From an uncultured Acidobacteriota bacterium (GTDB lineage Bacteria; Acidobacteriota; Thermoanaerobaculia; Multivoradales; UBA5704), in NCBI GenBank assembly GCA_963700145.1, contig OY969474.1, forward strand, positions 448,001 to 512,000: a DNA stretch of 64,000 nucleotides, written 5' to 3'. The translations under genes and the position numbers were made by a program. Of the stretch, positions 1 to 64,000 are shown one piece after another. Every line of letters starts with the position of its first letter. The stretch's first letter is position 1. Under the pieces are notes generated by a model. It did no database searches. It was given only the letters and a program-made list of their open reading frames with translations, and had not been told where the DNA came from.

Positions 1-3000
1 GTCCGCGAGCTCCTCGGGCGCGTGCGCGACGGCGCCCTCGCCGCCTACGCCCACCAGGAGCTGCCGTTCGAGAAGCTGGTCGAGGCGCTGCAGCCGGTGC
101 GCGACCTCAGCCGCTCGCCGCTCTTCCAGGTGATGTTCCAGTTCCAGAACCTGTCGCGCGAGCTGCCGCGGGTGGGGGAGCTGCGCCTTTCGTCCCTCGC
201 GGCACACAGCGGCACGGCGAAGTTCGACCTGACCCTCACCGCGGCCGAGACCGCCGCCGGGCTGCGCCTGTTCCTCGAGTACGACCGGGACCTCTTCGAC
301 GCCACCACGGCGGAGCGGCTGCTGGGGCACTACCGGACGGTGCTGGCGGCCGTGGCGGCCGACGGGAGCCGACCGTTGCCGGAGCTGCCGTGGCTCAGCC
401 CGCCCGAGCGCCACCAACTCCTCGCGGAGTGGAACGACGCGGCGCGTGGCGAGGGCAGAGCGATCTCGGTGCCGAACCTGATCGCGGAGCAGGCGCGGCG
501 GCGGCCGGAAGCGGTGGCGGTTGCCTGCGGCGAGGGGCGGCTGAGCTATGCCGAGCTGGAGCGGCACGCCGCGGCGCTGGCGGCGCGGCTGCGGCGGCTC
601 GGGGCGGGGCCCGAGGCGCTGGTCGGGATCGCCCTCGAGCGGACGCCGGCGATGGTGGCGGCGGTGCTCGGCGTGCTGCGCAGCGGCGCGGCGTACGTGC
701 CGCTCGATCCGGCCCATCCGCGGGAGCGGCTGGCGCTGATCCTGGAGGCGGCGCGCCCCCTGGCGTTGGTGACGCAGCAGGGCCTGCTCGGGACGCTCCC
801 CGCCCATGCGTCCGAGGTCGTGCTGGTGGACGGGGAGCAGGGGGCCTTCGCCGGCGGGCTGGAGCAGGCGGACGGAGTGGGCGAGGACGCGCTCTTCCTG
901 CCGGAGCAGACGGCGTACGTCCTGTTCACCTCGGGCTCGACCGGGCGGCCGAAAGGCGTGCAGGTGCCGCACGGCGCCCTGTCGAACTTCCTGCTGTCTA
1001 TGCAACGGCAGCCGGGGTTCGCCGCGGGGGAGGCGTTGCTGGCGGTCACGACCCTGTCGTTCGACATCGCGGGCCTGGAGCTGCTGCTGCCCTTGATCGC
1101 GGGCGGCAGGGTGGAGCTCGCGACGCGGGACGAGGCGGCCGACGGGGAGCTGTTGCAGGGCCGGTTGGCGGCGTCGGGAGCGACGGTGCTGCAGGCCACG
1201 CCGGCGACCTGGCGGCTGCTGCTGGAGGCGGGCTGGCGTGGGGACCGCCGGCTGACGGGGCTCTGCGGCGGCGAAGCGCTGCCGGGCGCGCTGGCGGGGC
1301 AGCTCCTCGGCCGGGTGGGCGCGCTGTGGAACATGTACGGCCCGACGGAGACGACGATCTGGTCGGCGACGCGGCGGGTGCGGGCCGAGGAGGCGGAGGA
1401 GGCGACCGTCCCGGTTGGCGGCGCCATCGCCGGCACGCGGCTGTACGTGGTGGACGCGAGGCTGGAGCCGGTGGCGTTGGGCGTGGCGGGGGAGCTGGCG
1501 ATCGGCGGCGCGGGGCTGGCGCGGGGCTACCTCGGGGCGCCGGAGCTGACGGCGGAGCGCTTCGTGCCGGACCCGCACGCGGGGGAGCCCGGGGCCCGGA
1601 TGTACCGCACCGGGGACCTGGTGCGGTGGCGCGCCGACGGGCGGATCGATTTCCTTGGGCGGATGGACTTCCAGGTCAAGGTGCGCGGGTTCCGCATCGA
1701 GCTCGGGGAGATCGAAGCAGCGCTGTCGCGCCATCCGGCGGTCGCGCAGGCGGTGGTGGTGGCGCGCCGGGACGGCGCGGCGGAAGCAGGGGAACAGCTC
1801 CAGGGCGAGAAGCGATTGGTCGCGTACGTGGTGGCCCGGCAAGAGTCGGCGCCGGGGCGCGGCTTGGTCGAGGAGCTCCGTGGCTGGCTGACGGGCAAGC
1901 TCCCCGACTACATGGTGCCTTCAGCGTTCGTGGTGCTGGAGACGCTGCCGCTCAATCCGAGCGGGAAGGTGGATCGCAAGGCACTGCCCGAGCCGGCCCG
2001 CGCCGCGGCCGCGGCCGGATTCGTCGCGCCGCGCGGATTGTTCGAGGAACGACTGGCCGAGATCTGGTCCGAGCTGCTGCGGCTCGACCGGGTGGGTGCG
2101 CACGACAGCTTCTTCGCCTTGGGCGGGCATTCGCTGCTCGCGGCGCGCCTGGTGTCGCGGCTGCGCGGCGCCTTCACCGTCGAGGTGCCGCTGCGGCGGA
2201 TCTTCGAGGTCCCGACGCTGGCGGCGCTCGCGGCGGAGATCGCGGCGCTGAAGGTGAGCGGCGCGCGCGCCGAGGCGGCGATCGAGCGTATGCCGCGGGA
2301 CCGGCCGCTGCCGGCCTCCTTCGCCCAGGAGCGGCTCTGGTTCCTCGACCGGCTGGAGCCGGGGAGCGCCGCCTACACGATGGCAGCCGCCTGGTCGTTG
2401 AACGGCCCGCTCGTCGTGCCGGCGCTCGCGGGCGCGCTCGCCGGGGTCGTGCGCCGGCACGAAGCGCTGCGCACGGTGTTCGCGCCGGCGGCCGACGCGG
2501 GAGTGGTGCAGTGGGCGGCGCCCTTCGTGCCGCCGCGGCTGCCGCTGGTCGATCTCCAAGCGGTGCCCCCGGCGGCCCGCACGGCGGCGGCCCGCGCCCT
2601 GGCGGTCGCGCACGCCCGCCGCTCGTTCGACCTGGCGCGGGGGCCGCTTTTCCGTGCCGCGCTCCTGCGCCTGGGGGCCGAGGAGCACCTTCTGCTCTTC
2701 GCCGTCCACCACATCGTCTCCGACGGTTGGTCGCAGGGGGTCCTGGTGGCCGAGCTTTCGGCGCTCTACGCCGCGGCGGCGACCGGGCGCCCGTCGCCCC
2801 TTGCGCCCCTCCCTATCCAGTACGCCGACTATGCCGCCTGGCAGCGGCGCTGGCTCCAAGGCGAGGTGCTCGAGGCGCAGGTCGCGTTCTGGCGCGAGGC
2901 TCTCGCCGGCGCCCCCGCCGTCCTGGAGCTGCCGACCGATCGGGCGCGCCCCGCGCTCCAGACCTTTCGCGGCGGCCGGCGGCTCCTCGTCCTGCCGCCG

Positions 3001-6000
3001 CCGCTCCTGGCGGGCCTGCGGGCCCTCTCGCGGGGCGAGGGGGCGACTCTCTTCATGGTCCTCCTCGCCGGCTTCCAGGCCCTCCTCGCCCGCTGGAGCG
3101 GCGCCGAGGACCTGACTGTCGGGACGCCGATCGCGGGCCGCACCCGTCACGAGACCGAGGGGCTCATCGGGCTCTTCGTCAACACACTCGTGCTGCGCGC
3201 GAACCTCGCGGGCGATTCGGCGTTCTCCGACCTCCTCGCGCAGGTGCGCGAGCGCGCGCTCGCCGCCTATGCCCACCAGGAGCTCCCCTTCGAGAAGCTG
3301 GTCGAAGTCCTCAACCCCGCGCGCGCTCTCTCGCACTCGCCGCTCTTCCAGGCCCTCTTCGTGATGCAGAACGCTCCGCGCGAGGCGGCGCCTCTCCCCG
3401 GCCTGGACTTCGCGCGGATGGAAGTGGAGGAGGGGGTCGCCAAGTTCGACCTCACGCTGGCGGCGGTGGAAGTCTCCGCCGGCCTCGCCCTCCACCTCGA
3501 GTTCAACCGCGACCTCTTCGATCCCGAGACCGCCCAACGTCTGCTCGGGCACCTGCGGACGCTGCTCGAGGGGGTGCTGGAGAACCGCGAGACTCGGCTC
3601 TCGGAGCTGCCCTGGCTGACGGCGGCGGAGCGGCGGCAGCTCGTGGCCTGGAGCGACACGGCGCGTGACTACGGGCCGGCGATTACGTTGCACGCCCTGA
3701 TCAAAGAACAGGTGGAGCGGACGCCGGAGGCGGTGGCGGTGGTCTTCGAAGGGGAGGTAATGACCTACCGCGAGCTGCACCACCGCGCCGGCGCCCTCGC
3801 CCGGCGGCTGCGGCGGCTGGGTGTGGGGCCGGAGAGCCTGGTGGCGGTGGCGGCGGAGCGCTCGTTGGAGCTGGTGGTGGCGTTGCTCGGTGTGCTCGAG
3901 GCCGGTGCCGCTTACGTGCCGATCGATCCCTCCTATCCGGCCGAGCGGCTGGCCTACATGCTGGACGACTCGCAGGCCGCAGCGGCCCGCCCGGTGGTGC
4001 TGACCCAGGAGCGCCTGCTCGATCGGCTGCCGCTCGGGCCGCTGCGCGCCCGCGGCGGCGAGGTGCTGCTGCTCGACGGCGGCTGGGACGAGAGCGCGGA
4101 GACCGAGGACGACTTGCCGATTGCGGTGGATCCCGACCACCCGGCCTACATGATCTACACCTCCGGCTCGACCGGCCGGCCGAAGGGCGCGGTCAACAGC
4201 CACCGCGCGATCGTCAACCGGCTGCTCTGGATGCAGGAGGCTTTCGGGCTCGGACCCGAGGACCGCGTCCTCCAGAAGACGCCCTTCTCGTTCGACGTCT
4301 CGGTCTGGGAGTTCTTCTGGCCGCTGCTCGTCGGAGCGCGGCTGGTGGTGGCACGGCCGGGCGGGCACCAGGACGCGCGCTACCTGGCGCGGCTGATCCG
4401 GGAAGAGGGGATCACGACCCTCCACTTCGTCCCTTCGATGCTCCAGGTTTTCCTGGAGGAGCCGGAGGCGGCGGGCTGCCGCGGGCTCAAGCGCGTCGTC
4501 TGCAGCGGCGAGGCGCTCGCTCCCGAGCTGGTGCGGCGGTTCTTCGAGCGGCTGCCGGAGGGGCCGGAGCTGCACAACCTGTACGGCCCGACCGAAGCCG
4601 CGGTGGACGTCTCCTGGTGGGCCTGCTCGCCGGAGGACGCCGGGCGGGGCGTGCCGATCGGGCGGCCGATCGCCAACCTCGCGCTCCACGTCGCGGACCG
4701 GGACCTCCGGCCGGTGGCGGTGGGCGTGCCGGGGGAGCTGCTGATCGGTGGGGTGGGGCTGGCCCGCGGGTATCACAACCGGCCGGACCTGACGGCGGAG
4801 AAGTTCGTGCCCGATCCTTCGGGCCAGCCGGGCGCGCGGCTCTACCGGACGGGAGACCTGGCGCAGCTGCGGCCGGACGGGGCGATCGAGTACCTCGGCC
4901 GGCTCGACCATCAGATCAAGCTGCGGGGGTTCCGCATCGAGCTGGGGGAGATCGAGGCGGCGCTGCGCGCGCACCCGGCGGTGCGCGAGGCGGTGGTCGT
5001 GGCGCGTGGGGAAGGCGAAGGCCAGCGCCTCGTGGCCTACGTGGTGGCCGACTCCATCGGGGCGGAGCTTGCCTCCGCCCTCCGTGAGCACCTGCGAGCG
5101 CTCCTCCCCGACCACATGGTTCCGGCGGCGTTCGTCGCGTTGCCGGCGCTGCCGCTGACGCCGAACGGCAAGGTGGACCGCAAGGTCCTGCCCGATCCCG
5201 AAGCCGCACCGGCCCCTGCGCAGGTCGTGCCGCGCACCCTGGCCGAGGAGCTGGTGGCGGAGATCTGGCGCGAGGTGCTCGGACGCGAGCGGGTGGGCAT
5301 CTACGACAACTTCTTCGACCTCGGCGGCCACTCCCTCAAGCTCGTCCGGGTGCAGCGGCGGCTCGAGGAGCGGACCGGCCGCGAGCTGTCGATCGTCGAC
5401 CTCTTCCGCTATCCGACCGTCGCCGCGCTCGCCGATCACCTGAGCGCGGCCCCTGTGGAGCGCACCCCCGCCGCGGTCGCCGCGCCCGCCCCCGCCGTGA
5501 CCGAAACAACCGCCATCGCCATCGTCGGCATGGCCGGCCGCTTCCCGGGCGCGGCAAGCGTCGACGAGCTGTGGCGGAGGCTTTGCGCCGGCGAGGAGCT
5601 GATCCGCGCCTTCACCGAGGAGGAGCTCCGTGCCGCCGGCGTCGAGCCCGCGCTGCTCGGCGATCCACAGTATGTGCGCGCGCGCGGCGTGCTCGACGGC
5701 GCCGACCTCTTCGACGCGGGCTTCTTCGACTACGCGCCGCGCGAGGCGCAGCTCATCGATCCGCAGCAGCGGGTCTTCCTCGAGTGCGCCTCCGAGGCGC
5801 TGGAGGACGCCGGGCACGCCGCACCGCTGGAGGGCCGCCGCGTCGGGGTCTTTGCCGGGACGGGGGAGAGCGGTTACGCCTGGGACGTCTACTCCCACCC
5901 CGAGCTGGTGCGCGCGGTCGGCGCCTATCAGGTCTCGCTCGGCACCAAGAACGACTACCTGCCGACGCGGGTCTCCTACAAGCTCGATCTCAAGGGGCCG

Positions 6001-9000
6001 AGCGTCAACGTGCAGACCGCTTGCTCGACCTCGCTGGTGGCGGTCCACTTCGCCTGCCAGGCACTGCTCGCCGGGGAGTGCGACCTGGCGCTGGCCGGCG
6101 GCGTGGCGATCGCCGCCCGGCAGCAGCGCGGCTACCTCTGGGAGGAGGGGCACATCTTCTCGCCCGACGGTCACTGCCGTGCCTTCGACGCGAAGGCCGC
6201 CGGCACGGTGACGGGGAGCGGCGCCGGAGTCGTGGTGCTGCGCCGGCTGGCCGACGCGCTCGCCGACGGCGACCGCATCGACGCGGTGATCCTCGGCTCG
6301 GCGATCAACAACGACGGCGCCGGCAAGGTGGGCTTCACCGCGCCGAGCGTCGACGGCCAGGCGGAGGTCATCGCGGCGGCGCAGCGCCTGGCCGGAGTGG
6401 ACCCCGCCACGATCGGCTACGTCGAGGCCCATGGCACCGGGACGCCGCTCGGCGATCCGATCGAGGTGCAGGCGCTGACGCAGGTCTTCCGCGCCGCCAG
6501 CGCCGGGCGGTCTTTCTGCGCCCTCGGCTCGGTCAAGACCAACGTCGGGCACCTGGATGCCGCGGCGGGCGTCACCGGCCTCATCAAGGCGGCCCTCGCA
6601 GTCAAACACGGGCGGGTGCCCCCGAGCCTCCACTTCGAGACCCCCAACCCCGAGCTGCGGCTGGCCGAGGGCCCCTTCTACGTCGCCTCGCGCCTCCAGG
6701 AGTGGCCGCGCGAGGGCGGACCGCGGCGGGCGGGGGTCTCCTCCTTCGGCATCGGCGGCACCAACGCGCACGTGGTCTTGGAGCAGGCGCCCGTGCGGGA
6801 GAAGGAGGCGGAGCCGGGCGCGGCGGCGGCCGCGCGCTCGGCGCAGCTCCTCCTGGTCTCGGCCAAGAGCGCGGCGGCGCTGGAGGCGGCGACCGACCGG
6901 CTCGCCGATCACCTGGAGGCGCACGCCGATCTCGACCTCGCCGACGTCGCCCACACGCTGCGTGTGGGACGCCGCGCCTTCGCTCACCGCCGCGCCGTCG
7001 TCTGCGCGAGCCGCGAGGAGGCGGCGGCCGCCCTTCGCGCGCGGGACGCCGAGCGCGTCTCGACCCACGCTCTCCCCGCCGCCTCCCGCGGCGCGGGCCG
7101 CCCGGTCGCCTTCCTCTTCCCCGGCCAGGGCGCCCAGCACGCCGGCATGGGCGCCGCGCTCTATCGCGAGGAGCCGACCTACCGCGAGGCGCTCGACCGT
7201 TGCTGCGCCCTCTTCGTCCCCGAGATCGGGCGCGACCTGCGCGAGCTCCTCCACGCCGCCGGCGACGCAAGACCGGCAGCGGACTCGACGCTGCTCGCCA
7301 CCGAGCTGGCGCAGCCGGCGCTCTTCGCCGTCGAGTGGGCGCTCGCCGCCCTCTGGGGCGCTTGGGGGGTGCGGCCGGAGGCGATGCTCGGCCATTCGCT
7401 CGGCGAGTACGTAGCCGCCTGCCTGGCCGGCGTCTTCACACTGGAAGACGCGGTGCGGCTGGTGGCGGCGCGCGGGCGGCTGATGGGCGCCCTGCCGAGC
7501 GGCGCCATGCTGGGCGTTCCGCTCGCCGAAGCCGAGGTGCGGGACCTGCTCGCCGAGCAGCCCGAGCTGGCGCTCGCCGTCGTGAACGGCCCGGCGTCCT
7601 GCGTGGTCTCCGGACCGGAGCAGGCGATCGGCGCATGCGAGAGCCTCCTTCGCGCGCGCGGCGTGGAAGCGCGGCGCCTGCACACCTCGCACGCCTTCCA
7701 CTCGGCGATGATGGACCCCGCTCTCCCGGCCTTCCGTGCCGTGGTCGAGACCGTGCGGCTCAGGCCGCCGGAGCTGCCGTACCTCTCCAACCTCACGGGC
7801 ACCTGGATCACGGCGACGGAAGCGACCGACCCCGCCTACTGGGTGCGCCACCTGCGCGGCACGGTGCGCTTCGCCGACGGGCTCGCCGCTCTCCTCGCCG
7901 GCGGCGAACGGCTCCTCCTCGAAGTGGGGCCGGGACGCACCCTCACCACGCTCGCCACGCAGCACCCGGCGCGCGGCCGCTCGGTGGCGATCCCCTCGCT
8001 TCGCCGCCCGCGCGACCCGCGGCCGGAGGGCGCCGCCCTCCTCGCCGCCGCCGGCCGGCTCTGGCTGCTCGGGGCAACCCTGGACTGGCGCGGCTTCCAG
8101 GGGGACGAGAAGCGCCGCCGCGTCCCGCTCCCGACCTACCCCTTCGAGCGCCGGCGCTACCGGGTGGAGCGCGCGCCGGCGCGCCGGTCCGCCGCGGCGG
8201 CGGGTCCGCTTGATGCGGCCGACACGGTCATGGCCGTCGATCCGCCTGCGCCAGCGGCGCCCGTCACGGCCGCCGACCGCCCCGACCGGCTCTCCCCGTA
8301 TGTCGCGCCCCGCGACGCGGCCGAGCGGCGCATCGCCGCCCTTTTCGGCGAGGTGCTGGGGGTCGCCGAGGTCGGGGCCCACGACGACTTCTTCGACCTT
8401 GGCGGCAGCTCGCTCCTCGCCGTGCGGCTCGCCACCCGCCTGCGCGATGCCCTCGGCATCGCGCTCTCGCCGCACGCCCTCCTCGAGGCGCCGACGGTCG
8501 CCGCCCTGGCGCGGCAGGCGCCAGCCATGACCCGCCATCGCAGCCTGGTGCCGCTGGCGACCGGCGGCGACGGCGCTCCGCTCTTTCTCGTCCACCCGGC
8601 CGGCGGTCACGTCATCCTGCTGCGCGAGCTGGCGGCGGAGCTCGACGGCGAGCGGCCGGTCTGGGGACTGCGCGCCCAGGGCCTCGAGGAGGCCGAGGAG
8701 CCGCTGGCGACCGTCGAGGAGATGGCCGCGCTCTACCTCGAGGCGGTGCGCGAGGTGCGGCCGCGCGGCCCCTACCTGCTGGGCGGCAGCTCGATGGGCG
8801 GGATGGTGGCCTACGAGATGGCGCAGCGGCTGCGCGCGGCGGGGGAGGAGGTGGGCCTCCTCGCCCTCTTCGACACCTACGGCCCCGGCCAGATGCCGTC
8901 CCCGCCGGCGGCGCCGCCCCCGACCGGCGACCGCCTGGCCGCCGTCGAGCGGGCCAGCGCCGAAGCGATGTTCGCCTACCGCCCGCGCCCCTACCCCGGG

Positions 9001-9183
9001 CGCCTGGTCCATTTCCGGGCCGCCATCCGCCGCGCCGGCGAGCCGCCGCGCCCGGAGCAGCCCTGGGTGGACCTGGCCCAGGAGGGCGCGGAGGTCCATA
9101 TCGTCCCCGGCGACCACCTCTCGATGCACCAGCGACCCCAGGTGGAAGTCCTCGCCCGGCGCCTCCGCCGCTCGCTGGGCTGA
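1..9183 (+). CDS. Hybrid NRPS-PKS, 5'-truncated by window edge: (C)-A-T-C-A-T-KS-AT-ACP-TE
   Basis: Frame open from base 1. A-domain motifs (FTSGSTGRPKG, YGPTE, YRTGD) twice; carrier motifs GGHSL (x2) and GGSSL; C motif HHIVSDGWS; KS QTACSTS/HGTGT; AT GHSLGE/HAFH; TE GSSMGG. Confidence 0.96.
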   Translation, partial: VRELLGRVRDGALAAYAHQELPFEKLVEALQPVRDLSRSPLFQVMFQFQNLSRELPRVGELRLSSLAAHSGTAKFDLTLTAAETAAGLRLFLEYDRDLFDATTAERLLGHYRTVLAAVAADGSRPLPELPWLSPPERHQLLAEWNDAARGEGRAISVPNLIAEQARRRPEAVAVACGEGRLSYAELERHAAALAARLRRLGAGPEALVGIALERTPAMVAAVLGVLRSGAAYVPLDPAHPRERLALILEAARPLALVTQQGLLGTLPAHASEVVLVDGEQGAFAGGLEQADGVGEDALFLPEQTAYVLFTSGSTGRPKGVQVPHGALSNFLLSMQRQPGFAAGEALLAVTTLSFDIAGLELLLPLIAGGRVELATRDEAADGELLQGRLAASGATVLQATPATWRLLLEAGWRGDRRLTGLCGGEALPGALAGQLLGRVGALWNMYGPTETTIWSATRRVRAEEAEEATVPVGGAIAGTRLYVVDARLEPVALGVAGELAIGGAGLARGYLGAPELTAERFVPDPHAGEPGARMYRTGDLVRWRADGRIDFLGRMDFQVKVRGFRIELGEIEAALSRHPAVAQAVVVARRDGAAEAGEQLQGEKRLVAYVVARQESAPGRGLVEELRGWLTGKLPDYMVPSAFVVLETLPLNPSGKVDRKALPEPARAAAAAGFVAPRGLFEERLAEIWSELLRLDRVGAHDSFFALGGHSLLAARLVSRLRGAFTVEVPLRRIFEVPTLAALAAEIAALKVSGARAEAAIERMPRDRPLPASFAQERLWFLDRLEPGSAAYTMAAAWSLNGPLVVPALAGALAGVVRRHEALRTVFAPAADAGVVQWAAPFVPPRLPLVDLQAVPPAARTAAARALAVAHARRSFDLARGPLFRAALLRLGAEEHLLLFAVHHIVSDGWSQGVLVAELSALYAAAATGRPSPLAPLPIQYADYAAWQRRWLQGEVLEAQVAFWREALAGAPAVLELPTDRARPALQTFRGGRRLLVLPPPLLAGLRALSRGEGATLFMVLLAGFQALLARWSGAEDLTVGTPIAGRTRHETEGLIGLFVNTLVLRANLAGDSAFSDLLAQVRERALAAYAHQELPFEKLVEVLNPARALSHSPLFQALFVMQNAPREAAPLPGLDFARMEVEEGVAKFDLTLAAVEVSAGLALHLEFNRDLFDPETAQRLLGHLRTLLEGVLENRETRLSELPWLTAAERRQLVAWSDTARDYGPAITLHALIKEQVERTPEAVAVVFEGEVMTYRELHHRAGALARRLRRLGVGPESLVAVAAERSLELVVALLGVLEAGAAYVPIDPSYPAERLAYMLDDSQAAAARPVVLTQERLLDRLPLGPLRARGGEVLLLDGGWDESAETEDDLPIAVDPDHPAYMIYTSGSTGRPKGAVNSHRAIVNRLLWMQEAFGLGPEDRVLQKTPFSFDVSVWEFFWPLLVGARLVVARPGGHQDARYLARLIREEGITTLHFVPSMLQVFLEEPEAAGCRGLKRVVCSGEALAPELVRRFFERLPEGPELHNLYGPTEAAVDVSWWACSPEDAGRGVPIGRPIANLALHVADRDLRPVAVGVPGELLIGGVGLARGYHNRPDLTAEKFVPDPSGQPGARLYRTGDLAQLRPDGAIEYLGRLDHQIKLRGFRIELGEIEAALRAHPAVREAVVVARGEGEGQRLVAYVVADSIGAELASALREHLRALLPDHMVPAAFVALPALPLTPNGKVDRKVLPDPEAAPAPAQVVPRTLAEELVAEIWREVLGRERVGIYDNFFDLGGHSLKLVRVQRRLEERTGRELSIVDLFRYPTVAALADHLSAAPVERTPAAVAAPAPAVTETTAIAIVGMAGRFPGAASVDELWRRLCAGEELIRAFTEEELRAAGVEPALLGDPQYVRARGVLDGADLFDAGFFDYAPREAQLIDPQQRVFLECASEALEDAGHAAPLEGRRVGVFAGTGESGYAWDVYSHPELVRAVGAYQVSLGTKNDYLPTRVSYKLDLKGPSVNVQTACSTSLVAVHFACQALLAGECDLALAGGVAIAARQQRGYLWEEGHIFSPDGHCRAFDAKAAGTVTGSGAGVVVLRRLADALADGDRIDAVILGSAINNDGAGKVGFTAPSVDGQAEVIAAAQRLAGVDPATIGYVEAHGTGTPLGDPIEVQALTQVFRAASAGRSFCALGSVKTNVGHLDAAAGVTGLIKAALAVKHGRVPPSLHFETPNPELRLAEGPFYVASRLQEWPREGGPRRAGVSSFGIGGTNAHVVLEQAPVREKEAEPGAAAAARSAQLLLVSAKSAAALEAATDRLADHLEAHADLDLADVAHTLRVGRRAFAHRRAVVCASREEAAAALRARDAERVSTHALPAASRGAGRPVAFLFPGQGAQHAGMGAALYREEPTYREALDRCCALFVPEIGRDLRELLHAAGDARPAADSTLLATELAQPALFAVEWALAALWGAWGVRPEAMLGHSLGEYVAACLAGVFTLEDAVRLVAARGRLMGALPSGAMLGVPLAEAEVRDLLAEQPELALAVVNGPASCVVSGPEQAIGACESLLRARGVEARRLHTSHAFHSAMMDPALPAFRAVVETVRLRPPELPYLSNLTGTWITATEATDPAYWVRHLRGTVRFADGLAALLAGGERLLLEVGPGRTLTTLATQHPARGRSVAIPSLRRPRDPRPEGAALLAAAGRLWLLGATLDWRGFQGDEKRRRVPLPTYPFERRRYRVERAPARRSAAAAGPLDAADTVMAVDPPAPAAPVTAADRPDRLSPYVAPRDAAERRIAALFGEVLGVAEVGAHDDFFDLGGSSLLAVRLATRLRDALGIALSPHALLEAPTVAALARQAPAMTRHRSLVPLATGGDGAPLFLVHPAGGHVILLRELAAELDGERPVWGLRAQGLEEAEEPLATVEEMAALYLEAVREVRPRGPYLLGGSSMGGMVAYEMAQRLRAAGEEVGLLALFDTYGPGQMPSPPAAPPPTGDRLAAVERASAEAMFAYRPRPYPGRLVHFRAAIRRAGEPPRPEQPWVDLAQEGAEVHIVPGDHLSMHQRPQVEVLARRLRRSLG

Positions 9184-9344
9184 GCCTGTCCCCCTTCCCC
9201 TCGCAAGCCGCACTTATCAGGCAAACAGTAAGGACAGCACGGGTCTCCAGAAGCAACTAACGAATCGTCAATCCAGCGCCGGCCGAGCCGCGCTGCCGCC
9301 TGTCGACCGCACCAACCAACACCACTGAAGGAGGGGGGATCAGA

Positions 9345-11084
9345 GTGGAAAGCACACACGAAAACGAGGAGGCCCAGCCGGGCCTCGACCTCAACCGCCG
9401 CCAGTTCCTCGGCGGCGTCGGAGGGGTCACGGTCGGCACGCTCGCCGGCGGCCTCGCCGGCGTCGGCGCGTTGACCGTCGGCGCCCGCCCCGCCCGCGCC
9501 GACGAGATCGGGCCGCTATCGCCGTCCGACCGCGCCAGCGCGGCGAAGGCGATCCGCAAAGCCGCCGCCGACGCCGAGAAGGCGCTCGGCGTCTTCCCCC
9601 ACCCCTGCAACGGCGACGAGGCGCTCTACCCGAGCCGCATCGGCAGCTACCACAAGGCGCTGCCGCACGACGCCGACGGCTTCGTCGACACCGCCGCCTA
9701 CGCCACCCTCCGCGGCGCGATCGACAGCGGCCAGTTCGCCGACTTCGAGGCCGTGCCGCTGGGCGGCATCACCCGGCTGCTCAACCCGCTGGCGGCGATC
9801 GCTTTCAATCTCGAAGGGCCGGACAACGCGGCGACGGTCGGCGCCCCTCCGGCGCCGGCGCTCGCTTCGGCCGAACGCGCAGCCGAGGCGGCCGAGCTGT
9901 ACTGGATGGCCCTCACCCGCGACATCCCGTTCCCCAACTACGCCACCGACGCCACGATCGCGGACGCCTGCGCCGACCTCAGCAACCTTCCGGGCTACAA
10001 GGGACCGAAGGACGGAGGAATCGTCACGCCGCAGGTCCTCTTCCGCTGGCAGGCGCCGGGCGTCCTCGACGGTCCGATGACCTCGCAGTTCCTGCTGCGC
10101 AACTGGGTCTTCGACGGCGTCACCGTCACCGGGCGTGTCAACACCGCCGCCGTGGGCGGCGACTTCATGACCGAGTGGAACGAGTTCCTCGCCGTTCAGA
10201 ACGGCGGCGGCGGCAACGCCACGCCGCCGCTCGATGCGGTGTTGCGCTTCCCGCGCAGCGGCCGCGACCTGGCGATGGTCGCCGCCTTCGACAAGATCTA
10301 CACCGCTTACCTCAAGGCCTGTCACATCCTGCTCCAGTTCCCGATCAACTTCGCCACCGGCGCCTTCCTCGACGCGGCCTGGCCCTACAAGCCGGGGGGC
10401 AAGATGGCGGGGTTCGGCACCTTCGGCCTGGCCTGGCTGATCGAGAACGTGGCGTCGGTGGGGAAGGGTGAGCGGCACACCTGGTACCAGAAGTGGAACG
10501 TCCACCGGACCGTCCGGCCGGAGGCCTACGGCGGGCTGGTGCACAAGGCGCTGGCCGAAGGGTTCGCCCTGCCGATCCACAGCGACCTGACCACCGTCTC
10601 GACGGTGCTGCCGCGCGTCTTCGCCGCCAACCAGGCGCGCAACGCGGCGCGCGGGCTGGGCGCCGTCGGCACCTACCTGCTGTCGCAGCACCTCCGGCTC
10701 GGCTGCCCGACGCACCCGTCCTACCCGGCCGGTCACGCCTTCTCGGCGGGGGCCTGCGTCACCTTCCTCAAGGCGGTCGTCGACGAGGCCGCAATCCTGC
10801 CGGGGCCGGTCAAGCCGAGCGCCGACGGCACGACGACCTCGGCCTACGTGGCGGGGGTCGACGGGCCGGCGCTGACGGTCGGCGGCGAGCTCAACAAGCT
10901 GGCCCACAACCTGAGCTTCGGGCGCGACATGTCGGGGATCCACTGGCGGTCCGACGACGTGGCCGGCCTGCGGCAGGGCGAAGAGGTGGCGATCCGCTAC
11001 CTGCGCGAGCAGAAGGCGACCTACGCCGAGCCGTTCACCGGCTTCTCGCTCACCAAGTTCGACGGGACGACGATCATCATCTGA
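9345..11084 (+). CDS. Vanadium-dependent haloperoxidase with Tat signal peptide
   Basis: NRRQFLG twin-arginine leader; vanadate-binding motifs KWNVHRTVRPE, HPSYPAGHA, GRDMSGIHWRSD; GGAGG RBS upstream. Confidence 0.9.
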   Translation: MESTHENEEAQPGLDLNRRQFLGGVGGVTVGTLAGGLAGVGALTVGARPARADEIGPLSPSDRASAAKAIRKAAADAEKALGVFPHPCNGDEALYPSRIGSYHKALPHDADGFVDTAAYATLRGAIDSGQFADFEAVPLGGITRLLNPLAAIAFNLEGPDNAATVGAPPAPALASAERAAEAAELYWMALTRDIPFPNYATDATIADACADLSNLPGYKGPKDGGIVTPQVLFRWQAPGVLDGPMTSQFLLRNWVFDGVTVTGRVNTAAVGGDFMTEWNEFLAVQNGGGGNATPPLDAVLRFPRSGRDLAMVAAFDKIYTAYLKACHILLQFPINFATGAFLDAAWPYKPGGKMAGFGTFGLAWLIENVASVGKGERHTWYQKWNVHRTVRPEAYGGLVHKALAEGFALPIHSDLTTVSTVLPRVFAANQARNAARGLGAVGTYLLSQHLRLGCPTHPSYPAGHAFSAGACVTFLKAVVDEAAILPGPVKPSADGTTTSAYVAGVDGPALTVGGELNKLAHNLSFGRDMSGIHWRSDDVAGLRQGEEVAIRYLREQKATYAEPFTGFSLTKFDGTTIII

Positions 11085-11122
11085 CGAGCTTCGCCTTCAC
11101 GCCGCGAACGCGCGGCTCTCGC

Positions 11123-11159
11123 GGGGTGGCCCCTGGGGCTGGGGTCACCCCCTTTTTTT
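11123..11159 (+). terminator. Rho-independent terminator
   Basis: GGGGTGGCCCC / GGGGTCACCCC stem followed by a T7 tract, between convergent genes. Confidence 0.8.
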
Positions 11160-11162
11160 GTC

Positions 11163-12293
11163 TCAATAGAGCTCGAAGACCAGGATGCGGGCCTCGAGCG
11201 GACCGTTCCAGACCGGGATGCGGCGGCGCGGCTTCAAGCCGATCTCCTTGCCGAGGCCGGGGCCGCCGGCCAGGACGGCCGCTCGCCAGCCGGGGAAACG
11301 GCGCTTCAGGAGGTCGCCGAGCCGCCGCCACTGCTCGGCGTCGCCGCCCAACCGCTCGCCGTAGGGCGGGTTGACCACGACCAAGCCCGATCCCGCCGGC
11401 GGCTCGATCTCGAAGGCATCCCCCCGCGTCACCTCCGCCCGCTCCGCGAGCCCCGCCCGCGCCAGGTTGGCTAGCGCCGCGCGCACCGCCTCGGCCGCTC
11501 GGTCCCTGCCGGCGAGCCGCAGAGTGTCGGCGCCCGGCGCCGGCAACGCCTCCCGCCGCACCGCCGCGAAGGCTGCGGCGTCGAAGTCCGGCAGCCGCTC
11601 GAAGGCCCAGCCGCCGCCCGACTCGGCGCGCAGCGCCCCCGGCGCCCGGCCGAGCGCGAGCCAGCCGGCCTCGACGAGCAGCGTCCCCGAGCCGCACATC
11701 GGGTCCACCACCGGCCCGCGGCCGTCCCAGCCGGAGGCCAGGACGCAGGCCGCGGCGAGAGTCTCGCGCACCGGCGCGGCGGTCGAGACGGCGCGATAGC
11801 CGCGGCGGTCGAGCGGTTCGCCCGAAGTGTCGAGGAGCAGGGTGGCGCGGTCGCGGTGGAGGCGGAGGCGGAGCGGCAGGTCGGGGCGCTCGCGATCGAC
11901 GTCGGAGCGCCGCCCCCAGCGCTGCCGCTGGCCGTCCACCAGGCCGTCCTTGACCTTGAGCGCCGCCCACTGCGGGTCGCGGATGCGCGAGCCGGCCGCG
12001 CTGGCGCGGACGGCGAGGCTGCGCGAGGGGTGGAGGAGATCGGCCCGGTCGGCCGCCAGGGCGCGCGCCCCGGCGGCCAGCGCCTCGCCGTCCGGCGCCT
12101 CCCAGGCGCCGAGCTCGACCAGCACGCGGTTGGCGGTGCGCAGCCGCCAGTTGGCGCGCCAGCAGTCCTGCCAGCCGCCGCGGAAGGCGACCGCGCCCGG
12201 CTCGCGCACGGTCTCCTGCGCTCCCAGCGCCGCCAGCTCGCCTTCGAGCAGCTCCTCCAGACCGAGCCCGCAGGTGGCGACGAGGGCCAGCAC
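11163..12293 (-). CDS. THUMP-domain class I SAM RNA methyltransferase (RlmL-like)
   Basis: LDTSGEPLDRRGYR, APVRETLAAA, DPMCGSGT, NPPYGER motifs. Start placed at GTG 12293 (ATG 12317 is an alternative). Confidence 0.88.
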   Translation of the reverse strand: MLALVATCGLGLEELLEGELAALGAQETVREPGAVAFRGGWQDCWRANWRLRTANRVLVELGAWEAPDGEALAAGARALAADRADLLHPSRSLAVRASAAGSRIRDPQWAALKVKDGLVDGQRQRWGRRSDVDRERPDLPLRLRLHRDRATLLLDTSGEPLDRRGYRAVSTAAPVRETLAAACVLASGWDGRGPVVDPMCGSGTLLVEAGWLALGRAPGALRAESGGGWAFERLPDFDAAAFAAVRREALPAPGADTLRLAGRDRAAEAVRAALANLARAGLAERAEVTRGDAFEIEPPAGSGLVVVNPPYGERLGGDAEQWRRLGDLLKRRFPGWRAAVLAGGPGLGKEIGLKPRRRIPVWNGPLEARILVFELY

Positions 12294-12315
12294 CGGGGGA
12301 GTGTAGAGTAGGGAC

Positions 12316-12867
12316 ATGGCCCTCAACGACCTGATCGGAAGCTGGCGCGAGACGGTGCGCGGCGGCGACGTCGACGCCATCACCCGCCGCATCAAGGACG
12401 ACCTCTCCGGCCAGATCCAGCGCGAGGGGATGGACCTGCCGGCGAGCTACCGCGAGACCGATCCCGACCACTACGCCCGCCGTCTCCTCTACCGCGACCC
12501 CGAGCTGGCGCTGACCGCCGTGGTCATGGCCTGGGCGCCCCAGCAGGCGACGCCGCTCCACGACCACTCCGGCATCTGGTGCGTCGAAGGAGTCGTGGAA
12601 GGGGAGATGGAGGTCGTGCGCTACGAGCTGCTGGAGGAGCACGGCGCGGCCTGCCGCTTCGCCGAGGTGGAGCGGCTGCGCGCGACGACGGGCTCGGCGG
12701 GGGCGCTCATCCCGCCGCTCGAGTACCACGTCTTGCGCAACCCGACGGACCAGCCGGTCATCACCCTCCACGTCTACGGCGGCGAGATGGACCACTGCGG
12801 CGTCTTCGAGCCGCAGCCGGACGGGAGCTGGCGCCGCGAGGAGCGGGCGCTCTCCTACCACGACTAG
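12316..12867 (+). CDS. Cysteine dioxygenase family (cupin thiol dioxygenase)
   Basis: TPLHDH...W, YHVLRN, ITLHVYGG His-rich cupin motifs. Confidence 0.85.
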   Translation: MALNDLIGSWRETVRGGDVDAITRRIKDDLSGQIQREGMDLPASYRETDPDHYARRLLYRDPELALTAVVMAWAPQQATPLHDHSGIWCVEGVVEGEMEVVRYELLEEHGAACRFAEVERLRATTGSAGALIPPLEYHVLRNPTDQPVITLHVYGGEMDHCGVFEPQPDGSWRREERALSYHD

Positions 12868-12886
12868 GGCGCCGGCTCGGAGCGGC

Positions 12887-13987
12887 ATGGCGGCGACCGC
12901 GAACCTCCCCGGGAAGAGCCCCGACCTCGTCGTCCGGCAAGAGGAGCCCTTCAACGCCGGGCCGCCGCTCGACCGGCTGCTGCGCCACCCGATCACCTCC
13001 GCCGACCTCTTCTTCGTCCGCAACCACGCCGCGGTGCCGCGGATCGATCCGCAGCGCTACCGGCTGACGATCGAGGGTCTGGTCGAGCGCGCCCTGGCGC
13101 TCACCGTCGAGGACCTGCGCCGCAACTTCTCCTGGGTGCAGATCGAGGCCACCCTGCAGTGCGCCGGCAACCGGCGCACCGAGCTGACGTCCGTCGCCCC
13201 CATCCCCGGCGAGCTGCCCTGGGGGAGCGAGGCGATCTCGAACGCCCGCTGGGCGGGCGCGCCGCTCGCCGAGGTGCTCGCCGAGGCCAACGTGCTCCCC
13301 GACGCGCGGCACGTCGGCTTCACCGGCCTCGACCGGGTCGAGCGGCTGGGGAGCCGCTTCGGCTTCGGCGGCTCGGTGCCGCTCGGCAAGGCGCTCGGCC
13401 CCGAGGTGCTGCTCGCCTACGAGATGAACGGCGAGCCGCTGCCGCCGGTCCACGGCGCCCCGCTGCGCGCCCTCGTCCCCGGCTACATCGGGGCGCGCAG
13501 CGTCAAGTGGCTGTCGCGCATCGAGGTGCTGCGCGACCCCTCCGAGAACTACTTCCAGACCCGCGCCTACCGTCTCTCGCCGCCGGACGCGCGGGACCCC
13601 GCGGAGATCGACTGGTCGCAGGCGGTGATGCTCGGCGAGCTGCCGGTCAACTCGGTGATCTGCGACCCGGCCGACGGCGACGAGGTCCCGGCCGGGCGGC
13701 TCACCGTCGCCGGCTGGGCGATGGCGGGGGGCGGCCGCACGGTCGAGCGCGTCGACCTCTCGGGCGACGGCGGCCTCACCTGGTCGCGCTGCGAGGTCCT
13801 CCGCGGCGAGCGCTGGGCCTGGTGCCTATGGGGCGGCGAGGTCGAGCTGGCGCCGGGACCGCAGGAGCTCGTGGTCCGGGCGCTCGACTCGGCCGCGCAG
13901 CTCCAGCCCGAGCGCCTCGAGAGCGTCTGGAACGCCAAGGGCTACGCCAACAACGCCTGGCACCGCCTCGCCGTCACCGCCGTCTGA
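12887..13987 (+). CDS. Sulfite oxidase family molybdopterin enzyme, no signal peptide
   Basis: FFVRNH, LQCAGNRR (Mo-ligating Cys), AYEMNGEPL..HGAPLR, GARSVKWL, C-terminal WNAKGY dimerisation domain. Confidence 0.92.
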   Translation: MAATANLPGKSPDLVVRQEEPFNAGPPLDRLLRHPITSADLFFVRNHAAVPRIDPQRYRLTIEGLVERALALTVEDLRRNFSWVQIEATLQCAGNRRTELTSVAPIPGELPWGSEAISNARWAGAPLAEVLAEANVLPDARHVGFTGLDRVERLGSRFGFGGSVPLGKALGPEVLLAYEMNGEPLPPVHGAPLRALVPGYIGARSVKWLSRIEVLRDPSENYFQTRAYRLSPPDARDPAEIDWSQAVMLGELPVNSVICDPADGDEVPAGRLTVAGWAMAGGGRTVERVDLSGDGGLTWSRCEVLRGERWAWCLWGGEVELAPGPQELVVRALDSAAQLQPERLESVWNAKGYANNAWHRLAVTAV

Positions 13988-13992
13988 GCGCT

Positions 13993-14769
13993 CTACCCTT
14001 TGGCCGGGCGCTGCGGCGCGCCGTTGCCGGCGAGGCTGTAAGGCTCGCGCAGCTGGACCGGTTCCTTGGTGACCCGGTGCAGCCGCAGGTTCAGCATCTC
14101 GACGAAGATCGAGAACCCCATCGCGAAGTAGATGTAGCCCTTCGGGATGTGCTGGTCGAGCCCCTCGGCGAGCAGCGAGACGCCGATCAGCAGCAGGAAG
14201 GAGAGGGCCAGCATCTTCACCGTCGGATGGCGGTGGACGAAGTCGCCGAGCGGGCCGGCGGCGACGAGCATGACGCCGACGGCGATGACCACCGCCGCGA
14301 TCATCACGCCGACCTGATCGACCATGCCGACCGCGGTGATCACCGAGTCGAGCGAGAAGACGATGTCGAGCAGCGCGATCTGCGCGATCACCGCGCCGAA
14401 CGAGGCGGGGACGCGGGCGCTGGCGTGCCCCTCCTCGCCTTCGAGCTTGTCGTGAATCTCGTGGGTCGCTTTGTAGAGCAGGAAGAGGCCGCCCAGGAGG
14501 AGGATCAGGTCGCGGCCGGAGATCTCCTGGCCGAAGACGGTGAAGAGTGGCCGCGTCAGCCGGATCACCCAGGCGATCGATAGCAGGAGCAGGATGCGCG
14601 TCCCCATCGCGACGGCGAGGCCGAGCCGGCGCGCCCGGGCCTGCTGATTGGCTGGCAGCTTCCCGGCGAGGATCGAGATGAAGACGATGTTGTCGACGCC
14701 GAGGACGACTTCGAGCACCGTCAGCGTCAGCAGCGCGATCCAGACCTGCGGGTCGGAGGCCCATTCCAT
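13993..14769 (-). CDS. TerC family membrane protein
   Basis: LEVVLGVDNIVFI and DIVFSLDSVITAVG motifs. Confidence 0.92.
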   Translation of the reverse strand: MEWASDPQVWIALLTLTVLEVVLGVDNIVFISILAGKLPANQQARARRLGLAVAMGTRILLLLSIAWVIRLTRPLFTVFGQEISGRDLILLLGGLFLLYKATHEIHDKLEGEEGHASARVPASFGAVIAQIALLDIVFSLDSVITAVGMVDQVGVMIAAVVIAVGVMLVAAGPLGDFVHRHPTVKMLALSFLLLIGVSLLAEGLDQHIPKGYIYFAMGFSIFVEMLNLRLHRVTKEPVQLREPYSLAGNGAPQRPAKG

Positions 14770-14831
14770 CGGAGATCCCTCTCTTCTGCCGTAGCTCGGT
14801 CCCCGGACGGGGGGGCGGCGGGAGGTGAATT

Positions 14832-15236
14832 CTACGTTCGGGGTACCTCGCTCATCAACCCCAGGAAGTTCTCCTCCGAGTCGCGGAAGAAAGCCAGCCA
14901 GAGGTCGTGATCGGGAAGGCTCGCCACCTTGTGCGGCGTCCCCTCGAAGCGGACGCCGCGCCCGGCCAGGGCCGCGTGCGCGGCCTGGATATCGTCCACC
15001 TTGAAGTAGAGGATCGAGCCCGGGTGGTCGAACTCCGGCTTCTCGGCGCGGCCGAGCATCAGCCGAATGCCGCCGCAGTCGAAGAAGGCCAGGGGCCCGG
15101 GCGCCGCGAAGAGGAAGCGCATCCCCAGGGCGTCGCGGTAGAAAGCGGTGGCCCGCTCGACGTCGTGCGCGATGACCGCGATCTGCCCGATCCGCTCCAG
15201 CCCGAACCCCGCTGCCGTCGCTTCGCTGCCGTTCAT
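14832..15236 (-). CDS. VOC/glyoxalase family protein
   Basis: IGQIAV..DVERATAFYRD.LG, FFDCGGIRLML, AFFRDSEEN; AGAGGAG RBS before ATG 15236. Confidence 0.88.
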   Translation of the reverse strand: MNGSEATAAGFGLERIGQIAVIAHDVERATAFYRDALGMRFLFAAPGPLAFFDCGGIRLMLGRAEKPEFDHPGSILYFKVDDIQAAHAALAGRGVRFEGTPHKVASLPDHDLWLAFFRDSEENFLGLMSEVPRT

Positions 15237-15250
15237 GGTCGTGTCTCCTC

Positions 15251-15279
15251 TTGACATTGTTAGTTAGGCTAACTAAATT
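15251..15279 (+). promoter_or_regulatory. Sigma70 promoter (TTGACA-17-TAAATT) overlapping a perfect palindromic operator TTAGTTAG-G-CTAACTAA
   Basis: Read directly between the divergent VOC and MarR genes; palindrome at 15260-15276. Confidence 0.8.
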
Positions 15280-15285
15280 TAGGCC

Positions 15286-15741
15286 GTGAGCCGGAAGAAG
15301 TCAAGCGCGGCGGCCGGGGAGGAGAGCCAGGAGCTGGCGCTCCGCCTGCACGCCGCGGCGATCCACCTGCTGCGGCGGCTGCGGCAGGAGGACGCGGCGC
15401 TGGGCGTCTCGCCGGCGCGCGCCTCGGCGCTCTCGGTGCTCGCCTTCGGCGGCGCGCGTACGCTGGGCGAGCTGGCGGCGGCCGAGCAGGTGACGGCGCC
15501 GACGATGAGCCGACTGGTGGCGGCGCTGGAGGCGGACGGCCTGGTGGCGCGCGAGCCCGACCCCACCGACGGCCGGGTGGTGCGCCTGCGCGCCACCGCC
15601 GCCGGCCTGCGCTTGATCGAGCGCGGGCGCGCCCGGCGCGCCGCGCGGCTGGCGGCACGTCTCGAGGCGCTGGCGCCCGCCGAGCGGGCGGCGCTCGAGC
15701 GCGCGGTGGCGCTCCTCGAAGGGCTGCTGCCGGAGCTGTAG
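15286..15741 (+). CDS. MarR family transcriptional regulator
   Basis: TLGELAAAEQVTAPTMSRLV..LE..GLV.R..DPTDGR winged-helix pattern. Confidence 0.9.
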   Translation: MSRKKSSAAAGEESQELALRLHAAAIHLLRRLRQEDAALGVSPARASALSVLAFGGARTLGELAAAEQVTAPTMSRLVAALEADGLVAREPDPTDGRVVRLRATAAGLRLIERGRARRAARLAARLEALAPAERAALERAVALLEGLLPEL

Positions 15742-15759
15742 GGGGCGAGGCGCTCGCGC

Positions 15760-16947
15760 CTAGTCGGGCTGGCCGCGCGGCGCGACACGCAGGCCGGCGG
15801 GCGCTTCCTCGTCGGCCACCAGCGCGGCGCGGCCGGCGAGCCAGTCGAGAGCGGCCTGGCCGGCCAGCTCCCGCCGCCACCCCTGGAGCAGCGGCAGGTC
15901 CGGCTCGTGGTCGCGGTTGCCCAGCGACCACCAGGCGGCGAGCGTCTCGGCGTCGCCGCGCGAGGCGACGAAGCGCGCCGCCACGTCCCCCTCCCGGCTG
16001 CGCGCCTGGATCAGCGCCGAGAGCATCGCCGCCCAGCTCTGTGCCACCGGCGAGAGGAACGGCTCGCGCTCCGCCTCGACCGGCTCCTGCCAGCCCTGGC
16101 GGAGCGCGGCGAGGATGTCCCGCCCGTGGCGGCGGGCGGTGCCCTCCGACACCCCGCGTACGTCCTCCAGCGCCGCCTCCGACTTCGGCGGCCGGCGGGC
16201 GAGCGCCAGGAGCGGCCCCTCCTGGAGGATCCAGGACGGCGGCTTGTTGCCGGCGAGCGCCTCGCGCTCGCGCCAGGCGGCGAGGGCGCGGAGCGCGCCG
16301 AGCTGCCGCGGGTTGAGGTTGCTCCACCCCTTGAGCCGGCGGTAGGTCTCTTCCGGCGGCAACCGGCGGGAGGCGGCCTCGGCCATCCGCCGGGTCTCCT
16401 CCTCGACCCAGCCCAGGCGGCCGCGGTCGGCGAGCCGGCGCGACAGCTCCTGCCAGAGGCGTGGCAGGTAACGCACGTCGTCGAGGGCGTAGGCGAGCTG
16501 CTCGGGGGTGAGCGGCCGGCGTGCCCACTGCGTGAACTGGGAGGTCTTGTCGAGCTTGACGCCGAGCAGCCGCTCGACGAGCGGCGCGTAGCCCACCTGC
16601 TCGCCGAGGCCGAGGAAGGCGGCGGCGATCTGCGTGTCGAGGACGTTCGCCCCGCGCGCCCCGTAGAGGTGCCCGAGGAGGGCGAGGTCGCCGTGCCCGG
16701 CATGGAGGAGCTTGGTGACCGCCGGGTTGCCGACCAGCTCGACGATCGGCCGCGGATCGACCGCCAGCGGATCGACCGCCGCCACCTCCGGGTTTGCCGC
16801 GTCCCCCCAGGCGACCTGAACGAGCGCCAGCTCCGGCACGTAGCGCGACTCGGAGACGAACTCCAGGTCGAGCGCGAACCCCCCGGCCGCGGCCAGCTCC
16901 GCCGCCAGGGCGGCCACGTCGGCGGACTGCGTAAGGGGAGGTGGCAT
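15760..16947 (-). CDS. rnd: Ribonuclease D (3'-5' exonuclease + HRDC)
   Basis: ALDLEF, KLLHAG..D, DTQIAA, W..RPLTPEQL.YALDDV, then HRDC region AWRE..A..NKP. Confidence 0.88.
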   Translation of the reverse strand: MPPPLTQSADVAALAAELAAAGGFALDLEFVSESRYVPELALVQVAWGDAANPEVAAVDPLAVDPRPIVELVGNPAVTKLLHAGHGDLALLGHLYGARGANVLDTQIAAAFLGLGEQVGYAPLVERLLGVKLDKTSQFTQWARRPLTPEQLAYALDDVRYLPRLWQELSRRLADRGRLGWVEEETRRMAEAASRRLPPEETYRRLKGWSNLNPRQLGALRALAAWREREALAGNKPPSWILQEGPLLALARRPPKSEAALEDVRGVSEGTARRHGRDILAALRQGWQEPVEAEREPFLSPVAQSWAAMLSALIQARSREGDVAARFVASRGDAETLAAWWSLGNRDHEPDLPLLQGWRRELAGQAALDWLAGRAALVADEEAPAGLRVAPRGQPD

Positions 16948-17024
16948 GCGGCGGAGGGCATTGTAACGACGTGGCGTAGAATCCCGCAGACCCGCGGGCC
17001 AAGCTCTCGCCTCGACCCCCCGAC

Positions 17025-18734
17025 ATGACCGAGCAGAGCCCCCCGCCGGCCCCGCAGGCGGGGTCCGGCGGCGCCGCGGCACGGGTGGCGGTAGGGATCT
17101 TCCTCTCGCGGCTGGTGGGGTTCCTGCGCGAGCGGGGGCTGGCCTACTTCTTCGGCGTCGGGCCGCACGCCGACGTCTTCCGCGCCGCGCTGCGGGCGCC
17201 GAACGCGCTGCAGAACCTGCTCGGCGAGGGCACCCTCTCCGCCGCCTTCATCCCGATCTACAGCCGCTTCCTCGCCGCCGGCGAGCGCGAGGACGCCCGC
17301 CGCTTCGCCGGCGCCATCCTCGGCCTCCTCGTCGCCCTGGCCGGCGGCGCCGCGCTCCTCGGCGTCCTCCTGGCGCGGCCGCTCGTCGCCCTCCTCGCCG
17401 CCGGCTTCCTCGCCGACGCCCCGCGGGTCGCCGCCGGGGAGCTCGCCGTCGACCGCTACGAGCTGACGGTGCGCGCGGTGCGCATCCTCTTCCCGATGAC
17501 CGGCCTCCTGGTCCTCTCGGCCTGGGCGCTCGGCATCCTCAACAGCCACCGCCGCTTCTTTCTCTCCTACGTCGCGCCGGTGGTCTGGAACGCCGCGATC
17601 CTGGCGGCCCTCCTGACCGCCGGGGCGGTGCTGGCGCCGGGCGGCCTCCGCGCCGCCGGCGCCGGGCTGCCGGCGCCGCTCCTCGACCGGGTGCTGATCG
17701 CCGCCTGCTGGGGCGCGCTGCTCGGCGGGCTGCTGCAGTTCCTGGTGCAGCTGCCGCTCGTCCTCCGCCTTCTCGGCGGCCTCCGCCTCTCGCTCTCGAC
17801 CCGCGCCCCCGGCGTGCGCGAGGCCCTCGCCACCTTCGCGCCGGTCGTCGGCAGCCGCGGCGTCGTGCAGCTCGCCGGCTACCTCGACGTCTTCCTCGCC
17901 TCCTTCCTCGCCGCCGGCGCCACCGGCGCCCTCGGCTACGCGCAGATGCCTTACCTCCTGCCGGTGAGCCTCTTCGGCCTCTCGGTAGCGGCGGCCGAGC
18001 TGCCCGAGCTGGCGCGCCTGCGCGACCCCGAGTCGGCGCAGACGCTGCTCGCGCGGGTGCGCCGCTCGCTCGGGCGGATGGCGTTCCTCAACGCTCCCAC
18101 GACGGTGGGTTACCTCGCGTTCGGCCTGCTGATCGTCGCCGCCCTCTACCGCACCGGCACCTTCGGCGCCGCCGACACCTGGCTGGTCTACCTCGTCCTC
18201 GCCGGCTACACGCTGGGGCTCCTCGCCACGACCTCCTCGCGCCTCTTGCAGAACACCTTCTACGCGGTGGGCGACGCGCGCACACCGGCGCGCACCGCGG
18301 TCCTGCGGGTGGCGGTGGCGGCGGCGCTCGCGGTGCCGCTGATGCTCTGGCTCGACCGCTACGCCGTCGGGGCGTTCGTGGACCTGCCGGCCCAGGGGCG
18401 GCCGGTCCGCCTCGGCGCAGTCGGCCTGAGCCTGGGCTCGGCCGCCGGCGCCTGGCTCGAGCTCTGGCGCCTGCGCGCCGCCCTCCGGCGGCGGCTGGCC
18501 GCGGAGGTGGTGCCGTGGGGCGCGATGGGCAAGATGCTCGGGCTCGCCGCCGCCGCGGCGCTGCCGGCGGGGGCCCTCGCCTGGCACCTCCCGGAGGCTT
18601 TACACCCCGCCCTCCGGGCGCTCCTCGTGCTCGGCGTCTACGGCGGCGGCTATCTCCTGCTGGCGCGCCTCGCCGGAGTGGGGGAGCTGGACGCGCTCCG
18701 CAGGCGGCTCGGGCGCGGCGGCGCCGCGCCATGA
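17025..18734 (+). CDS. murJ: Lipid II flippase MurJ (MviN)
   Basis: SRLVGFLRE, R.PN.LQNLLGEGTLSAAFIP, many TM helices. Confidence 0.93.
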   Translation: MTEQSPPPAPQAGSGGAAARVAVGIFLSRLVGFLRERGLAYFFGVGPHADVFRAALRAPNALQNLLGEGTLSAAFIPIYSRFLAAGEREDARRFAGAILGLLVALAGGAALLGVLLARPLVALLAAGFLADAPRVAAGELAVDRYELTVRAVRILFPMTGLLVLSAWALGILNSHRRFFLSYVAPVVWNAAILAALLTAGAVLAPGGLRAAGAGLPAPLLDRVLIAACWGALLGGLLQFLVQLPLVLRLLGGLRLSLSTRAPGVREALATFAPVVGSRGVVQLAGYLDVFLASFLAAGATGALGYAQMPYLLPVSLFGLSVAAAELPELARLRDPESAQTLLARVRRSLGRMAFLNAPTTVGYLAFGLLIVAALYRTGTFGAADTWLVYLVLAGYTLGLLATTSSRLLQNTFYAVGDARTPARTAVLRVAVAAALAVPLMLWLDRYAVGAFVDLPAQGRPVRLGAVGLSLGSAAGAWLELWRLRAALRRRLAAEVVPWGAMGKMLGLAAAAALPAGALAWHLPEALHPALRALLVLGVYGGGYLLLARLAGVGELDALRRRLGRGGAAP

Positions 18735-19108
18735 GCCTACGGGCCGCCGCCCTCCTCGCGCTCGCGACCCTGACCGCGGCCGGCTGCGGGGAGGGCGACG
18801 TCGTCGCGGAGGCGCGCCGGCGGACCGGCGGCGAACCCGCGCGCGGCCGCGAGCTGGTGCGCGTCTACGGCTGCGGCAGCTGCCACACCCTGCAAGGCGT
18901 GAGCGGCGCCGGCGGCGTGGTCGGGCCGCCGCTCGACGGCCTCGGCAGCCGCACCCATCTCGCCGGGCGGCTCCCCAACACGCCCGAGAACCTCCTGCTC
19001 TGGATCCAGCATCCGCAACGCGTCGCTCCCGGCACGAACATGCCCGACCTGGGGATCGGCGAGCGCGACGCCCGCGACCTCGCCGCCTACCTCTACACCC
19101 TGCGCTGA
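18731..19108 (+). CDS. Small c-type cytochrome (lipoprotein-like)
   Basis: Signal ending AAGC; CGSCH heme motif; VGPPL and PGTNMP distal Met; ATGA overlap with murJ stop. Confidence 0.85.
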   Translation: MSLRAAALLALATLTAAGCGEGDVVAEARRRTGGEPARGRELVRVYGCGSCHTLQGVSGAGGVVGPPLDGLGSRTHLAGRLPNTPENLLLWIQHPQRVAPGTNMPDLGIGERDARDLAAYLYTLR

Positions 19109-19116
19109 GGCGGTCC

Positions 19117-21120
19117 TCAGTCCCGCGGGCGGGCGAAGCGGAGGCCGACGCGGAGGAGGCGCGGCGGGCCGAGCGTGAGGACCGGCGTGCGGCCCACCTC
19201 GACGCGCTCGTCGAAGAGGTTCTCGACCGCGGCGAAGGCGGTGAAGCCGCGGCCGAGCGGGCGGGCGGCGAGGAGGTCCACGGTCGCGAAGCTCGCGAGC
19301 CGCAGGCGGTTCTGGTCGTCGTCGAACTGCGCGTTCACCCAGCGCGCCTGGAGGCCTAGCGTGGCGCGCGGGTCGTCCCGGCGGAGCGTCAGCGAGGCCT
19401 GCCGCCGCGGCACCTGCGGCAGGCGCAGCCCCTCGAGGTCGCGGTTCGCCGGGAAGCTCGTCACCCGTGCGTCGGCCAGCAGCCACCCGGCGCCGAGCGT
19501 CCAGCGCTCACCCAGCCGCGCCGCCAGGTCCAGCTCGACGCCGCGCGAGCGGCTGCGGCCGAGGTTCTCGCGGCGGCGGGTGATGAGCCCCGGCTCGACC
19601 GCCAGGGTGACGTTGGCGATCGTGCGGTCCACCTCCATCCAGAAGAGAGTGCCGCGCGCCGTCAGCCGCCCGCCGGCGGCGGTGAGCAGCGCCCCTGCCT
19701 CCGCGCCCGCCGAGCGCTCCGCCGCCAGCGCCGGGTTCGCCAGGGTCACGACGTCGCCGACGCGGAAGGCGCGGTACAGCTCGTTGAGCGTCGGGGCGCG
19801 GAAGCCGCGGTAGGCGGCGGCGGTGAGCGCCCAGCGCTCGTCGACGCGGTAGAGGAGGGAGGCGCGCGGCGAGAAGGCGTCTTCCGCGCGCGCGCCGCCG
19901 GTGCCGTCGTTCTCCCGGCGGTCCCAGCGCGCGGCGAGGGCCAGGGAGAGCCGCTCCGAGAGTCGCAGCAGGTCCTCAGCGTAAAGCCCGGCCGTCCGCT
20001 GCCGCCCGCCGGCGGCGGCGCGCACGCTCCCCGCGGGGGTGAAGGCGGTCTCGTCGCTCGTCCCCTCGACGTCCCGCAGCTCGACCCCGGCGACCAGCGT
20101 CTGGCGCGCGCCGGCCGGCTGCGTCCACTGCAGGCTGCCGCCGGCCGTCTCGGCCGGCACCTCCTGCGCCCGGATCAACCGTTCGCTCCGCCGGTCGGCG
20201 GCGACCGCCGTGAACGTTTGCTCGAAGTCCTGCTCGCCGGCCCAGGCGCGTGCCGCGAGGAGACCGCCCCCGAGCCTCCAGTCGCCGCCGGTGCTGCCCT
20301 GGAAGAGCCGGGTGGCGTTGGTCTGGAGCGGCGTGCCGTTGCGGCGCGACTCGTCGAACGCGGAGGCCCGGACGAAGAGCCGCCCGCCCCCCGCCGGCGC
20401 GCGCTCGAGGGTCAGGTCGCCGGCGGCATGGCGCGAGTCGGCCGGCGTGTCCGCGGGACCGCGCTCGCGCGGATCGACGAGCACGTAACCGTCCGTCTCC
20501 GCGGCGGCGGCGGTGAGGCTCGCGCCCCACGTCGCGCCGCGTTCCACCCAGAAGAGCGACCCTTCGGCGCTGTCCAGCTCGCCGAGCGACGCTTCGCCGC
20601 GCACCTGCGGCGCCGCCTCCCGCCGCACGAGCTGCACCACGCCGGCGAGCGCCGTGCTGCCGTAGAGGTCCGAGGCGCCGCCGCGCAGCACCTCGACCCG
20701 CGCCAGCGCCGCCCGCGGCACCCGGCCCCAGTAGATCCAGCCGCCGAAGGGGTCGTTGAGCGGCACGCCGTCGTCGAGCACGAGGGCGCGGCTGGCGCCG
20801 CTGCCGCCGAGGCCGCGGAGCGAGGCCCCCTGCGCGGTCGGGTTGGCGAAGCGGCTGCCGCTGCGGCGGAAGAGGGAGAAGCCGGGCACCTGGCGGAGGG
20901 CGTCGTCGAGCGTCGGCGCGGCGGTGGCGGCCAGCTCCTCGGTCGAGAGCACCGTCACGCTCGCCGCCGTGTCGGCGAGGTGCGCCGGCGTGCGCGTGGC
21001 GGTGACGGTGATCTCATCCGCGATGGATTGAAGCGCCGCTTGCCGCAGCGGTTCGAGCACTGGGTGGAGGAGCGCGAGGTCGACCGCGAGCGCGGCCAGC
21101 AGCGCCGCGGCGCCGGTCAC
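19117..21120 (-). CDS. TonB-dependent receptor
   Basis: EITVTATR TonB box; plug (RVEVLRGG.S.LYG...GVV); barrel ending ENLFD...R.GLRF. Confidence 0.9.
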   Translation of the reverse strand: MTGAAALLAALAVDLALLHPVLEPLRQAALQSIADEITVTATRTPAHLADTAASVTVLSTEELAATAAPTLDDALRQVPGFSLFRRSGSRFANPTAQGASLRGLGGSGASRALVLDDGVPLNDPFGGWIYWGRVPRAALARVEVLRGGASDLYGSTALAGVVQLVRREAAPQVRGEASLGELDSAEGSLFWVERGATWGASLTAAAAETDGYVLVDPRERGPADTPADSRHAAGDLTLERAPAGGGRLFVRASAFDESRRNGTPLQTNATRLFQGSTGGDWRLGGGLLAARAWAGEQDFEQTFTAVAADRRSERLIRAQEVPAETAGGSLQWTQPAGARQTLVAGVELRDVEGTSDETAFTPAGSVRAAAGGRQRTAGLYAEDLLRLSERLSLALAARWDRRENDGTGGARAEDAFSPRASLLYRVDERWALTAAAYRGFRAPTLNELYRAFRVGDVVTLANPALAAERSAGAEAGALLTAAGGRLTARGTLFWMEVDRTIANVTLAVEPGLITRRRENLGRSRSRGVELDLAARLGERWTLGAGWLLADARVTSFPANRDLEGLRLPQVPRRQASLTLRRDDPRATLGLQARWVNAQFDDDQNRLRLASFATVDLLAARPLGRGFTAFAAVENLFDERVEVGRTPVLTLGPPRLLRVGLRFARPRD

Positions 21121-21620
21121 GGAGCGGCGGGGAGGCGGGAGAGGACCGTCTCGGCGATCCCGCGCGCGGCGGCGAACGGGTCGTCCACCTGCGGCGCCTG
21201 GACGGTGACCGTGAGCTGGGTGGCGCCCCGCCGCACGTGGAGCTGCCCCATCCCCTCCGCCCAGACGGCGCCGTCGCCGAGCCCGGTGACCTCGCGGCCG
21301 CGCAGCGTCGAGGCGACGGAGTCGAGCGTCCCCTGGGCGCGCTTCGCCGAGCGATGGCGGTGGATCTTGAGGCTGGCGATGTCCGGCGGGGAGGAGTAGC
21401 CCGCCGAGTAGGCGCAGACCGTGAGATCGCGCCCCAACTCGTCCTCGACCAGGCTCTGCATCAGCCCGACGTTGTCCTTGAGCACCACCTTGGCGTCGTT
21501 CGGCCCGAAGAGCTGGCAGGCGTCGAGCGGCGGCCCGGCGGCGGCAGGCTCCGCCTCGTCGTCGCCGCCGCAGCCGGCGAGGACGAGCCCGAGGACCAGG
21601 AGCCGCGCAAGCTTCCTCAA
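21117..21620 (-). CDS. Putative lipoprotein
   Basis: Lipobox VLAGC; translationally coupled to neighbours. Confidence 0.7.
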   Translation of the reverse strand: MRKLARLLVLGLVLAGCGGDDEAEPAAAGPPLDACQLFGPNDAKVVLKDNVGLMQSLVEDELGRDLTVCAYSAGYSSPPDIASLKIHRHRSAKRAQGTLDSVASTLRGREVTGLGDGAVWAEGMGQLHVRRGATQLTVTVQAPQVDDPFAAARGIAETVLSRLPAAP

Positions 21621-22705
21621 TGCACCCTCCGCCGGCGGTTGCGGATGTAGTCCGCCAGGATGAACTCGCCGAGATTGTACGGCGAGGCGAAGTAGGCGCG
21701 GCCGCGGTTGACCTTGGTGAGCTTCTCGACGAACTCGGTGAGCATCGGGTCGGTCGCCAGCATGAAGGTGGTGACGACCACCTTCTGCCGGCGGCAGAGG
21801 TCGGCCTCCTCGAGCGTCAGGTTGACGATCCTCATGTCGAGGCCGAAGGGGTTCTTGTAGATCCGGTTGCCGTCGGTGATCGCCGAGGGCTTGCCGTCGG
21901 TGATCAGGAAGATCTGCTTGTTCGGCTGCTTCTGGCGGGCGAGGAGGCTGCGCGCCAGCTGCAGCGCCTCGCGGGTGTTGGTGTGGAAGGGTCCGGCCTG
22001 GATGTAGGGGATGTCCGAAAGGTCCACGCGCTCGGCGCGGTCGCCGAAGAGGATCACGCCGAGGTGGTCCTTCGGGTACTTCGTGGTGATCAGCTCGGTC
22101 AGCGCCAGCGCCACCGTCTTGGCCGGCGTGATGCGGTCCTCGCCGTAGAGCACCATCGAGTGGCTGACGTCGATCGCCACGACCGTCGCGCAGGAGGTCA
22201 GGTGCTCGGTCTCGTGGATCTCCAGGTCCTCCTCGGCGAGCGCCAGGTCGCCGTGGGTGCGGCGCATGGCATTCTGCAGCGAGCGCGAGGCGTCGAGCAG
22301 GTGGAGGTCGTCGCCGAAGGCGTAGGGGCGGGTCTCGGGGAGGCGCTCGATCCCCTCGCCGGCGTTTTGCACCGGGTGATAGCCGGGGCCGGCCCGCTCG
22401 AGGCTGCCGAAGATCTCCTCGAAGGCGCTGCGCCGGATCTGCCGCTCGCCGGCGCCGGTCATCTGCAAGCCCCCCGCGGCGTCGCGCTCGAGGAGCTGCT
22501 GCTCCTCCAGGCTGGCGAAGAAAGCTTCAAGGTCCACGGCCTCCGAGATGTACCCTTGCTGTTGGAGCTGCCGCATCCAGTCCATCGCCTCATCGACGTC
22601 CCCACCCGAGGCGAGGAGGAGCTGGTTGAACAGCCGCAGCAGCGAGAGCCCGGCGAGGATCTCCTGCAGCAGCGCGGGATCGAGCCAGCGGTAGGAGTGG
22701 CGCAT
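21617..22705 (-). CDS. VWA domain protein, partner of upstream AAA+ ATPase
   Basis: MIDAS DVSHS, T and ITDG motifs. Confidence 0.88.
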   Translation of the reverse strand: MRHSYRWLDPALLQEILAGLSLLRLFNQLLLASGGDVDEAMDWMRQLQQQGYISEAVDLEAFFASLEEQQLLERDAAGGLQMTGAGERQIRRSAFEEIFGSLERAGPGYHPVQNAGEGIERLPETRPYAFGDDLHLLDASRSLQNAMRRTHGDLALAEEDLEIHETEHLTSCATVVAIDVSHSMVLYGEDRITPAKTVALALTELITTKYPKDHLGVILFGDRAERVDLSDIPYIQAGPFHTNTREALQLARSLLARQKQPNKQIFLITDGKPSAITDGNRIYKNPFGLDMRIVNLTLEEADLCRRQKVVVTTFMLATDPMLTEFVEKLTKVNRGRAYFASPYNLGEFILADYIRNRRRRVH

Positions 22706-22719
22706 GGGTATCTAGGTTG

Positions 22720-22811
22720 GCCCCCGCCCAGATCCTTCGCTGCGCTCAGGATGACATGGCCGGACGTCATCCTGAGCGGAGCGCAGCGAAGCGAAGGATC
22801 TGGGCGGGGGC
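22720..22811. repeat. REP-like palindromic repeat, copy 1
   Basis: CCCCCGCCCAGATCCTTCGCT..CTCAGGATGAC / GTCATCCTGAGC..GCGAAGGATCTGGGCGGGGG. Confidence 0.85.
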
Positions 22812-22812
22812 G

Positions 22813-24315
22813 TCAATTCACGTCACCTCTTCCACCCCCAGTCCGCCGCGGCTTCAGGAGCTGGAACTTGATCATCTCCTTGTAGCTCACCTGGCTGTCG
22901 AGGTCGTGGCGGGCGAGCTTCAAGTGCTGGTGGAGGCCTTCGAGGACCATCTCGGCCGCCCAGGCCTGCTCTTCGCGCGCCTTGCCGCCGCCGTAGCGGG
23001 CGGCCAGGTCCCAGAGGCCCGGCACGCGCTTGAGCTCCCGCTCGTAGTCGGCGAAGGGCTGCTCGTCGGCGATCGTCACCTCGTTGCCCTCGGCGAACCA
23101 GCGGACGATCGGCGCGTAGGGCCCGCGGTCGTCCTCGCCGCCGCTCCCCACCTCCTTGGTCACTTCCGGGAAGCGCCCCTCGAAGAGCTTCTTGACTGCC
23201 TGGCCGATCAGCCGCCGCGCCACCACCTCCGCACCCTGCTGCTCCCCCTCGTAGACCATCTCCACCTTGCCGGTGATCGCCGGCAGCAGCATCTGGAAGT
23301 CGCAGAGGCGCGGCGTCACCGGCCGGTCGCCGGTGCCGAGCGCGCGCCGCTCGAGGTTTGAGACCAGCAGCTCCATCGCCGAGATCGAGACCCGCGCCGA
23401 GACCCCCGAGGACTGGTCCACGAGGTCGCTCTCGCGCGCCGCGAAGCCGATCTCCTCGATCAGCAGCCGCGCCTCCTCGGGGATCGACACCCCCGGCTGG
23501 TCGCGCTCGGTCCAGGCCTCCTGGCGGGTGATGTCCGCGGCCACCTCGCGGCTCGGCGGGTAGTGGGTGAGGATCTGCGACGAGATGCGGTCCTTGAGCG
23601 GGGTGATGATCGAGCCGCGGTTGGTGTAGTCCTCCGGGTTGGCCGAGAAGACCATCAGCAGGTCGAGCGGGATGCGCACCGGGAAGCCGCGGATCTGGAG
23701 GTCGCGCTCCTCGAGCAGGTTGAACAGGCCGACCTGGATGCGCGGCGCCAGGTCGGGCAGCTCGTTGATGGCGAAGATGCCGCGGTTGGTGCGCGGCACG
23801 ATGCCGAAGTGGATGACCTCCGGGTCGGCGAAGGTGAGGCGGCGGGTGGCGGCCTTGATCGGGTCGATGTCGCCCAGCAGGTCGGCGATCGAGACGTCCG
23901 GCGTCGCCAGCTTCTCGTTGTAGCGCTCCTCCCGCCCCATCCAGTCGACCGGCGCCTCGTCGCCGGCCTCGGCCACGATGCGCTTGCCGTGGGTCGAGAT
24001 CGGCGCCAGCGGGTCGTCGTTGAGCTCGGTGCCGGCGAGGACAGGGACCGCCTCGTCGAGCAGGGTGACGAGCGCGCGCAGGATGCGCGTCTTGGCTTGT
24101 CCGCGCAGCCCCAGGAGGATGAAGTCATGCTCGGCGAGCAGGGCGTTGACCACGCCCGGGATCACCGTGCGGTCGTAGCCCAGGATGCCGGGGAAGAGCG
24201 GGCCGCCGGCGGCGAGGCGGGCGCGCAGGTTGTCGCGCAGCTCGCGCTTGACGGTGCGCGGGCGGTAGCCGGAGGCCCTGAGCTCTCCGAGCGTCGTGGG
24301 ACGGCGGTTCGACAT
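22813..24315 (-). CDS. Mg-chelatase-like AAA+ ATPase
   Basis: GLRGQAKTR Walker A, FAINELPDL Walker B, SANPEDYTNRG; start MSNRR overlaps trxB stop (TGATG). Confidence 0.88.
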   Translation of the reverse strand: MSNRRPTTLGELRASGYRPRTVKRELRDNLRARLAAGGPLFPGILGYDRTVIPGVVNALLAEHDFILLGLRGQAKTRILRALVTLLDEAVPVLAGTELNDDPLAPISTHGKRIVAEAGDEAPVDWMGREERYNEKLATPDVSIADLLGDIDPIKAATRRLTFADPEVIHFGIVPRTNRGIFAINELPDLAPRIQVGLFNLLEERDLQIRGFPVRIPLDLLMVFSANPEDYTNRGSIITPLKDRISSQILTHYPPSREVAADITRQEAWTERDQPGVSIPEEARLLIEEIGFAARESDLVDQSSGVSARVSISAMELLVSNLERRALGTGDRPVTPRLCDFQMLLPAITGKVEMVYEGEQQGAEVVARRLIGQAVKKLFEGRFPEVTKEVGSGGEDDRGPYAPIVRWFAEGNEVTIADEQPFADYERELKRVPGLWDLAARYGGGKAREEQAWAAEMVLEGLHQHLKLARHDLDSQVSYKEMIKFQLLKPRRTGGGRGDVN

Positions 24316-25271
24316 CAGTCGTGCTGCTCCTCGAGCCAGCGCTCGGCGTCGATCGCCGCGCGGCAGCCGGTGCCGGCGGCGGTCACCGCCTGGCGGTAGA
24401 TCGAATCGGCGGCGTCGCCGGAAGCGAAGACGCCGGGGACGTTGGTGCGGGTGGAGGGCTCCTGCACCCGGATGTAGCCGACCTCGTTCATCTCCAGCTT
24501 GCCGCGGAAGATGTCGGTGTTCGGCTTGTGGCCGATGGCGAGGAAGACGCCCTGGGTCGGAAACTCGCTGTCCTCGCCGGTCTTGCGGTTGTGCAGCTTT
24601 ACGGCCACGACCCCGCCCTCGCGGCTCCCCAGGATGTCGGTCATCAGGCTGTTCCAGATCCAGGAGATCTTGGGGTTGGCGAAGGCGCGGTCCTGCATGA
24701 TCTTCGAGGCCCGCAGCTCGTCGCGGCGGTGGATGACCGTCACCTTGCTGGCGAACTTGGTGAGGTAGGTCGCCTCCTCCATCGCCGAGTCGCCGCCGCC
24801 GATGACGACGATCTCCTTGTCGCGGAAGAAGAAGCCGTCGCAGGTGGCGCAGGCCGAGACGCCGTAGCCCATGAGCTCGGCCTCGGCGCGCAGCCCCATG
24901 AGCTTGGCCGTGGCGCCGGTGGCGATGATCACGGCGCCGGCGCGGTAGGTCGCCTCGTCGGTGCGGACGGTGAAGGGGCGGCGGTCGAAGTCCACCTCGA
25001 CCACCTGCTCCCACTTCGACAGCGCCCCGAAGCGGCGCGCCTGGTCGCGCATCTTCTCCATCAGCTCGGGGCCCATGATCCCTTCGGGGAAGCCGGGGTA
25101 GTTCTCGACGTCGGTCGTGATCGTGAGCTGCCCGCCCGGCTGGTTGCCTTCGAGCACCAGCGGCGCCAGGTCGGCGCGGGCGGCGTAGAGCGCCGCAGTC
25201 AGCCCGGCCGGGCCGGAGCCGAGGACGACGACGCGGTGATAGGGAGGGGACTGCGGCTCGGCGCTGGCCAT
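24315..25271 (-). CDS. trxB: Thioredoxin reductase
   Basis: [25 protein letters not shown] redox motif, [15 protein letters not shown]. Confidence 0.96.
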
Positions 25272-25475
25272 CGAGAGAGTGGTGCCTCCTGGGGGCTGGT
25301 GTGGGTGCGCGGGGCCGGGAGGACCGCCCGAACGGCCCGCCGGCAGTATACCAGCGGGGTTCGCGGCCCTCGGGCCCTCATCCTGCAACAGAAGGAGCCG
25401 GCGGCGCTCTTCCAGCGCGCCGTAGAATGGGCGCACGCGGCCGACCCGGCCGCCGCGCAGGGAGGGAGACGAGAG

Positions 25476-26003
25476 ATGCTCGCAAGCCAGAAGCTGATCG
25501 ACGCGTTCAACGGCCAGATCGGCCACGAGATGGGGGCCTCGCTCCAGTACGTGGCGCTGGCCAGCTACTTCGACGCCGAGGTGCTGCCGCAGCTCGCCCA
25601 GTTCTTCTACCGCCAGTCCGAGGAGGAGCGCGACCACGCGATGAAGTTCGTCAAGTTCATCGTCGACGTCGGCGGCCGGGTGGACATCCCCGAGATCCCG
25701 CGCGCCCGCTGCGACTTCGCCTCGGCCGAGGAGGCCGTGCAGCTCGCGGTGGACTGGGAGAAGCAGGTGACGCAGCAGATCTACGACCTGCTGGAGCTGG
25801 CGGTCAAGGAGAAGAACCACATCGCCCGCCGCTTCCTCGACTGGTTCGTCGACGAGCAGCTCGAGGAGGTGACGACGATGACGTCACTGGTCGCCATCAT
25901 CCAACGCGCCGGCAAGGAGCGCTTGATCCTCGTCGAAGACTACCTGGCCCGCGGCGGCGCCAGGAGCCTAGAGAGCCCCGCTGCGCCGGGCGGTGAGACC
26001 TAA
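25476..26003 (+). CDS. Ferritin (non-heme)
   Basis: [29 protein letters not shown] ferroxidase residues. Confidence 0.9.
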
Positions 26004-26062
26004 CGTCGGATGCAGCCAGGGGCCGGCAGCCCTCAGGAGCTCGTCCTGCGAGAACGAGCGGC

Positions 26063-26091
26063 TTGCAGGGCTCGCGCTTTTCGGCTATACC
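26063..26091 (+). promoter_or_regulatory. Putative sigma70 promoter of the retron (TTGCAG-17 bp-TATACC)
   Basis: Correctly spaced -35/-10-like hexamers immediately 5' of the ncRNA inverted repeat. Confidence 0.55.
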
Positions 26092-26092
26092 T

Positions 26093-26241
26093 GGGGTTGG
26101 CACTTGGCGGCGAGCCCAGAATTGAGTTCTGCTGGCGATCCGTCAGCGGCTTATTGGGTGTTTAGCTTTACAGGTTCGCTGAGCGAGGCTCGGTGGGCGC
26201 GCTACAAGGTAGAATTTCGCCCGTCGCCAAGTGCTTACCCC
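26093..26241 (+). ncRNA. Retron msr-msd non-coding RNA (predicted)
   Basis: Terminal inverted repeat GGGGTTGGCACTTGGCGGCG (26093-26112) / CGTCGCCAAGTGCTTACCCC (26222-26241); two short msr-like hairpins (26117-26131, 26131-26147); longer hairpin 26174-26198; directly upstream of a retron RT. Confidence 0.75.
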
Positions 26242-26281
26242 CGACTCGTCGACTTTAATCGTTGAACCTCGTGGGTTGGCC

Positions 26282-27889
26282 ATGCCTGTCTCTCTCATTG
26301 TCCCTGGACCCCCGGACGAGCTTAAGACGCGGTTCCTTACTCTCCGCACAATACGAGATGTGGCCCGCCTTTTGATGATCACTGAGGAGCATCTCAACTA
26401 TCTCGCATACTATCGACGCAAGGGGAAGTATCGCACCTTCACTGTTAAGAAGAGGCGGGGTGGCAGACGGACCTTGGCTGAACCATTCCCTCCACTTAAA
26501 CTACTGCAAAAGCGACTACTGAGCGTGCTCAGCCACGTCTATAAGCCACGATCTGCTGTGCATGGCTTCACGTCTGGCCGAAGCATCGCCAAAAATGCGC
26601 AGAAGCACGCCGGACGACGTCTCGTCCTGAACCTTGACCTTCTGGACTTTTTCCCTTCCGTAAACTTCGGGCGCGTTCGCGGCATGCTACTAGCTAAGCC
26701 GTACCTCTTGGGCGGGCCAGCTGCAACAGTGCTTGCCCAGTTGTGCTGTTACAAGAATAGCCTTCCACAGGGAGCACCGACATCGCCGATAATCTCGAAT
26801 ATGATTTGTAGAGGCCTCGATCGAGAGCTTGAGCTTCTGGCGCGAAAAGTACGATGCACGTATACCCGCTATGCGGACGACTTGACGTTCTCTACTGATG
26901 AAGCTCAATTTCGGCATGAGCTGATAGCTGATTCTCACGCGGAGCCTGTCGTACTGGGGGCAAGGCTGCGGTCTGCCATTGAGTCACATGGCTTCCAGAT
27001 CAATGAAGGGAAGATCCGAATTCAGAGTCAAGCGCAGCGGCAGGAAGTTACAGGTCTTACAGTGAACTCCAAGCCAAATGTCCAACGCCACTATATTCGC
27101 AGAACCCGCGCAATGCTGCATGCTTGGGAGAAGTATGGCCACGATGCCGCGGAGCGAGTTTTTATTGCGAACGACACGAAGGACAGGGGCCCCTATCACC
27201 AACGGCCGAAGTTCGGTCGGGTCGTTAAGGGAAGGCTAGACTTCCTGGCGATGGTCAGGGGGAACGACGATGCGGTCTATCTCAAGTTCATCAAGCAATA
27301 CGCAGCATTGAACCCTTCCTATCGACCTCTGCCCGTCGAGCAACAGCGCCCACGGCACCTTAAGACCTACCGCGACGCGATTTGGGTGCTTGAGGGCGAA
27401 AGTCAAGGAACAGCTTTCGAACTTGAAGGCTATGGGCTCATCAGCTGCGATCACGTAGTCGGCGGGCAGATGCAGGTATACCGTCCTGGTCGTCCCGAAG
27501 TACGTTATCCTGTGGAAATTCTCGCGAGAGACAGAGAGCTGGATGTCGCCGTCCTGCGTTTCGGCGGCGAGGGCGGTTTTCTCCTGAAGCGGTCGCTGGC
27601 AGGAGTAAGCCAAGGGACTCCTGTGAAGTTACTCGGATGCCCCCAGCATTCGACGGGAAGCAGCCTCTATGAGGAATTAGGGTCTGTGGCGGGTATTCGT
27701 AGACACATGCAGCAGGAGCGCATTCTGGTGACTATGAGGATCGTTGCGGGCTCCAGCGGCAGCCCAGTTATTGATTCATCTGGTAGAGTCATCGGAATCG
27801 CTGCGACTGGGGACGACAAATTCGAGGAGGAGCGAGCGGTTCAGTATGGTGTGATTCCTATCGGTACACTCGACAAGTTGGCTGTCTAG
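26282..27889 (+). CDS. Retron-type reverse transcriptase fused to C-terminal trypsin-like serine protease
   Basis: RT motifs LDLLDFFPS, LPQGAPTSP, YTRYADDLTFS; retron signatures NAQKH and VTGL; protease triad CDHV / LDVAVL / GSSGSP; visibly lower GC than flanks. Confidence 0.92.
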   Translation: MPVSLIVPGPPDELKTRFLTLRTIRDVARLLMITEEHLNYLAYYRRKGKYRTFTVKKRRGGRRTLAEPFPPLKLLQKRLLSVLSHVYKPRSAVHGFTSGRSIAKNAQKHAGRRLVLNLDLLDFFPSVNFGRVRGMLLAKPYLLGGPAATVLAQLCCYKNSLPQGAPTSPIISNMICRGLDRELELLARKVRCTYTRYADDLTFSTDEAQFRHELIADSHAEPVVLGARLRSAIESHGFQINEGKIRIQSQAQRQEVTGLTVNSKPNVQRHYIRRTRAMLHAWEKYGHDAAERVFIANDTKDRGPYHQRPKFGRVVKGRLDFLAMVRGNDDAVYLKFIKQYAALNPSYRPLPVEQQRPRHLKTYRDAIWVLEGESQGTAFELEGYGLISCDHVVGGQMQVYRPGRPEVRYPVEILARDRELDVAVLRFGGEGGFLLKRSLAGVSQGTPVKLLGCPQHSTGSSLYEELGSVAGIRRHMQQERILVTMRIVAGSSGSPVIDSSGRVIGIAATGDDKFEEERAVQYGVIPIGTLDKLAV

Positions 27890-27895
27890 GTCCCT

Positions 27896-28090
27896 ATGTC
27901 GACCAGGTTCAAGAGCGGCACACCACGCGAGTGTTCGCGCGAGGTCATCCATCTAAGCGCCTCTTACCTTCAGGCGGTAGAGCAGCTGGAGGCGCGGCCG
28001 GAGAACCAGAGCGGCGCTGACAAGACCTGGGTGGAGCGGGCGCTCCGGGAGTTCCGGGAGCACTACGCTAAAGCCGTACGGGTACGCTGA
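27896..28090 (+). CDS. Small hypothetical helical protein (64 aa), possible antitoxin/partner of downstream NTase
   Basis: Fills the gap with 6-nt and 5-nt spacers between RT and NTase; no motif recognised. Confidence 0.5.
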   Translation: MSTRFKSGTPRECSREVIHLSASYLQAVEQLEARPENQSGADKTWVERALREFREHYAKAVRVR

Positions 28091-28095
28091 ACGGA

Positions 28096-28608
28096 GTGGA
28101 TCCGTTCCTTCAGCTCGTTGCTTCACTCCGCGCTTCCGGAGTGCGGTTCGTGATCATCGGGGTGGCGGGCGCGAATTACTACGCCGGCTCCGGTTCGACC
28201 CTCTTCGTCACCCAGGACCGTGATCTCCTGCTTCCTCTCGATCCGGACAACCTCCTGCGCGCTTGGCAGTGCTGCCGCGACTCCGGACTGAACCTGTGGG
28301 GGGATGACGAGCCGCTCGGTGATCCGCTCGACCTCGACTTCGCCCGACGCGTCGTGGAACGCCGGGCCGCTACGCGAGCAACCGACGCCTACGGTCTGGA
28401 GATCGATCTCACCCCTGTGATGGCTGGCTTCACCTTCGAGGAGGTCTGGAGCGAGCGGCGGACTTTCCTGGTCGAGGGAGTCGAGATCCCGGTGGCCCGT
28501 GTCAAGCACATTGTGCAGTCCAAAGCGGCGGCAGGGCGCGACAAGGATCGCCTCTTCCTTGCCACGCACGAGGAACGGCTGCGAGCTCTAATGGACGACG
28601 ATGGCTGA
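28096..28608 (+). CDS. Pol-beta-superfamily nucleotidyltransferase (DUF6036/AbiEii-like)
   Basis: FVIIG..A, TQDRDL, EIDL, K..AGRDKD motifs. Confidence 0.78.
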   Translation: MDPFLQLVASLRASGVRFVIIGVAGANYYAGSGSTLFVTQDRDLLLPLDPDNLLRAWQCCRDSGLNLWGDDEPLGDPLDLDFARRVVERRAATRATDAYGLEIDLTPVMAGFTFEEVWSERRTFLVEGVEIPVARVKHIVQSKAAAGRDKDRLFLATHEERLRALMDDDG

Positions 28609-28661
28609 GTAAGCCGCCGTGGACAGCGTCAGCGAGCTGGCGAAGAGGTAAGGAGCTCGCT

Positions 28662-28901
28662 CTATACGGCGACGCGCACGTGCTCGCGCAGGAACTCGGG
28701 CGCGAAGTCCGCACCGTTCTCCCAGGCCAGGGTGTGGTACGCGAGCGTGAACTGCTTGAACAGCTCGATGTCACGGAGGGGACCGAAGACCGGCCCCTCG
28801 AGCTCGGCGCTCAGGTCTACCTCGCCGCAGGTGCCGTCGTTGAACCGCAGCCAGACCGTGTAGTCGCGAACGTAGTGGGCATCTTCTACGTGCAGGAACA
28901 T
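28662..28901 (-). CDS. DUF2442 family protein
   Basis: Y.VWLRFNDG..GEVDL...L.GPVF.PL.D...F, W.NGADFAPEFL. Confidence 0.85.
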   Translation of the reverse strand: MFLHVEDAHYVRDYTVWLRFNDGTCGEVDLSAELEGPVFGPLRDIELFKQFTLAYHTLAWENGADFAPEFLREHVRVAV

Positions 28902-28963
28902 TCTCTACTCCAGCGACGCGATGGGTCGAGGGAAAGCCTCTGCTGGCGAACTACCGCTGAAGC

Positions 28964-29344
28964 TCAGAGCCGATGCGCTCCGTCCAGCTTCCCAAGGTCG
29001 CGGTCGAACGTGCCGAGCGGCAGGTGGCCCGCTTTGCGGGCGATTTCCAGGACCAAGCAGTCAGAGAATCCCAGCGCCGGCCTCCTCCGATAGTGCGCGA
29101 GCGCCGCTGTGACGGCGTCGGCATCCTGGAGTGTCAGGTCGTTATGATCGAGGAACATCTCGACTGCAGTTCCGATCTCCGCGGTGCCCAGCCCGTAGGT
29201 GGTCGAGAGTACCCAGATCGTTTCCGCGAGCACGAGGTGGGAGACCCAGGCCCCCTTGGCGACGAATTCCTCCGCCGCGGCCATCTGCTTGGCATCGTCG
29301 GCCGTGGCGAGGCGGACCAGGACATTGGTGTCAACGGCGCGCAT
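28964..29344 (-). CDS. vapC: VapC-like PIN domain toxin
   Basis: AVDTNVLVR, VLAE, FSDCL, TFD PIN acidic residues. Confidence 0.9.
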   Translation of the reverse strand: MRAVDTNVLVRLATADDAKQMAAAEEFVAKGAWVSHLVLAETIWVLSTTYGLGTAEIGTAVEMFLDHNDLTLQDADAVTAALAHYRRRPALGFSDCLVLEIARKAGHLPLGTFDRDLGKLDGAHRL

Positions 29345-29594
29345 GCCGCTTCCGCACGTACTGCCGGATTCCCTCCTTGAGCTCTTCGAGGCTCCGCGGC
29401 GGCGGCGGGCCGTCAGGGAACAGGGCCGCGTGGATATCTTCGAAGGTGTAGCGCCCCGACCGGCGCACCACGACCGCGTCCCCCTCTTCATCCCATTCGA
29501 GGACGGAGCCCGGGCCGACTCCGAGCTTGCGGCGGACCTCGGCCGGAACGGATATCTGCCCCTGTGCGGTGAGCTTTGAACGCGCGAGTGCCAT
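29331..29594 (-). CDS. vapB: AbrB/MazE/SpoVT-family antitoxin (VapB)
   Basis: SKLTAQGQISVPAEVRRKLG..PG swapped-hairpin motif; overlaps vapC start. Confidence 0.9.
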   Translation of the reverse strand: MALARSKLTAQGQISVPAEVRRKLGVGPGSVLEWDEEGDAVVVRRSGRYTFEDIHAALFPDGPPPPRSLEELKEGIRQYVRKRHARR

Positions 29595-29602
29595 ACCCTC
29601 TA

Positions 29603-29618
29603 CATTACCACGGTAATG
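29603..29618. promoter_or_regulatory. Putative vapBC autoregulatory operator CATTACC-AC-GGTAATG
   Basis: Perfect 7-bp inverted repeat overlapping a TAATGT -10 box, 7 nt upstream of the vapB ATG. Confidence 0.7.
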
Positions 29619-29657
29619 AAAGAGCCGTCAGGCGTCTAGAACGGCCGCCGCGACGGT

Positions 29658-30188
29658 TCAGCGGCAGTTGCGGCCGTACGTGCGGACGTGCACGTCGAGG
29701 GTGCCGGCGCGGTCTTTTTCCAAGAGCGCTTCGAGGAGCGGGTAGGTGTCGGGGGACTTCTCGGCCTTGAGCGCCTGGTAGGCCCGCAACGTGCCCTGGA
29801 GACCGGCGACTAAGGTCTCGGTCTGGCCGGGGCCCGTGCCGGGGTTCTGGATGAGGTAGGCGGCCCCCGAATAGGCGTGCTGCATCGTCAGGTCGCGGGG
29901 CAGCTCCTTGGTCACCGCCTCCTTGGTCGTGCCGAAGAGGCTCAGGCAGTACTTGACCGTTAGGTCGGGGATCTCGCCGAGCCAGGTGTCCAGCCACTGC
30001 CGGGCCTGCGCCGCTTCCGGGGAGGCGGGCGCGGTCTCGAGGACGCGCACCAGCTCGACCGCCTTGGCGCGCTCTTCAGGGGTGGAGGGACCGCGCTTCG
30101 CCGGGGGTTGCGCCGTCGCCGGCGCCGCGGAAAGGAGGAGGAGTGTAAGGACGGAGGCTAGGAGCGAGAGCTTCGCGGGATGCATCAT
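29658..30188 (-). CDS. Secreted hypothetical protein
   Basis: Sec signal ending APATA-Q; host-like codon usage. Confidence 0.7.
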   Translation of the reverse strand: MMHPAKLSLLASVLTLLLLSAAPATAQPPAKRGPSTPEERAKAVELVRVLETAPASPEAAQARQWLDTWLGEIPDLTVKYCLSLFGTTKEAVTKELPRDLTMQHAYSGAAYLIQNPGTGPGQTETLVAGLQGTLRAYQALKAEKSPDTYPLLEALLEKDRAGTLDVHVRTYGRNCR

Positions 30189-30197
30189 CCCCCAAGC

Positions 30198-31535
30198 CTA
30201 CCATCCGACCCGCGCCACCACGAGCGTCAGGTCGTCCGGCTGCTCGACGTCGCCCTTGAAGTTGGCGACGCTGTTGAGGAGGGCGTCGCGCACCTGGCGG
30301 GCGGAGCCGGCGTTCAGGGCGCGCCGCAGCGACCGCGCCACGCGCTCGGCGCCGTAGTGCTCGCCGTGGCGGTCGAGCACCTCCGGCAGGCCGTCGCTGT
30401 AGAAGAGGAGCAGGTCGCCGGGGGCGAGCCCCACCATCTGCTCGCGCGGCTCCGCGCCCAGCCGCGTGCCGAGCGGCAGACTGCTCGAGCCGAGCTCCGT
30501 CACCTCGCCGGTCGCCGCCGCGCAGTGGAGGGCCGGAGGGTGGCCGGCGCTGGCCACCGTCACCCGGCGCTCGGCGGCGTCCACGATCCCGACCTGCAGC
30601 GTCACCAGCATCCGCTTGGGGCCGGCCTCGCGCACCATGCGGTCGAGCCGCGCCAGGACCGGCAGCGGGGCGCACAGCTCCTCGCGCAGCATGTAGAGGC
30701 AGCTGCGCACGCCGTAGAGCATGAGACCGCTCGCCACCCCGTGCCCGGCGACGTCGCCGACGACGATCGCCAGGCAATCGCCGTCGAGCTTGAAGAAGTC
30801 GAAGTAATCGCCGCCCACCTCCTTGGCCGGCAGCGAGACGCTCGCCAGGTCGAGCCACGGCAGCTCGGGCGCGCTGCGCGGCAGGATCGAAAGCTGGATC
30901 TTGCGCGCGTCGTCGATCTCGCCGCGCAGCCGCGAGCGCTCGCGCTCGCGCAGCGACAGCATGCGCCAGGCCTCGAGGAAGCGGCGGCGGCGGGAGCGGG
31001 TGACCGCGACGGCGATCGCCGCGCTGAGCAGGTTGGCGACGGCCACCCCCGCCATCGCCTGCAGGCTCACCGCCTCGGTCCACAGGAGGCCCAGACCGAG
31101 CGGGCTGGTGACCGCGGCGCAGACGAAGAAGAGGAAGCCCAGGAGGACGTGCTCCTTGGGGCGCAGGCGGAAGCCGATCGCCAGCAGCGGGAAGGCCAGG
31201 GCGCTGATGAAGAGGGTGTTGGCCGGCCCCTCCAGGTAGAGCGACAGCGCCAGGCACTGGAAGGCGACGAACGGGATCATCAGCGAGCGGAAGTTGCTCT
31301 CGACGAAGCGCGTGTTGCGGGCCAGGAAGAGGGCGCTGATGAGGACCAGGTTGACCAGCGACATGCCGGTCGCCAGGTCGCGCTCCTCGTAGAACTCGAC
31401 CGTCCCCGCCGCCGCGAACGGCGCGAAGACCAGGAGGAGCCAGCGCAGGTAGACCCAGTTGCGGCCGTCGAAGTGCTTCTGGAGCGCCTGCTCCTGCGGC
31501 AGCAGGATCAGCTCGTCCAGGGTGAAGGGGCGCAT
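30198..31535 (-). CDS. Membrane-anchored PP2C/SpoIIE (RsbU-like) phosphatase
   Basis: N-terminal TM helices; VGGDYFD, GDVAGHG, SAGHPP, YSDGLPE, DDLT. Confidence 0.9.
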   Translation of the reverse strand: MRPFTLDELILLPQEQALQKHFDGRNWVYLRWLLLVFAPFAAAGTVEFYEERDLATGMSLVNLVLISALFLARNTRFVESNFRSLMIPFVAFQCLALSLYLEGPANTLFISALAFPLLAIGFRLRPKEHVLLGFLFFVCAAVTSPLGLGLLWTEAVSLQAMAGVAVANLLSAAIAVAVTRSRRRRFLEAWRMLSLRERERSRLRGEIDDARKIQLSILPRSAPELPWLDLASVSLPAKEVGGDYFDFFKLDGDCLAIVVGDVAGHGVASGLMLYGVRSCLYMLREELCAPLPVLARLDRMVREAGPKRMLVTLQVGIVDAAERRVTVASAGHPPALHCAAATGEVTELGSSSLPLGTRLGAEPREQMVGLAPGDLLLFYSDGLPEVLDRHGEHYGAERVARSLRRALNAGSARQVRDALLNSVANFKGDVEQPDDLTLVVARVGW

Positions 31536-31608
31536 GGGGGGGTCGGCGGCAGGCGGAGCGGGCGGAGTCTACCGGAAGCCGCCGCGGCGGATTAGGATGC
31601 CGCCGCTC

Positions 31609-33168
31609 ATGCGCTGGTTCGTGCGCGGCGACATCGACGGCTTCTTCGGCCTGGCGCTCGACAATCTCGTCCAGCTCCTGCTGATCGACACTCTCTGCCG
31701 CGTCGTCCTCGGCTTCCCCGACGCGCTGATCTACGGCCGCGTGCTGCCGGGGGCGGCGGTCTCGCTCCTGGTCGGCAACCTCTTCTACGCCTGGCAGGCG
31801 GTGCGGCTGGGGCGCGCCGCCGGGCGCGCTGACGTCTGCGCGCTGCCCTACGGCATCAACACGGTCTCGCTCTTCGCCTACGTCCTGCTGGTCATGCTGC
31901 CGGCGCGGCTCGCCGCCGAGGCCGCCGGCGCCGCCGACCCGGCGCGCGTCGCCTGGCAGGCGGGGCTGGTGGCCTGCCTGGGCTCGGGGCTAATCGAGCT
32001 CTTCGGCGCCCTCGTCGCCGAGCGCATCCGCCGCGCCACGCCGCGGGCGGCGCTGCTCTCGACCCTCGCCGGCATCGCGATGACCTTCATCTCGCTCGGC
32101 TTCCTCTTCCGCACCTACGCCCGCCCGCTCGTCGGGCTGACGACGCTGGCGGTCATCCTCCTGGTCTACTTCGGGCGGGTGCGCTTTCGCGGTGGGATTC
32201 CCGGCGGGCTGGTGGCGGTGGCGCTGGGGACGCTTTTGGCGTGGCTCACCGGCGCCGCGCCCGGCGGGCCGCTGCCGGCGACGGGCGCGCGTCTCTTCCT
32301 GCCCATCCCGGTCGTCGGCGAGCTGTGGGAGGCGCTCACGGCCGGCCACGCGCTGACCTATCTCTCGGTCATCCTGCCGATGGGGCTCTTCAACGTGCTG
32401 GGGTCGCTGCAGAACATCGAGTCGGCGGAGGCGGCCGGAGACAGCTACGCGACGCGGCCGTCGCTCGCCGTCAACGGCGTCGGCACGATTGCCGCCGCGC
32501 TCTTCGGCTCGTGCTTCCCGACGACGATCTACATCGGCCACCCCGGGTGGAAGGCGCTCGGCGCCCGCGCCGGCTACTCGGTGCTCAACGCGGCGTTTTT
32601 CACCGTCGTGCTGCTCTCGGGGACGCTGGCGCACATCGCCTGGGCGGTACCGGTGGACGCCGGGATGGCGATCGTGCTCTGGATCGGCATGGTGATCACC
32701 GCCCAGGCCTTCCAGGCGACGCCGCGCGAGCACGCGCCGGCGGTGGTGATGGGCTTGCTGCCGGGGGTGGCGGCGTGGGGGGCGCTGATGCTCAAGAACG
32801 GGCTGCGCGCGGCGGGCGTCGGCGCGCCCGGAGGGCCGGAGTTCACGCCGGCGCTCCTCGACGCCTTCCTACGCACCGACACCTGGGCACACGGGGCATT
32901 CGCACTGGAGCAGGGGTTCATCCTGACGGCGATGCTGATGTCCGCCGCGACCGTCTGCGTGATCGAGCGCCGCTTCCACACCGCCGCCCTCTGGTGCGCC
33001 GCGGCGGCGGTCTTGGCCACGACCGGCTTGCTGCACGCCTACCGCTGGACCCCGGGCGACACCGCTGTCGCATTGGCCCCGGCTTGGCCGTGGGCTGCGG
33101 GGTATGCGGCGATGGCGGTGGTGTTTTTCTTGGCGCGCTGGCTCACCGAGCCCGGAGAGGGGCACTAA
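31609..33168 (+). CDS. NCS2/AzgA-like permease
   Basis: [41 protein letters not shown]; many TM helices. Confidence 0.85.
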
Positions 33169-33174
33169 CTTCTG

Positions 33175-33771
33175 CTTGCTGCGGACGTTCCGGTGTGGGG
33201 TCCCGCAGGCTCTCCTCCGCGCCGGGCGCTCCTTTGTGTCCGCGCTTCGCGTGCTGGTACAGGGGTGGGTTGCCGGCAAACACGGCGGTGGCTTCGGTGC
33301 CTCGCACGGTGGACTGCGAGGGGGGCGGACGGAGCGCCCGGCGCTCCAGAGATCCTGCGGGCCCTAGAACCGGTGGTGGAGCCACTGCAATGTGGGTGGC
33401 CATCCCGAGCGCCCTCCTTGTCATCCCGAGCGTGAGCGAGGGATCTGGGGGTAGGGTGGCGCGAAGATTCACCAGCATCGCGCCGCCCCCCACCCAGATC
33501 CTTCGCTCTCGCTCAGGATGACAAGGAGGGGGGGTTGCCCCTGTTTTTGCCGGACGTCACTTCAGAGTGTCGAGTCATGGCGCCGCGTGATGTGCCGGGC
33601 CAGAGGCCCGCGAAAGCGTCGCGTTCGGGTGAAGTCACCACCAACGTCCGCGAACGGAGCCGACCTGGCTCTGTCGCCGCTACCGGTCCTGATCTGGAAC
33701 CGCGAAGCGGCGCGACTCTTTCACGGGCCGGGTGGCCCGGCATCTCACGCGGCACTATCCGCCCCGCGCGG
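33175..33771 (+). repeat. Composite hairpin element (modules A + REP + C), copy 1
   Basis: Colinear, similar inverted copy at 52139-52691; three nested long inverted repeats; REP core at 33412-33530. Confidence 0.85.
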
Positions 33772-33846
33772 GTAACGGTGGGCGGGGTAGACGCCCGAGC
33801 GAGAAGGGGCGTAGACCTTACAACTTACGACTTCTCGGAGATCCGC

Positions 33847-34410
33847 ATGACCGCGATCCGCCGTCTCCTCTCCTTCGCCTTCGCTGCCCTCCTCGCCGCC
33901 GCCGCGCCGGCGCTCGGCGCCCAGCCGGCGCCGCCCCAGCCGCTCATCCGGCTCCATCTCATCGACAGCGGGTGTGACTTTTTCGTCGTCGGCTTCGGCG
34001 CCGACTACTGCAGCCGCTCGATCTTCCTGGAGCGCGACATCACGGTCTTCCGCGACGCCAAAGGGCTCGCGCTCCTCACCAACCAGGAGAGCATCAACGA
34101 CGGGCCCGGACCGTTGGCAGCGGGGCCGGCTACGGCCGAGGTGCGGCGAGGGACCATCCCGCCGGGACGCATGGCGGCCCTGCACGCCGCCCTCGCCGCC
34201 GTCAAGATCGGGACCCAGCGCGGCGGCTGCAACCCGCGCCCCTTCCAACAGCGCTTCGTGTTCCACTACGAGCTCGTCTGGTACGGACAGAACTTCCGGC
34301 ACAACGTCTTCTCGCTCTCGTCGCAGGGCCCCGGGATCTGTTCGTCCGAGATGCGCGGCCTCCTCCAGACCCTCGCCGAGATCGGCGTCTCTCTCCCGCT
34401 AGCGCCCTGA
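33847..34410 (+). CDS. Secreted hypothetical protein with four Cys
   Basis: GGAG RBS, ATG 33847, signal ending ALGA-Q. Confidence 0.65.
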   Translation: MTAIRRLLSFAFAALLAAAAPALGAQPAPPQPLIRLHLIDSGCDFFVVGFGADYCSRSIFLERDITVFRDAKGLALLTNQESINDGPGPLAAGPATAEVRRGTIPPGRMAALHAALAAVKIGTQRGGCNPRPFQQRFVFHYELVWYGQNFRHNVFSLSSQGPGICSSEMRGLLQTLAEIGVSLPLAP

Positions 34411-34416
34411 TCGCCG

Positions 34417-35367
34417 TCAACCAGCGAGCGCCGCGGCGATCTCGACGGCGTTGACCGCGCCGCCTCGCGTCAGGTTGTCCATCACCGCCCAGAGCCAGTA
34501 GCCGCCGGCGCCGCCGGTCTCCTTGCGCACGGCGCCGACCACCACCTTGTCGCTGCCCGGGACCTCGATCGGCCCCAGGTGCTTGGGGTCGTCGGCGAGC
34601 TCGAGCTGCGGGTGCTCGGCAAGCGCGCGGCGGATCGCCTTCGGGCCGGGGTCGGCGGCGCAGCGCAGGTAGAGGCTGGCCGCGAAAGAGTGGAAGACCC
34701 CGCCCTGCACGACGTTGAGCGACACCACGGGCTCGCCGCGCAGCACGGCCGCGAGCTCGGCGGCGATCGGCTCGAGCGGCCCGGGGTGGGGGAGGAGGTT
34801 GAAGGCCAGCTGGTGGCCGAAGATCGGCGTCGGGCGCCGCGCGGTCATCGTCACGATCTGCCGCGTCTGCTCGAACACCTCCTCGAGCCCCGGCTGCCCC
34901 TGCATCGAGGCCGGCTGGACCAGGGTCGCCACCGCCTCCTCGACGCCGACCGCGCGCAGCGGCCAGAGGACGTGCGCGAGGAGGATCACCGCCGGGTGCG
35001 GCGAAAGCACGACGGCGCCGCGCTCGGCGGCCGCCGTGTTGACCCCGGCGACGACCGGGACGCCGTCCTCGGCGGCGGCGTCGAGCGAGAGGACGATGGC
35101 GGTGACGCCGGCGGGGCGGTCGGCCAGGAGCCGCCGAGTGGCCGCCGCCGGGCCGCAGAAGAACGCCACGTCGATGCCGTCGAGGGCCTCCGCGTCCCAG
35201 GCCTGGACGAGCGCCGGCTCGCCGGCCGCTTCGGTGAGCGCGCCGATCTCCTCGCGGTCGTCGGAGAGGAGGCGGACCTCGACGGCGGTCAGCTCCGGGC
35301 GGGCCGCGAGCGTCTCGCGCAGCTCCTTGCCGAGGAGGCCGGTGGGGTGGACGATGGCGCAGCGCAT
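34417..35367 (-). CDS. Aspartate-semialdehyde dehydrogenase-like (Asd/USG) protein
   Basis: Asd fold motifs (V..GVN, Q.AS..G..G, AFNLLP, W.V.DNL.RG.A.NAV); catalytic NPNC replaced by SPHP. Confidence 0.75.
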   Translation of the reverse strand: MRCAIVHPTGLLGKELRETLAARPELTAVEVRLLSDDREEIGALTEAAGEPALVQAWDAEALDGIDVAFFCGPAAATRRLLADRPAGVTAIVLSLDAAAEDGVPVVAGVNTAAAERGAVVLSPHPAVILLAHVLWPLRAVGVEEAVATLVQPASMQGQPGLEEVFEQTRQIVTMTARRPTPIFGHQLAFNLLPHPGPLEPIAAELAAVLRGEPVVSLNVVQGGVFHSFAASLYLRCAADPGPKAIRRALAEHPQLELADDPKHLGPIEVPGSDKVVVGAVRKETGGAGGYWLWAVMDNLTRGGAVNAVEIAAALAG

Positions 35368-36203
35368 CAGGGCTCGGGGGGCGGCGGCAGGGCCGGCGCC
35401 TCGGCCGCTTCGGCCGGCGCGAAGGCCGGCGGCGCCGGACGGCGGCGGAGCTTGCCGGCGAGGTAGGCGAGCGGCCCGGAGAGGGTGTAGAGCACCGACA
35501 GGACCAGGAAGGTGGCCGGCGGATGGAGCGCCAGCACCAGCACCACCGCGGCCACCGGCAGGAGCACGCGGTAGCTCCAGCGGCGGCGCGGGTCGAGCTG
35601 CTTCGGGCTGCGGTAGCGGATCGTCGACACCATGAGCCCGCCGACGAGGACCAGCGCCGCGAGCATCAGCGCCTCGATCCAGGGGCGCCACTCCGGATCG
35701 GGAGCGAAGAAGAGGATCGAGCAGATCGCCCCCGCCGCGGCCGGCGTCGGCAGGCCGACGAACCAGCGCGCGTCGACGATCTTCTTCTGCACGTTGAAGC
35801 GGGCGAGGCGGGTGGCCGTGCAGACGAGGAAGAAGAGCGGGGCCAGCCACCCGACGCGCTGCCACTCGCCGTCGCCGGCGAAGCCCCAGAGGTAGGCGAG
35901 GAGGGCGGGGGTGGCGCCGAAGGTGACGACGTCGGCGAGGGAGTCGTACTCCTTGCCGAACTCGCTCTCGGTATTGGTGAGGCGAGCGATCCAGCCGTCC
36001 AGGCTGTCGAGCACGGCAGCGGTGAAGACCAGGAGCGCGGCGCGGGTGAAGTCGCCGCGCAGGCCCGTCACCACGGCGTAGAAGCCGAGCAGCATGTTGC
36101 CGATCGTGAACAGGCTCGGGAGGAGATAAGCGCCGCGGCGGGGCACGCGGCGCAGCCGGCGCGTCGGGCGGCGGTCGGGCGGCTCGCGGTCGGCGGCGAT
36201 CAT
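35367..36203 (-). CDS. pssA: CDP-diacylglycerol--serine O-phosphatidyltransferase
   Basis: D.LDG..AR..N..S.FG.E.DSLAD..TFG..PA, RLARFN, GLPTPA. Confidence 0.9.
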   Translation of the reverse strand: MIAADREPPDRRPTRRLRRVPRRGAYLLPSLFTIGNMLLGFYAVVTGLRGDFTRAALLVFTAAVLDSLDGWIARLTNTESEFGKEYDSLADVVTFGATPALLAYLWGFAGDGEWQRVGWLAPLFFLVCTATRLARFNVQKKIVDARWFVGLPTPAAAGAICSILFFAPDPEWRPWIEALMLAALVLVGGLMVSTIRYRSPKQLDPRRRWSYRVLLPVAAVVLVLALHPPATFLVLSVLYTLSGPLAYLAGKLRRRPAPPAFAPAEAAEAPALPPPPEP

Positions 36204-36844
36204 CCGCCCGCGCCCCCGGGCGGCTCGGCCATCGCCGTCTCGCCGTTGCGCACCCGGTCCCCCTTGGCCACCAGCACGCGGTAGCCCTCGGGCACCAGCA
36301 GGTCCACCCGCGAGCCGAACTTGATGAGCCCCATCGACTGGCCGCGCTCCACGCGCTCACCCTCCTTCAAATAACAGACCACCCGCCGCGCCAGGAGGCC
36401 GGCGATCTGCCGGACGCCGACCAGGTCGCCGTTCGGCCGCCGGATGACGGTCAGGTGGCGCTGGTTGATCCGGTCGACGTCGCGCTTGAAGGCCGCCACC
36501 TTGCGCCCGGCGGTGTAGCGCGAGACGACGATCTCGCCGGACACCGGTGTGCGCTGGGTGTGGACGTCGAAGACCGAGAGGAAGGTGACGACGCGGTGGT
36601 AGGTGCCGGGGCCGACCTCGGGGTCCTCGACGCGGTCGACGAGGGTGACGAGGCCGTCGGCCGGCGCGAGCACCGTCTCGGGCGGTCCGCCGAAGCGGCG
36701 CGCGGGGTCGCGGAAGAAGAGCAGGACGAGGAGGCCGGCGACGAGCGCCGCGATGGCCCAGCCGGGGCGGCGGAGGAGGGCGAGCGCCCCCGCCAGCAGC
36801 AGGAAGGGGAGGACGAAGGGGAGAGACTCGCGGGCGAAGCGCAA
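36200..36844 (-). CDS. psd: Phosphatidylserine decarboxylase proenzyme
   Basis: FFRDP, APADG, FLSVFDVH..R.P, QIAG..ARR, IKFGSRVD cleavage motif. Confidence 0.92.
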   Translation of the reverse strand: MRFARESLPFVLPFLLLAGALALLRRPGWAIAALVAGLLVLLFFRDPARRFGGPPETVLAPADGLVTLVDRVEDPEVGPGTYHRVVTFLSVFDVHTQRTPVSGEIVVSRYTAGRKVAAFKRDVDRINQRHLTVIRRPNGDLVGVRQIAGLLARRVVCYLKEGERVERGQSMGLIKFGSRVDLLVPEGYRVLVAKGDRVRNGETAMAEPPGGAGG

Positions 36845-36847
36845 CGG

Positions 36848-37081
36848 CTAGGCCGAGACGCGCGACTCGCGGTGGCTGCGCACGATGCTCTCCATCCGGT
36901 CCTTGAGGGTCAGCTTGTGCAGCTTGATCCGCTTCTCCTCGATCTCGTCGTCCTGGGAGAGCATCGACTTGTGGTTGATCTCGGCGAGCCGCCGCTCGTA
37001 CTCCTGGTGCTCCTCGTACAAGCGGCGGAATTCCTCGTCCGTCTGCAGCAGCTCCTCGCGCACGTCGTCGCGGCTCGACAT
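36848..37081 (-). CDS. DUF465/YdcH-like small coiled-coil protein
   Basis: EFRRL.EEH..Y...L, KRIKL.KL.LKDRM; GGAGG RBS. Confidence 0.8.
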   Translation of the reverse strand: MSSRDDVREELLQTDEEFRRLYEEHQEYERRLAEINHKSMLSQDDEIEEKRIKLHKLTLKDRMESIVRSHRESRVSA

Positions 37082-37318
37082 CGTCGGCGGCCTCCTCGTC
37101 TTGGTTGGGGCGCCCGGGCCGGGCGCCGGGATGGGTGAAGGATTTGGGCGGGTGCCCGGATCACCGGCGCACCGGCCTGCGCTCACAGCCGCAGGAGCGG
37201 GCCGTGGCGCGAAGCGTGGAGGGCGGGTTCAGCATGCCTCGGGTCGCCGGCAGGATAGCACCGGGGACCGGGAGGAGCAACGAACGGCGGGCCCGCGATC
37301 GCCTGCCTGTCCTCGGAT

Positions 37319-37528
37319 TACTGGCTTCCGGCCTCGACGTACTGGGTTCTGTCCGCGGTCTACTGGGTTCGTCGGGTGAACGGGCCGGTTCTGTCCTCGA
37401 CGTACTGGGTTCCGTCCGCTACGTACTGAATTCTGACCTCAAGGTACTGGGTTCGCGCCTCGACGTACTGGGTTCCGTCCGCGATCTACTGGCTTCGTCC
37501 GCCGATCCAGCCGCTTCGCTCACAGATC
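37319..37528. repeat. Degenerate 21-bp tandem array (~10 units, consensus TACTGGGTTCnGtCctCGAcG)
   Basis: Units start at 37319, 37340, 37361, 37382, 37403, 37424, 37445, 37466, 37487, 37508. Confidence 0.88.
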
Positions 37529-37978
37529 CAGCGCATAGACCAGCGCATCGGAGCCGTCGCGGTAGTAGGCGCGGCGGCGGCCGTTGGGCTCGAAGCCCAG
37601 CGACTCGTAGAGCGCGATCGCCGGCGTGTTGTCGGGCCGCACCTCCAGAAAGCAGCTCGAGAAGCGCGCGGTGCGCAAGCGGTCGAGCCCGGCGTGCACC
37701 AGCGCCCGGCCGACGCCGCGCCGCCGCTCGCCGTCCGAGACCGCCAGCCGCAGCAGCTCGGCCTCGTCCACGCCCTGCCGGAACGAAACGTACCCCGTGG
37801 CCGGCTCGCCGGCGCGGCTGGCCACCAGGATGAACGAGCGCGGATGGCTCAGCTCGTGCGCCAGGATGGCCGGCGGCCAGGGATCGGGGAACGCGTGCTC
37901 CTCCAGCCAGACGATGCGCGACAGGTCTCCCTGGCCGGCGAGGCGGATGGCGGGGAGATCGTCGTACGCCGCCAGCAT
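37520..37978 (-). CDS. rimI: Ribosomal protein S18 alanine N-acetyltransferase (GNAT)
   Basis: F..PW, EAELLRLAV, RRRGVG, LEVR..N..A..LY..LGF, RRAYY; downstream of tsaB. Confidence 0.88.
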   Translation of the reverse strand: MLAAYDDLPAIRLAGQGDLSRIVWLEEHAFPDPWPPAILAHELSHPRSFILVASRAGEPATGYVSFRQGVDEAELLRLAVSDGERRRGVGRALVHAGLDRLRTARFSSCFLEVRPDNTPAIALYESLGFEPNGRRRAYYRDGSDALVYALDL

Positions 37979-37988
37979 GCCTGGAAGT

Positions 37989-38708
37989 TTACCGCCGCTG
38001 CGCTCCGGGCGCGGCCGGCGCGGTGACCGCCGGCGGGCGGGCGTAGAGCGGATCGGTAAGCAGCGCCGGGTCCCAATCGAGGGTGAGCCGAGGGAGAAGC
38101 TCGATGGTGACCGGGGCGAGAGGGCCGGGTGAGAGGAGACGGGGCGCATCGTCGCCAGCCGGCCAGCTCGGCAGCGCGGCGAGCGCAGCGATCCCGAAGC
38201 CGACGATCGCCGCCGGGCCACGGCCGGCGAGGTCGGGCGCCGGCACGGTCTCCGCCTCGGCGAGCGCGCGCGGCGGGTCGCCCGCGAACGGCTGCACGGT
38301 CCACTCGCCGCGCAATGCGTCCACGGCGGCGAGAACGACGCGGTCTCGATCGACGCCCGTCTCACCCAGCGTCCTTGCCGCGCTCGCCGCCAGCACCAGC
38401 AACGTCGGCAGCGCCGCCGCCGGCACGCCGAGCGCCAGGTGTAGCCCGAGCGCCGTCGCCAGCCCCACCCGCAGCCCGGTGAAGCTGCCGGGCCCGCGCA
38501 GAGCGACCACCCCGCCCAGCTCTTCGCGCTCCACCCCGGCCTCCGCGAGCACCTCGTCGATCATCTGGAGCAGCCGCTTCGAGGAGCGCGAGATCGCCTC
38601 CGAGCGCGCCGCCAGCACCTCCCCGGCGCGCCCGAGCGCCACGCTCACCGTCGGCGAGCCGGCGTCGAGCGCCAGCACCGGCGCCGCGGGATCGGGGGCC
38701 TGCGTCAT
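37989..38708 (-). CDS. tsaB: tRNA threonylcarbamoyladenosine biosynthesis protein TsaB
   Basis: LALD, GPGSFTGLRVG...A.GL, DA.RGE, P.Y.R. Confidence 0.9.
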   Translation of the reverse strand: MTQAPDPAAPVLALDAGSPTVSVALGRAGEVLAARSEAISRSSKRLLQMIDEVLAEAGVEREELGGVVALRGPGSFTGLRVGLATALGLHLALGVPAAALPTLLVLAASAARTLGETGVDRDRVVLAAVDALRGEWTVQPFAGDPPRALAEAETVPAPDLAGRGPAAIVGFGIAALAALPSWPAGDDAPRLLSPGPLAPVTIELLPRLTLDWDPALLTDPLYARPPAVTAPAAPGAQRR

Positions 38709-38770
38709 GCGCCGCAGTATAGGCAGGCGGTGCCCGCCCGCCGCGGCGGCGGGCTCTTATACTCGGTCCC

Positions 38771-41410
38771 GTGCCCCCCGCCGCCGCGCTCACTCCCATG
38801 CTCCGGCAGTACCTGGGGGCCAAGGCGGAGTACCCCGACGCCCTCCTCCTCTTCCGCATGGGGGACTTCTACGAGCTGTTCTACGAAGACGCCGTGCGCG
38901 CCGCGCCGATCCTCGAGGTCCAGCTCACCGCCCGCCACCGCGGCACCGAGAGCGAGGCGCCGATGTGCGGCGTGCCGCACCACGCGCTCGAGAGCTACCT
39001 CGGCAAGCTCATCGCCGCCGGCCTCAAGGTGGCGATCTGCGACCAGGTGGAGGACCCGGCGCAGGCCAAGGGCCTGGTGCGCCGCGCGGTCACGCGCGTC
39101 GTCACGCCCGGCACCCTCTCCGACCCGGCGCTCCTCGAAAGCCGGGAGGAGAACCTCCTCGCCGGCCTCGTCTGGGAGGGAGCGCGCGGCGGCGACGGCG
39201 TGGAGGGCGGGGCCGGCGCCTTCCTCGACGTCTCGACCGGCCGCTTCTTCGTCCGCCGCTGGCGCACCGCCGAGGAGGCGCGCGAGGACCTCGCACTCTT
39301 CCGGCCGCGCGAGGTGCTGGTCGAGGACGGCGCGCTGCCGCGCGAGGTCGCCGAGTGGGTCGAGCGCGAGTGCCCCTGCCGCACCGACCTGCCGGAGGAG
39401 CGCCGCTACGACGCCCGCCGCGGCGCCGAGCTCCTGGCCCGCCAGTTCGGCGCCGCCACCCTGCGCGGCTTCGGCCTGGAGGAGGGGGAGCCGGCGGTGC
39501 GCGCCGCCGCCGAGGCCCTCGCCTACGCCCAGGACACCCAGAAGAGCCCGCTGGAGCACGTGCGCGGCCTGGCGGTGTCGCTCCCCGCCGACCACCTCGT
39601 CCTCGACGCCACGACGCTCGTCAACCTGGAGGTCTTCCGCTCCCAGCGCTTCGAAGGGCCCGGCCGGCGGCGCGGCACGCTCCTCGGCGTCCTCGACCGC
39701 ACCGTCACCCCGCCCGGCGCGCGCGCCCTCCGCGAGTGGCTGCGCCGGCCGCTGCGCGACGGGGCGGCGATCGGCGCCCGCCACGAGGCGGTGGGGGAGC
39801 TGCTCGGCGACCACGGCCGGCGCGCCCGCCTGCGCGAGCAGCTGGCCCGCCTCGGCGACCCCGAGCGGCTCCTCGCCCGCGCCGTCCTGGGGACGCTGGC
39901 GCCGCGCGAGGCGGCGGCCCTGCGCGACGGCCTCGCCGCCGCGCCGGCCCTCCTCGCCGAGCTGGCCGGCGCCGCGGCGCCTCTCCTCGCCGCCCTCGCC
40001 GAGACCGACCCGCTCGCGCCGCTCCACGCCGAGCTGGCGCGCCGCCTGGAGGAAGCCCCCGCCGCCGACCTGGAGCGCGGCGGCGTCGTCGCCGCCGGCG
40101 TCGATCCCGAGCTCGACCGCTACCGGTCGCTGGCCAAGGACAGCAAGCGGCACATCCTGGCCCTCGAGGTGCGCGAGCGCGAGCGCACCGGCATCGCCTC
40201 GCTCAAGATCCGCTACAACCGGGTCTTCGGCTACTACCTGGAGGTCACACGCGCCAACGAGGCGCGGGTGCCGGCCGACTACATCCGCAAGCAGACGCTG
40301 GTCAACGCCGAGCGCTACGTCACCCCCGAGATCAAGGAACTGGAGGAGCAGATCCTCTCGGCCGAAGAGCGGCAGGTGGCGCTGGAGCGCGAGCAGTACC
40401 GGCGGCTGCTGACCGAGATCGCCGCCGCCGGCGCCGGGCTGACCGCTCTCGCCGCCGCCGTCGGCACGCTCGACGCCCTCGCCGCCTTCGCCGAGGCGGC
40501 GGCCAAGCACCGCTACGTCCGCCCGATGATGGGCGCGCCCGGCGGGCCGATCGTCATCCGCGAGGGGCGCCACCCGGTCGTCGAGCAGGCGGGCCGCGAG
40601 CCGTTCGTGCCCAACGACGCCGAGCTGGACGGCGAGAGCGCGCAGATCGTGCTGCTCACCGGTCCCAACATGGGCGGCAAGTCCACCTACCTGCGGCAAG
40701 TGGCGCTGATCGTCCTGATGGCGCAGGCCGGCAGCTTCGTCCCCGCCGAGGCGGCGGCCCTCGGCGTCGTGGACCGCATCTTCACCCGCGTCGGCGCCTC
40801 CGACGACCTGGCGCGCGGCGAGTCGACCTTCATGGTCGAGATGATCGAGACCGCCAACATCCTCCGCCACGCCACGGCCGAAAGCCTGGTCGTGCTCGAC
40901 GAGGTGGGGCGCGGCACGGCGACCTTCGACGGCCTGTCGCTGGCCTGGGCGATCGTCGAGTACCTGCACGAGACCGGGCGCCCGAAGACCCTCTTCGCCA
41001 CCCACTACCACGAGCTGACCGAGCTGGCGGCGCTGCTGCCGCGGGTGGTCAACCGCACGATGGCGGTCAAGGAGTGGGAGGAGCGCATCCTCTTCCTGCG
41101 CCGCGTGGTGCCGGGGAGCGCCGACAAGTCCTACGGCCTGCACGTGGCGCGGCTGGCGGGGCTGCCGCCCGAGGTCATCCGGCGCGCCGCCGAGGTGCTG
41201 GCCAACCTGGAGTCGCAGGAGTACGACCTGACCGGCCGGCCGCGCCTGGCGCGCGGCGGCGGGCCGCCGGGCGAGGGCCCCGATCAGCTCGTGCTCTTCA
41301 CCCCGCCCGAGCAGGTCGTGGCGGCGCTGCTGCGCGAGGTGGACACGGAGCGCTTGACGCCGCTCGCCGCGCTCAACCTGATCGCCAGCCTAAAATCGCG
41401 CCTCGGATGA
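38771..41410 (+). CDS. mutS: DNA mismatch repair protein MutS
   Basis: TPM..QY, FRMGDFYELF, GPNMGGKST, GESTFMVEM, DEVGRGT, SYG..VA.LAG. Confidence 0.97.
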   Translation: MPPAAALTPMLRQYLGAKAEYPDALLLFRMGDFYELFYEDAVRAAPILEVQLTARHRGTESEAPMCGVPHHALESYLGKLIAAGLKVAICDQVEDPAQAKGLVRRAVTRVVTPGTLSDPALLESREENLLAGLVWEGARGGDGVEGGAGAFLDVSTGRFFVRRWRTAEEAREDLALFRPREVLVEDGALPREVAEWVERECPCRTDLPEERRYDARRGAELLARQFGAATLRGFGLEEGEPAVRAAAEALAYAQDTQKSPLEHVRGLAVSLPADHLVLDATTLVNLEVFRSQRFEGPGRRRGTLLGVLDRTVTPPGARALREWLRRPLRDGAAIGARHEAVGELLGDHGRRARLREQLARLGDPERLLARAVLGTLAPREAAALRDGLAAAPALLAELAGAAAPLLAALAETDPLAPLHAELARRLEEAPAADLERGGVVAAGVDPELDRYRSLAKDSKRHILALEVRERERTGIASLKIRYNRVFGYYLEVTRANEARVPADYIRKQTLVNAERYVTPEIKELEEQILSAEERQVALEREQYRRLLTEIAAAGAGLTALAAAVGTLDALAAFAEAAAKHRYVRPMMGAPGGPIVIREGRHPVVEQAGREPFVPNDAELDGESAQIVLLTGPNMGGKSTYLRQVALIVLMAQAGSFVPAEAAALGVVDRIFTRVGASDDLARGESTFMVEMIETANILRHATAESLVVLDEVGRGTATFDGLSLAWAIVEYLHETGRPKTLFATHYHELTELAALLPRVVNRTMAVKEWEERILFLRRVVPGSADKSYGLHVARLAGLPPEVIRRAAEVLANLESQEYDLTGRPRLARGGGPPGEGPDQLVLFTPPEQVVAALLREVDTERLTPLAALNLIASLKSRLG

Positions 41411-42474
41411 GACCGGCCGACCTGGTCTTCGTCGGCATCCCGGGCGAGACGCTCGACCGGGCCACCGCCGCGCTCCTCGCCGAGCACCAGCCGGGGGGGA
41501 TCGTCCTCTTCGGCCGCAACATCGACAGCCCCGAGCAGTTCCTCGAGCTGGTGACCGAGCTGCGCCGCATCCTGCCCGAGGCGGTCTTCGCGATCGACGC
41601 CGAGGGCGGGCGCGTGGACCGGCTGCGCGACGTCGTGGCGCCGGCGCCGGCGGGCGAGCTGCTGGCCCGCAACCCGCCGCAGATCGCCTACCAGGCCGGG
41701 CGCTGGATCGGCCAGGCGCTCCGCCTCTTCGACCTCGACATGGACTTCGCGCCGGTCGTCGACCTCGACCGCGGCGAGCGCGACAACTCGCTGCGAGGCC
41801 GCTACCTCGGCGCGCGGCCGGAGGAGGTGGTCGAGCGCGCGCGGGCCTTCCTGCGCGGCCTCCACGCCGGCGGCGTCGGCGGCTGCGTCAAGCACTTCCC
41901 GGGGCTCGGCGGGGCGGGGGAGGACACCCACTTCCGCGGCTCGGCGGTCTACCTGCCGGCCTCCGAGCTGCAGGCCGACCTCGAGCCGTTCGCGACGCTC
42001 GCGCCGCTGGCCGGCGCGGTCATGGTCTCGCACGGCGTCTACCCGGCCTACGACGGCGAGCAGCGCCCGGCGACGCTGTCGCCGCCGATCCTCGGCGGCC
42101 TGCTGCGCGGGCGGCTGGGCTTCGAGGGGCTGGCCTTCTCGGACGACCTGGAGATGGAGGCGCTGGCGCCCTGGGGCGACCTCGCCGAGCGCTCCCAGGC
42201 CTCCTTCGCCGCCGGCTGCGACGCGCTGCCGATCTGCCACCACTGCGAGGTGCTGCCCGAGGTCGTGGCGCGCCTCGACGACCTCGGCCTCGCCTCCCGC
42301 CGCATGGAGGCCTACGCCCGCCTCGACCGCTACCGCCAGCGCCTCCGCACCCTGCACGAAGCCCACGAGCACACCACCACCCACCGCCCCGGCCACACCA
42401 GCCATCGCCTGGAAGAGATCCGCCAGCGGCTCGCGGAGCTGGGGGAGATCGCGGGGCGGGTGGAGAGGGCGTAG
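41407..42474 (+). CDS. nagZ: Beta-N-acetylhexosaminidase (GH3)
   Basis: GGIVLFGRNI, IDAEGG.V.R, KHFPG.G...DTH, SDDLEM; ATGA overlap with mutS. Confidence 0.9.
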   Translation: MRPADLVFVGIPGETLDRATAALLAEHQPGGIVLFGRNIDSPEQFLELVTELRRILPEAVFAIDAEGGRVDRLRDVVAPAPAGELLARNPPQIAYQAGRWIGQALRLFDLDMDFAPVVDLDRGERDNSLRGRYLGARPEEVVERARAFLRGLHAGGVGGCVKHFPGLGGAGEDTHFRGSAVYLPASELQADLEPFATLAPLAGAVMVSHGVYPAYDGEQRPATLSPPILGGLLRGRLGFEGLAFSDDLEMEALAPWGDLAERSQASFAAGCDALPICHHCEVLPEVVARLDDLGLASRRMEAYARLDRYRQRLRTLHEAHEHTTTHRPGHTSHRLEEIRQRLAELGEIAGRVERA

Positions 42475-42485
42475 GGCGATTGACC

Positions 42486-43823
42486 ATGCCAGGTCCTAGC
42501 ACGCTGTTCACCAAATTCGGGCGGGCATTCCATGCTCTGCTTCACGGCATTACGGCACTTCTCCGACGGCTCCACTTCCTGCGAGCCCCGCATCCACGAG
42601 CTGCTTCATGGGCATTCTTTGTCCGTGTGACCATGCGAGGACCGCAGGAACTCCGGCCTGCGCTCGGGCTTGACGAGGCTGCCTTCCGAGGAGTTGCAGG
42701 CTTCTCTCACTCCGACAGCCGTGCGTACTATCTGTATGCGGTGCTCGATGAGATTGGCAAGACCAGTGTTGCACTTCAGCGATGGTCGGAGTTCCTGGAC
42801 AGTCCCGACAAAGCCGATCCCGGTGAAAACCTGACTCGCATGATACTTGAATCAGTGTTGGACGAGCAGGACGCGAGAAGGCGCCGACTCCTTGAACTTC
42901 TTGTTGACCTCATTTGCTTCCGCACAACCAATGAGCAGGAATACTACCGCCACTACATGCTTCTACAGGACGCACGGCGTACTCTCTCCGCGCATATCGA
43001 TTATAGGCGCTTCTATGGCATTGACAATCAGCGGCTTCGCGCGCAGGCGCAACCTACGCTTCAATGGATTAGCCAACTTGAGGCCGGACCAGTCAACGTC
43101 GCGCTATGCTGGTATCGGGATCAGCGCGCCCGGCCACAGGCCCAGCCAGAACCAGGGCGGATGCTTTCTAGCGTTCGCTCGCGGCTCCAAATTGCACTGG
43201 CGCAGGCTACGGAGCACGAAAAGATCGCGCTGGGCCTTAGCTATGCCGCGTACTCAGCCGCAAGTGCTGGAGTCCACTTTGATCCGAGTCGTTTGCGGTA
43301 CGCCGACTGGCTCGAACAAGCTGGCAGATCGATGACTGTGATCGGAATTCTCGCACTCAACTGCCTCGTCGGGGTCCAGAAGCTGCTTGGCATTACACCA
43401 CTAGGTGTCAGTAACAAGGTCCGCGAGATCCTGGAGGGTGAGGAAATAGTGCGAATGTCCGAGGCCCTGGTGGGGCGGCGAGCAGAAGCAGGCGATTTCG
43501 TGTTGGCGTATGGTGACAGATTGGCAGAAGTCAGTCAGGTGAAGAAAAACCAATTTGGCTATGAGTCGTACTGCGTGTATTTCCTCGAGCCAAACCCGCC
43601 AAGCGGTATTTACGAGGATTGGCTGCCACCACACCAGGTCACGAGGCTGAAGAAACTCGACCAGCTAATGATTGCGGTGCGTGAGGAGCTGATTGCGAAT
43701 AGCGTACCCGCTGGCCAGCTAAACGCCGCTACCCTTAGAGAGCCGATCAGGGGAGCAATGGTGGATGTCTGGAACGCCGGACTTCGAGACCACGTGCTGA
43801 GCGAAGGTAGGCAGCGTAGCTGA
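42486..43823 (+). CDS. Hypothetical lower-GC protein (~445 aa), likely horizontally acquired; start uncertain
   Basis: Long ORF with atypical codon usage; no firmly recognised family. Confidence 0.7.
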   Translation: MPGPSTLFTKFGRAFHALLHGITALLRRLHFLRAPHPRAASWAFFVRVTMRGPQELRPALGLDEAAFRGVAGFSHSDSRAYYLYAVLDEIGKTSVALQRWSEFLDSPDKADPGENLTRMILESVLDEQDARRRRLLELLVDLICFRTTNEQEYYRHYMLLQDARRTLSAHIDYRRFYGIDNQRLRAQAQPTLQWISQLEAGPVNVALCWYRDQRARPQAQPEPGRMLSSVRSRLQIALAQATEHEKIALGLSYAAYSAASAGVHFDPSRLRYADWLEQAGRSMTVIGILALNCLVGVQKLLGITPLGVSNKVREILEGEEIVRMSEALVGRRAEAGDFVLAYGDRLAEVSQVKKNQFGYESYCVYFLEPNPPSGIYEDWLPPHQVTRLKKLDQLMIAVREELIANSVPAGQLNAATLREPIRGAMVDVWNAGLRDHVLSEGRQRS

Positions 43824-44043
43824 GCCGGACGGCCCTGGCCTGGTCGCCGACTTCGCCGCGGAGCGCGGGGAAGGGATCATGAGTTTGAGCGTCCCGGTCG
43901 GCGACCTTGAGGCCGCGCTCGACCTCGTCAATGGCAACACTGGCCGGGGCGTAGTGACCTTCGAGTACAACGGCCGGGACCGCTTCCTGATCCCGGCTTC
44001 GCTGACTCACGAGCTTCTGATCGAGATCGTCGAGGCGGAGTAG
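43822..44043 (+). pseudogene. 3' remnant (73 codons + stop) of a paralogue of the VOC gene at 44792-45778
   Basis: Translates EPDGPGLVADFAAERGEGIM...LIEIVEAE*, colinear with 45557-45778; 5' part absent. Confidence 0.85.
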
Positions 44044-44046
44044 CCC

Positions 44047-44541
44047 TCAGCGCTTGTCCTCTTCCAGCCGCAGCCTGAGGAACTGCACGTCGGCGCGGTC
44101 GCTGTCCCGGACCGTCTGTTTCATGCGGATCAACAAGGGCTTGCTCGCGATGGGGATCGAGACGCCTTCGACCTCCCGCCGTTCGATGCCCTCAGCCGCC
44201 GCCTGTTCGTAGTTGATGCCGCAGGCCGCCGCCATGAGGTCGATGACGATCTCGTCGGCTACGCGCACCACTTGGTACTTGCCGACCTCGTCGTCCGCGA
44301 CCGCGGCCACGGCGTTGTCGGGGAGCGTCGAAAGGGCGCGCTTGACGGCCTGGACGTTCTCGGGCGCCGTGTCCACGAGTAGATCGATGTCCTTCGTGCC
44401 GCGGACGTAACCGTGGAGGATGACGGCAAAGCCGCCGATGAGAACGTAGCGCGCGCCCTCGCGGTTGAGGGCGGCGCAGAGGCTCAGGAGGTCTTCGAGC
44501 TCCGGCGCGCGTGAGTAGCCGCGATCTGGCGCATCATCCAT
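44047..44541 (-). CDS. Pol-beta-superfamily nucleotidyltransferase (DUF6036-like)
   Basis: YVLIGGFAV..HG..R.TKDIDL, IDLM, K.TVR..D..D. Confidence 0.85.
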   Translation of the reverse strand: MDDAPDRGYSRAPELEDLLSLCAALNREGARYVLIGGFAVILHGYVRGTKDIDLLVDTAPENVQAVKRALSTLPDNAVAAVADDEVGKYQVVRVADEIVIDLMAAACGINYEQAAAEGIERREVEGVSIPIASKPLLIRMKQTVRDSDRADVQFLRLRLEEDKR

Positions 44542-44693
44542 TCGTCGGCTTCCTCGTGGCTGGTGAAGCGGTACACCCCGCGCGGCACGAGCGCGCCGCC
44601 TCGCAGCCGGTTGATCGTGCGCTGGAGGATGGCGATGTCGCGGACCGGGTCGCCGCCTTCGGGCCGCACCGAGATCCGCTTGTAGGCGCGCAC
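44484..44693 (-). CDS. Small protein overlapping NTase start (putative antitoxin/partner)
   Basis: 69 aa ending PRGVYRF.S.EEADEW, overlapping the NTase 5' end. Confidence 0.65.
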   Translation of the reverse strand: MRAYKRISVRPEGGDPVRDIAILQRTINRLRGGALVPRGVYRFTSHEEADEWMMRQIAATHARRSSKTS

Positions 44694-44791
44694 GGGTGGA
44701 TGATACCGCCCTCGGCTCGCCCCGCTGTCCCCTTATCGCCCGCATCCGATACCTGGCTTGTAGATCAACTTCGCAGGAAGGGCGGTGAACC

Positions 44792-45778
44792 ATGAACGCG
44801 CGGCGGATTCGGTGGACGGCGGTGTGGGCGCTGCTGGCGCTGGCGCTCGGGGGCCAGGCGGCGGCGCAGGGGCTGGGCGACGGTCGGGGGATCGATCACG
44901 TCGCCTTGCTGGTCCGGTTGGAGAACTTCGACCAAGCGGTCGATGTCCTGACCGAGGAGCTCGGCTTCGCGGCCACGGCGGCCCTGCTCAACCCCTTGGG
45001 GGCCAAGAACCGGCTGATCTGGTTCGACGACGAGACCTACCTGGAGGTCGTGGCGTTCACCGAGCTGAACGACTTCACGGCACCCTTCCTGGCCTTCCTG
45101 GAAGACCACGAGGGCGCCAAGTTCTACGGCACCGACGTGGTGGACGCCGACCAGGCGATCGCGTTCCTGACCGACGCCGGCTATCCCAACGTCGGCCCGG
45201 TCCCGGCGCCGCCTTTGACCATCGAAGAGACCGGCGACGTCGTCGGGCTCACCCCGCTGTGGCGCTCGATCATCCTCACCGAGCGCCTCGCCCCCGACAA
45301 CTCGAACTTCTTCGTCGACTACGACGAGGCCCAGGTCGAGCAGATGCTCGCCGACTTCCCGGTCCTGGCCCCGCAGCCGCATCCCAACACGGCGCAGAGG
45401 ATGGACACGCTCTGGCTGGTGGTCGCGGACCTCGACGCGGCGATCGAGTTCTACGAGGGCCTCGGGCTCCTGGTCGAAGCCAAGCACCAGAAGATCCACT
45501 ACCTTGGTGGCCGCGGCGCGCTGGTGCGGTACCACAACAACACCCTGGCTCTGCTGGAGCCGGACGGCCCCGGCCCGGTCGCCGATTTCGCCGCCGATCG
45601 AGGCGAAGGGATCATGGGCGTGAGCATTCAGGTCGCCGATTTCGGGGCCGCCCTCGCCCTCGTCAACGGCAACACCGGACTGGCGCTGGAGAGCTTCCAG
45701 TACAAGGGGCGGGACCGCTTCCTGATCCCGGCGTCCCTGACCCACGAGTTTCTGATCGAGATGGTCGAGGCGGAGTAA
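44792..45778 (+). CDS. Secreted VOC/glyoxalase-like protein
   Basis: Signal peptide ending QAAA-Q; IDHV, N.LIWF...YLEV, DLDAA..FY..LG. Confidence 0.8.
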   Translation: MNARRIRWTAVWALLALALGGQAAAQGLGDGRGIDHVALLVRLENFDQAVDVLTEELGFAATAALLNPLGAKNRLIWFDDETYLEVVAFTELNDFTAPFLAFLEDHEGAKFYGTDVVDADQAIAFLTDAGYPNVGPVPAPPLTIEETGDVVGLTPLWRSIILTERLAPDNSNFFVDYDEAQVEQMLADFPVLAPQPHPNTAQRMDTLWLVVADLDAAIEFYEGLGLLVEAKHQKIHYLGGRGALVRYHNNTLALLEPDGPGPVADFAADRGEGIMGVSIQVADFGAALALVNGNTGLALESFQYKGRDRFLIPASLTHEFLIEMVEAE

Positions 45779-45781
45779 CCC

Positions 45782-48740
45782 TCAGCTCCCCGGCAGGGCA
45801 GCAGTGTCGCCGCGGCTGGCGAGGCGGCCGGAGGGGTTTTCGTAGCGGGCCGTGCGGCCGGTCGCGGTGTCGGTGACGGTGAGGGTGTACTCGACGCTCG
45901 ACAGGGCACCGTAGAAGACCCAGAACTTGCCGTTGAGGCCGCGGCCGTCGAGGACCTTCACCATCAGCTCGACGTTGGCGGCGTCGAAGAACCAGAAGCT
46001 GCCGGTGTCGGCGGTCAAGGGCACGGCGCGGCCGGTGCCGCGGTTGCCGTCGAAGTCGCGCCAGGCGACCTCGACGGCGAAGCGGCCGCCCTGGAGGCAG
46101 AGCCGGGTGGCGGCGGCGACGCAGGCGCCGGCCGGCGCGGGAACGGCCGCCACGCCCGCGGACACGCCTGTTTGACCGGCCGCCGCGACGGACGCCGCCG
46201 CCGGCAGCGCCTGCGTGTCGCCGACGCTGGCCATCGTGCCCGCCGGGTTGCGGTAGGTCTTCGCCGCGCCGGTCTGGGTGTCGGTGACGGTCAGCGTGTA
46301 CTCGACGCTCGACAGCGCGCCGTAGAAGACCCAGAACTTGCCGTTGAGGCCGCGCCCGTCCAGCACCTTGACCGCCAGCTCCAGGTTGTCGTCGTCGAAG
46401 AACCAGAAGGCGCCGGTGTCAGCGGTGAGCGGCACGGCATGCCCGGCGCCGGTCTTGCCGTCGAAGTCGCGCCAGGAGACCTCCAGCTTGAAGCGCCCGC
46501 CGCGCAGGCAGAGGCGCGTCGGGCTGGCGACGCACGGCCCCGGCGCCTCGCCGCTCGCCTTCCAGGCGCGGAGCAGGCGCGCCAGCGCCTCCGGCTCGTT
46601 GGCCGCCGCCGGCCGCCCCTCCTGATCCTTGCTGGACGGCCCGTGGCAGGCGGGGCAGACGCGCACCTCGCCGGCCTGCACCGTCAGCCAGTACCGCTCC
46701 CGCACCACCGCCTCGCCGGCCGGATCGGTGAGCTGCCAGGTGACCGCGCGGTGCGCCGGCACGAAGGCGGCGACCGAGCCGTCCGGCGCCACCGCCGCGT
46801 TCTCCGCCGCGCCGCCGGCGAGCCGGTTCGCCGCGGCCGCGGCGGCGTCGTGCAACACGCGCGCGAGCACCCGCCGCCCTCGCCTCGGGTCGGCAGTGCC
46901 GCCCAGCCCGCGCACCTGGTCGCCCTGGAAGAGCTGGAGGTGGCTCACCGCGTATTCGCGGCCGGCGCTGCCGCGCGAGGCCGCGCCGCCGCCGGCGACG
47001 CGCAGGTTGAACGGCTGCTGGCGGTCGAGGGCGTCGCGGGTGGTGACGTTGCGGGTGACGACGAGGCCCAGGCCGCGCGCCCGCAGGTAGTCGCGGAAGG
47101 CCTCCGGGTCCACCCCCTCGCGGGCGAAGACCGCCGCCTCTGGCGCCGGCAGCGGCGCGCCGCGCGTCGCCGGCTTGGCGCGCGGGCGGACCGCCACCGG
47201 GTCGAGCTCCCAGAGCTCGCCGGTGTGCTCGACCAGCTCGTCGGGGTCCCAGTAGGAGATCGTCTCGCGGATCCCGGGCGTCAGCGGCGCGCCGGCGGTC
47301 CAGTAGGCGCCGGCCTGCTCCAGGCGCTTCAAGCGGAAGGCGTAGCGCGAGCGCGGGCGCTGCCGGGTACCCTCGTTGCGGTCCTCGCGGGTCTCGGCGG
47401 CGTGGACGGCGACCAGCGTGCCGTCGGCGAGCGGCAGCGGGTTGCGGTAGTGGCCGCTGTGGCCGGCCGCCGGGCTCTCCCCCTCGGACGTCGTTTCGCG
47501 GGTCGCCGGGTGGGTCAGGTACTCGACCGCGATCGCGTCGGCGGCGCGCTCGCGGCGCGGCGAGCGCCACGATCCGCCCGGAGGCGTGGGTCTCGAACTC
47601 CGGCGCGTCGATGCCGAGGTAGCGCCCCGGCGCGCGCGGGTCCTCGGCGATCTGCAGGAGGTTCTCGAGCGGGTTGGGGTTGACGCGCTCGACGTTGTAG
47701 CCGATGAGCTCCTCGAGGTCGTCGTCGTCGTGGCGGCTGCGGTTGAAGTACTCGTGCAGCTCGTGCCGGCCGAGGTGGTTGAGGGTCTCGAGCTCGCTGC
47801 CGTCCTCGTTGATCTGCCAGGGGAAGAAGTGGTTGAAGCTGTGCCCTTCGAGCGGCGTGCCGGCGAGGAGGTCCTCGCGCACCCGGCGCGGCTCGGGGAA
47901 GATCTCCTCGCGCCGCGGCAGCCGCGCCGCGCCCGCGCTCTCGTCGGCGTAGTCGAAGGTGCCGTAGTTGTCGCCTTCGAGGGCGTCGGCGTCGGCCTGC
48001 TGGTCGCGCTCCAGGTGGTCCCAGCGGGTGTAGACGACCCGCCCGAAGCTGTCGACGAGCGGCCGGAAGGCGCCGGAGGGCGCGTGGTCGAGGAGCCGCA
48101 GGTCGCCGCTCGCCGGATCGAGGCTCCAGAGGCCGGTGTTGGTCGGCACCTCCTCGTACTCGTCGAGCTGCGGGTAGAGGTGGCGCTCGCCCGAGCGCGG
48201 GCGGTCGGAGGTGAAGATCACGCGGCCGTTGGTGCCGTAGACCGGGCTGACGTTGTTGGCGTCGGCCGGCTGGCCGGGGAGCTTGCGCACCTGCGCCGTC
48301 TCACCCGGGGCGAGGCCGGTCACCTCGTAGATTTGCCACCAGGTGGTGACGTACTCGTAGCGCTCGGTCGTGGCGCCGACGACCATGCTGAAGAGGGCCT
48401 TCGTCCCGGTCCAATCGACGGAGGGCTCACGCACCGCGATGGCGCCCGCGCCCTGGAAGCCCTCGACGCCGAAGCCGGCCTCTTTCGTCAGGTTCCGCAG
48501 CTGCCCGCTCGGGTAGAGGATCCAGAGGTCGCCGCCGCGGCCGGCGGAGTCGACGTCCGGCAGGTGGTTGCCGAAGACCGAGCCGATGGTCGTGAAGTCC
48601 GCCGGGATCGGCACCTGCGTCACGAAGAGGATGGGGTAGGGGAGCGGGGCGGCGGCGGGCGCGGGCAGGTGAGCGGGCGCCGAGCCGCCGGGGGCGGCGA
48701 CGAGCGCGCAGCAGGCGAAGAGGGCGAGGGCCCGGGCCAT
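45782..48740 (-). pseudogene. Secreted beta-propeller / HZS-alpha-like protein with CxxCH heme motif and two C-terminal repeats; frameshifted near 47552
   Basis: Frame 1 runs MARALALFACC...VALAAP; it continues in another frame as ERAADAIAVEYLTHP...CPACH and two LCL.GGRF...FWFFD..N.E..VKVLD repeats. Confidence 0.75.
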
Positions 48741-48811
48741 GGAGTCGCTGCTTCGATAGACGAGCGCGCATAGATTAGCACCGCCGCCCGCTGCTACACT
48801 GCGCCGCCCGC

Positions 48812-51343
48812 ATGCGAAGCCGCCGGTTTGCCGCCGTCCTCCTGCCTTTGTTGACCCTCGCCGCGGCGCTCCCGGCCGCGGCCGCGCCCCCTCCCGAGCC
48901 ACTGCCGAAGATCGCCGCCAGGACCGCCGGCCTCGAGCGCCGGCCGGGGCTCCTGGTGACCTATCTCGACCGCCAGCGCGGGCGGGTGTGGTTGGAGGTG
49001 CCGAAGGCGGCGGGGCCGCGCGGCGAGGTGGGGAGCTACCTCTACGTCGAGGGCCTCCTCTCGGGGCTCGGCTCGAACCCGGTGGGGCTCGACCGCGGCC
49101 AGCTCGGCGAGACGCGCGTCGTCACCTTGCGCCGCGTCGGTGACCGCCTCCTGGTCGAGCAGCAGAACCTCGCCTTCCGCGCCTTGACCGACCGCCCCGA
49201 GGAGCTGCGCGCGGTGCGCGAGTCGTTCGCGCCGTCGGTCCTCTGGGCCGGGGAGATCGCAGCCCTCGACCCCGACGGCCGGGCGCTCGTCGATCTGACG
49301 CCCTTCCTGGTGCGCGACGCGCACGACGTCGTCGCCACGCTCAAGGCGACCGGCCAGGGGACTTGGTCGCTCGACGCGGCGCGCAGCGCCCTCGACCCCG
49401 AGGCCTGCCTCGCCTTCCCCGAGAACCTGGAGCTCGAGGCCCTCCTGACCTACCAGTCGGCTGAGCCGGGAGAGGAGGTGCGGAACACGGCGCCCTCGCC
49501 GGGCGCGATCACCCTCGTCCAGCACCACTCGCTCCTCCGCCTGCCGGGTCCCGGCTACACGCCGCGCCGCTACGACCCGCGCGCCGGCTCCTTCGACGTC
49601 CGCTTCTTCGACTACGCGGCGCCGCTCGGGGCACCGATCGAGACCCGCTGGATCGTCCGCCACCGGCTGGAGAAGACGAACCCGGCGGCGGCGACCTCGC
49701 CGGCCAAGGAGCCGATCGTCTTCTACGTCGATTCCGGGGCGCCCGAGCCGGTGCGCAGCGCGCTCGTCGAGGGCGCCTCCTGGTGGGCGCAGGCGTTCGC
49801 GGCGGCGGGGTTCGAGAACGCCTACCGGGTGGAGATCCTGCCGGCCGACGCGCACCCGCTCGACGCGCGTTACAACGTCATCCAGTGGGTGCACCGCGCG
49901 ACCCGCGGCTGGTCGTACGGCGGCGGGGTCGTCGATCCGCGCACCGGCGAGATGGTCAAGGGGCACGTGACGCTCGGCTCGCTGCGGGTGCGGCAGGACC
50001 GCCTGCTCTTCGAAGGGTTGGTCGGCGCCGACGCGACCGGCACGGGAGGCGCGAACGACCCGCTCGTCTATGCCCTGGCGCGCATCCGCCAGCTCGCCGC
50101 GCACGAGGTCGGGCACGCGCTCGGCTTCGCCCACAACTTCGCCGCCAGCACCTACGGCCGCGCCTCCGTCATGGACTACCCGGCGCCGCTGGTGCGGGTG
50201 ACGGCGGCGGGGGAGCTGGACCTCTCGCAGGCTTACGCGGCCGGCGCCGGCGCCTGGGACAAGCACGCGGCGCGCTACGCCTACAGCCAGTTCCCGCCCG
50301 GCGCGGACGAGGCGGCGGCGCTCGCGGCGATCGTGCAGGAGGGGCTGGCGCAAGGGCTCCTCTTCCTCGGCGACGAGGACGCCCGCGCCCCCGGCTCGTC
50401 GCACCCGCTCGCCCACCTCTGGGACAACGGCCTCGACGCCACCGCCGGGCTCGAGCAGGCGCTGGCGGTGCGCGCCGTCGCCCTCGCCAAGTTCGGCGCC
50501 CACAACGTCGCCGCCGGCCGGCCGCTGGCCTGGCTCCAGGAGGTGCTGGCGCCGGTCTACTTCCACCACCGCTACCAGCTCGAGGCGGCGGCCAAGCTGG
50601 TGGCCGGGCTCGACTACCGCCACGCCGCGCGCGGCGACGGCCAGCCGGCGGCGCAGCCGGTGGACGCCGTGCGGCAGCGCAAGGCGCTCGCCGCTCTCCT
50701 CTCGACGCTCGATCCCGCCACCCTCGACCTGCCCGAGCCGGTCCTCGCCCTCCTCCTGCCGCGCCCCCCCGGCGAGCCGCCCAACCGCGAGCTCTTCCCC
50801 GGCCGCACCGACCCCGCCTTCGACCCGCTCGCCGCCGCCGCCGCCGCCGCGGACATGACGGTCGATCTCCTCCTCCAGCCGCAGCGCGCGGCGCGGCTCG
50901 TCGACCTCCACCGCCGCCAGCCGGCGCTGCCGGGGCTCGAGGAGGTGCTGGCGGCGCTGGTCGAGAAGGTGTTCGGCGGGCCGCAGCCGCCGGACGAGCG
51001 GCGGCGCGAGGTGCGGCGGGCGGTGCAGTGGGTGGCGGCCGAGGGGCTGCTCGAGCTGGCGCGGAGCCCCGAGGCCTCGGCCGCGGTCGTCGCGCGCACC
51101 GACGACGCGCTGCGCGACCTCGTCGCGCGCCTCCGGCCGCTGACGCTGCGCGACGGCGGGCTGGGATGGGTCGCCGGCGCCGACGGGCCGCACGCGATGT
51201 ACCTGATCGCGCGCATCGAGCGCTATCTGAAGCGCGGGCAGGAGGAGACGGCCGCCGCCGGCCCGAAGCCGCCGCCGCCGCCGCCCGGCGCGCCGATCGG
51301 CGGGGCCGCACCCGCCCTGGCCGGCTGCTCGTGGGACGAGTAG
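48812..51343 (+). CDS. Secreted zinc-dependent metalloprotease (DUF5117/DUF4953 metzincin-like)
   Basis: HEVGHALGFAH zinc motif, SVMDY Met-turn, signal peptide. Confidence 0.9.
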   Translation: MRSRRFAAVLLPLLTLAAALPAAAAPPPEPLPKIAARTAGLERRPGLLVTYLDRQRGRVWLEVPKAAGPRGEVGSYLYVEGLLSGLGSNPVGLDRGQLGETRVVTLRRVGDRLLVEQQNLAFRALTDRPEELRAVRESFAPSVLWAGEIAALDPDGRALVDLTPFLVRDAHDVVATLKATGQGTWSLDAARSALDPEACLAFPENLELEALLTYQSAEPGEEVRNTAPSPGAITLVQHHSLLRLPGPGYTPRRYDPRAGSFDVRFFDYAAPLGAPIETRWIVRHRLEKTNPAAATSPAKEPIVFYVDSGAPEPVRSALVEGASWWAQAFAAAGFENAYRVEILPADAHPLDARYNVIQWVHRATRGWSYGGGVVDPRTGEMVKGHVTLGSLRVRQDRLLFEGLVGADATGTGGANDPLVYALARIRQLAAHEVGHALGFAHNFAASTYGRASVMDYPAPLVRVTAAGELDLSQAYAAGAGAWDKHAARYAYSQFPPGADEAAALAAIVQEGLAQGLLFLGDEDARAPGSSHPLAHLWDNGLDATAGLEQALAVRAVALAKFGAHNVAAGRPLAWLQEVLAPVYFHHRYQLEAAAKLVAGLDYRHAARGDGQPAAQPVDAVRQRKALAALLSTLDPATLDLPEPVLALLLPRPPGEPPNRELFPGRTDPAFDPLAAAAAAADMTVDLLLQPQRAARLVDLHRRQPALPGLEEVLAALVEKVFGGPQPPDERRREVRRAVQWVAAEGLLELARSPEASAAVVARTDDALRDLVARLRPLTLRDGGLGWVAGADGPHAMYLIARIERYLKRGQEETAAAGPKPPPPPPGAPIGGAAPALAGCSWDE

Positions 51344-52155
51344 CGGCGGCCGCGCTCCTCGCCCTGCTCGGCTGCCGGCAGCCCGCCGCGCCGCCGGCGC
51401 AGCCGCCACAGCCGGCGGCCGAGCGCCGCGCCCCCGCTCCCGCGCCCCCCGAGCGGCTGCGCGTGCGCGTCGTCGCGACCTATCCGCACGACACCGACGC
51501 CTACACCCAGGGCCTCCTCTGGCACGACGGCACGCTCTACGAGAGCACCGGCCAGTACGGCGAGTCGACGGTCAGGCAGGTCGAGCTGGCGACCGGCCGC
51601 GTGCTGCGCCAGGCCGAGCTGCCGCGGGAGTACTTCGGCGAGGGTCTGGCGTTGGTGGGGGACCGGCTGGTGCAGCTCACCTGGCAGGAGGGGGTGGCGC
51701 TGATCTGGGGGCTGGCCGACTTCGCACCGCGCGGGGAGCACCGGTACACCGGCGAAGGGTGGGGGCTGTGCTACGACGGCCGGCGCCTGGTGATGAGCGA
51801 CGGGTCGGCGCGGCTGACGTTTCGCGATCCGGAGAGCTTCGCGGTGACGGGTGGCGTCGACGTGGCGGTCGCCGGCGTGCCGGCGGATCGGCTGAACGAG
51901 CTGGAGTGCGTGGAGGGCGTGGTCTACGCCAACGTCTGGAGGGACCAGGAGATCTTCCGCATCGACCCCGACAATGGGCGGGTGACGGCGGTGATCGACG
52001 CGTCTGGGCTGCTGAGTGCGAAGGAGCGCCTCCCGGCGGATGTCTTGAACGGGATTGCTTATCGGCCGGAGACGGGGACGTTCTTTGTTACGGGGAAGTT
52101 GTGGCCCAAGCTCTTCGAAGTGGTATTTGAGGGTGGAGCCGCTCGGGGCGGATAG
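51331..52155 (+). CDS. Glutaminyl-peptide cyclotransferase (plant/bacterial type), lipoprotein
   Basis: LLGC lipobox; YTQGL, YESTG.YG, FGEGL, QLTW, GEGWGL, LNELE, NGIA, TGK.W. Confidence 0.92.
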   Translation: MGRVAAAALLALLGCRQPAAPPAQPPQPAAERRAPAPAPPERLRVRVVATYPHDTDAYTQGLLWHDGTLYESTGQYGESTVRQVELATGRVLRQAELPREYFGEGLALVGDRLVQLTWQEGVALIWGLADFAPRGEHRYTGEGWGLCYDGRRLVMSDGSARLTFRDPESFAVTGGVDVAVAGVPADRLNELECVEGVVYANVWRDQEIFRIDPDNGRVTAVIDASGLLSAKERLPADVLNGIAYRPETGTFFVTGKLWPKLFEVVFEGGAARGG

Positions 52156-52691
52156 TGCCGCGTGAGATGCCGGGCCACCCGGCCCGCGAAGAGGCGCGCC
52201 CGCTTCGCGGGTCCTGGTTGGAAGAGGTGGTGGCTGGTTAGCGGGTGGAGGCTTCGCCGCTAACGCACGGTGGCCCCCTAACCGACACGCGCCGCTTCGC
52301 GGGCCTCTGGCCCGGCACATCACGCGGCGCCATGACTCGAATCTCTGAAGTGACGTCCAGCGGAGAAAGAGGCATCCCGAGCGAGAGCGAGGGATCTGGG
52401 CGGGGGGCGGCGCGATGCTGGTGGGTCCTCGCGCCACCCTGCCCCCAGATCCCTCGCTCACGCTCGGGATGACATGGGCAGGGGCTCCACCGCCGGTTCT
52501 AGGGCCCGCAGGATCTCTGGAGCGCCGGGCGCTCCGTCCGCTCCCCCTGGCAGGCCACCGTGCGAGGCGACGAAGGCAAGACCGTGTTTGCCGGCAAGGC
52601 GCCTCTGTACCAGCACGCGAAGCGCGGACATCAAGGAGCGCCCGGCGCGGAGGAGACCTGCGGGACCCCACACCGGAACGGCCGCAGCAAG
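52139..52691 (-). repeat. Composite hairpin element (modules A + REP + C), copy 2, inverted
   Basis: Reverse complement matches 33175-33771; REP core at 52372-52473. Confidence 0.85.
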
Positions 52692-52713
52692 AGGGGTGGG
52701 GGTAGGGCTGGAA

Positions 52714-52989
52714 CTAAGAAACGGTGCTGAGCTCGATCTTGAGCATCCGCGCCCAGGCGGAGCGGAGGTTCTCGGGGAGCTCTAGGGAGGGGAAGATCTC
52801 GCGAACCTCTTCGCGGCTGACGTAGGCCCAGATGTCGTCCCACTGGGCGTAGCGGAGGAGGTGGGAGATCGCCCAGGCTCTCTGCTCCTGCGTGCCGCGG
52901 GTGAGGATGTCGCGCAGCTCCACGGCGGTCACGCGGCGGTCGGGGAAAAAGTACAGGCCGTCGTCCCGCGGCTTGCCGGGCGGGTGCAT
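52714..52989 (-). CDS. Small hypothetical protein (91 aa)
   Basis: ATG preceded by a CATACT -10-like box; host-like codon usage. Confidence 0.65.
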   Translation of the reverse strand: MHPPGKPRDDGLYFFPDRRVTAVELRDILTRGTQEQRAWAISHLLRYAQWDDIWAYVSREEVREIFPSLELPENLRSAWARMLKIELSTVS

Positions 52990-53061
52990 GGCCTCAGTAT
53001 GAGGGCTCCGCCGCGAGCGCGCAAGCCGTTGCGGTGCCGGCAAACTCCGCGCCATCGCCCC

Positions 53062-53090
53062 TTGACCCACCCCTGCCGCTCGGCTAGATT
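53062..53090 (+). promoter_or_regulatory. Sigma70 promoter TTGACC-17-TAGATT for tRNA-Gly
   Basis: Canonical spacing directly upstream of the tRNA. Confidence 0.7.
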
Positions 53091-53113
53091 GACGCTTCGT
53101 TCGAAGCCTTCGA

Positions 53114-53189
53114 GCGGGCATAACTCAGCTGGTAGAGTGCAAGCTTCCCAAGCTTGATGTCGCGGGTTCGAGTCCCGTTGCCCGCTCCA
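53114..53189 (+). tRNA. tRNA-Gly (CCC)
   Basis: GCGGGCA/TGCCCGC acceptor stem, anticodon loop TTCCCAA, GGTTCGAGTCC T-arm, encoded CCA. Confidence 0.96.
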
Positions 53190-53208
53190 CTTCCGAGCTC
53201 CGCCCTCC

Positions 53209-53628
53209 GTGTCCATCTTCCGCCGCCAGGAGAGCCGCCCGCCCGCCGACGAGGCGGCGGCGGCTGGCGCCGAGCGCACCCTGATCGCCGCCGGGTCGCT
53301 GGTGCGCGGTGAGATCTCCGGCCTGACCGAGCTGGTCGTCGAGGGGCGGGTCGAAGGCGAGGTGCGGGTGGACGCGGGAGTGGCGATCGGACCGCGCGGC
53401 GAGATCGTCGGCCCGGTGCGCGGCCGCACCGTGCGGATCGCCGGCCGGGTGGTCGGCCGGGTCGAAGCGGAGGAACGGGTCGAGCTGCTGCCGGAAGGGT
53501 GTCTCGAAGGGGACATCTCGGCGCCGCGCATCGTGGTCGGCGAGGGCGCCTTCTTCAAGGGCGTGGTCGAGATGCACGTGCAAGAACGCGGGCAAGAGGA
53601 GCGGCAGCGCGACGAGAGGGGCGGCTGA
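53209..53628 (+). CDS. Bactofilin (polymer-forming cytoskeletal protein)
   Basis: TLI..G..VRGEI, VEG.VEG, I.G.V.G.V.A...VEL, GA.FKG beta-helix repeats. Confidence 0.88.
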   Translation: MSIFRRQESRPPADEAAAAGAERTLIAAGSLVRGEISGLTELVVEGRVEGEVRVDAGVAIGPRGEIVGPVRGRTVRIAGRVVGRVEAEERVELLPEGCLEGDISAPRIVVGEGAFFKGVVEMHVQERGQEERQRDERGG

Positions 53629-53661
53629 CCTGCGGGAGCTGCTGTAGAAACCTCTACTGCT

Positions 53662-53746
53662 GTCATCCCGAGCGTTAGCGAGGGATCTGGGGGTTGGGGC
53701 GGCGCGAAGAACCCCCGCCCAGATCCTTCGCTTCGCTCAGGATGAC
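53662..53746. repeat. REP-like palindromic repeat overlapping the 3' end of the RluA-family gene
   Basis: GTCATCCCGAGC..GGGATCTGGG / CCCAGATCCTTCGCTTCGCTCAGGATGAC. Confidence 0.85.
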
Positions 53747-54703
53747 GTCGATCGGGCTTCCCGCAACTTCTTCCCAGAGCGCTTTCACGTCCTCCGCTAC
53801 CGGCGCTTCGAAGGCGACCGGCTCGCCGGTCGCCGGGTGGCGGAAGGCGAGGCGCCAGGCGTGGAGGGCCGGGCGTGGGAAGCCTTCGAGCGTGCGGCGC
53901 ACGGGAGCCGGCAGACCCTTCCACCGCGCCTCGCCGTAGACCGGGTCGCCGACCAGCGGGTGGCCGAGGTGCTTCAGGTGCACGCGGATCTGGTGCGTGC
54001 GTCCGGTCGCGAGGTCCAGCTCGAGGAGCGCGATCCCGGCCGCCGCGGCGAGGGTGCGGTAGCCGGTCGCCGCCGGGCGGCCGTCGCGCCGCACCGTCAT
54101 CTCCTTGCGCCGCGACGGATGGCGGCCGATCGGCGCCTCGATCCGGCCCGCCGGCGGGCGCGGCGCGCCGTAGGCGATGGCGAGATACCGCTTCTCGACC
54201 TCGCGCGCCGCGAAGGCGCGGGCGAGCCGCTCGTAGGCCGCGGCGGTGCGCGCGGCGACGAGGACGCCGCTGGTGTCCTTGTCGAGCCGGTGGACGATCC
54301 CCGGCCGCCCGGGGCCGCCGACGCCGGCCATCTCCGGGTAGCGGGCGAGGAGACGGTGGGCCAGGGTGCCGGTCGCGCGGCCGGCGCCGGGATGGACGGT
54401 GAGCCCCGCCGGCTTGTCCAGCACCACGAGGTGCGGATCCTCGTGCAGCACGGCGAGCGGCGCCTCTTCGGGCGCGATCCGCTCCTCGGTCGCGGGCGGC
54501 GGCACGCAGTCGATCCGCTCGCCGGCCGCGACCGGCGTCGAGGGCTTCGCCGGCGCGCCGCCGACGCGCACCAGCCCGGCCTCGATCCAGCGCCGCACCT
54601 GGTTGCGCGGGCGGTCGAGGCGCGCCGCGACGTGGCGGTCGAGCCGCTCGCCGGCCGCCTCCGGCGGCACGGTCCAGCGGTGGGCCGAGGCGGGCGGGGT
54701 CAG
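53675..54703 (-). CDS. RluA-family pseudouridine synthase (RluD-like, S4 domain); start uncertain
   Basis: RLD S4 domain, DKPAGL.VHP, HRLDKDTSG, TGRTHQIRVH, GDPVYG, LHA..L.F.HP. Confidence 0.9.
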   Translation of the reverse strand: MTPPASAHRWTVPPEAAGERLDRHVAARLDRPRNQVRRWIEAGLVRVGGAPAKPSTPVAAGERIDCVPPPATEERIAPEEAPLAVLHEDPHLVVLDKPAGLTVHPGAGRATGTLAHRLLARYPEMAGVGGPGRPGIVHRLDKDTSGVLVAARTAAAYERLARAFAAREVEKRYLAIAYGAPRPPAGRIEAPIGRHPSRRKEMTVRRDGRPAATGYRTLAAAAGIALLELDLATGRTHQIRVHLKHLGHPLVGDPVYGEARWKGLPAPVRRTLEGFPRPALHAWRLAFRHPATGEPVAFEAPVAEDVKALWEEVAGSPIDVILSEAKDLGGGSSRRPNPQIPR

Positions 54704-55245
54704 GTCTTGCGCGCGCGCCCGCCGCGCAGGCTGTCGAGCGCCATCAGCACGATGCCCACCGAGATGGCGCTGTCGGCGACGTTGAAGGCCGGCCAGTGGC
54801 GGGTGCCGACGTAGACGTCGACGAAGTCGGTCACCGCGCCGCTCGCCACGCGGTCGATGAGGTTGCCGAGGGCGCCGCCGACGACCAGGGCCAGCGCCAC
54901 CAGCAGGACGCGGTCGTGGGCCGAGGCGAGCCAGAAGTAGGCGAGGACGGCGGCGAGGGCGGCCACGCCGAGCGCGGTCAGCAGCCAGGAGTTGCCGCCG
55001 CCGTCGCTGGCGAAGAGGCCGAAGGCGACGCCGTTGTTGCGGATGTGGGTGAGGTTGATGAAGCCGGGAACCACCGGGTGCGCGCTGTGCGGCGGCAGGT
55101 GGACCTCGACCAGCCACTTCGTCCACTGGTCGGCCACCAGCACGGCGAGGGCGACGAGCAGGTAGCGGAGCTTCGCCGCGCCGCTGAGCGCGGCGGCCGC
55201 CGCCCCGTCGAGCGCCGTGCCGGTCGTCAAGGTCTCGCCGTTCAC
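54700..55245 (-). CDS. lspA: Lipoprotein signal peptidase II
   Basis: DQWTK, N.GVAFG, GGALGN.IDR, V.DF, WPAFNVADSAI. Confidence 0.95.
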   Translation of the reverse strand: MNGETLTTGTALDGAAAAALSGAAKLRYLLVALAVLVADQWTKWLVEVHLPPHSAHPVVPGFINLTHIRNNGVAFGLFASDGGGNSWLLTALGVAALAAVLAYFWLASAHDRVLLVALALVVGGALGNLIDRVASGAVTDFVDVYVGTRHWPAFNVADSAISVGIVLMALDSLRGGRARKT

Positions 55246-55895
55246 TGGTCCTCCGGTGCGCTCCCGGCGCGCTTCGCCGCCGCGAAGGCGCGGCGGGCGG
55301 CGGCCACGACCGCCGGGAGCTCCTCCTCCCGCTGGAAGAGGCGGATGCCGGCCGCGCCGGCCGCGCCCGCCTCGGCCACCTCCGGGATACGCTCGATTGT
55401 AATGCCTCCGAGGGCGAGGACGGGGACGCCGAGCGCCGCCGCCCGCCGCAGCGCCGAGAGCCCCTGCGGCGCGCCCTTCCCCGGCGTCTCCCAGACCGGG
55501 CCGAAGAGGACGTAGTCGGCGCCCTCGTCGCGGGCGCGCTCGACCTCGTCGAGGGTGTGGGTGGAGCGGCCGAGGAGCGGGCGCGGGCCGAAGGCGCGGC
55601 GCAGCGGCGCGAGCGGCAGGCCGTCGGCGGGGAGGTGGGCGCCGTCGGCGCCGGCGGCGCAGGCGATGTCGAGGCGGCCGTTGAGGAGGAGGCGCACGGC
55701 GGGGGGAAGGGCGGCGCGGGCGCGGCGGGCGAGGCCGTAGAGGGCGCGGTCGTCGAGGTCTTTCTCGCGCAGCACGAGGGCGCCGGCGCCGGCGGCGCCG
55801 AGGGCGTGGAGCCAGCGCGTCATGGGGTCTTCCCAGGCGCGGCCGAAGGCGTGGCGGTCGCTGATGGCTAGGAGGTGGAAGTCAGGATTGGGCAC
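55242..55895 (-). CDS. thiE: Thiamine phosphate synthase / TenI family
   Basis: LREKD, A.ADG.HL, GRSTH, ADY..FGPV..T..K, V.ALGGI. Confidence 0.8.
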   Translation of the reverse strand: MPNPDFHLLAISDRHAFGRAWEDPMTRWLHALGAAGAGALVLREKDLDDRALYGLARRARAALPPAVRLLLNGRLDIACAAGADGAHLPADGLPLAPLRRAFGPRPLLGRSTHTLDEVERARDEGADYVLFGPVWETPGKGAPQGLSALRRAAALGVPVLALGGITIERIPEVAEAGAAGAAGIRLFQREEELPAVVAAARRAFAAAKRAGSAPEDQ

Positions 55896-56139
55896 GGGGG
55901 GTGCGGCGGAGGGCGAGGAGGGCGTCGAGGTCGTGGGCGCCCCAGACGAGGTGGACTAAGCCGAAGCCGGTTACTGCGCCGCGGGCGGCGGGGTGGAGGG
56001 CTAGGGTGCGGAGGGCGGCTAGCGGGATCTGGACGATGTTGCGGTCCCAGACTGGGCTCCAGGGGGCCATGATCAGGAACAGGCCTGCTTCCACGCAGTA
56101 GAGGATGAAGAGTAGGCGGAAGAGGACCTCTAGGCGCAT
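55882..56139 (-). CDS. Small membrane protein
   Basis: C.EAG.FL...PW...W..N and RGAVTG.G hydrophobic segments; TACAAT box upstream. Confidence 0.7.
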   Translation of the reverse strand: MRLEVLFRLLFILYCVEAGLFLIMAPWSPVWDRNIVQIPLAALRTLALHPAARGAVTGFGLVHLVWGAHDLDALLALRRTPRAQS

Positions 56140-56199
56140 GGGAGGCGGGATTGTAGCTGGGGGGAGGGAGAGGGGGAGGATGATGGAGGGTTCGCGTGG

Positions 56200-56360
56200 G
56201 GCCGGGCGCGGGGTGCTCCGGCCGGGACCGGCGCGCGCTTTGAAGACTGCGGGGGGTGGCGCGCGCCTGCGCTTCGCTGCGCGCGGGGTCGGTGGGGGAC
56301 TGCGGTGGGCGTTGCTGGCGCTTGCGAAGAGCTCCCGGCCGGAGCACCCCGCGTCCGGCC
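56200..56360. repeat. Long hairpin / MITE-like element with 28-bp terminal inverted repeats
   Basis: 56200-56227 versus 56333-56360, 27 of 28 complementary. Confidence 0.75.
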
Positions 56361-56381
56361 TGGGCACCGCCTACTTGAAAC

Positions 56382-56471
56382 GCCCCCGCCCAGATCCTTC
56401 GCTACGCTGCGCTCCGCTCAGGATGACGTGTAGCCGTCATCCTGAGCGAAGCGAAGGATCTGGGTGGGGGG
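56382..56471. repeat. REP-like palindromic repeat
   Basis: Same arms and arrangement as 22720-22811. Confidence 0.85.
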
Positions 56472-56474
56472 CCT

Positions 56475-58781
56475 CTAGTCGTCCCCGTCCCCGTCGCCGC
56501 GGCTGCGGCTGCGGGGCTGACGGCTCGAAGAGCTCGGCGGGGAGTCGGAGCCTCGCGAGCGCGGGGCTGCCGAGCGACCGCCGCCGCTGCTGCTCGGGGG
56601 GGACGAGGCGCGCGGGGCGCTGGGGCGCGCGGGGGGAGGTGAGTAGCTGCCGGAGCGGCCCGCGGGTGGGGACGAGGGGCGGTAGCTCGGGCGTGAGCGG
56701 ACCTCTGGCGCGCTGGGGGCCGGGCGGGACGGGGGGGCGGAGCGGATGGTGGGAGCGCTCTCGTCCCGGCGGGGGGCGCGGCGGAGCTCTCGGCCGGCGT
56801 CGCTCTCGGGGCGGGCCTGGCGCGGCTCGGCCGTCGAGCGGAATGAACGCTGGGGCGGCTCGCGGTCGGCTGCTCGGGGGCGGCTCTCGCGGGCTTCGCC
56901 GTCGGAGCGGCTGCCGCTGTCGTCGCGCTCGCGGACGCGCCAGGACTCGCCGCCGGAGTCGCTCTCCGCCGGCGGGGTGCGGCGGTCCTCGGGAGCGGCG
57001 CGCGGCGTGTCGCTGCTGCCGCCGTCACTCTCGGGCGGGTTGACGCGGCGCTCGGGGACGGCGCGCGGGGCGTCGCTGGCGCCGGCTTCGCCGTCGTCGC
57101 GGCGGCGGACCCGCCAGGCCTCGGGGGCGGTGTCGCTCTCGGGCGGACGGGCCGGACGCGCGGGGACGGCGCGCGGGGCGTCGCTGGCACCGCTCTCGCC
57201 GTCGTCCCGACGGTCGCGGGGGCGGACGCGCCAGGCGTCGCCGCCGCTGTCGGTGGCCGGGGTGTCGGGGCGGGCCGGGACGGCGCGTGGGGTGTCGCCT
57301 ACGACGCGCGGGCCTTCGCCGGCGCCACCCGCACCGCCGTCGCGGCGGTCGACGGCGATGCGCGGCCGCAGCGGCGAGCCTTCGGGTGCGTCGCCGGGGC
57401 GCTCGACGGCGACGCGGCGCATCACCTCGGGCGGCAGCTCGTTGCGCCGCTCGATGAAGGGGGTGACGTCCGGCAGGTCGCCGCCGGCCGCGCGGCGCGG
57501 GGTGACGTCGCGGCGGCGGAGGACCTCCTGGACGTCGCGCGGGTTGCCCAGGCGGTCGGGGGTGAGCGACCGCGTGTCGGTCGTCAGGATGCCGCGGCCG
57601 AGCCCGCCGGGGCGGGTCTCGCGCAGGTCGCGGCCGCCGCGCGCCCAGCGGTAGAGGTCGCGCCGCTGGAAGTGGTCGTAGCCCACGAAGCTCCAGTCGT
57701 CGTAGGGTCCCCAGCCGCCGCCCACCCAGCCGTAGACGCCGTGGCGGAAGCCGCCGCCCCAGCCGCGGTTGTACCAGTGGGTGTAGTAGCCCACCGGGCA
57801 CCAGCCGACGTGGCTCGAGCCCCAGTACCAGTAGACCCAGGCGGGCGCGAAGGTGCGGCCCGGGTACCAGACCCAGCCGTAGGCCGGCGCGTAGTCCCAG
57901 GTGCCGTAGTGGTAGGGCACCCAGCCCCACGGCTCGGAGGTGACCCAGAAGTAGCCGGCCGGCGTGTAGGCCCAGCGGCCGAGGTGGTAGGGGCGCCAGC
58001 CGAGGGCGACGCGCGGCCGCCAGACCCAGGAGCGGTTGTAGTTGACCCAGGAGCCGTAGCGGTGGAGCGACGAGCCCTGGTAGCGGAGATCGGGGTCGAG
58101 GTAGGCGTAGCGGTCGCCGTCGCTCTCGTACTCGTCGTCGAGGCGCTCGGCCCAGCGCTCCAGCCCGTCGCGCCCGTCGGCGTCCTGCACGTCCACCCGC
58201 GGGTCGCGCACGCCGTCGACCCAGGCCTGCTCGTCCTCGCGCACCACGGCCGAGCCGCGCTCGGTCACCACCTCGGCGTACCCCTCGCGCACCACGACCT
58301 CGGTCCACTCCTCGTCGCCGGTGCCGATGCGGTAGCTGCCTTCGTCCTGCACGTAGACGGTGGCGTTCGGCGTGTCGATGCGCGGCGGCTCGCCGCCGCC
58401 CCGCCGCACGACGAGCTGGATGTTGCCGTCGAGCAGGCGCAGCACGGTCTGGCGGTCGTTGCTCTCGGGCGAGTCGGCGAGGCGCTCGAAGAGGAGCTCC
58501 GTGCCGCCGTCCACGCGCAGCAGGTTGCCGTCGGAGAGGACCACCTCGAGGCGGCCGTTCCGCGGCACCCAGAGGCGGTCGCCGGCGAGCACCGGCTGGT
58601 TGAGCTCGGCGGCGGCGCGGCCGCCGGAGCCGGCCTGGGTGACCGTGGCGGAGCCCTCGATCACCCGGAAGTAGCCGTAGCTGCCGTCGCGGTCGGCGGC
58701 GGCCGGGGCGGCCAGCAGCAGCAGCAGGGCGGCGGCGGCCCACAGGGTGTGGAGGGAGCGGGACGGGACGCTGGCGGGCAT
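56475..58781 (-). CDS. Secreted FecR-domain / DUF6600 protein with low-complexity tail
   Basis: Signal peptide; FecR-like strands; WRPY..G.W, EPWGW.PYHYG.W, APAWV aromatic repeats; Pro/Arg/Ser tail. Confidence 0.82.
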   Translation of the reverse strand: MPASVPSRSLHTLWAAAALLLLLAAPAAADRDGSYGYFRVIEGSATVTQAGSGGRAAAELNQPVLAGDRLWVPRNGRLEVVLSDGNLLRVDGGTELLFERLADSPESNDRQTVLRLLDGNIQLVVRRGGGEPPRIDTPNATVYVQDEGSYRIGTGDEEWTEVVVREGYAEVVTERGSAVVREDEQAWVDGVRDPRVDVQDADGRDGLERWAERLDDEYESDGDRYAYLDPDLRYQGSSLHRYGSWVNYNRSWVWRPRVALGWRPYHLGRWAYTPAGYFWVTSEPWGWVPYHYGTWDYAPAYGWVWYPGRTFAPAWVYWYWGSSHVGWCPVGYYTHWYNRGWGGGFRHGVYGWVGGGWGPYDDWSFVGYDHFQRRDLYRWARGGRDLRETRPGGLGRGILTTDTRSLTPDRLGNPRDVQEVLRRRDVTPRRAAGGDLPDVTPFIERRNELPPEVMRRVAVERPGDAPEGSPLRPRIAVDRRDGGAGGAGEGPRVVGDTPRAVPARPDTPATDSGGDAWRVRPRDRRDDGESGASDAPRAVPARPARPPESDTAPEAWRVRRRDDGEAGASDAPRAVPERRVNPPESDGGSSDTPRAAPEDRRTPPAESDSGGESWRVRERDDSGSRSDGEARESRPRAADREPPQRSFRSTAEPRQARPESDAGRELRRAPRRDESAPTIRSAPPSRPAPSAPEVRSRPSYRPSSPPAGRSGSYSPPPARPSAPRASSPPSSSGGGRSAAPRSRGSDSPPSSSSRQPRSRSRGDGDGDD

Positions 58782-59040
58782 CGTGTTCTCCTCGGTTTGC
58801 ACCGTATACCTCTGCCGGCGCGGAGAGCAACCCTCGCGCCATCTTGGCCGGGCTCGCCCGGCGGCGCCTCGGCGAGGGCGCGCACGGCCGGACAGCCTTG
58901 CGCCAACTGTAGTTACCGGCGCTTGGCCCTATAATGGCCGCTCCCCGCGGCGGTCCCCCGATGTCCACCGCAGACGTCGCCGGCGTCCACTCGGCGCCGC
59001 AGCGGACAGGGGGCCGGCCGCGGCGGTCCCGGGAGGCGGC

Positions 59041-59919
59041 GTGGCGTTCAAGAGCTGGTTCCGCGGCGGCGGCGGTGCGCAGCAGCCGCAGCAGGAGTAC
59101 ACGATTGACGATCTCATCGTCCTCGAGCGGTACGAGGAGGCGGAGCTGCGCCTGCGCGCCAAGCTGCGCACCAACCCCGAGGATCTCCACTCGCGGCTCA
59201 AGCTCGCCGAGGTCTACAGCCAGCTCCAGCAGTACGAGAAAGCGGTCGAGGAGTACTCGCTGGTCGCCGAGGAGTACGCCCAGGACGGCTTCTACGAGAA
59301 GGGGGTCGCCCTCCTCGCCAAGGCGCAGAAGCTGGCGCCGCTCGACCAGTCGATCCGCTTCAAGGTCGAGCGCTACCAGCGCGAGAAGAGCATGGAGCAC
59401 GTGCGGGCGCTGGCCATTGAAGGGCTGCGCCAGGCCGGCGGGCAGAAGGCGGGGACCTCGGCGGTCGAGCTGCAGCGGCTCTGGCACAACCTGGCGAGCA
59501 GCCGGCTCGTCCAGCGGCTCACGCCCGAGCAGCTCAAGCGCCTCCTCTCGACCATGCAGCTCGCCCACTGCAAGGAGGGGACGCAGCTCGCCGAGGAGGG
59601 GAGCCGCGACGGCGAGCTGCTGCTCATCGTGCGCGGCGTCCTCGAGGCCTTCGTGGACGGCCCGGAGAAGAAGCCGCTCGGCGTGCGCAGCTTCACCTCC
59701 GGCGACATCGTCGGCGAGGGTGTGCTGCTCGAGCGCGGCGCCTGGCCCGCCAGCTACCGGGCGAGCGAGAACGCCACCGTCCTCAAGCTCGACCGCGAGG
59801 GGCTGGAGCAGAACCTGGTCGGCAACTCCGATCCGCGCGCCTTCCTCGAGGCCCTGCGCGAGCAGCACAACGACCGCGACGTGGGCGTGGCCGTGCGCCG
59901 GCTGCGGGGCGGCGGCTAG
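59041..59919 (+). CDS. TPR + cyclic-nucleotide-binding domain protein
   Basis: Helical TPR-like N-terminus; EEG..G.L.LI.RG, GDIVGE..L, .AS.RA; GGAGG RBS before GTG. Confidence 0.8.
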   Translation: MAFKSWFRGGGGAQQPQQEYTIDDLIVLERYEEAELRLRAKLRTNPEDLHSRLKLAEVYSQLQQYEKAVEEYSLVAEEYAQDGFYEKGVALLAKAQKLAPLDQSIRFKVERYQREKSMEHVRALAIEGLRQAGGQKAGTSAVELQRLWHNLASSRLVQRLTPEQLKRLLSTMQLAHCKEGTQLAEEGSRDGELLLIVRGVLEAFVDGPEKKPLGVRSFTSGDIVGEGVLLERGAWPASYRASENATVLKLDREGLEQNLVGNSDPRAFLEALREQHNDRDVGVAVRRLRGGG

Positions 59920-59944
59920 GGGCTCCTGGCCGGCAGCCGGCGGC

Positions 59945-60466
59945 ATGGCGATCCTCCCGATCCGCATCTACCCGGACCCGGTGCTGCGCGAAGTCTGCCC
60001 CCGAGTGACAGACTTCGGCGGTGCCGCGCTGCGCCAGCTGGCGCGCGACATGGTGGAGACCATGCATGCGGCGCCCGGGGTGGGGCTGGCGGCGCCGCAG
60101 GTCGGCCTGACGGTGCGGCTGGCGGTGGTGGACCTGACGGTGGGCAAGGAGCCGGAGGAGCTGAGAGTGCTGGTCAACCCGGAAGTGTTGGAGCCGGAGG
60201 GCAAAGAGGTGGAGGAGGAGGGGTGCCTCTCGATCCCCGGCCTGCTCGACAAGGTCGAGCGCCCGGCGCGAGTGCGGGTGCGGGCGCAGGACGTGGACGG
60301 CACGCCCTTCGAGCTCGTCGCCGAGGGGTGGCTGGCGCGCGCCGTCTGCCACGAGGTGGACCACCTCGACGGCGTGCTCTTCACTGACCGGCTGCGCGGG
60401 CTGCGCCGGGAGCGGGCGAAGCGCCAGCTCCGGCGCCTCGCGGCGACGCACGAGGTGACGGTGTGA
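59945..60466 (+). CDS. def: Peptide deformylase
   Basis: GVGLAAPQVG, EGCLS, HEVDHLDG. Confidence 0.96.
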   Translation: MAILPIRIYPDPVLREVCPRVTDFGGAALRQLARDMVETMHAAPGVGLAAPQVGLTVRLAVVDLTVGKEPEELRVLVNPEVLEPEGKEVEEEGCLSIPGLLDKVERPARVRVRAQDVDGTPFELVAEGWLARAVCHEVDHLDGVLFTDRLRGLRRERAKRQLRRLAATHEVTV

Positions 60467-61029
60467 AGAGCCTCAAGGCGCCGCTCGCCGGCGCGCTCCT
60501 GCTGGCGTTCGTCGCCGCGGCCTGCGGCGGCGGCGGGGGGGGCGGGCCGACGCAGCCACCGCCGCCACCGCCCCCGCAGCCTGGCATCACCTTCACGGCG
60601 GCGGGCACGGCGCCGGCCAACAGCGTCGCGCTTGGCAGCGGCGCCGGCGGCACGGCGACGACGCTGGCCCTCGAGGTGCGCGCCACCCAGGTGACCAACC
60701 TCTACGGCGTCTCCTTCGACCTCCAATACCCGGCGACGGTCCTGCGCTACGACGGCGCCACCGAAGGGACGCTGCTCAACGCCAACGGCACGGTCCAGAC
60801 GAGCCTGCAGGTCGTCGAGAGCCCGGCCGGCACGCTGGTCGTCGGCTTCACGCGCCTCGGCACCGCCGGCGGCGTCAGCGGCTCCGGGACGCTCCTGACC
60901 CTGAGGTTCTCGGCCCGCGCGGCCGGGACCGGGCCCTTCACCTTCGTCGCCCCGGCGGGGGTCGATCCGAGCGGGCAGGCGCTGACCGGGCTCGGCTTCG
61001 TGGCGGGCTCGGCCGAGGTCCGCCAGTGA
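60463..61029 (+). CDS. Lipoprotein with cohesin-like domain
   Basis: AAAC lipobox, Gly/Pro linker, LYGVSFDL.Y, GSGTL..L.F.A. Confidence 0.72.
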   Translation: MKSLKAPLAGALLLAFVAAACGGGGGGGPTQPPPPPPPQPGITFTAAGTAPANSVALGSGAGGTATTLALEVRATQVTNLYGVSFDLQYPATVLRYDGATEGTLLNANGTVQTSLQVVESPAGTLVVGFTRLGTAGGVSGSGTLLTLRFSARAAGTGPFTFVAPAGVDPSGQALTGLGFVAGSAEVRQ

Positions 61030-62477
61030 GCGACGGCGGAGAAGCGCGCCGCGGCCGCCCCGAGCTCGTCCTCTTCAACACGCTGGGCCGCCGCCGCCAG
61101 CCCTTCCGGCCGCTGGCGCCCGGGGAGGCGCGCGTCTACACCTGCGGCCCGACGGTCTACAACGAGATCCACATCGGCAACCTCCGCACCTTCCTCTTCG
61201 AGGACCTGCTGCGGCGGGCGCTGCGCTACCTGGGCTGGCGCGTCAACCAGGTGATGAACATCACCGACGTCGACGACAAGACGATCAACGGCGCGCGCGC
61301 CGCCGGCGTCTCGCTCGACGACTACACCGCCCCCTTCATCGAGGGCTTCCTGCGCGACCTCGACACGCTGCACGTCGAGCGCGCCGAGCGCTACCCGCGC
61401 GCCACCCACCACGTCCCCGAGATGATCGCGCTGATCGCCCGCCTCCTCGAGAAGCAGGTGGCCTACGAGGCCGACGGCTCGGTCTGGTTCCGCATCAGCG
61501 CCGTCCCCGACTACGGCAAGCTCTCCGGCTTCGACCTGACGCAGGCGCGGCGCGGCGAGCGGGTGGCGAGCGACGAGTACGAGAAGGAGGACGTGCGCGA
61601 CTTCGTCCTCTGGAAGGGCGCCAAGCCCGAGGAGCCGGCCTGGGACTCGCCGTGGGGTCGCGGCCGGCCGGGGTGGCACATCGAGTGCTCCGCGATGGCG
61701 ATGAAATACCTCGGCGAGACCCTCGACCTCCACTGCGGCGGCGTCGACAACATCTTCCCGCACCATGAGAACGAGATCGCGCAGAGCGAGGCGGCGACCG
61801 GCAAGCCCTTCGTCAGAACCTGGCTCCACTCCGAGCACCTGATCGTCGACGGCGAGAAGATGTCGAAGTCGCTCGGCAACCAGTACACGCTGGCAGACCT
61901 GCTGGCCCGTGGCGCGGCGCCGCGCGCCATCCGCTATCTGCTGCTCTCCGTCCACTACCGGCAGAAGCTCAACTTCACCTGGGACTCGCTGGAGGCGGCG
62001 GCAGGCGCGCTGCGGCGGGTGGACGAGATGCTCTTCCGGCTGGTGCATGCGCGCGAGTCCGGCGAGCCGATCGGCACCCTCGGCGACGCCGCCGAGACCG
62101 TGCAGCGCGACTTCACCGCCGCCCTCGCTGACGACCTCAACGTCGCCGAGGCGCTGGCCGCCGTCTTCCGCTTCGTCAAGGAGGTCAACGTGGCGATCGA
62201 GGACCGGCGGCTCGGGGCCGGCGACCACGAGCGGGTGATCGAGGCGCTGGCGGACGTGGACCGCGTGCTCGGGGTGCTCGATGCGGACGAGTGGGCGGGG
62301 GAGGAGGAGGGGAGGAGCGCGGTGCCCGAGGAGGACATCGGCCGGCTCGTCGCCGAGCGCGAGGCGGCGCGGAAGGCGCGCGACTGGGCCGCCGCCGACC
62401 GGCTGCGCGGCGAGCTGACGGCGCTCGGGGTGACCGTCGAGGACACGCCCAACGGACCGCGCTGGAAGCGCGGGTAG
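61026..62477 (+). CDS. cysS: Cysteine--tRNA ligase
   Basis: CGPTVY..IHIGN, GRPGWHIECS, FPHHENE, KMSKS. Confidence 0.97.
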   Translation: MSDGGEARRGRPELVLFNTLGRRRQPFRPLAPGEARVYTCGPTVYNEIHIGNLRTFLFEDLLRRALRYLGWRVNQVMNITDVDDKTINGARAAGVSLDDYTAPFIEGFLRDLDTLHVERAERYPRATHHVPEMIALIARLLEKQVAYEADGSVWFRISAVPDYGKLSGFDLTQARRGERVASDEYEKEDVRDFVLWKGAKPEEPAWDSPWGRGRPGWHIECSAMAMKYLGETLDLHCGGVDNIFPHHENEIAQSEAATGKPFVRTWLHSEHLIVDGEKMSKSLGNQYTLADLLARGAAPRAIRYLLLSVHYRQKLNFTWDSLEAAAGALRRVDEMLFRLVHARESGEPIGTLGDAAETVQRDFTAALADDLNVAEALAAVFRFVKEVNVAIEDRRLGAGDHERVIEALADVDRVLGVLDADEWAGEEEGRSAVPEEDIGRLVAEREAARKARDWAAADRLRGELTALGVTVEDTPNGPRWKRG

Positions 62478-62489
62478 GGCGCGCGGGAG

Positions 62490-62873
62490 ATGTCGGGCGC
62501 CTTCCAGCCGGGGACGCACACCCGCGGCCGCGGCCGGGCGGGGGAAGACCAGGCGGTGCGCTGGCTGGAGCGCCAGGGCTACCGCATCCTCGACCGCAAC
62601 GTCGTCAACCGCGGCGGCGAGATCGACGTCGTGGCCCGCGACGGCGACACCATCTGCTTCGTCGAGATCAAGGCCCGCGGCGGCGCCGCCTACGGCGCGG
62701 CGCTCGCCGCGGTGACCCCGGCCAAGCAGCGCCGGCTGGCCCGCGCCGCGGCCCTGCATCTGGCGCTGCACGGGCTCCAGGGCGCCTGCCGCTTCGACGT
62801 CCTGGGCCTCGACTGGACCGCGAACGGCTGGGAATACAGCCTCGTCCGGGACGCGTTCTCGGTCCCGGGTTGA
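62490..62873 (+). CDS. YraN (UPF0102) family protein
   Basis: G..GE..A, GEIDVVA, FVEIK.R, RFDV. Confidence 0.9.
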   Translation: MSGAFQPGTHTRGRGRAGEDQAVRWLERQGYRILDRNVVNRGGEIDVVARDGDTICFVEIKARGGAAYGAALAAVTPAKQRRLARAAALHLALHGLQGACRFDVLGLDWTANGWEYSLVRDAFSVPG

Positions 62874-62916
62874 GCCCGGTAAGTTCCTGTACGATCGTGG
62901 CTTACGGGACTCCGGG

Positions 62917-62945
62917 TTGACAGCGCGGAGGGGGGCCGATATCCT
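62917..62945 (+). promoter_or_regulatory. Sigma70 promoter TTGACA-17-TATCCT for the tRNA pair
   Basis: Near-consensus hexamers upstream of tRNA-Gly. Confidence 0.78.
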
Positions 62946-62958
62946 CCCCCGCTCGTGA

Positions 62959-63033
62959 GCGGGAATAGCTCAGTGGTAGAGCACAACCTTGCCAAGGTTG
63001 GGGTCGCGGGTTCAAATCCCGTTTCCCGCTCCA
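62959..63033 (+). tRNA. tRNA-Gly (GCC)
   Basis: GCGGGAA/TTCCCGC acceptor stem, anticodon loop TTGCCAA, CCA end. Confidence 0.96.
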
Positions 63034-63109
63034 GTTCTCTTCCCTCCCGGCAGTAGCGACCAGCCGGGGCGGTCGCGCAGCCCAGGGCCGCGCGGCCTCG
63101 GTTCTTTCA

Positions 63110-63184
63110 GGCGACGTAGCCAAGTGGTAAGGCGAGGGTCTGCAAAACCCTTATACGGCGGTTCGAATCCGCCCGTCGCCTCCA
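63110..63184 (+). tRNA. tRNA-Cys (GCA)
   Basis: GGCGACG/CGTCGCC acceptor stem, anticodon loop CTGCAAA, CCA end. Confidence 0.95.
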
Positions 63185-63217
63185 GTCACCATCGAGCGCA
63201 CGCTCTTGGCCAGGTAA

Positions 63218-64000
63218 ATGCTCCCTGCTCCTGATCGCAGCACCGGCGTGCGCCTCGCCGGCTGGGCGCGGGAGCTGGACACGATGGCGCTGCGTGAGAT
63301 CCTCGAGCTGACCGCGCGGCCCGGCATCCTCTCGCTCGCTCTGGGGCTTCCCGACCCAGACCTTTTCCCGGCCGCAGCCCTCGCCAGGGCAGGCGAGCGG
63401 CTCCTCACCTCCGATCCGCGCTGTCTGCAGCTCGGAATCCCCTTCGCACCGCTCAAGCGCCAGGTGGTGGCGCTGATGGCCAAGCGCGGCGTCGTCTGCC
63501 GCGAGGACCAGGTGCTGCTCACTGCGGGGGCGCAGCAGGGGTTGTCGCTCGTGACACGGCTGCTGCTGGAGCCGGGGAGCCGGGTCCTCCTCGAGGAGGT
63601 GAGCTACACCGGACTCCACCAGATGTTACGGCCGTTCCCGGCCGTCCCGATCACCGTTCCCACCGGCCTCGACGGCGGCATGGACATCGAGGCCGTCGAG
63701 GCCGCGCTCGCGCGTGGCCGTCCCGCCTTCGTGTACGTGATGGCGGTGGCACACAACCCACTCGGGATCGACCTGCCGGCCGGACCCCGCGAGCAGCTCG
63801 TGGACCTCGCACGCCGCTACGAAGTACCGATCGTCGAGGACGACCCCTACGGGTTCCTGTGGTACGACGCGGCTCCCACGCCCCCGCTGCGCGCCTTGGA
63901 CGGCGACTGGGTGCTCTACCTCGGCACCTTCTCCAAGATCCTCGCGCCGGCGCTGCGGGTGGGCTGGGCGGTGCTTCCCGAGGCGCTGGTTCCCAAGCTG
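63218..64000 (+). CDS. PLP-dependent class I aminotransferase (2-aminoadipate transaminase/MocR-like), 3'-truncated by window edge
   Basis: Own translation (absent from the ORF track): ILSLALGLPDP..FP, GAQQGL, HNPLG, IVEDDPYG, LGTFSKILAP.LRVGW. Confidence 0.9.
   Translation, partial: MLPAPDRSTGVRLAGWARELDTMALREILELTARPGILSLALGLPDPDLFPAAALARAGERLLTSDPRCLQLGIPFAPLKRQVVALMAKRGVVCREDQVLLTAGAQQGLSLVTRLLLEPGSRVLLEEVSYTGLHQMLRPFPAVPITVPTGLDGGMDIEAVEAALARGRPAFVYVMAVAHNPLGIDLPAGPREQLVDLARRYEVPIVEDDPYGFLWYDAAPTPPLRALDGDWVLYLGTFSKILAPALRVGWAVLPEALVPKL

Follow-up and report, generated by a model that had tools for sequence, protein, structure and literature searches.

A type XI retron cassette consisting of a predicted retron ncRNA and a reverse transcriptase-protease fusion gene in an uncultured Acidobacteriota bacterium

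The locus described here raises the question of which kind of system is formed by a gene that encodes a reverse transcriptase (RT) and a trypsin-like serine protease on one polypeptide, and of what the protease may contribute to it. The gene is located in a window of 64,000 nucleotides (contig OY969474.1 of assembly GCA_963700145.1, positions 448,001 to 512,000), to which all positions given below refer. A first-pass annotation of this window had claimed a complete type XI retron with a protease fusion, and this claim was supported by the PADLOC profile, the sequence motifs, the predicted fold and a retron-type ncRNA upstream of the gene. Taken together, the locus is very probably a canonical type XI retron composed of an ncRNA and an RT-protease, the latter with a protease gated as in retron Eco2, a mechanism that is proposed by analogy. 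The features of the locus are compiled in Table 1.

Table 1. Features of the retron locus, with positions in the window
Feature	Position	Strand	Evidence or remark
Acquired retron cassette, 1,976 bp	25989-27964		Present here, absent from same-genus genomes
Retron ncRNA (msr-msd), outer a1 to outer a2	26093-26241	+	Inverted repeat, fold, partner swap, covariance models
a1 outer arm	26093-26115	+	Pairs with 26219-26241 (inverted repeat, MFE fold)
a1 inner helix GAATT	26119-26123	+	Pairs with 26213-26217; model pairs 5-9 / 233-237, alignment A4
Candidate branching (priming) G	26124	+	Unpaired, directly 3' of the a1/a2 stem; role suggested by position
Conserved msr hairpin	26129-26149	+	Stem 26129-26136 / 26142-26149, loop GATCC 26137-26141
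Conserved AGCTTTAC box between msr and msd	26164-26171	+	GCUUUAYG in alignments
Short variable hairpin, presumed msd stem-loop (putative msDNA template)	26174-26198	+	Centroid fold
Conserved 3' box AAGGTAGAAT, directly 5' of a2 and overlapping a2	26206-26215	+	Consensus AAAGnAGAAU across loci
a2 outer arm	26219-26241	+	Inverted repeat, MFE fold, partner swap
RT-protease gene	26282-27889	+	535 aa plus stop; domain, profile, homologue and alignment evidence
Reverse transcriptase domain, residues 56-261	26447-27064	+	Pfam RVT_1, 2.4e-18
NAQKH (retron motif NAxxH), residues 105-109	26594	+	ORF translation
YADD, residues 197-200	26870	+	ORF translation
VTG (retron motif), residues 256-258	27047	+	ORF translation
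HtrA/Deg-like serine protease domain, residues 376-506	27407-27799	+	Pfam Trypsin_2, 1.3e-16
Triad His391 in CDHV	27452	+	ORF translation
Triad Asp421 in LDVAVL	27542	+	ORF translation
Triad Ser492 in GSSGSP	27755	+	ORF translation

The open reading frame on the plus strand extends to position 27889 and can start at 26231 (GTG) or at 26282 (ATG). The ATG is favoured by comparison with P0002, the closest homologue, whose N-terminus it fits, and gives a protein of 535 amino acids. The motifs NAxxH, YADD and VTG previously claimed for this protein were located in the translation; motifs of this type are given as defining retron RTs in the available text of Toro 2026. In an alignment with family members that are 41-66% identical to the window protein, the RT residues N105, H109, D199, D200, V256, T257 and G258 were invariant in 25 of 25 sequences, as were H391, D421 and S492 of the protease. 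Together with the Trypsin_2 match and the agreeing fold, the invariant triad confirms that the chymotrypsin-fold protease is intact, as had been proposed. The AI-predicted fold of the entire protein reached a pLDDT of 88.5 and a pTM of 0.80, and its least confident internal stretch is the linker between both domains (residues ~351-360, block mean pLDDT 60). At the C-terminus, 29 residues follow the protease domain.

The protein matched the RT-Protease_XI profile of PADLOC with E=7.7e-167 and from one end to the other (3-507 of the 510 profile positions), and RVT_1 and Trypsin_2 occurred on one polypeptide in 120 of 120 homologues among the matches listed. Type XI is a class that was already defined and is populous (Mestre 2020, NAR, PMC7736814, as far as the accessible part of that article goes), and no difference between it and the window protein was found: the profile is matched over its full length, the RT belongs to clade 8, and the protease is fused to the RT in the same open reading frame. 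When the PADLOC models were ranked for the window RT, type XI was best, followed by XII and I-C, all three of which are placed in clade 8 in the table of Mestre 2020. In an RT tree the window RT likewise fell inside the XI/I-C/XII ingroup, which is parted from other retron RTs by a branch with 95% SH-aLRT support. This was a quick tree, in which truncation of the contig or a frameshift accounts for several rows labelled as having another C-terminus, and the count of label changes is therefore inflated. The models of type I-C (RT-Toprim_I-C and the NCBIfam Ec67 model) cover only the RT part of the protein (residues ~20-374), and none of the NCBIfam models reached its own cut-off; the protein falls between the named families. 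The RT-protease can thus be assigned to the RT-Protease_XI family, and none of its catalytic residues is missing. A literature search retrieved no report of a defence test, a trigger, a substrate or a defence phenotype for a type XI retron.

A structured leader had also been postulated, and a retron-type ncRNA was indeed located upstream of the gene. The region 26085-26250 folds with -78.1 kcal/mol (z = -4.36; none of 200 shuffles was as good), and the opposite strand gave z = -2.93. The a1/a2 arms are the strongest inverted repeat of the region (23 nt, 83% complementary) and close the MFE fold. Their duplex amounts to -41.7 kcal/mol with the own partner versus -17.3 kcal/mol when a2 arms from 73 other loci take its place (rank 0), and the own partner was also the best one in 54 of 74 loci. 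At the branching position, 31 aligned loci have G (20), A (8) or T (3). The msd region varies in sequence and length among the loci, and in the window ~27 positions of the model are missing; the msd is unusually short. One guess is that the AGCTTTAC box represents the region in which reverse transcription stops. Hence a1/a2 arms, a candidate priming G, an msr hairpin and a presumed msd hairpin are computationally recognizable at this locus, and the features looked for match those applied in Khan et al. 2024, as judged from the available excerpt of that study. Single folds suggested that an ATTG box pairs with a CAAT-like box located behind the first hairpin; this pairing was not supported in the mutual-information scan and was discarded. 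When positions 24000-30000 were compared with Rfam at a permissive threshold, only chance-level matches to miRNAs and snoRNAs (E≥2) were obtained.

The same arrangement is found throughout the family. Of 37 type XI loci, 29 have their best long-range inverted repeat at the same place; scores average 35.4 at type XI loci, compared with 22.8 for coding sequence and 24.3 for shuffles. The msr hairpin was called by RNAalifold unaided, and its pairs lead an unbiased mutual-information scan. With MAFFT alone, the a1/a2 arms were out of register, and RNAalifold yielded only the msr hairpin from this alignment; the inner helix was therefore written into covariance model R1 by hand. R1 gave 77 matches, one per locus, all on the RT strand and all just upstream of the RT. 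Among loci that were not in the seed and for which upstream sequence was available, the model matched 47 of 54, and it also matched 2 of 4 isolate plasmid loci; 3 of the 37 type XI loci for which sequence upstream was available were missed, as was the copy of a genome of the same family (L118). Pair counts were taken from Infernal alignments, which lean towards the structure of the model: the msr hairpin was paired to 97.6% and the inner helix to 75.7% over 75 sequences (compensatory changes in 4 of 5 pairs each), and 86.7% of all structure cells were paired versus 70.1% after shuffling, while the observed covariation was reached by none of 500 shuffles. In the 64-kb window the covariance models matched solely 26115-26221 on the plus strand. 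This was also the only match when the model was built without the window sequence, and with 22.8 bits (E=0.026) the window ncRNA is a weak member of the family; as expected from this score, a scan of the whole genome with the same leave-window-out model gave no match at E≤1. Related RT genes from many phyla, among them RT-Toprim and RT-TIR fusions, are preceded by the same ncRNA architecture. In the accessible text of Mestre 2020 (PMC7736814), type XI is described as 'lacking recognizable ncRNA modules', whereas here a conserved ncRNA was defined computationally for the protease-bearing form. The available part of Toro 2026 gives ncRNA candidates for protease-less XI-like lineages only, and the validated ncRNAs are said to include 'clade 8, type XI' in the excerpt available of Khan et al. 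2024. The added value of this analysis is thus a family-wide candidate ncRNA model for canonical, protease-bearing type XI retrons.

The genomic setting shows that this unit was acquired. Genomes of the same genus with 94-97% identical flanks lack the segment 25989-27964, and ncRNA and gene therefore constitute one acquired cassette of ~2 kb. An empty site is present in genome G004, which matches the window to 96% up to 25988 and again from 27965 onwards, with 82 unrelated bp in between; the homology to two further genomes (G001 and G002) also ends at 25988 and that to G003 at 26009. Among 40 relatives only one possesses an RT-protease. The GC content is 0.53-0.59 across 26000-28000 versus 0.65-0.78 in the flanks, in agreement with the lower-GC patch recorded in the first-pass annotation. 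At the ends of the cassette there is no target-site duplication, only a 7-nt repeat, and no integrase or transposase is encoded within it. Searches of phage records revealed no full-length RT-protease; the best match, with 73% coverage, was an unannotated 6-kb contig. ORF families of the flanks (within 1.6 kb) recurred at 2 loci at most among the 44 compared, and PADLOC files the RT-Protease_XI family as 'single gene'. The locus is a stand-alone two-part system of an ncRNA and one gene, without a conserved partner gene. The claim that it has a promoter of its own could not be upheld: in a sigma-70 scan the region ahead of the ncRNA was devoid of sites, and the two sites reported (26764 and 26777) fall within the open reading frame. 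At 26063, where the locus had been taken to start, a weak -35/-10-like pair is visible by eye, which fails the criteria of the scan.

By sequence, the closest solved relative of the RT is that of retron Eco2/Ec67 (E=6.4e-61), which was also the top Foldseek match (E=2e-28 over 353 columns, 35% identity). Eco2 belongs to type I-C1 and was solved by cryo-EM (9lm3, 9i2f, 9s1f); according to the accessible part of the report (PMC12916289), its msDNA cages the fused TOPRIM nuclease, which is set free to cut tRNAs once the phage protein DenB has degraded the msDNA. Like Eco2, the retron of the window is minimal, with one ncRNA and one RT-effector fusion protein, and loci of the RT-Toprim type that are close to the window RT have the same ncRNA family. 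The one annotated case tested of an Ec67-family plasmid gene (L133) gave no match to the ncRNA model. The effector differs, being a TOPRIM nuclease in Eco2 and a protease here, and trimer formation, msDNA caging, the DenB trigger and tRNA cleavage are described for Eco2 only in the text available (PMC12916289).

On the model of Eco2, the following course of events can be proposed. The RT would prime from the 2'-OH of G26124 and reverse-transcribe the msd into a short msDNA, which would remain bound to the RT-protease protein. In this complex the fused protease may be held inactive, and disturbance or degradation of the msDNA during phage infection would set it free. The freed enzyme would then cleave cellular proteins, or possibly phage proteins, and the infected cell would no longer support phage growth, which corresponds to abortive infection.

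With regard to the protease, Foldseek aligned the domain with DegQ, DegS, DegP and MarP at an rmsd of 3.2-3.6 Å over ~185-190 columns, and the motif contexts of the Deg1 triad align with those of the window protease. The His-Asp-Ser triad in a chymotrypsin fold, as it occurs in HtrA/DegP, is present, whereas a PDZ domain was not detected in a Pfam scan at E≤0.1, which returned Trypsin_2 only for the protease. The window protein also differs from HtrA/Deg proteins in being cytoplasmic and fused to an RT, with a sequence identity of only 16-23%. The protease most probably works like the protease domain of HtrA, yet it is no member of the HtrA family in the usual sense.

Other explanations have to be weighed against the canonical type XI retron with a gated protease. 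Instead of being a general toxin, the protease might cleave at a specific site, and thereby activate, a latent effector whose gene lies at another place in the genome; activation of this kind is described for protease-effector modules linked to Hachiman, Avs or CBASS. Trypsin-like proteases of defence systems often activate such effectors, among them pro-nucleases and MBL-fold hydrolases (10.1101/2025.11.14.688446, PMC12799240), and the available part of the former lists a St85-like retron among the sensors of these modules. In the accessible descriptions of protease-effector modules (trypsin-MBL, nuclease-protease pairs, gasdermin/CARD), a trypsin-like protease is likewise the output of an anti-phage sensor. 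Their substrate gene is adjacent and co-evolving, whereas no neighbour is conserved at type XI loci; moreover, the cassette that moved comprises only ncRNA and gene and encodes no latent-effector partner, and the single-gene status in PADLOC also speaks against a separate effector. We consider this explanation unlikely. Alternatively, the protease could act in cis, in maturation of the fusion or release of the RT, or on phage proteins, thereby conferring immunity without killing of the host. The low confidence of the linker would be compatible with cleavage in cis, for which no sign of processing was seen. To our knowledge, all characterised retrons, including Eco2, act by abortive infection via a toxic effector, which speaks indirectly against this explanation and makes it, in our estimate, quite unlikely.

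It is furthermore conceivable that the locus is a decaying or non-defensive retroelement, for example the remnant of a mobile element, and that the structure upstream is a mere leader of transcription or translation. The low score of the window ncRNA and the absence of a promoter upstream in the sigma-70 scan would fit this, as would a search of sequencing runs, in which no RNA run was listed with the locus; the best DNA run had 0.38 of the words. Against decay stand the open frame of 535 codons with all catalytic residues preserved, the other members of the family being 41-66% identical to the window protein, the near-perfect and locus-specific a1/a2 arms, the presence of all conserved boxes and of the hairpin, and a cassette free of integrase and transposase genes; this explanation is highly improbable. 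The view that the RT is of the group II intron, DGR, Abi or DRT type and merely stands beside an unrelated protease can practically be dismissed. It could invoke weak NCBIfam matches to Drt2/Drt3a and to a group II intron RT/maturase (4.6e-12, far below the cut-off), whereas retron families of NCBIfam gave 1e-59 to 1e-112 and retron models as a whole 1e-59 to 1e-167. NAxxH and VTG are present and invariant, RT and protease share one polypeptide in every homologue among the matches listed, and the top 17 among the listed Foldseek matches are retron RTs. A grouping with group II intron, DGR or Abi RTs, which the first-pass annotation had named as the test of its own reading, was thus not found, and a non-retron identity is refuted by the PADLOC and NCBIfam scores, by Eco2 as the closest solved structure and by Foldseek.

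The definition of the class is not changed by this locus, which provides a minimal intact example of it with exact cassette boundaries and an empty site in a sister genome. The ncRNA model is testable, as it specifies which G may be the branching one and where the msr hairpin and the msd lie. A wider reading, which we regard as tentative and on the whole rather doubtful, is that type XI shares an RT-ncRNA chassis with the RT-Toprim and RT-TIR fusions of clade 8 (a1/a2 layout, ATT-G branch site, msr hairpin and AGAAU box), that its protease is gated as in Eco2 and that the cassette is mobile and self-sufficient. If the chassis is shared, type XI would work like Eco2 with the protease as the caged effector. 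The locus also suggests that results obtained with Eco2 may transfer to protease-bearing retrons. On the wider reading, the unit of ncRNA and gene, with its 2 kb, would be sufficient by itself for defence and would pass from genome to genome without a recombinase of its own. Its product would be an HtrA-like protease that is gated by DNA, released when phages attack the msDNA, and directed against proteins of the host; such a nucleic-acid-gated protease would be a new kind of effector control in abortive infection.

The open reading frame of the RT-protease extends on the plus strand from 26231 (GTG) or 26282 (ATG) to 27889. Because its N-terminal residues are shared with the closest homologue, ATG 26282 was taken as the start, from which 535 residues are encoded. 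Translation recovered in place all motifs named in the first-pass annotation, which are NAQKH (residues 105–109), YADD (197–200) and VTG (256–258) of the reverse transcriptase (RT), and CDHV (His391), LDVAVL (Asp421) and GSSGSP (Ser492) of the protease triad in the C-terminal third. Pfam assigned RVT_1 (residues 56–261; 2.4e-18) and Trypsin_2 (376–506; 1.3e-16). The lower GC content noticed earlier was borne out as well (0.53–0.59 over 26000–28000 in comparison to 0.65–0.78 in the surroundings). The gene had also been credited with its own promoter; a sigma-70 scan yielded only two promoter-like sites, both inside the gene and none upstream of the leader, and this claim was not upheld.

The assignment to type XI is supported by the PADLOC profile RT-Protease_XI, which the protein covers almost completely (3–507 of 510; E=7.7e-167); matches to the next-best models, RT-TIR_XII and RT-Toprim_I-C, were confined to the RT part. 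None of the NCBIfam models reached its cut-off. The best ones were retron families (TIR-retron, 9e-112; Ec67, 5e-101; St85, 2e-59), and identity as a group II intron RT (4.6e-12) was rejected in comparison to these. In a search of 5.8 billion proteins 8000 candidates were scored, 6622 of them with E≤1e-10. Among the matches listed, RVT_1 and Trypsin_2 were both present in 120 of 120 homologues, the nearest of which showed 65% identity. Residues N105, H109, D199, D200, V256-T257-G258, H391, D421 and S492 were invariant in an alignment of 25 homologues (41–66% identity).

In the AlphaFold2 model calculated from this alignment, which is confident (mean pLDDT 88.5; pTM 0.80), the best match of the first ~350 residues was retron Eco2 (Ec67; 35% identity, E=2e-28), with other retron RTs next, and the C-terminal domain matched DegQ, DegS, DegP, MarP and other HtrA-type proteases (rmsd 3.2–3.6 Å). 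The three triad motifs also align by sequence with their counterparts in Deg1. The likeness to the HtrA/Deg proteases lies in the fold of this domain, whereas a PDZ domain is missing from the RT-protease. In view of the profile, alignment, fold and motif evidence, the fusion of an RT to an intact trypsin-like protease in one ORF, as proposed in the first-pass annotation, is real.

No inverted repeat near the gene is stronger than that of the two outer arms of the leader (23 nt, 83%), which close the minimum-energy fold of the plus strand (-78.1 kcal/mol; z=-4.36; minus strand z=-2.93), in agreement with the earlier description of the leader as structured. The start codon lies 41 nt past the a2 outer arm.

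Features of the retron leader and of the adjacent genes (window positions)
Feature	Position	Strand	Remark
a1 outer arm	26093-26115	+	pairs with 26219-26241
Inner helix	26119-26123 with 26213-26217	+	
Candidate branching G	26124	+	
msr hairpin	26129-26149	+	
AGCTTTAC box	26164-26171	+	
Presumed msd hairpin	26174-26198	+	
AAGGTAGAAT box	26206-26215	+	
a2 outer arm	26219-26241	+	
Thioredoxin reductase, ferritin			upstream neighbours of the retron
ORF, 64 aa	27896-28090	+	no Pfam or PADLOC family
ORF, 170 aa	28096-28608	+	no Pfam or PADLOC family
DUF2442 gene; PIN-domain toxin with MazE/AbrB-type antitoxin	28665-29594	-	
SpoIIE phosphatase			downstream of the retron, beyond the DUF2442 and PIN/MazE genes

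Related loci were taken from genome and metagenome contigs, and the best long-range stem was sought independently in each upstream region. The best stems of 37 distinct upstream regions of type XI scored 35.4 on average; a coding stretch from these genes gave 22.8, and dinucleotide shuffling 24.3. The stem exceeded all 20 of its own shuffles in 23 of the 37 regions, and in 29 it ended -45 to +15 nt from the RT N-terminus with a span of 120–200 nt. The arm sequences vary between loci. Folding and alignment of the candidates revealed a common plan: outermost a variable a1/a2 stem, then a short inner helix (mostly ATT with AAT), directly followed by an unpaired nucleotide (G in 20, A in 8 and T in 3 of 31 loci), a hairpin with a GAUCC-like loop, a GCUUUAYG box, a hairpin of variable length and sequence, and an AAAGnAGAAU box continuing into a2. 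RNAalifold found the GAUCC-loop hairpin on its own; four of its five pairs show compensatory changes.

A covariance model of the hairpin and the inner helix (R1, 31 sequences) was scanned over both strands of 477 kb, made up of the window and 97 loci. At E≤1 there were 77 matches, one per locus; each lay on the RT strand and immediately preceded the RT gene, and the 64-kb window contained a single one. In the R1 alignment, which was fitted to the model and therefore favours the modelled structure, 86.7% of the cells were paired (shuffled 70.1%; msr hairpin 97.6%), the covariation score of 0.589 (shuffled 0.265) was reached by none of 500 shuffles, and pairing dropped to 36–56% when the partner was slid by 1–3 columns. 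Hairpin and inner-helix pairs also ranked highest in an unbiased mutual-information scan of all column pairs. As a control independent of the alignment, a1/a2 partners were swapped: the own flank duplex averaged -28.6 kcal/mol, pairing with a2 arms from other loci -12.6, and the own partner was the best of all in 54 and among the best 5% in 69 of 74 loci (window -41.7 versus -17.3; rank 0).

Of the 37 type XI loci whose upstream sequence extends to 200 nt or more, R1 matched 34, 30 of which were seed sequences; of 54 non-seed loci with upstream sequence it matched 47. On cultured-isolate plasmids fetched afterwards it matched two of four RT-protease loci (Pseudoalteromonas, 2e-6; P. luteola, 0.006) and not those of Bacillus and Haematobacter. 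Neither one annotated Ec67-family gene, one E. coli RT-TIR nor the RT-protease L118 of a same-family genome gave an R1 match. A model rebuilt without the window (R2) found 26115–26221 (+) as its sole match in the window at E≤10 (22.8 bits, E=0.026), and a whole-genome scan gave nothing at E≤1. The score is low because the msd of the window is ~27 positions shorter than the consensus. Low-scoring yet the sole match in the window, this ncRNA is a divergent, but still recognisable member of the family.

An RT-protease was found in only one of 40 related genomes (same family, 37% identity) and is absent from all four same-genus genomes, in which the flanks of the cassette are 94–97% identical. Their homology stops at the end of the ferritin gene (25988; 26009 in genome G003). 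In genome G004 it restarts at 27965 after an unrelated 82 bp, and in G003 only at 28963, with 26010–28962 missing. The 1,976 bp unique to the window among the compared genomes contain the ncRNA and the gene, nothing more; no direct repeat was found at the cassette ends and no recombinase within it.

The right boundary lies inside the 64-aa ORF, with the first ~23 codons from inserted DNA and the remainder resident; G004 retains a homologue of just 27965–28186 from the downstream ORF region (27896–28608). The DUF2442 and PIN/MazE genes form a small accessory islet of lower GC (0.64–0.68). No flanking ORF family occurred within 1.6 kb in more than two of 44 RT-protease loci, and the pairs were near-duplicate contigs. 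Elsewhere, a ~215-bp element (~33174–33388) and a ~40–90-bp element (~22720–22810) occur in dozens of copies on many contigs of same-genus genomes, about 80–100% identical, and look like dispersed intergenic repeats of the REP/MITE type.

Full-length relatives are encoded on four plasmids of cultured bacteria, annotated merely as 'reverse transcriptase domain-containing protein'; none was found in the phage collection. The plasmid retron genes of Pseudomonas luteola and Shewanella adjoin a recombinase or integrase gene, the former additionally a replication initiator, whereas the cassette of the window has no such gene. At several metagenome loci (L001, L020, L054, L055 and others), RT-protease genes detected at full length by tblastn are broken into shorter frames, owing to frameshifts, stops or errors of assembly, with the ncRNA upstream of them still found.

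The ncRNA is shared by 28 full-length RTs without protease (alignment A5), all of which scored best as RT-Toprim_I-C in PADLOC (best E=2e-198). Pfam detected TIR in two of them and a trypsin remnant, GGDEF, TPR and Mrr_cat in one each, in ORFs read from stop to stop, in which fusion with the frame of a neighbouring gene is possible. In a quick maximum-likelihood tree of RT domains (97 rows), the RT of the window groups with those of the protease-bearing loci L103 and L118 (SH-aLRT 80), within an ingroup set off by a 95% branch from the remaining retron RTs found in related genomes. Rows with the protease label cluster on the tree (11 label changes versus 29.8 shuffled) and are not monophyletic, in part because truncated or frameshifted copies carry the label 'other'. 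The picture is that of one RT-ncRNA core with exchangeable C-terminal effectors. On E. coli plasmid NZ_CP019281.1 (1342–2971), RT and TIR are annotated as two overlapping CDS (1342–2079 and 2048–2971), apparently parts of one type XII RT-TIR retron gene that a frameshift has divided; upstream of it, the ncRNA model gave no match.

The computations place the locus in type XI, with intact active sites of RT and protease, a retron-type ncRNA and a stand-alone cassette organisation. It is very probably a type XI retron with a functional ncRNA, and the first-pass reading as a whole was correct. From general retron biology, the 2'-OH of G26124 would prime reverse transcription, and the msd segment would be copied into a short msDNA. 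By analogy with Eco2, the msDNA-bound protein may keep its protease inactive, phage interference with the msDNA would release it, and the freed protease would cleave cellular proteins and thereby abort the infection. This mechanism as a whole is put forward tentatively, at slightly less than even probability. It is considered the most likely one because the msDNA of Eco2 cages its fused effector: as reported for Eco2 (PMC12916289), the msDNA scaffold cages a TOPRIM nuclease, which cuts tRNAs once it has been freed through degradation of the msDNA by phage DenB. Eco2 is the closest solved relative and likewise a single RT-effector fusion, but with a TOPRIM nuclease in place of the protease. As the main alternative, the protease might activate a separate latent effector, as in recently described protease-effector modules; this is less likely, since a conserved partner gene is absent beside the RT-protease loci.

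Mestre et al. 2020 (PMC7736814) defined type XI by the fusion of a clade-8 RT with a trypsin-like protease, 'lacking recognizable ncRNA modules', and went no further than speculation on peptide cleavage. In Toro 2026, XI is one of the types for which no validated msr/msd model is given, and ncRNA candidates are presented only in two protease-less XI-like lineages, termed the first computational evidence in type XI. The discussion of Khan et al. 2024 mentions some experimentally validated ncRNAs from 'clade 8, type XI', and the ncRNA found here agrees with the ncRNA search criteria of that paper (inverted repeat >8 bp, priming G, nearby hairpins). In the literature searched, no defence phenotype of a type XI retron is described, nor a trigger or a substrate; other papers may exist. 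With this locus, an intact new member is added to a retron class that is already defined and populous. New are the exact cassette boundaries, obtained from the empty site in a sister genome, and a model of the canonical type XI ncRNA that spans the family, is supported by covariation and is shared with the neighbouring RT-Toprim/TIR retrons.
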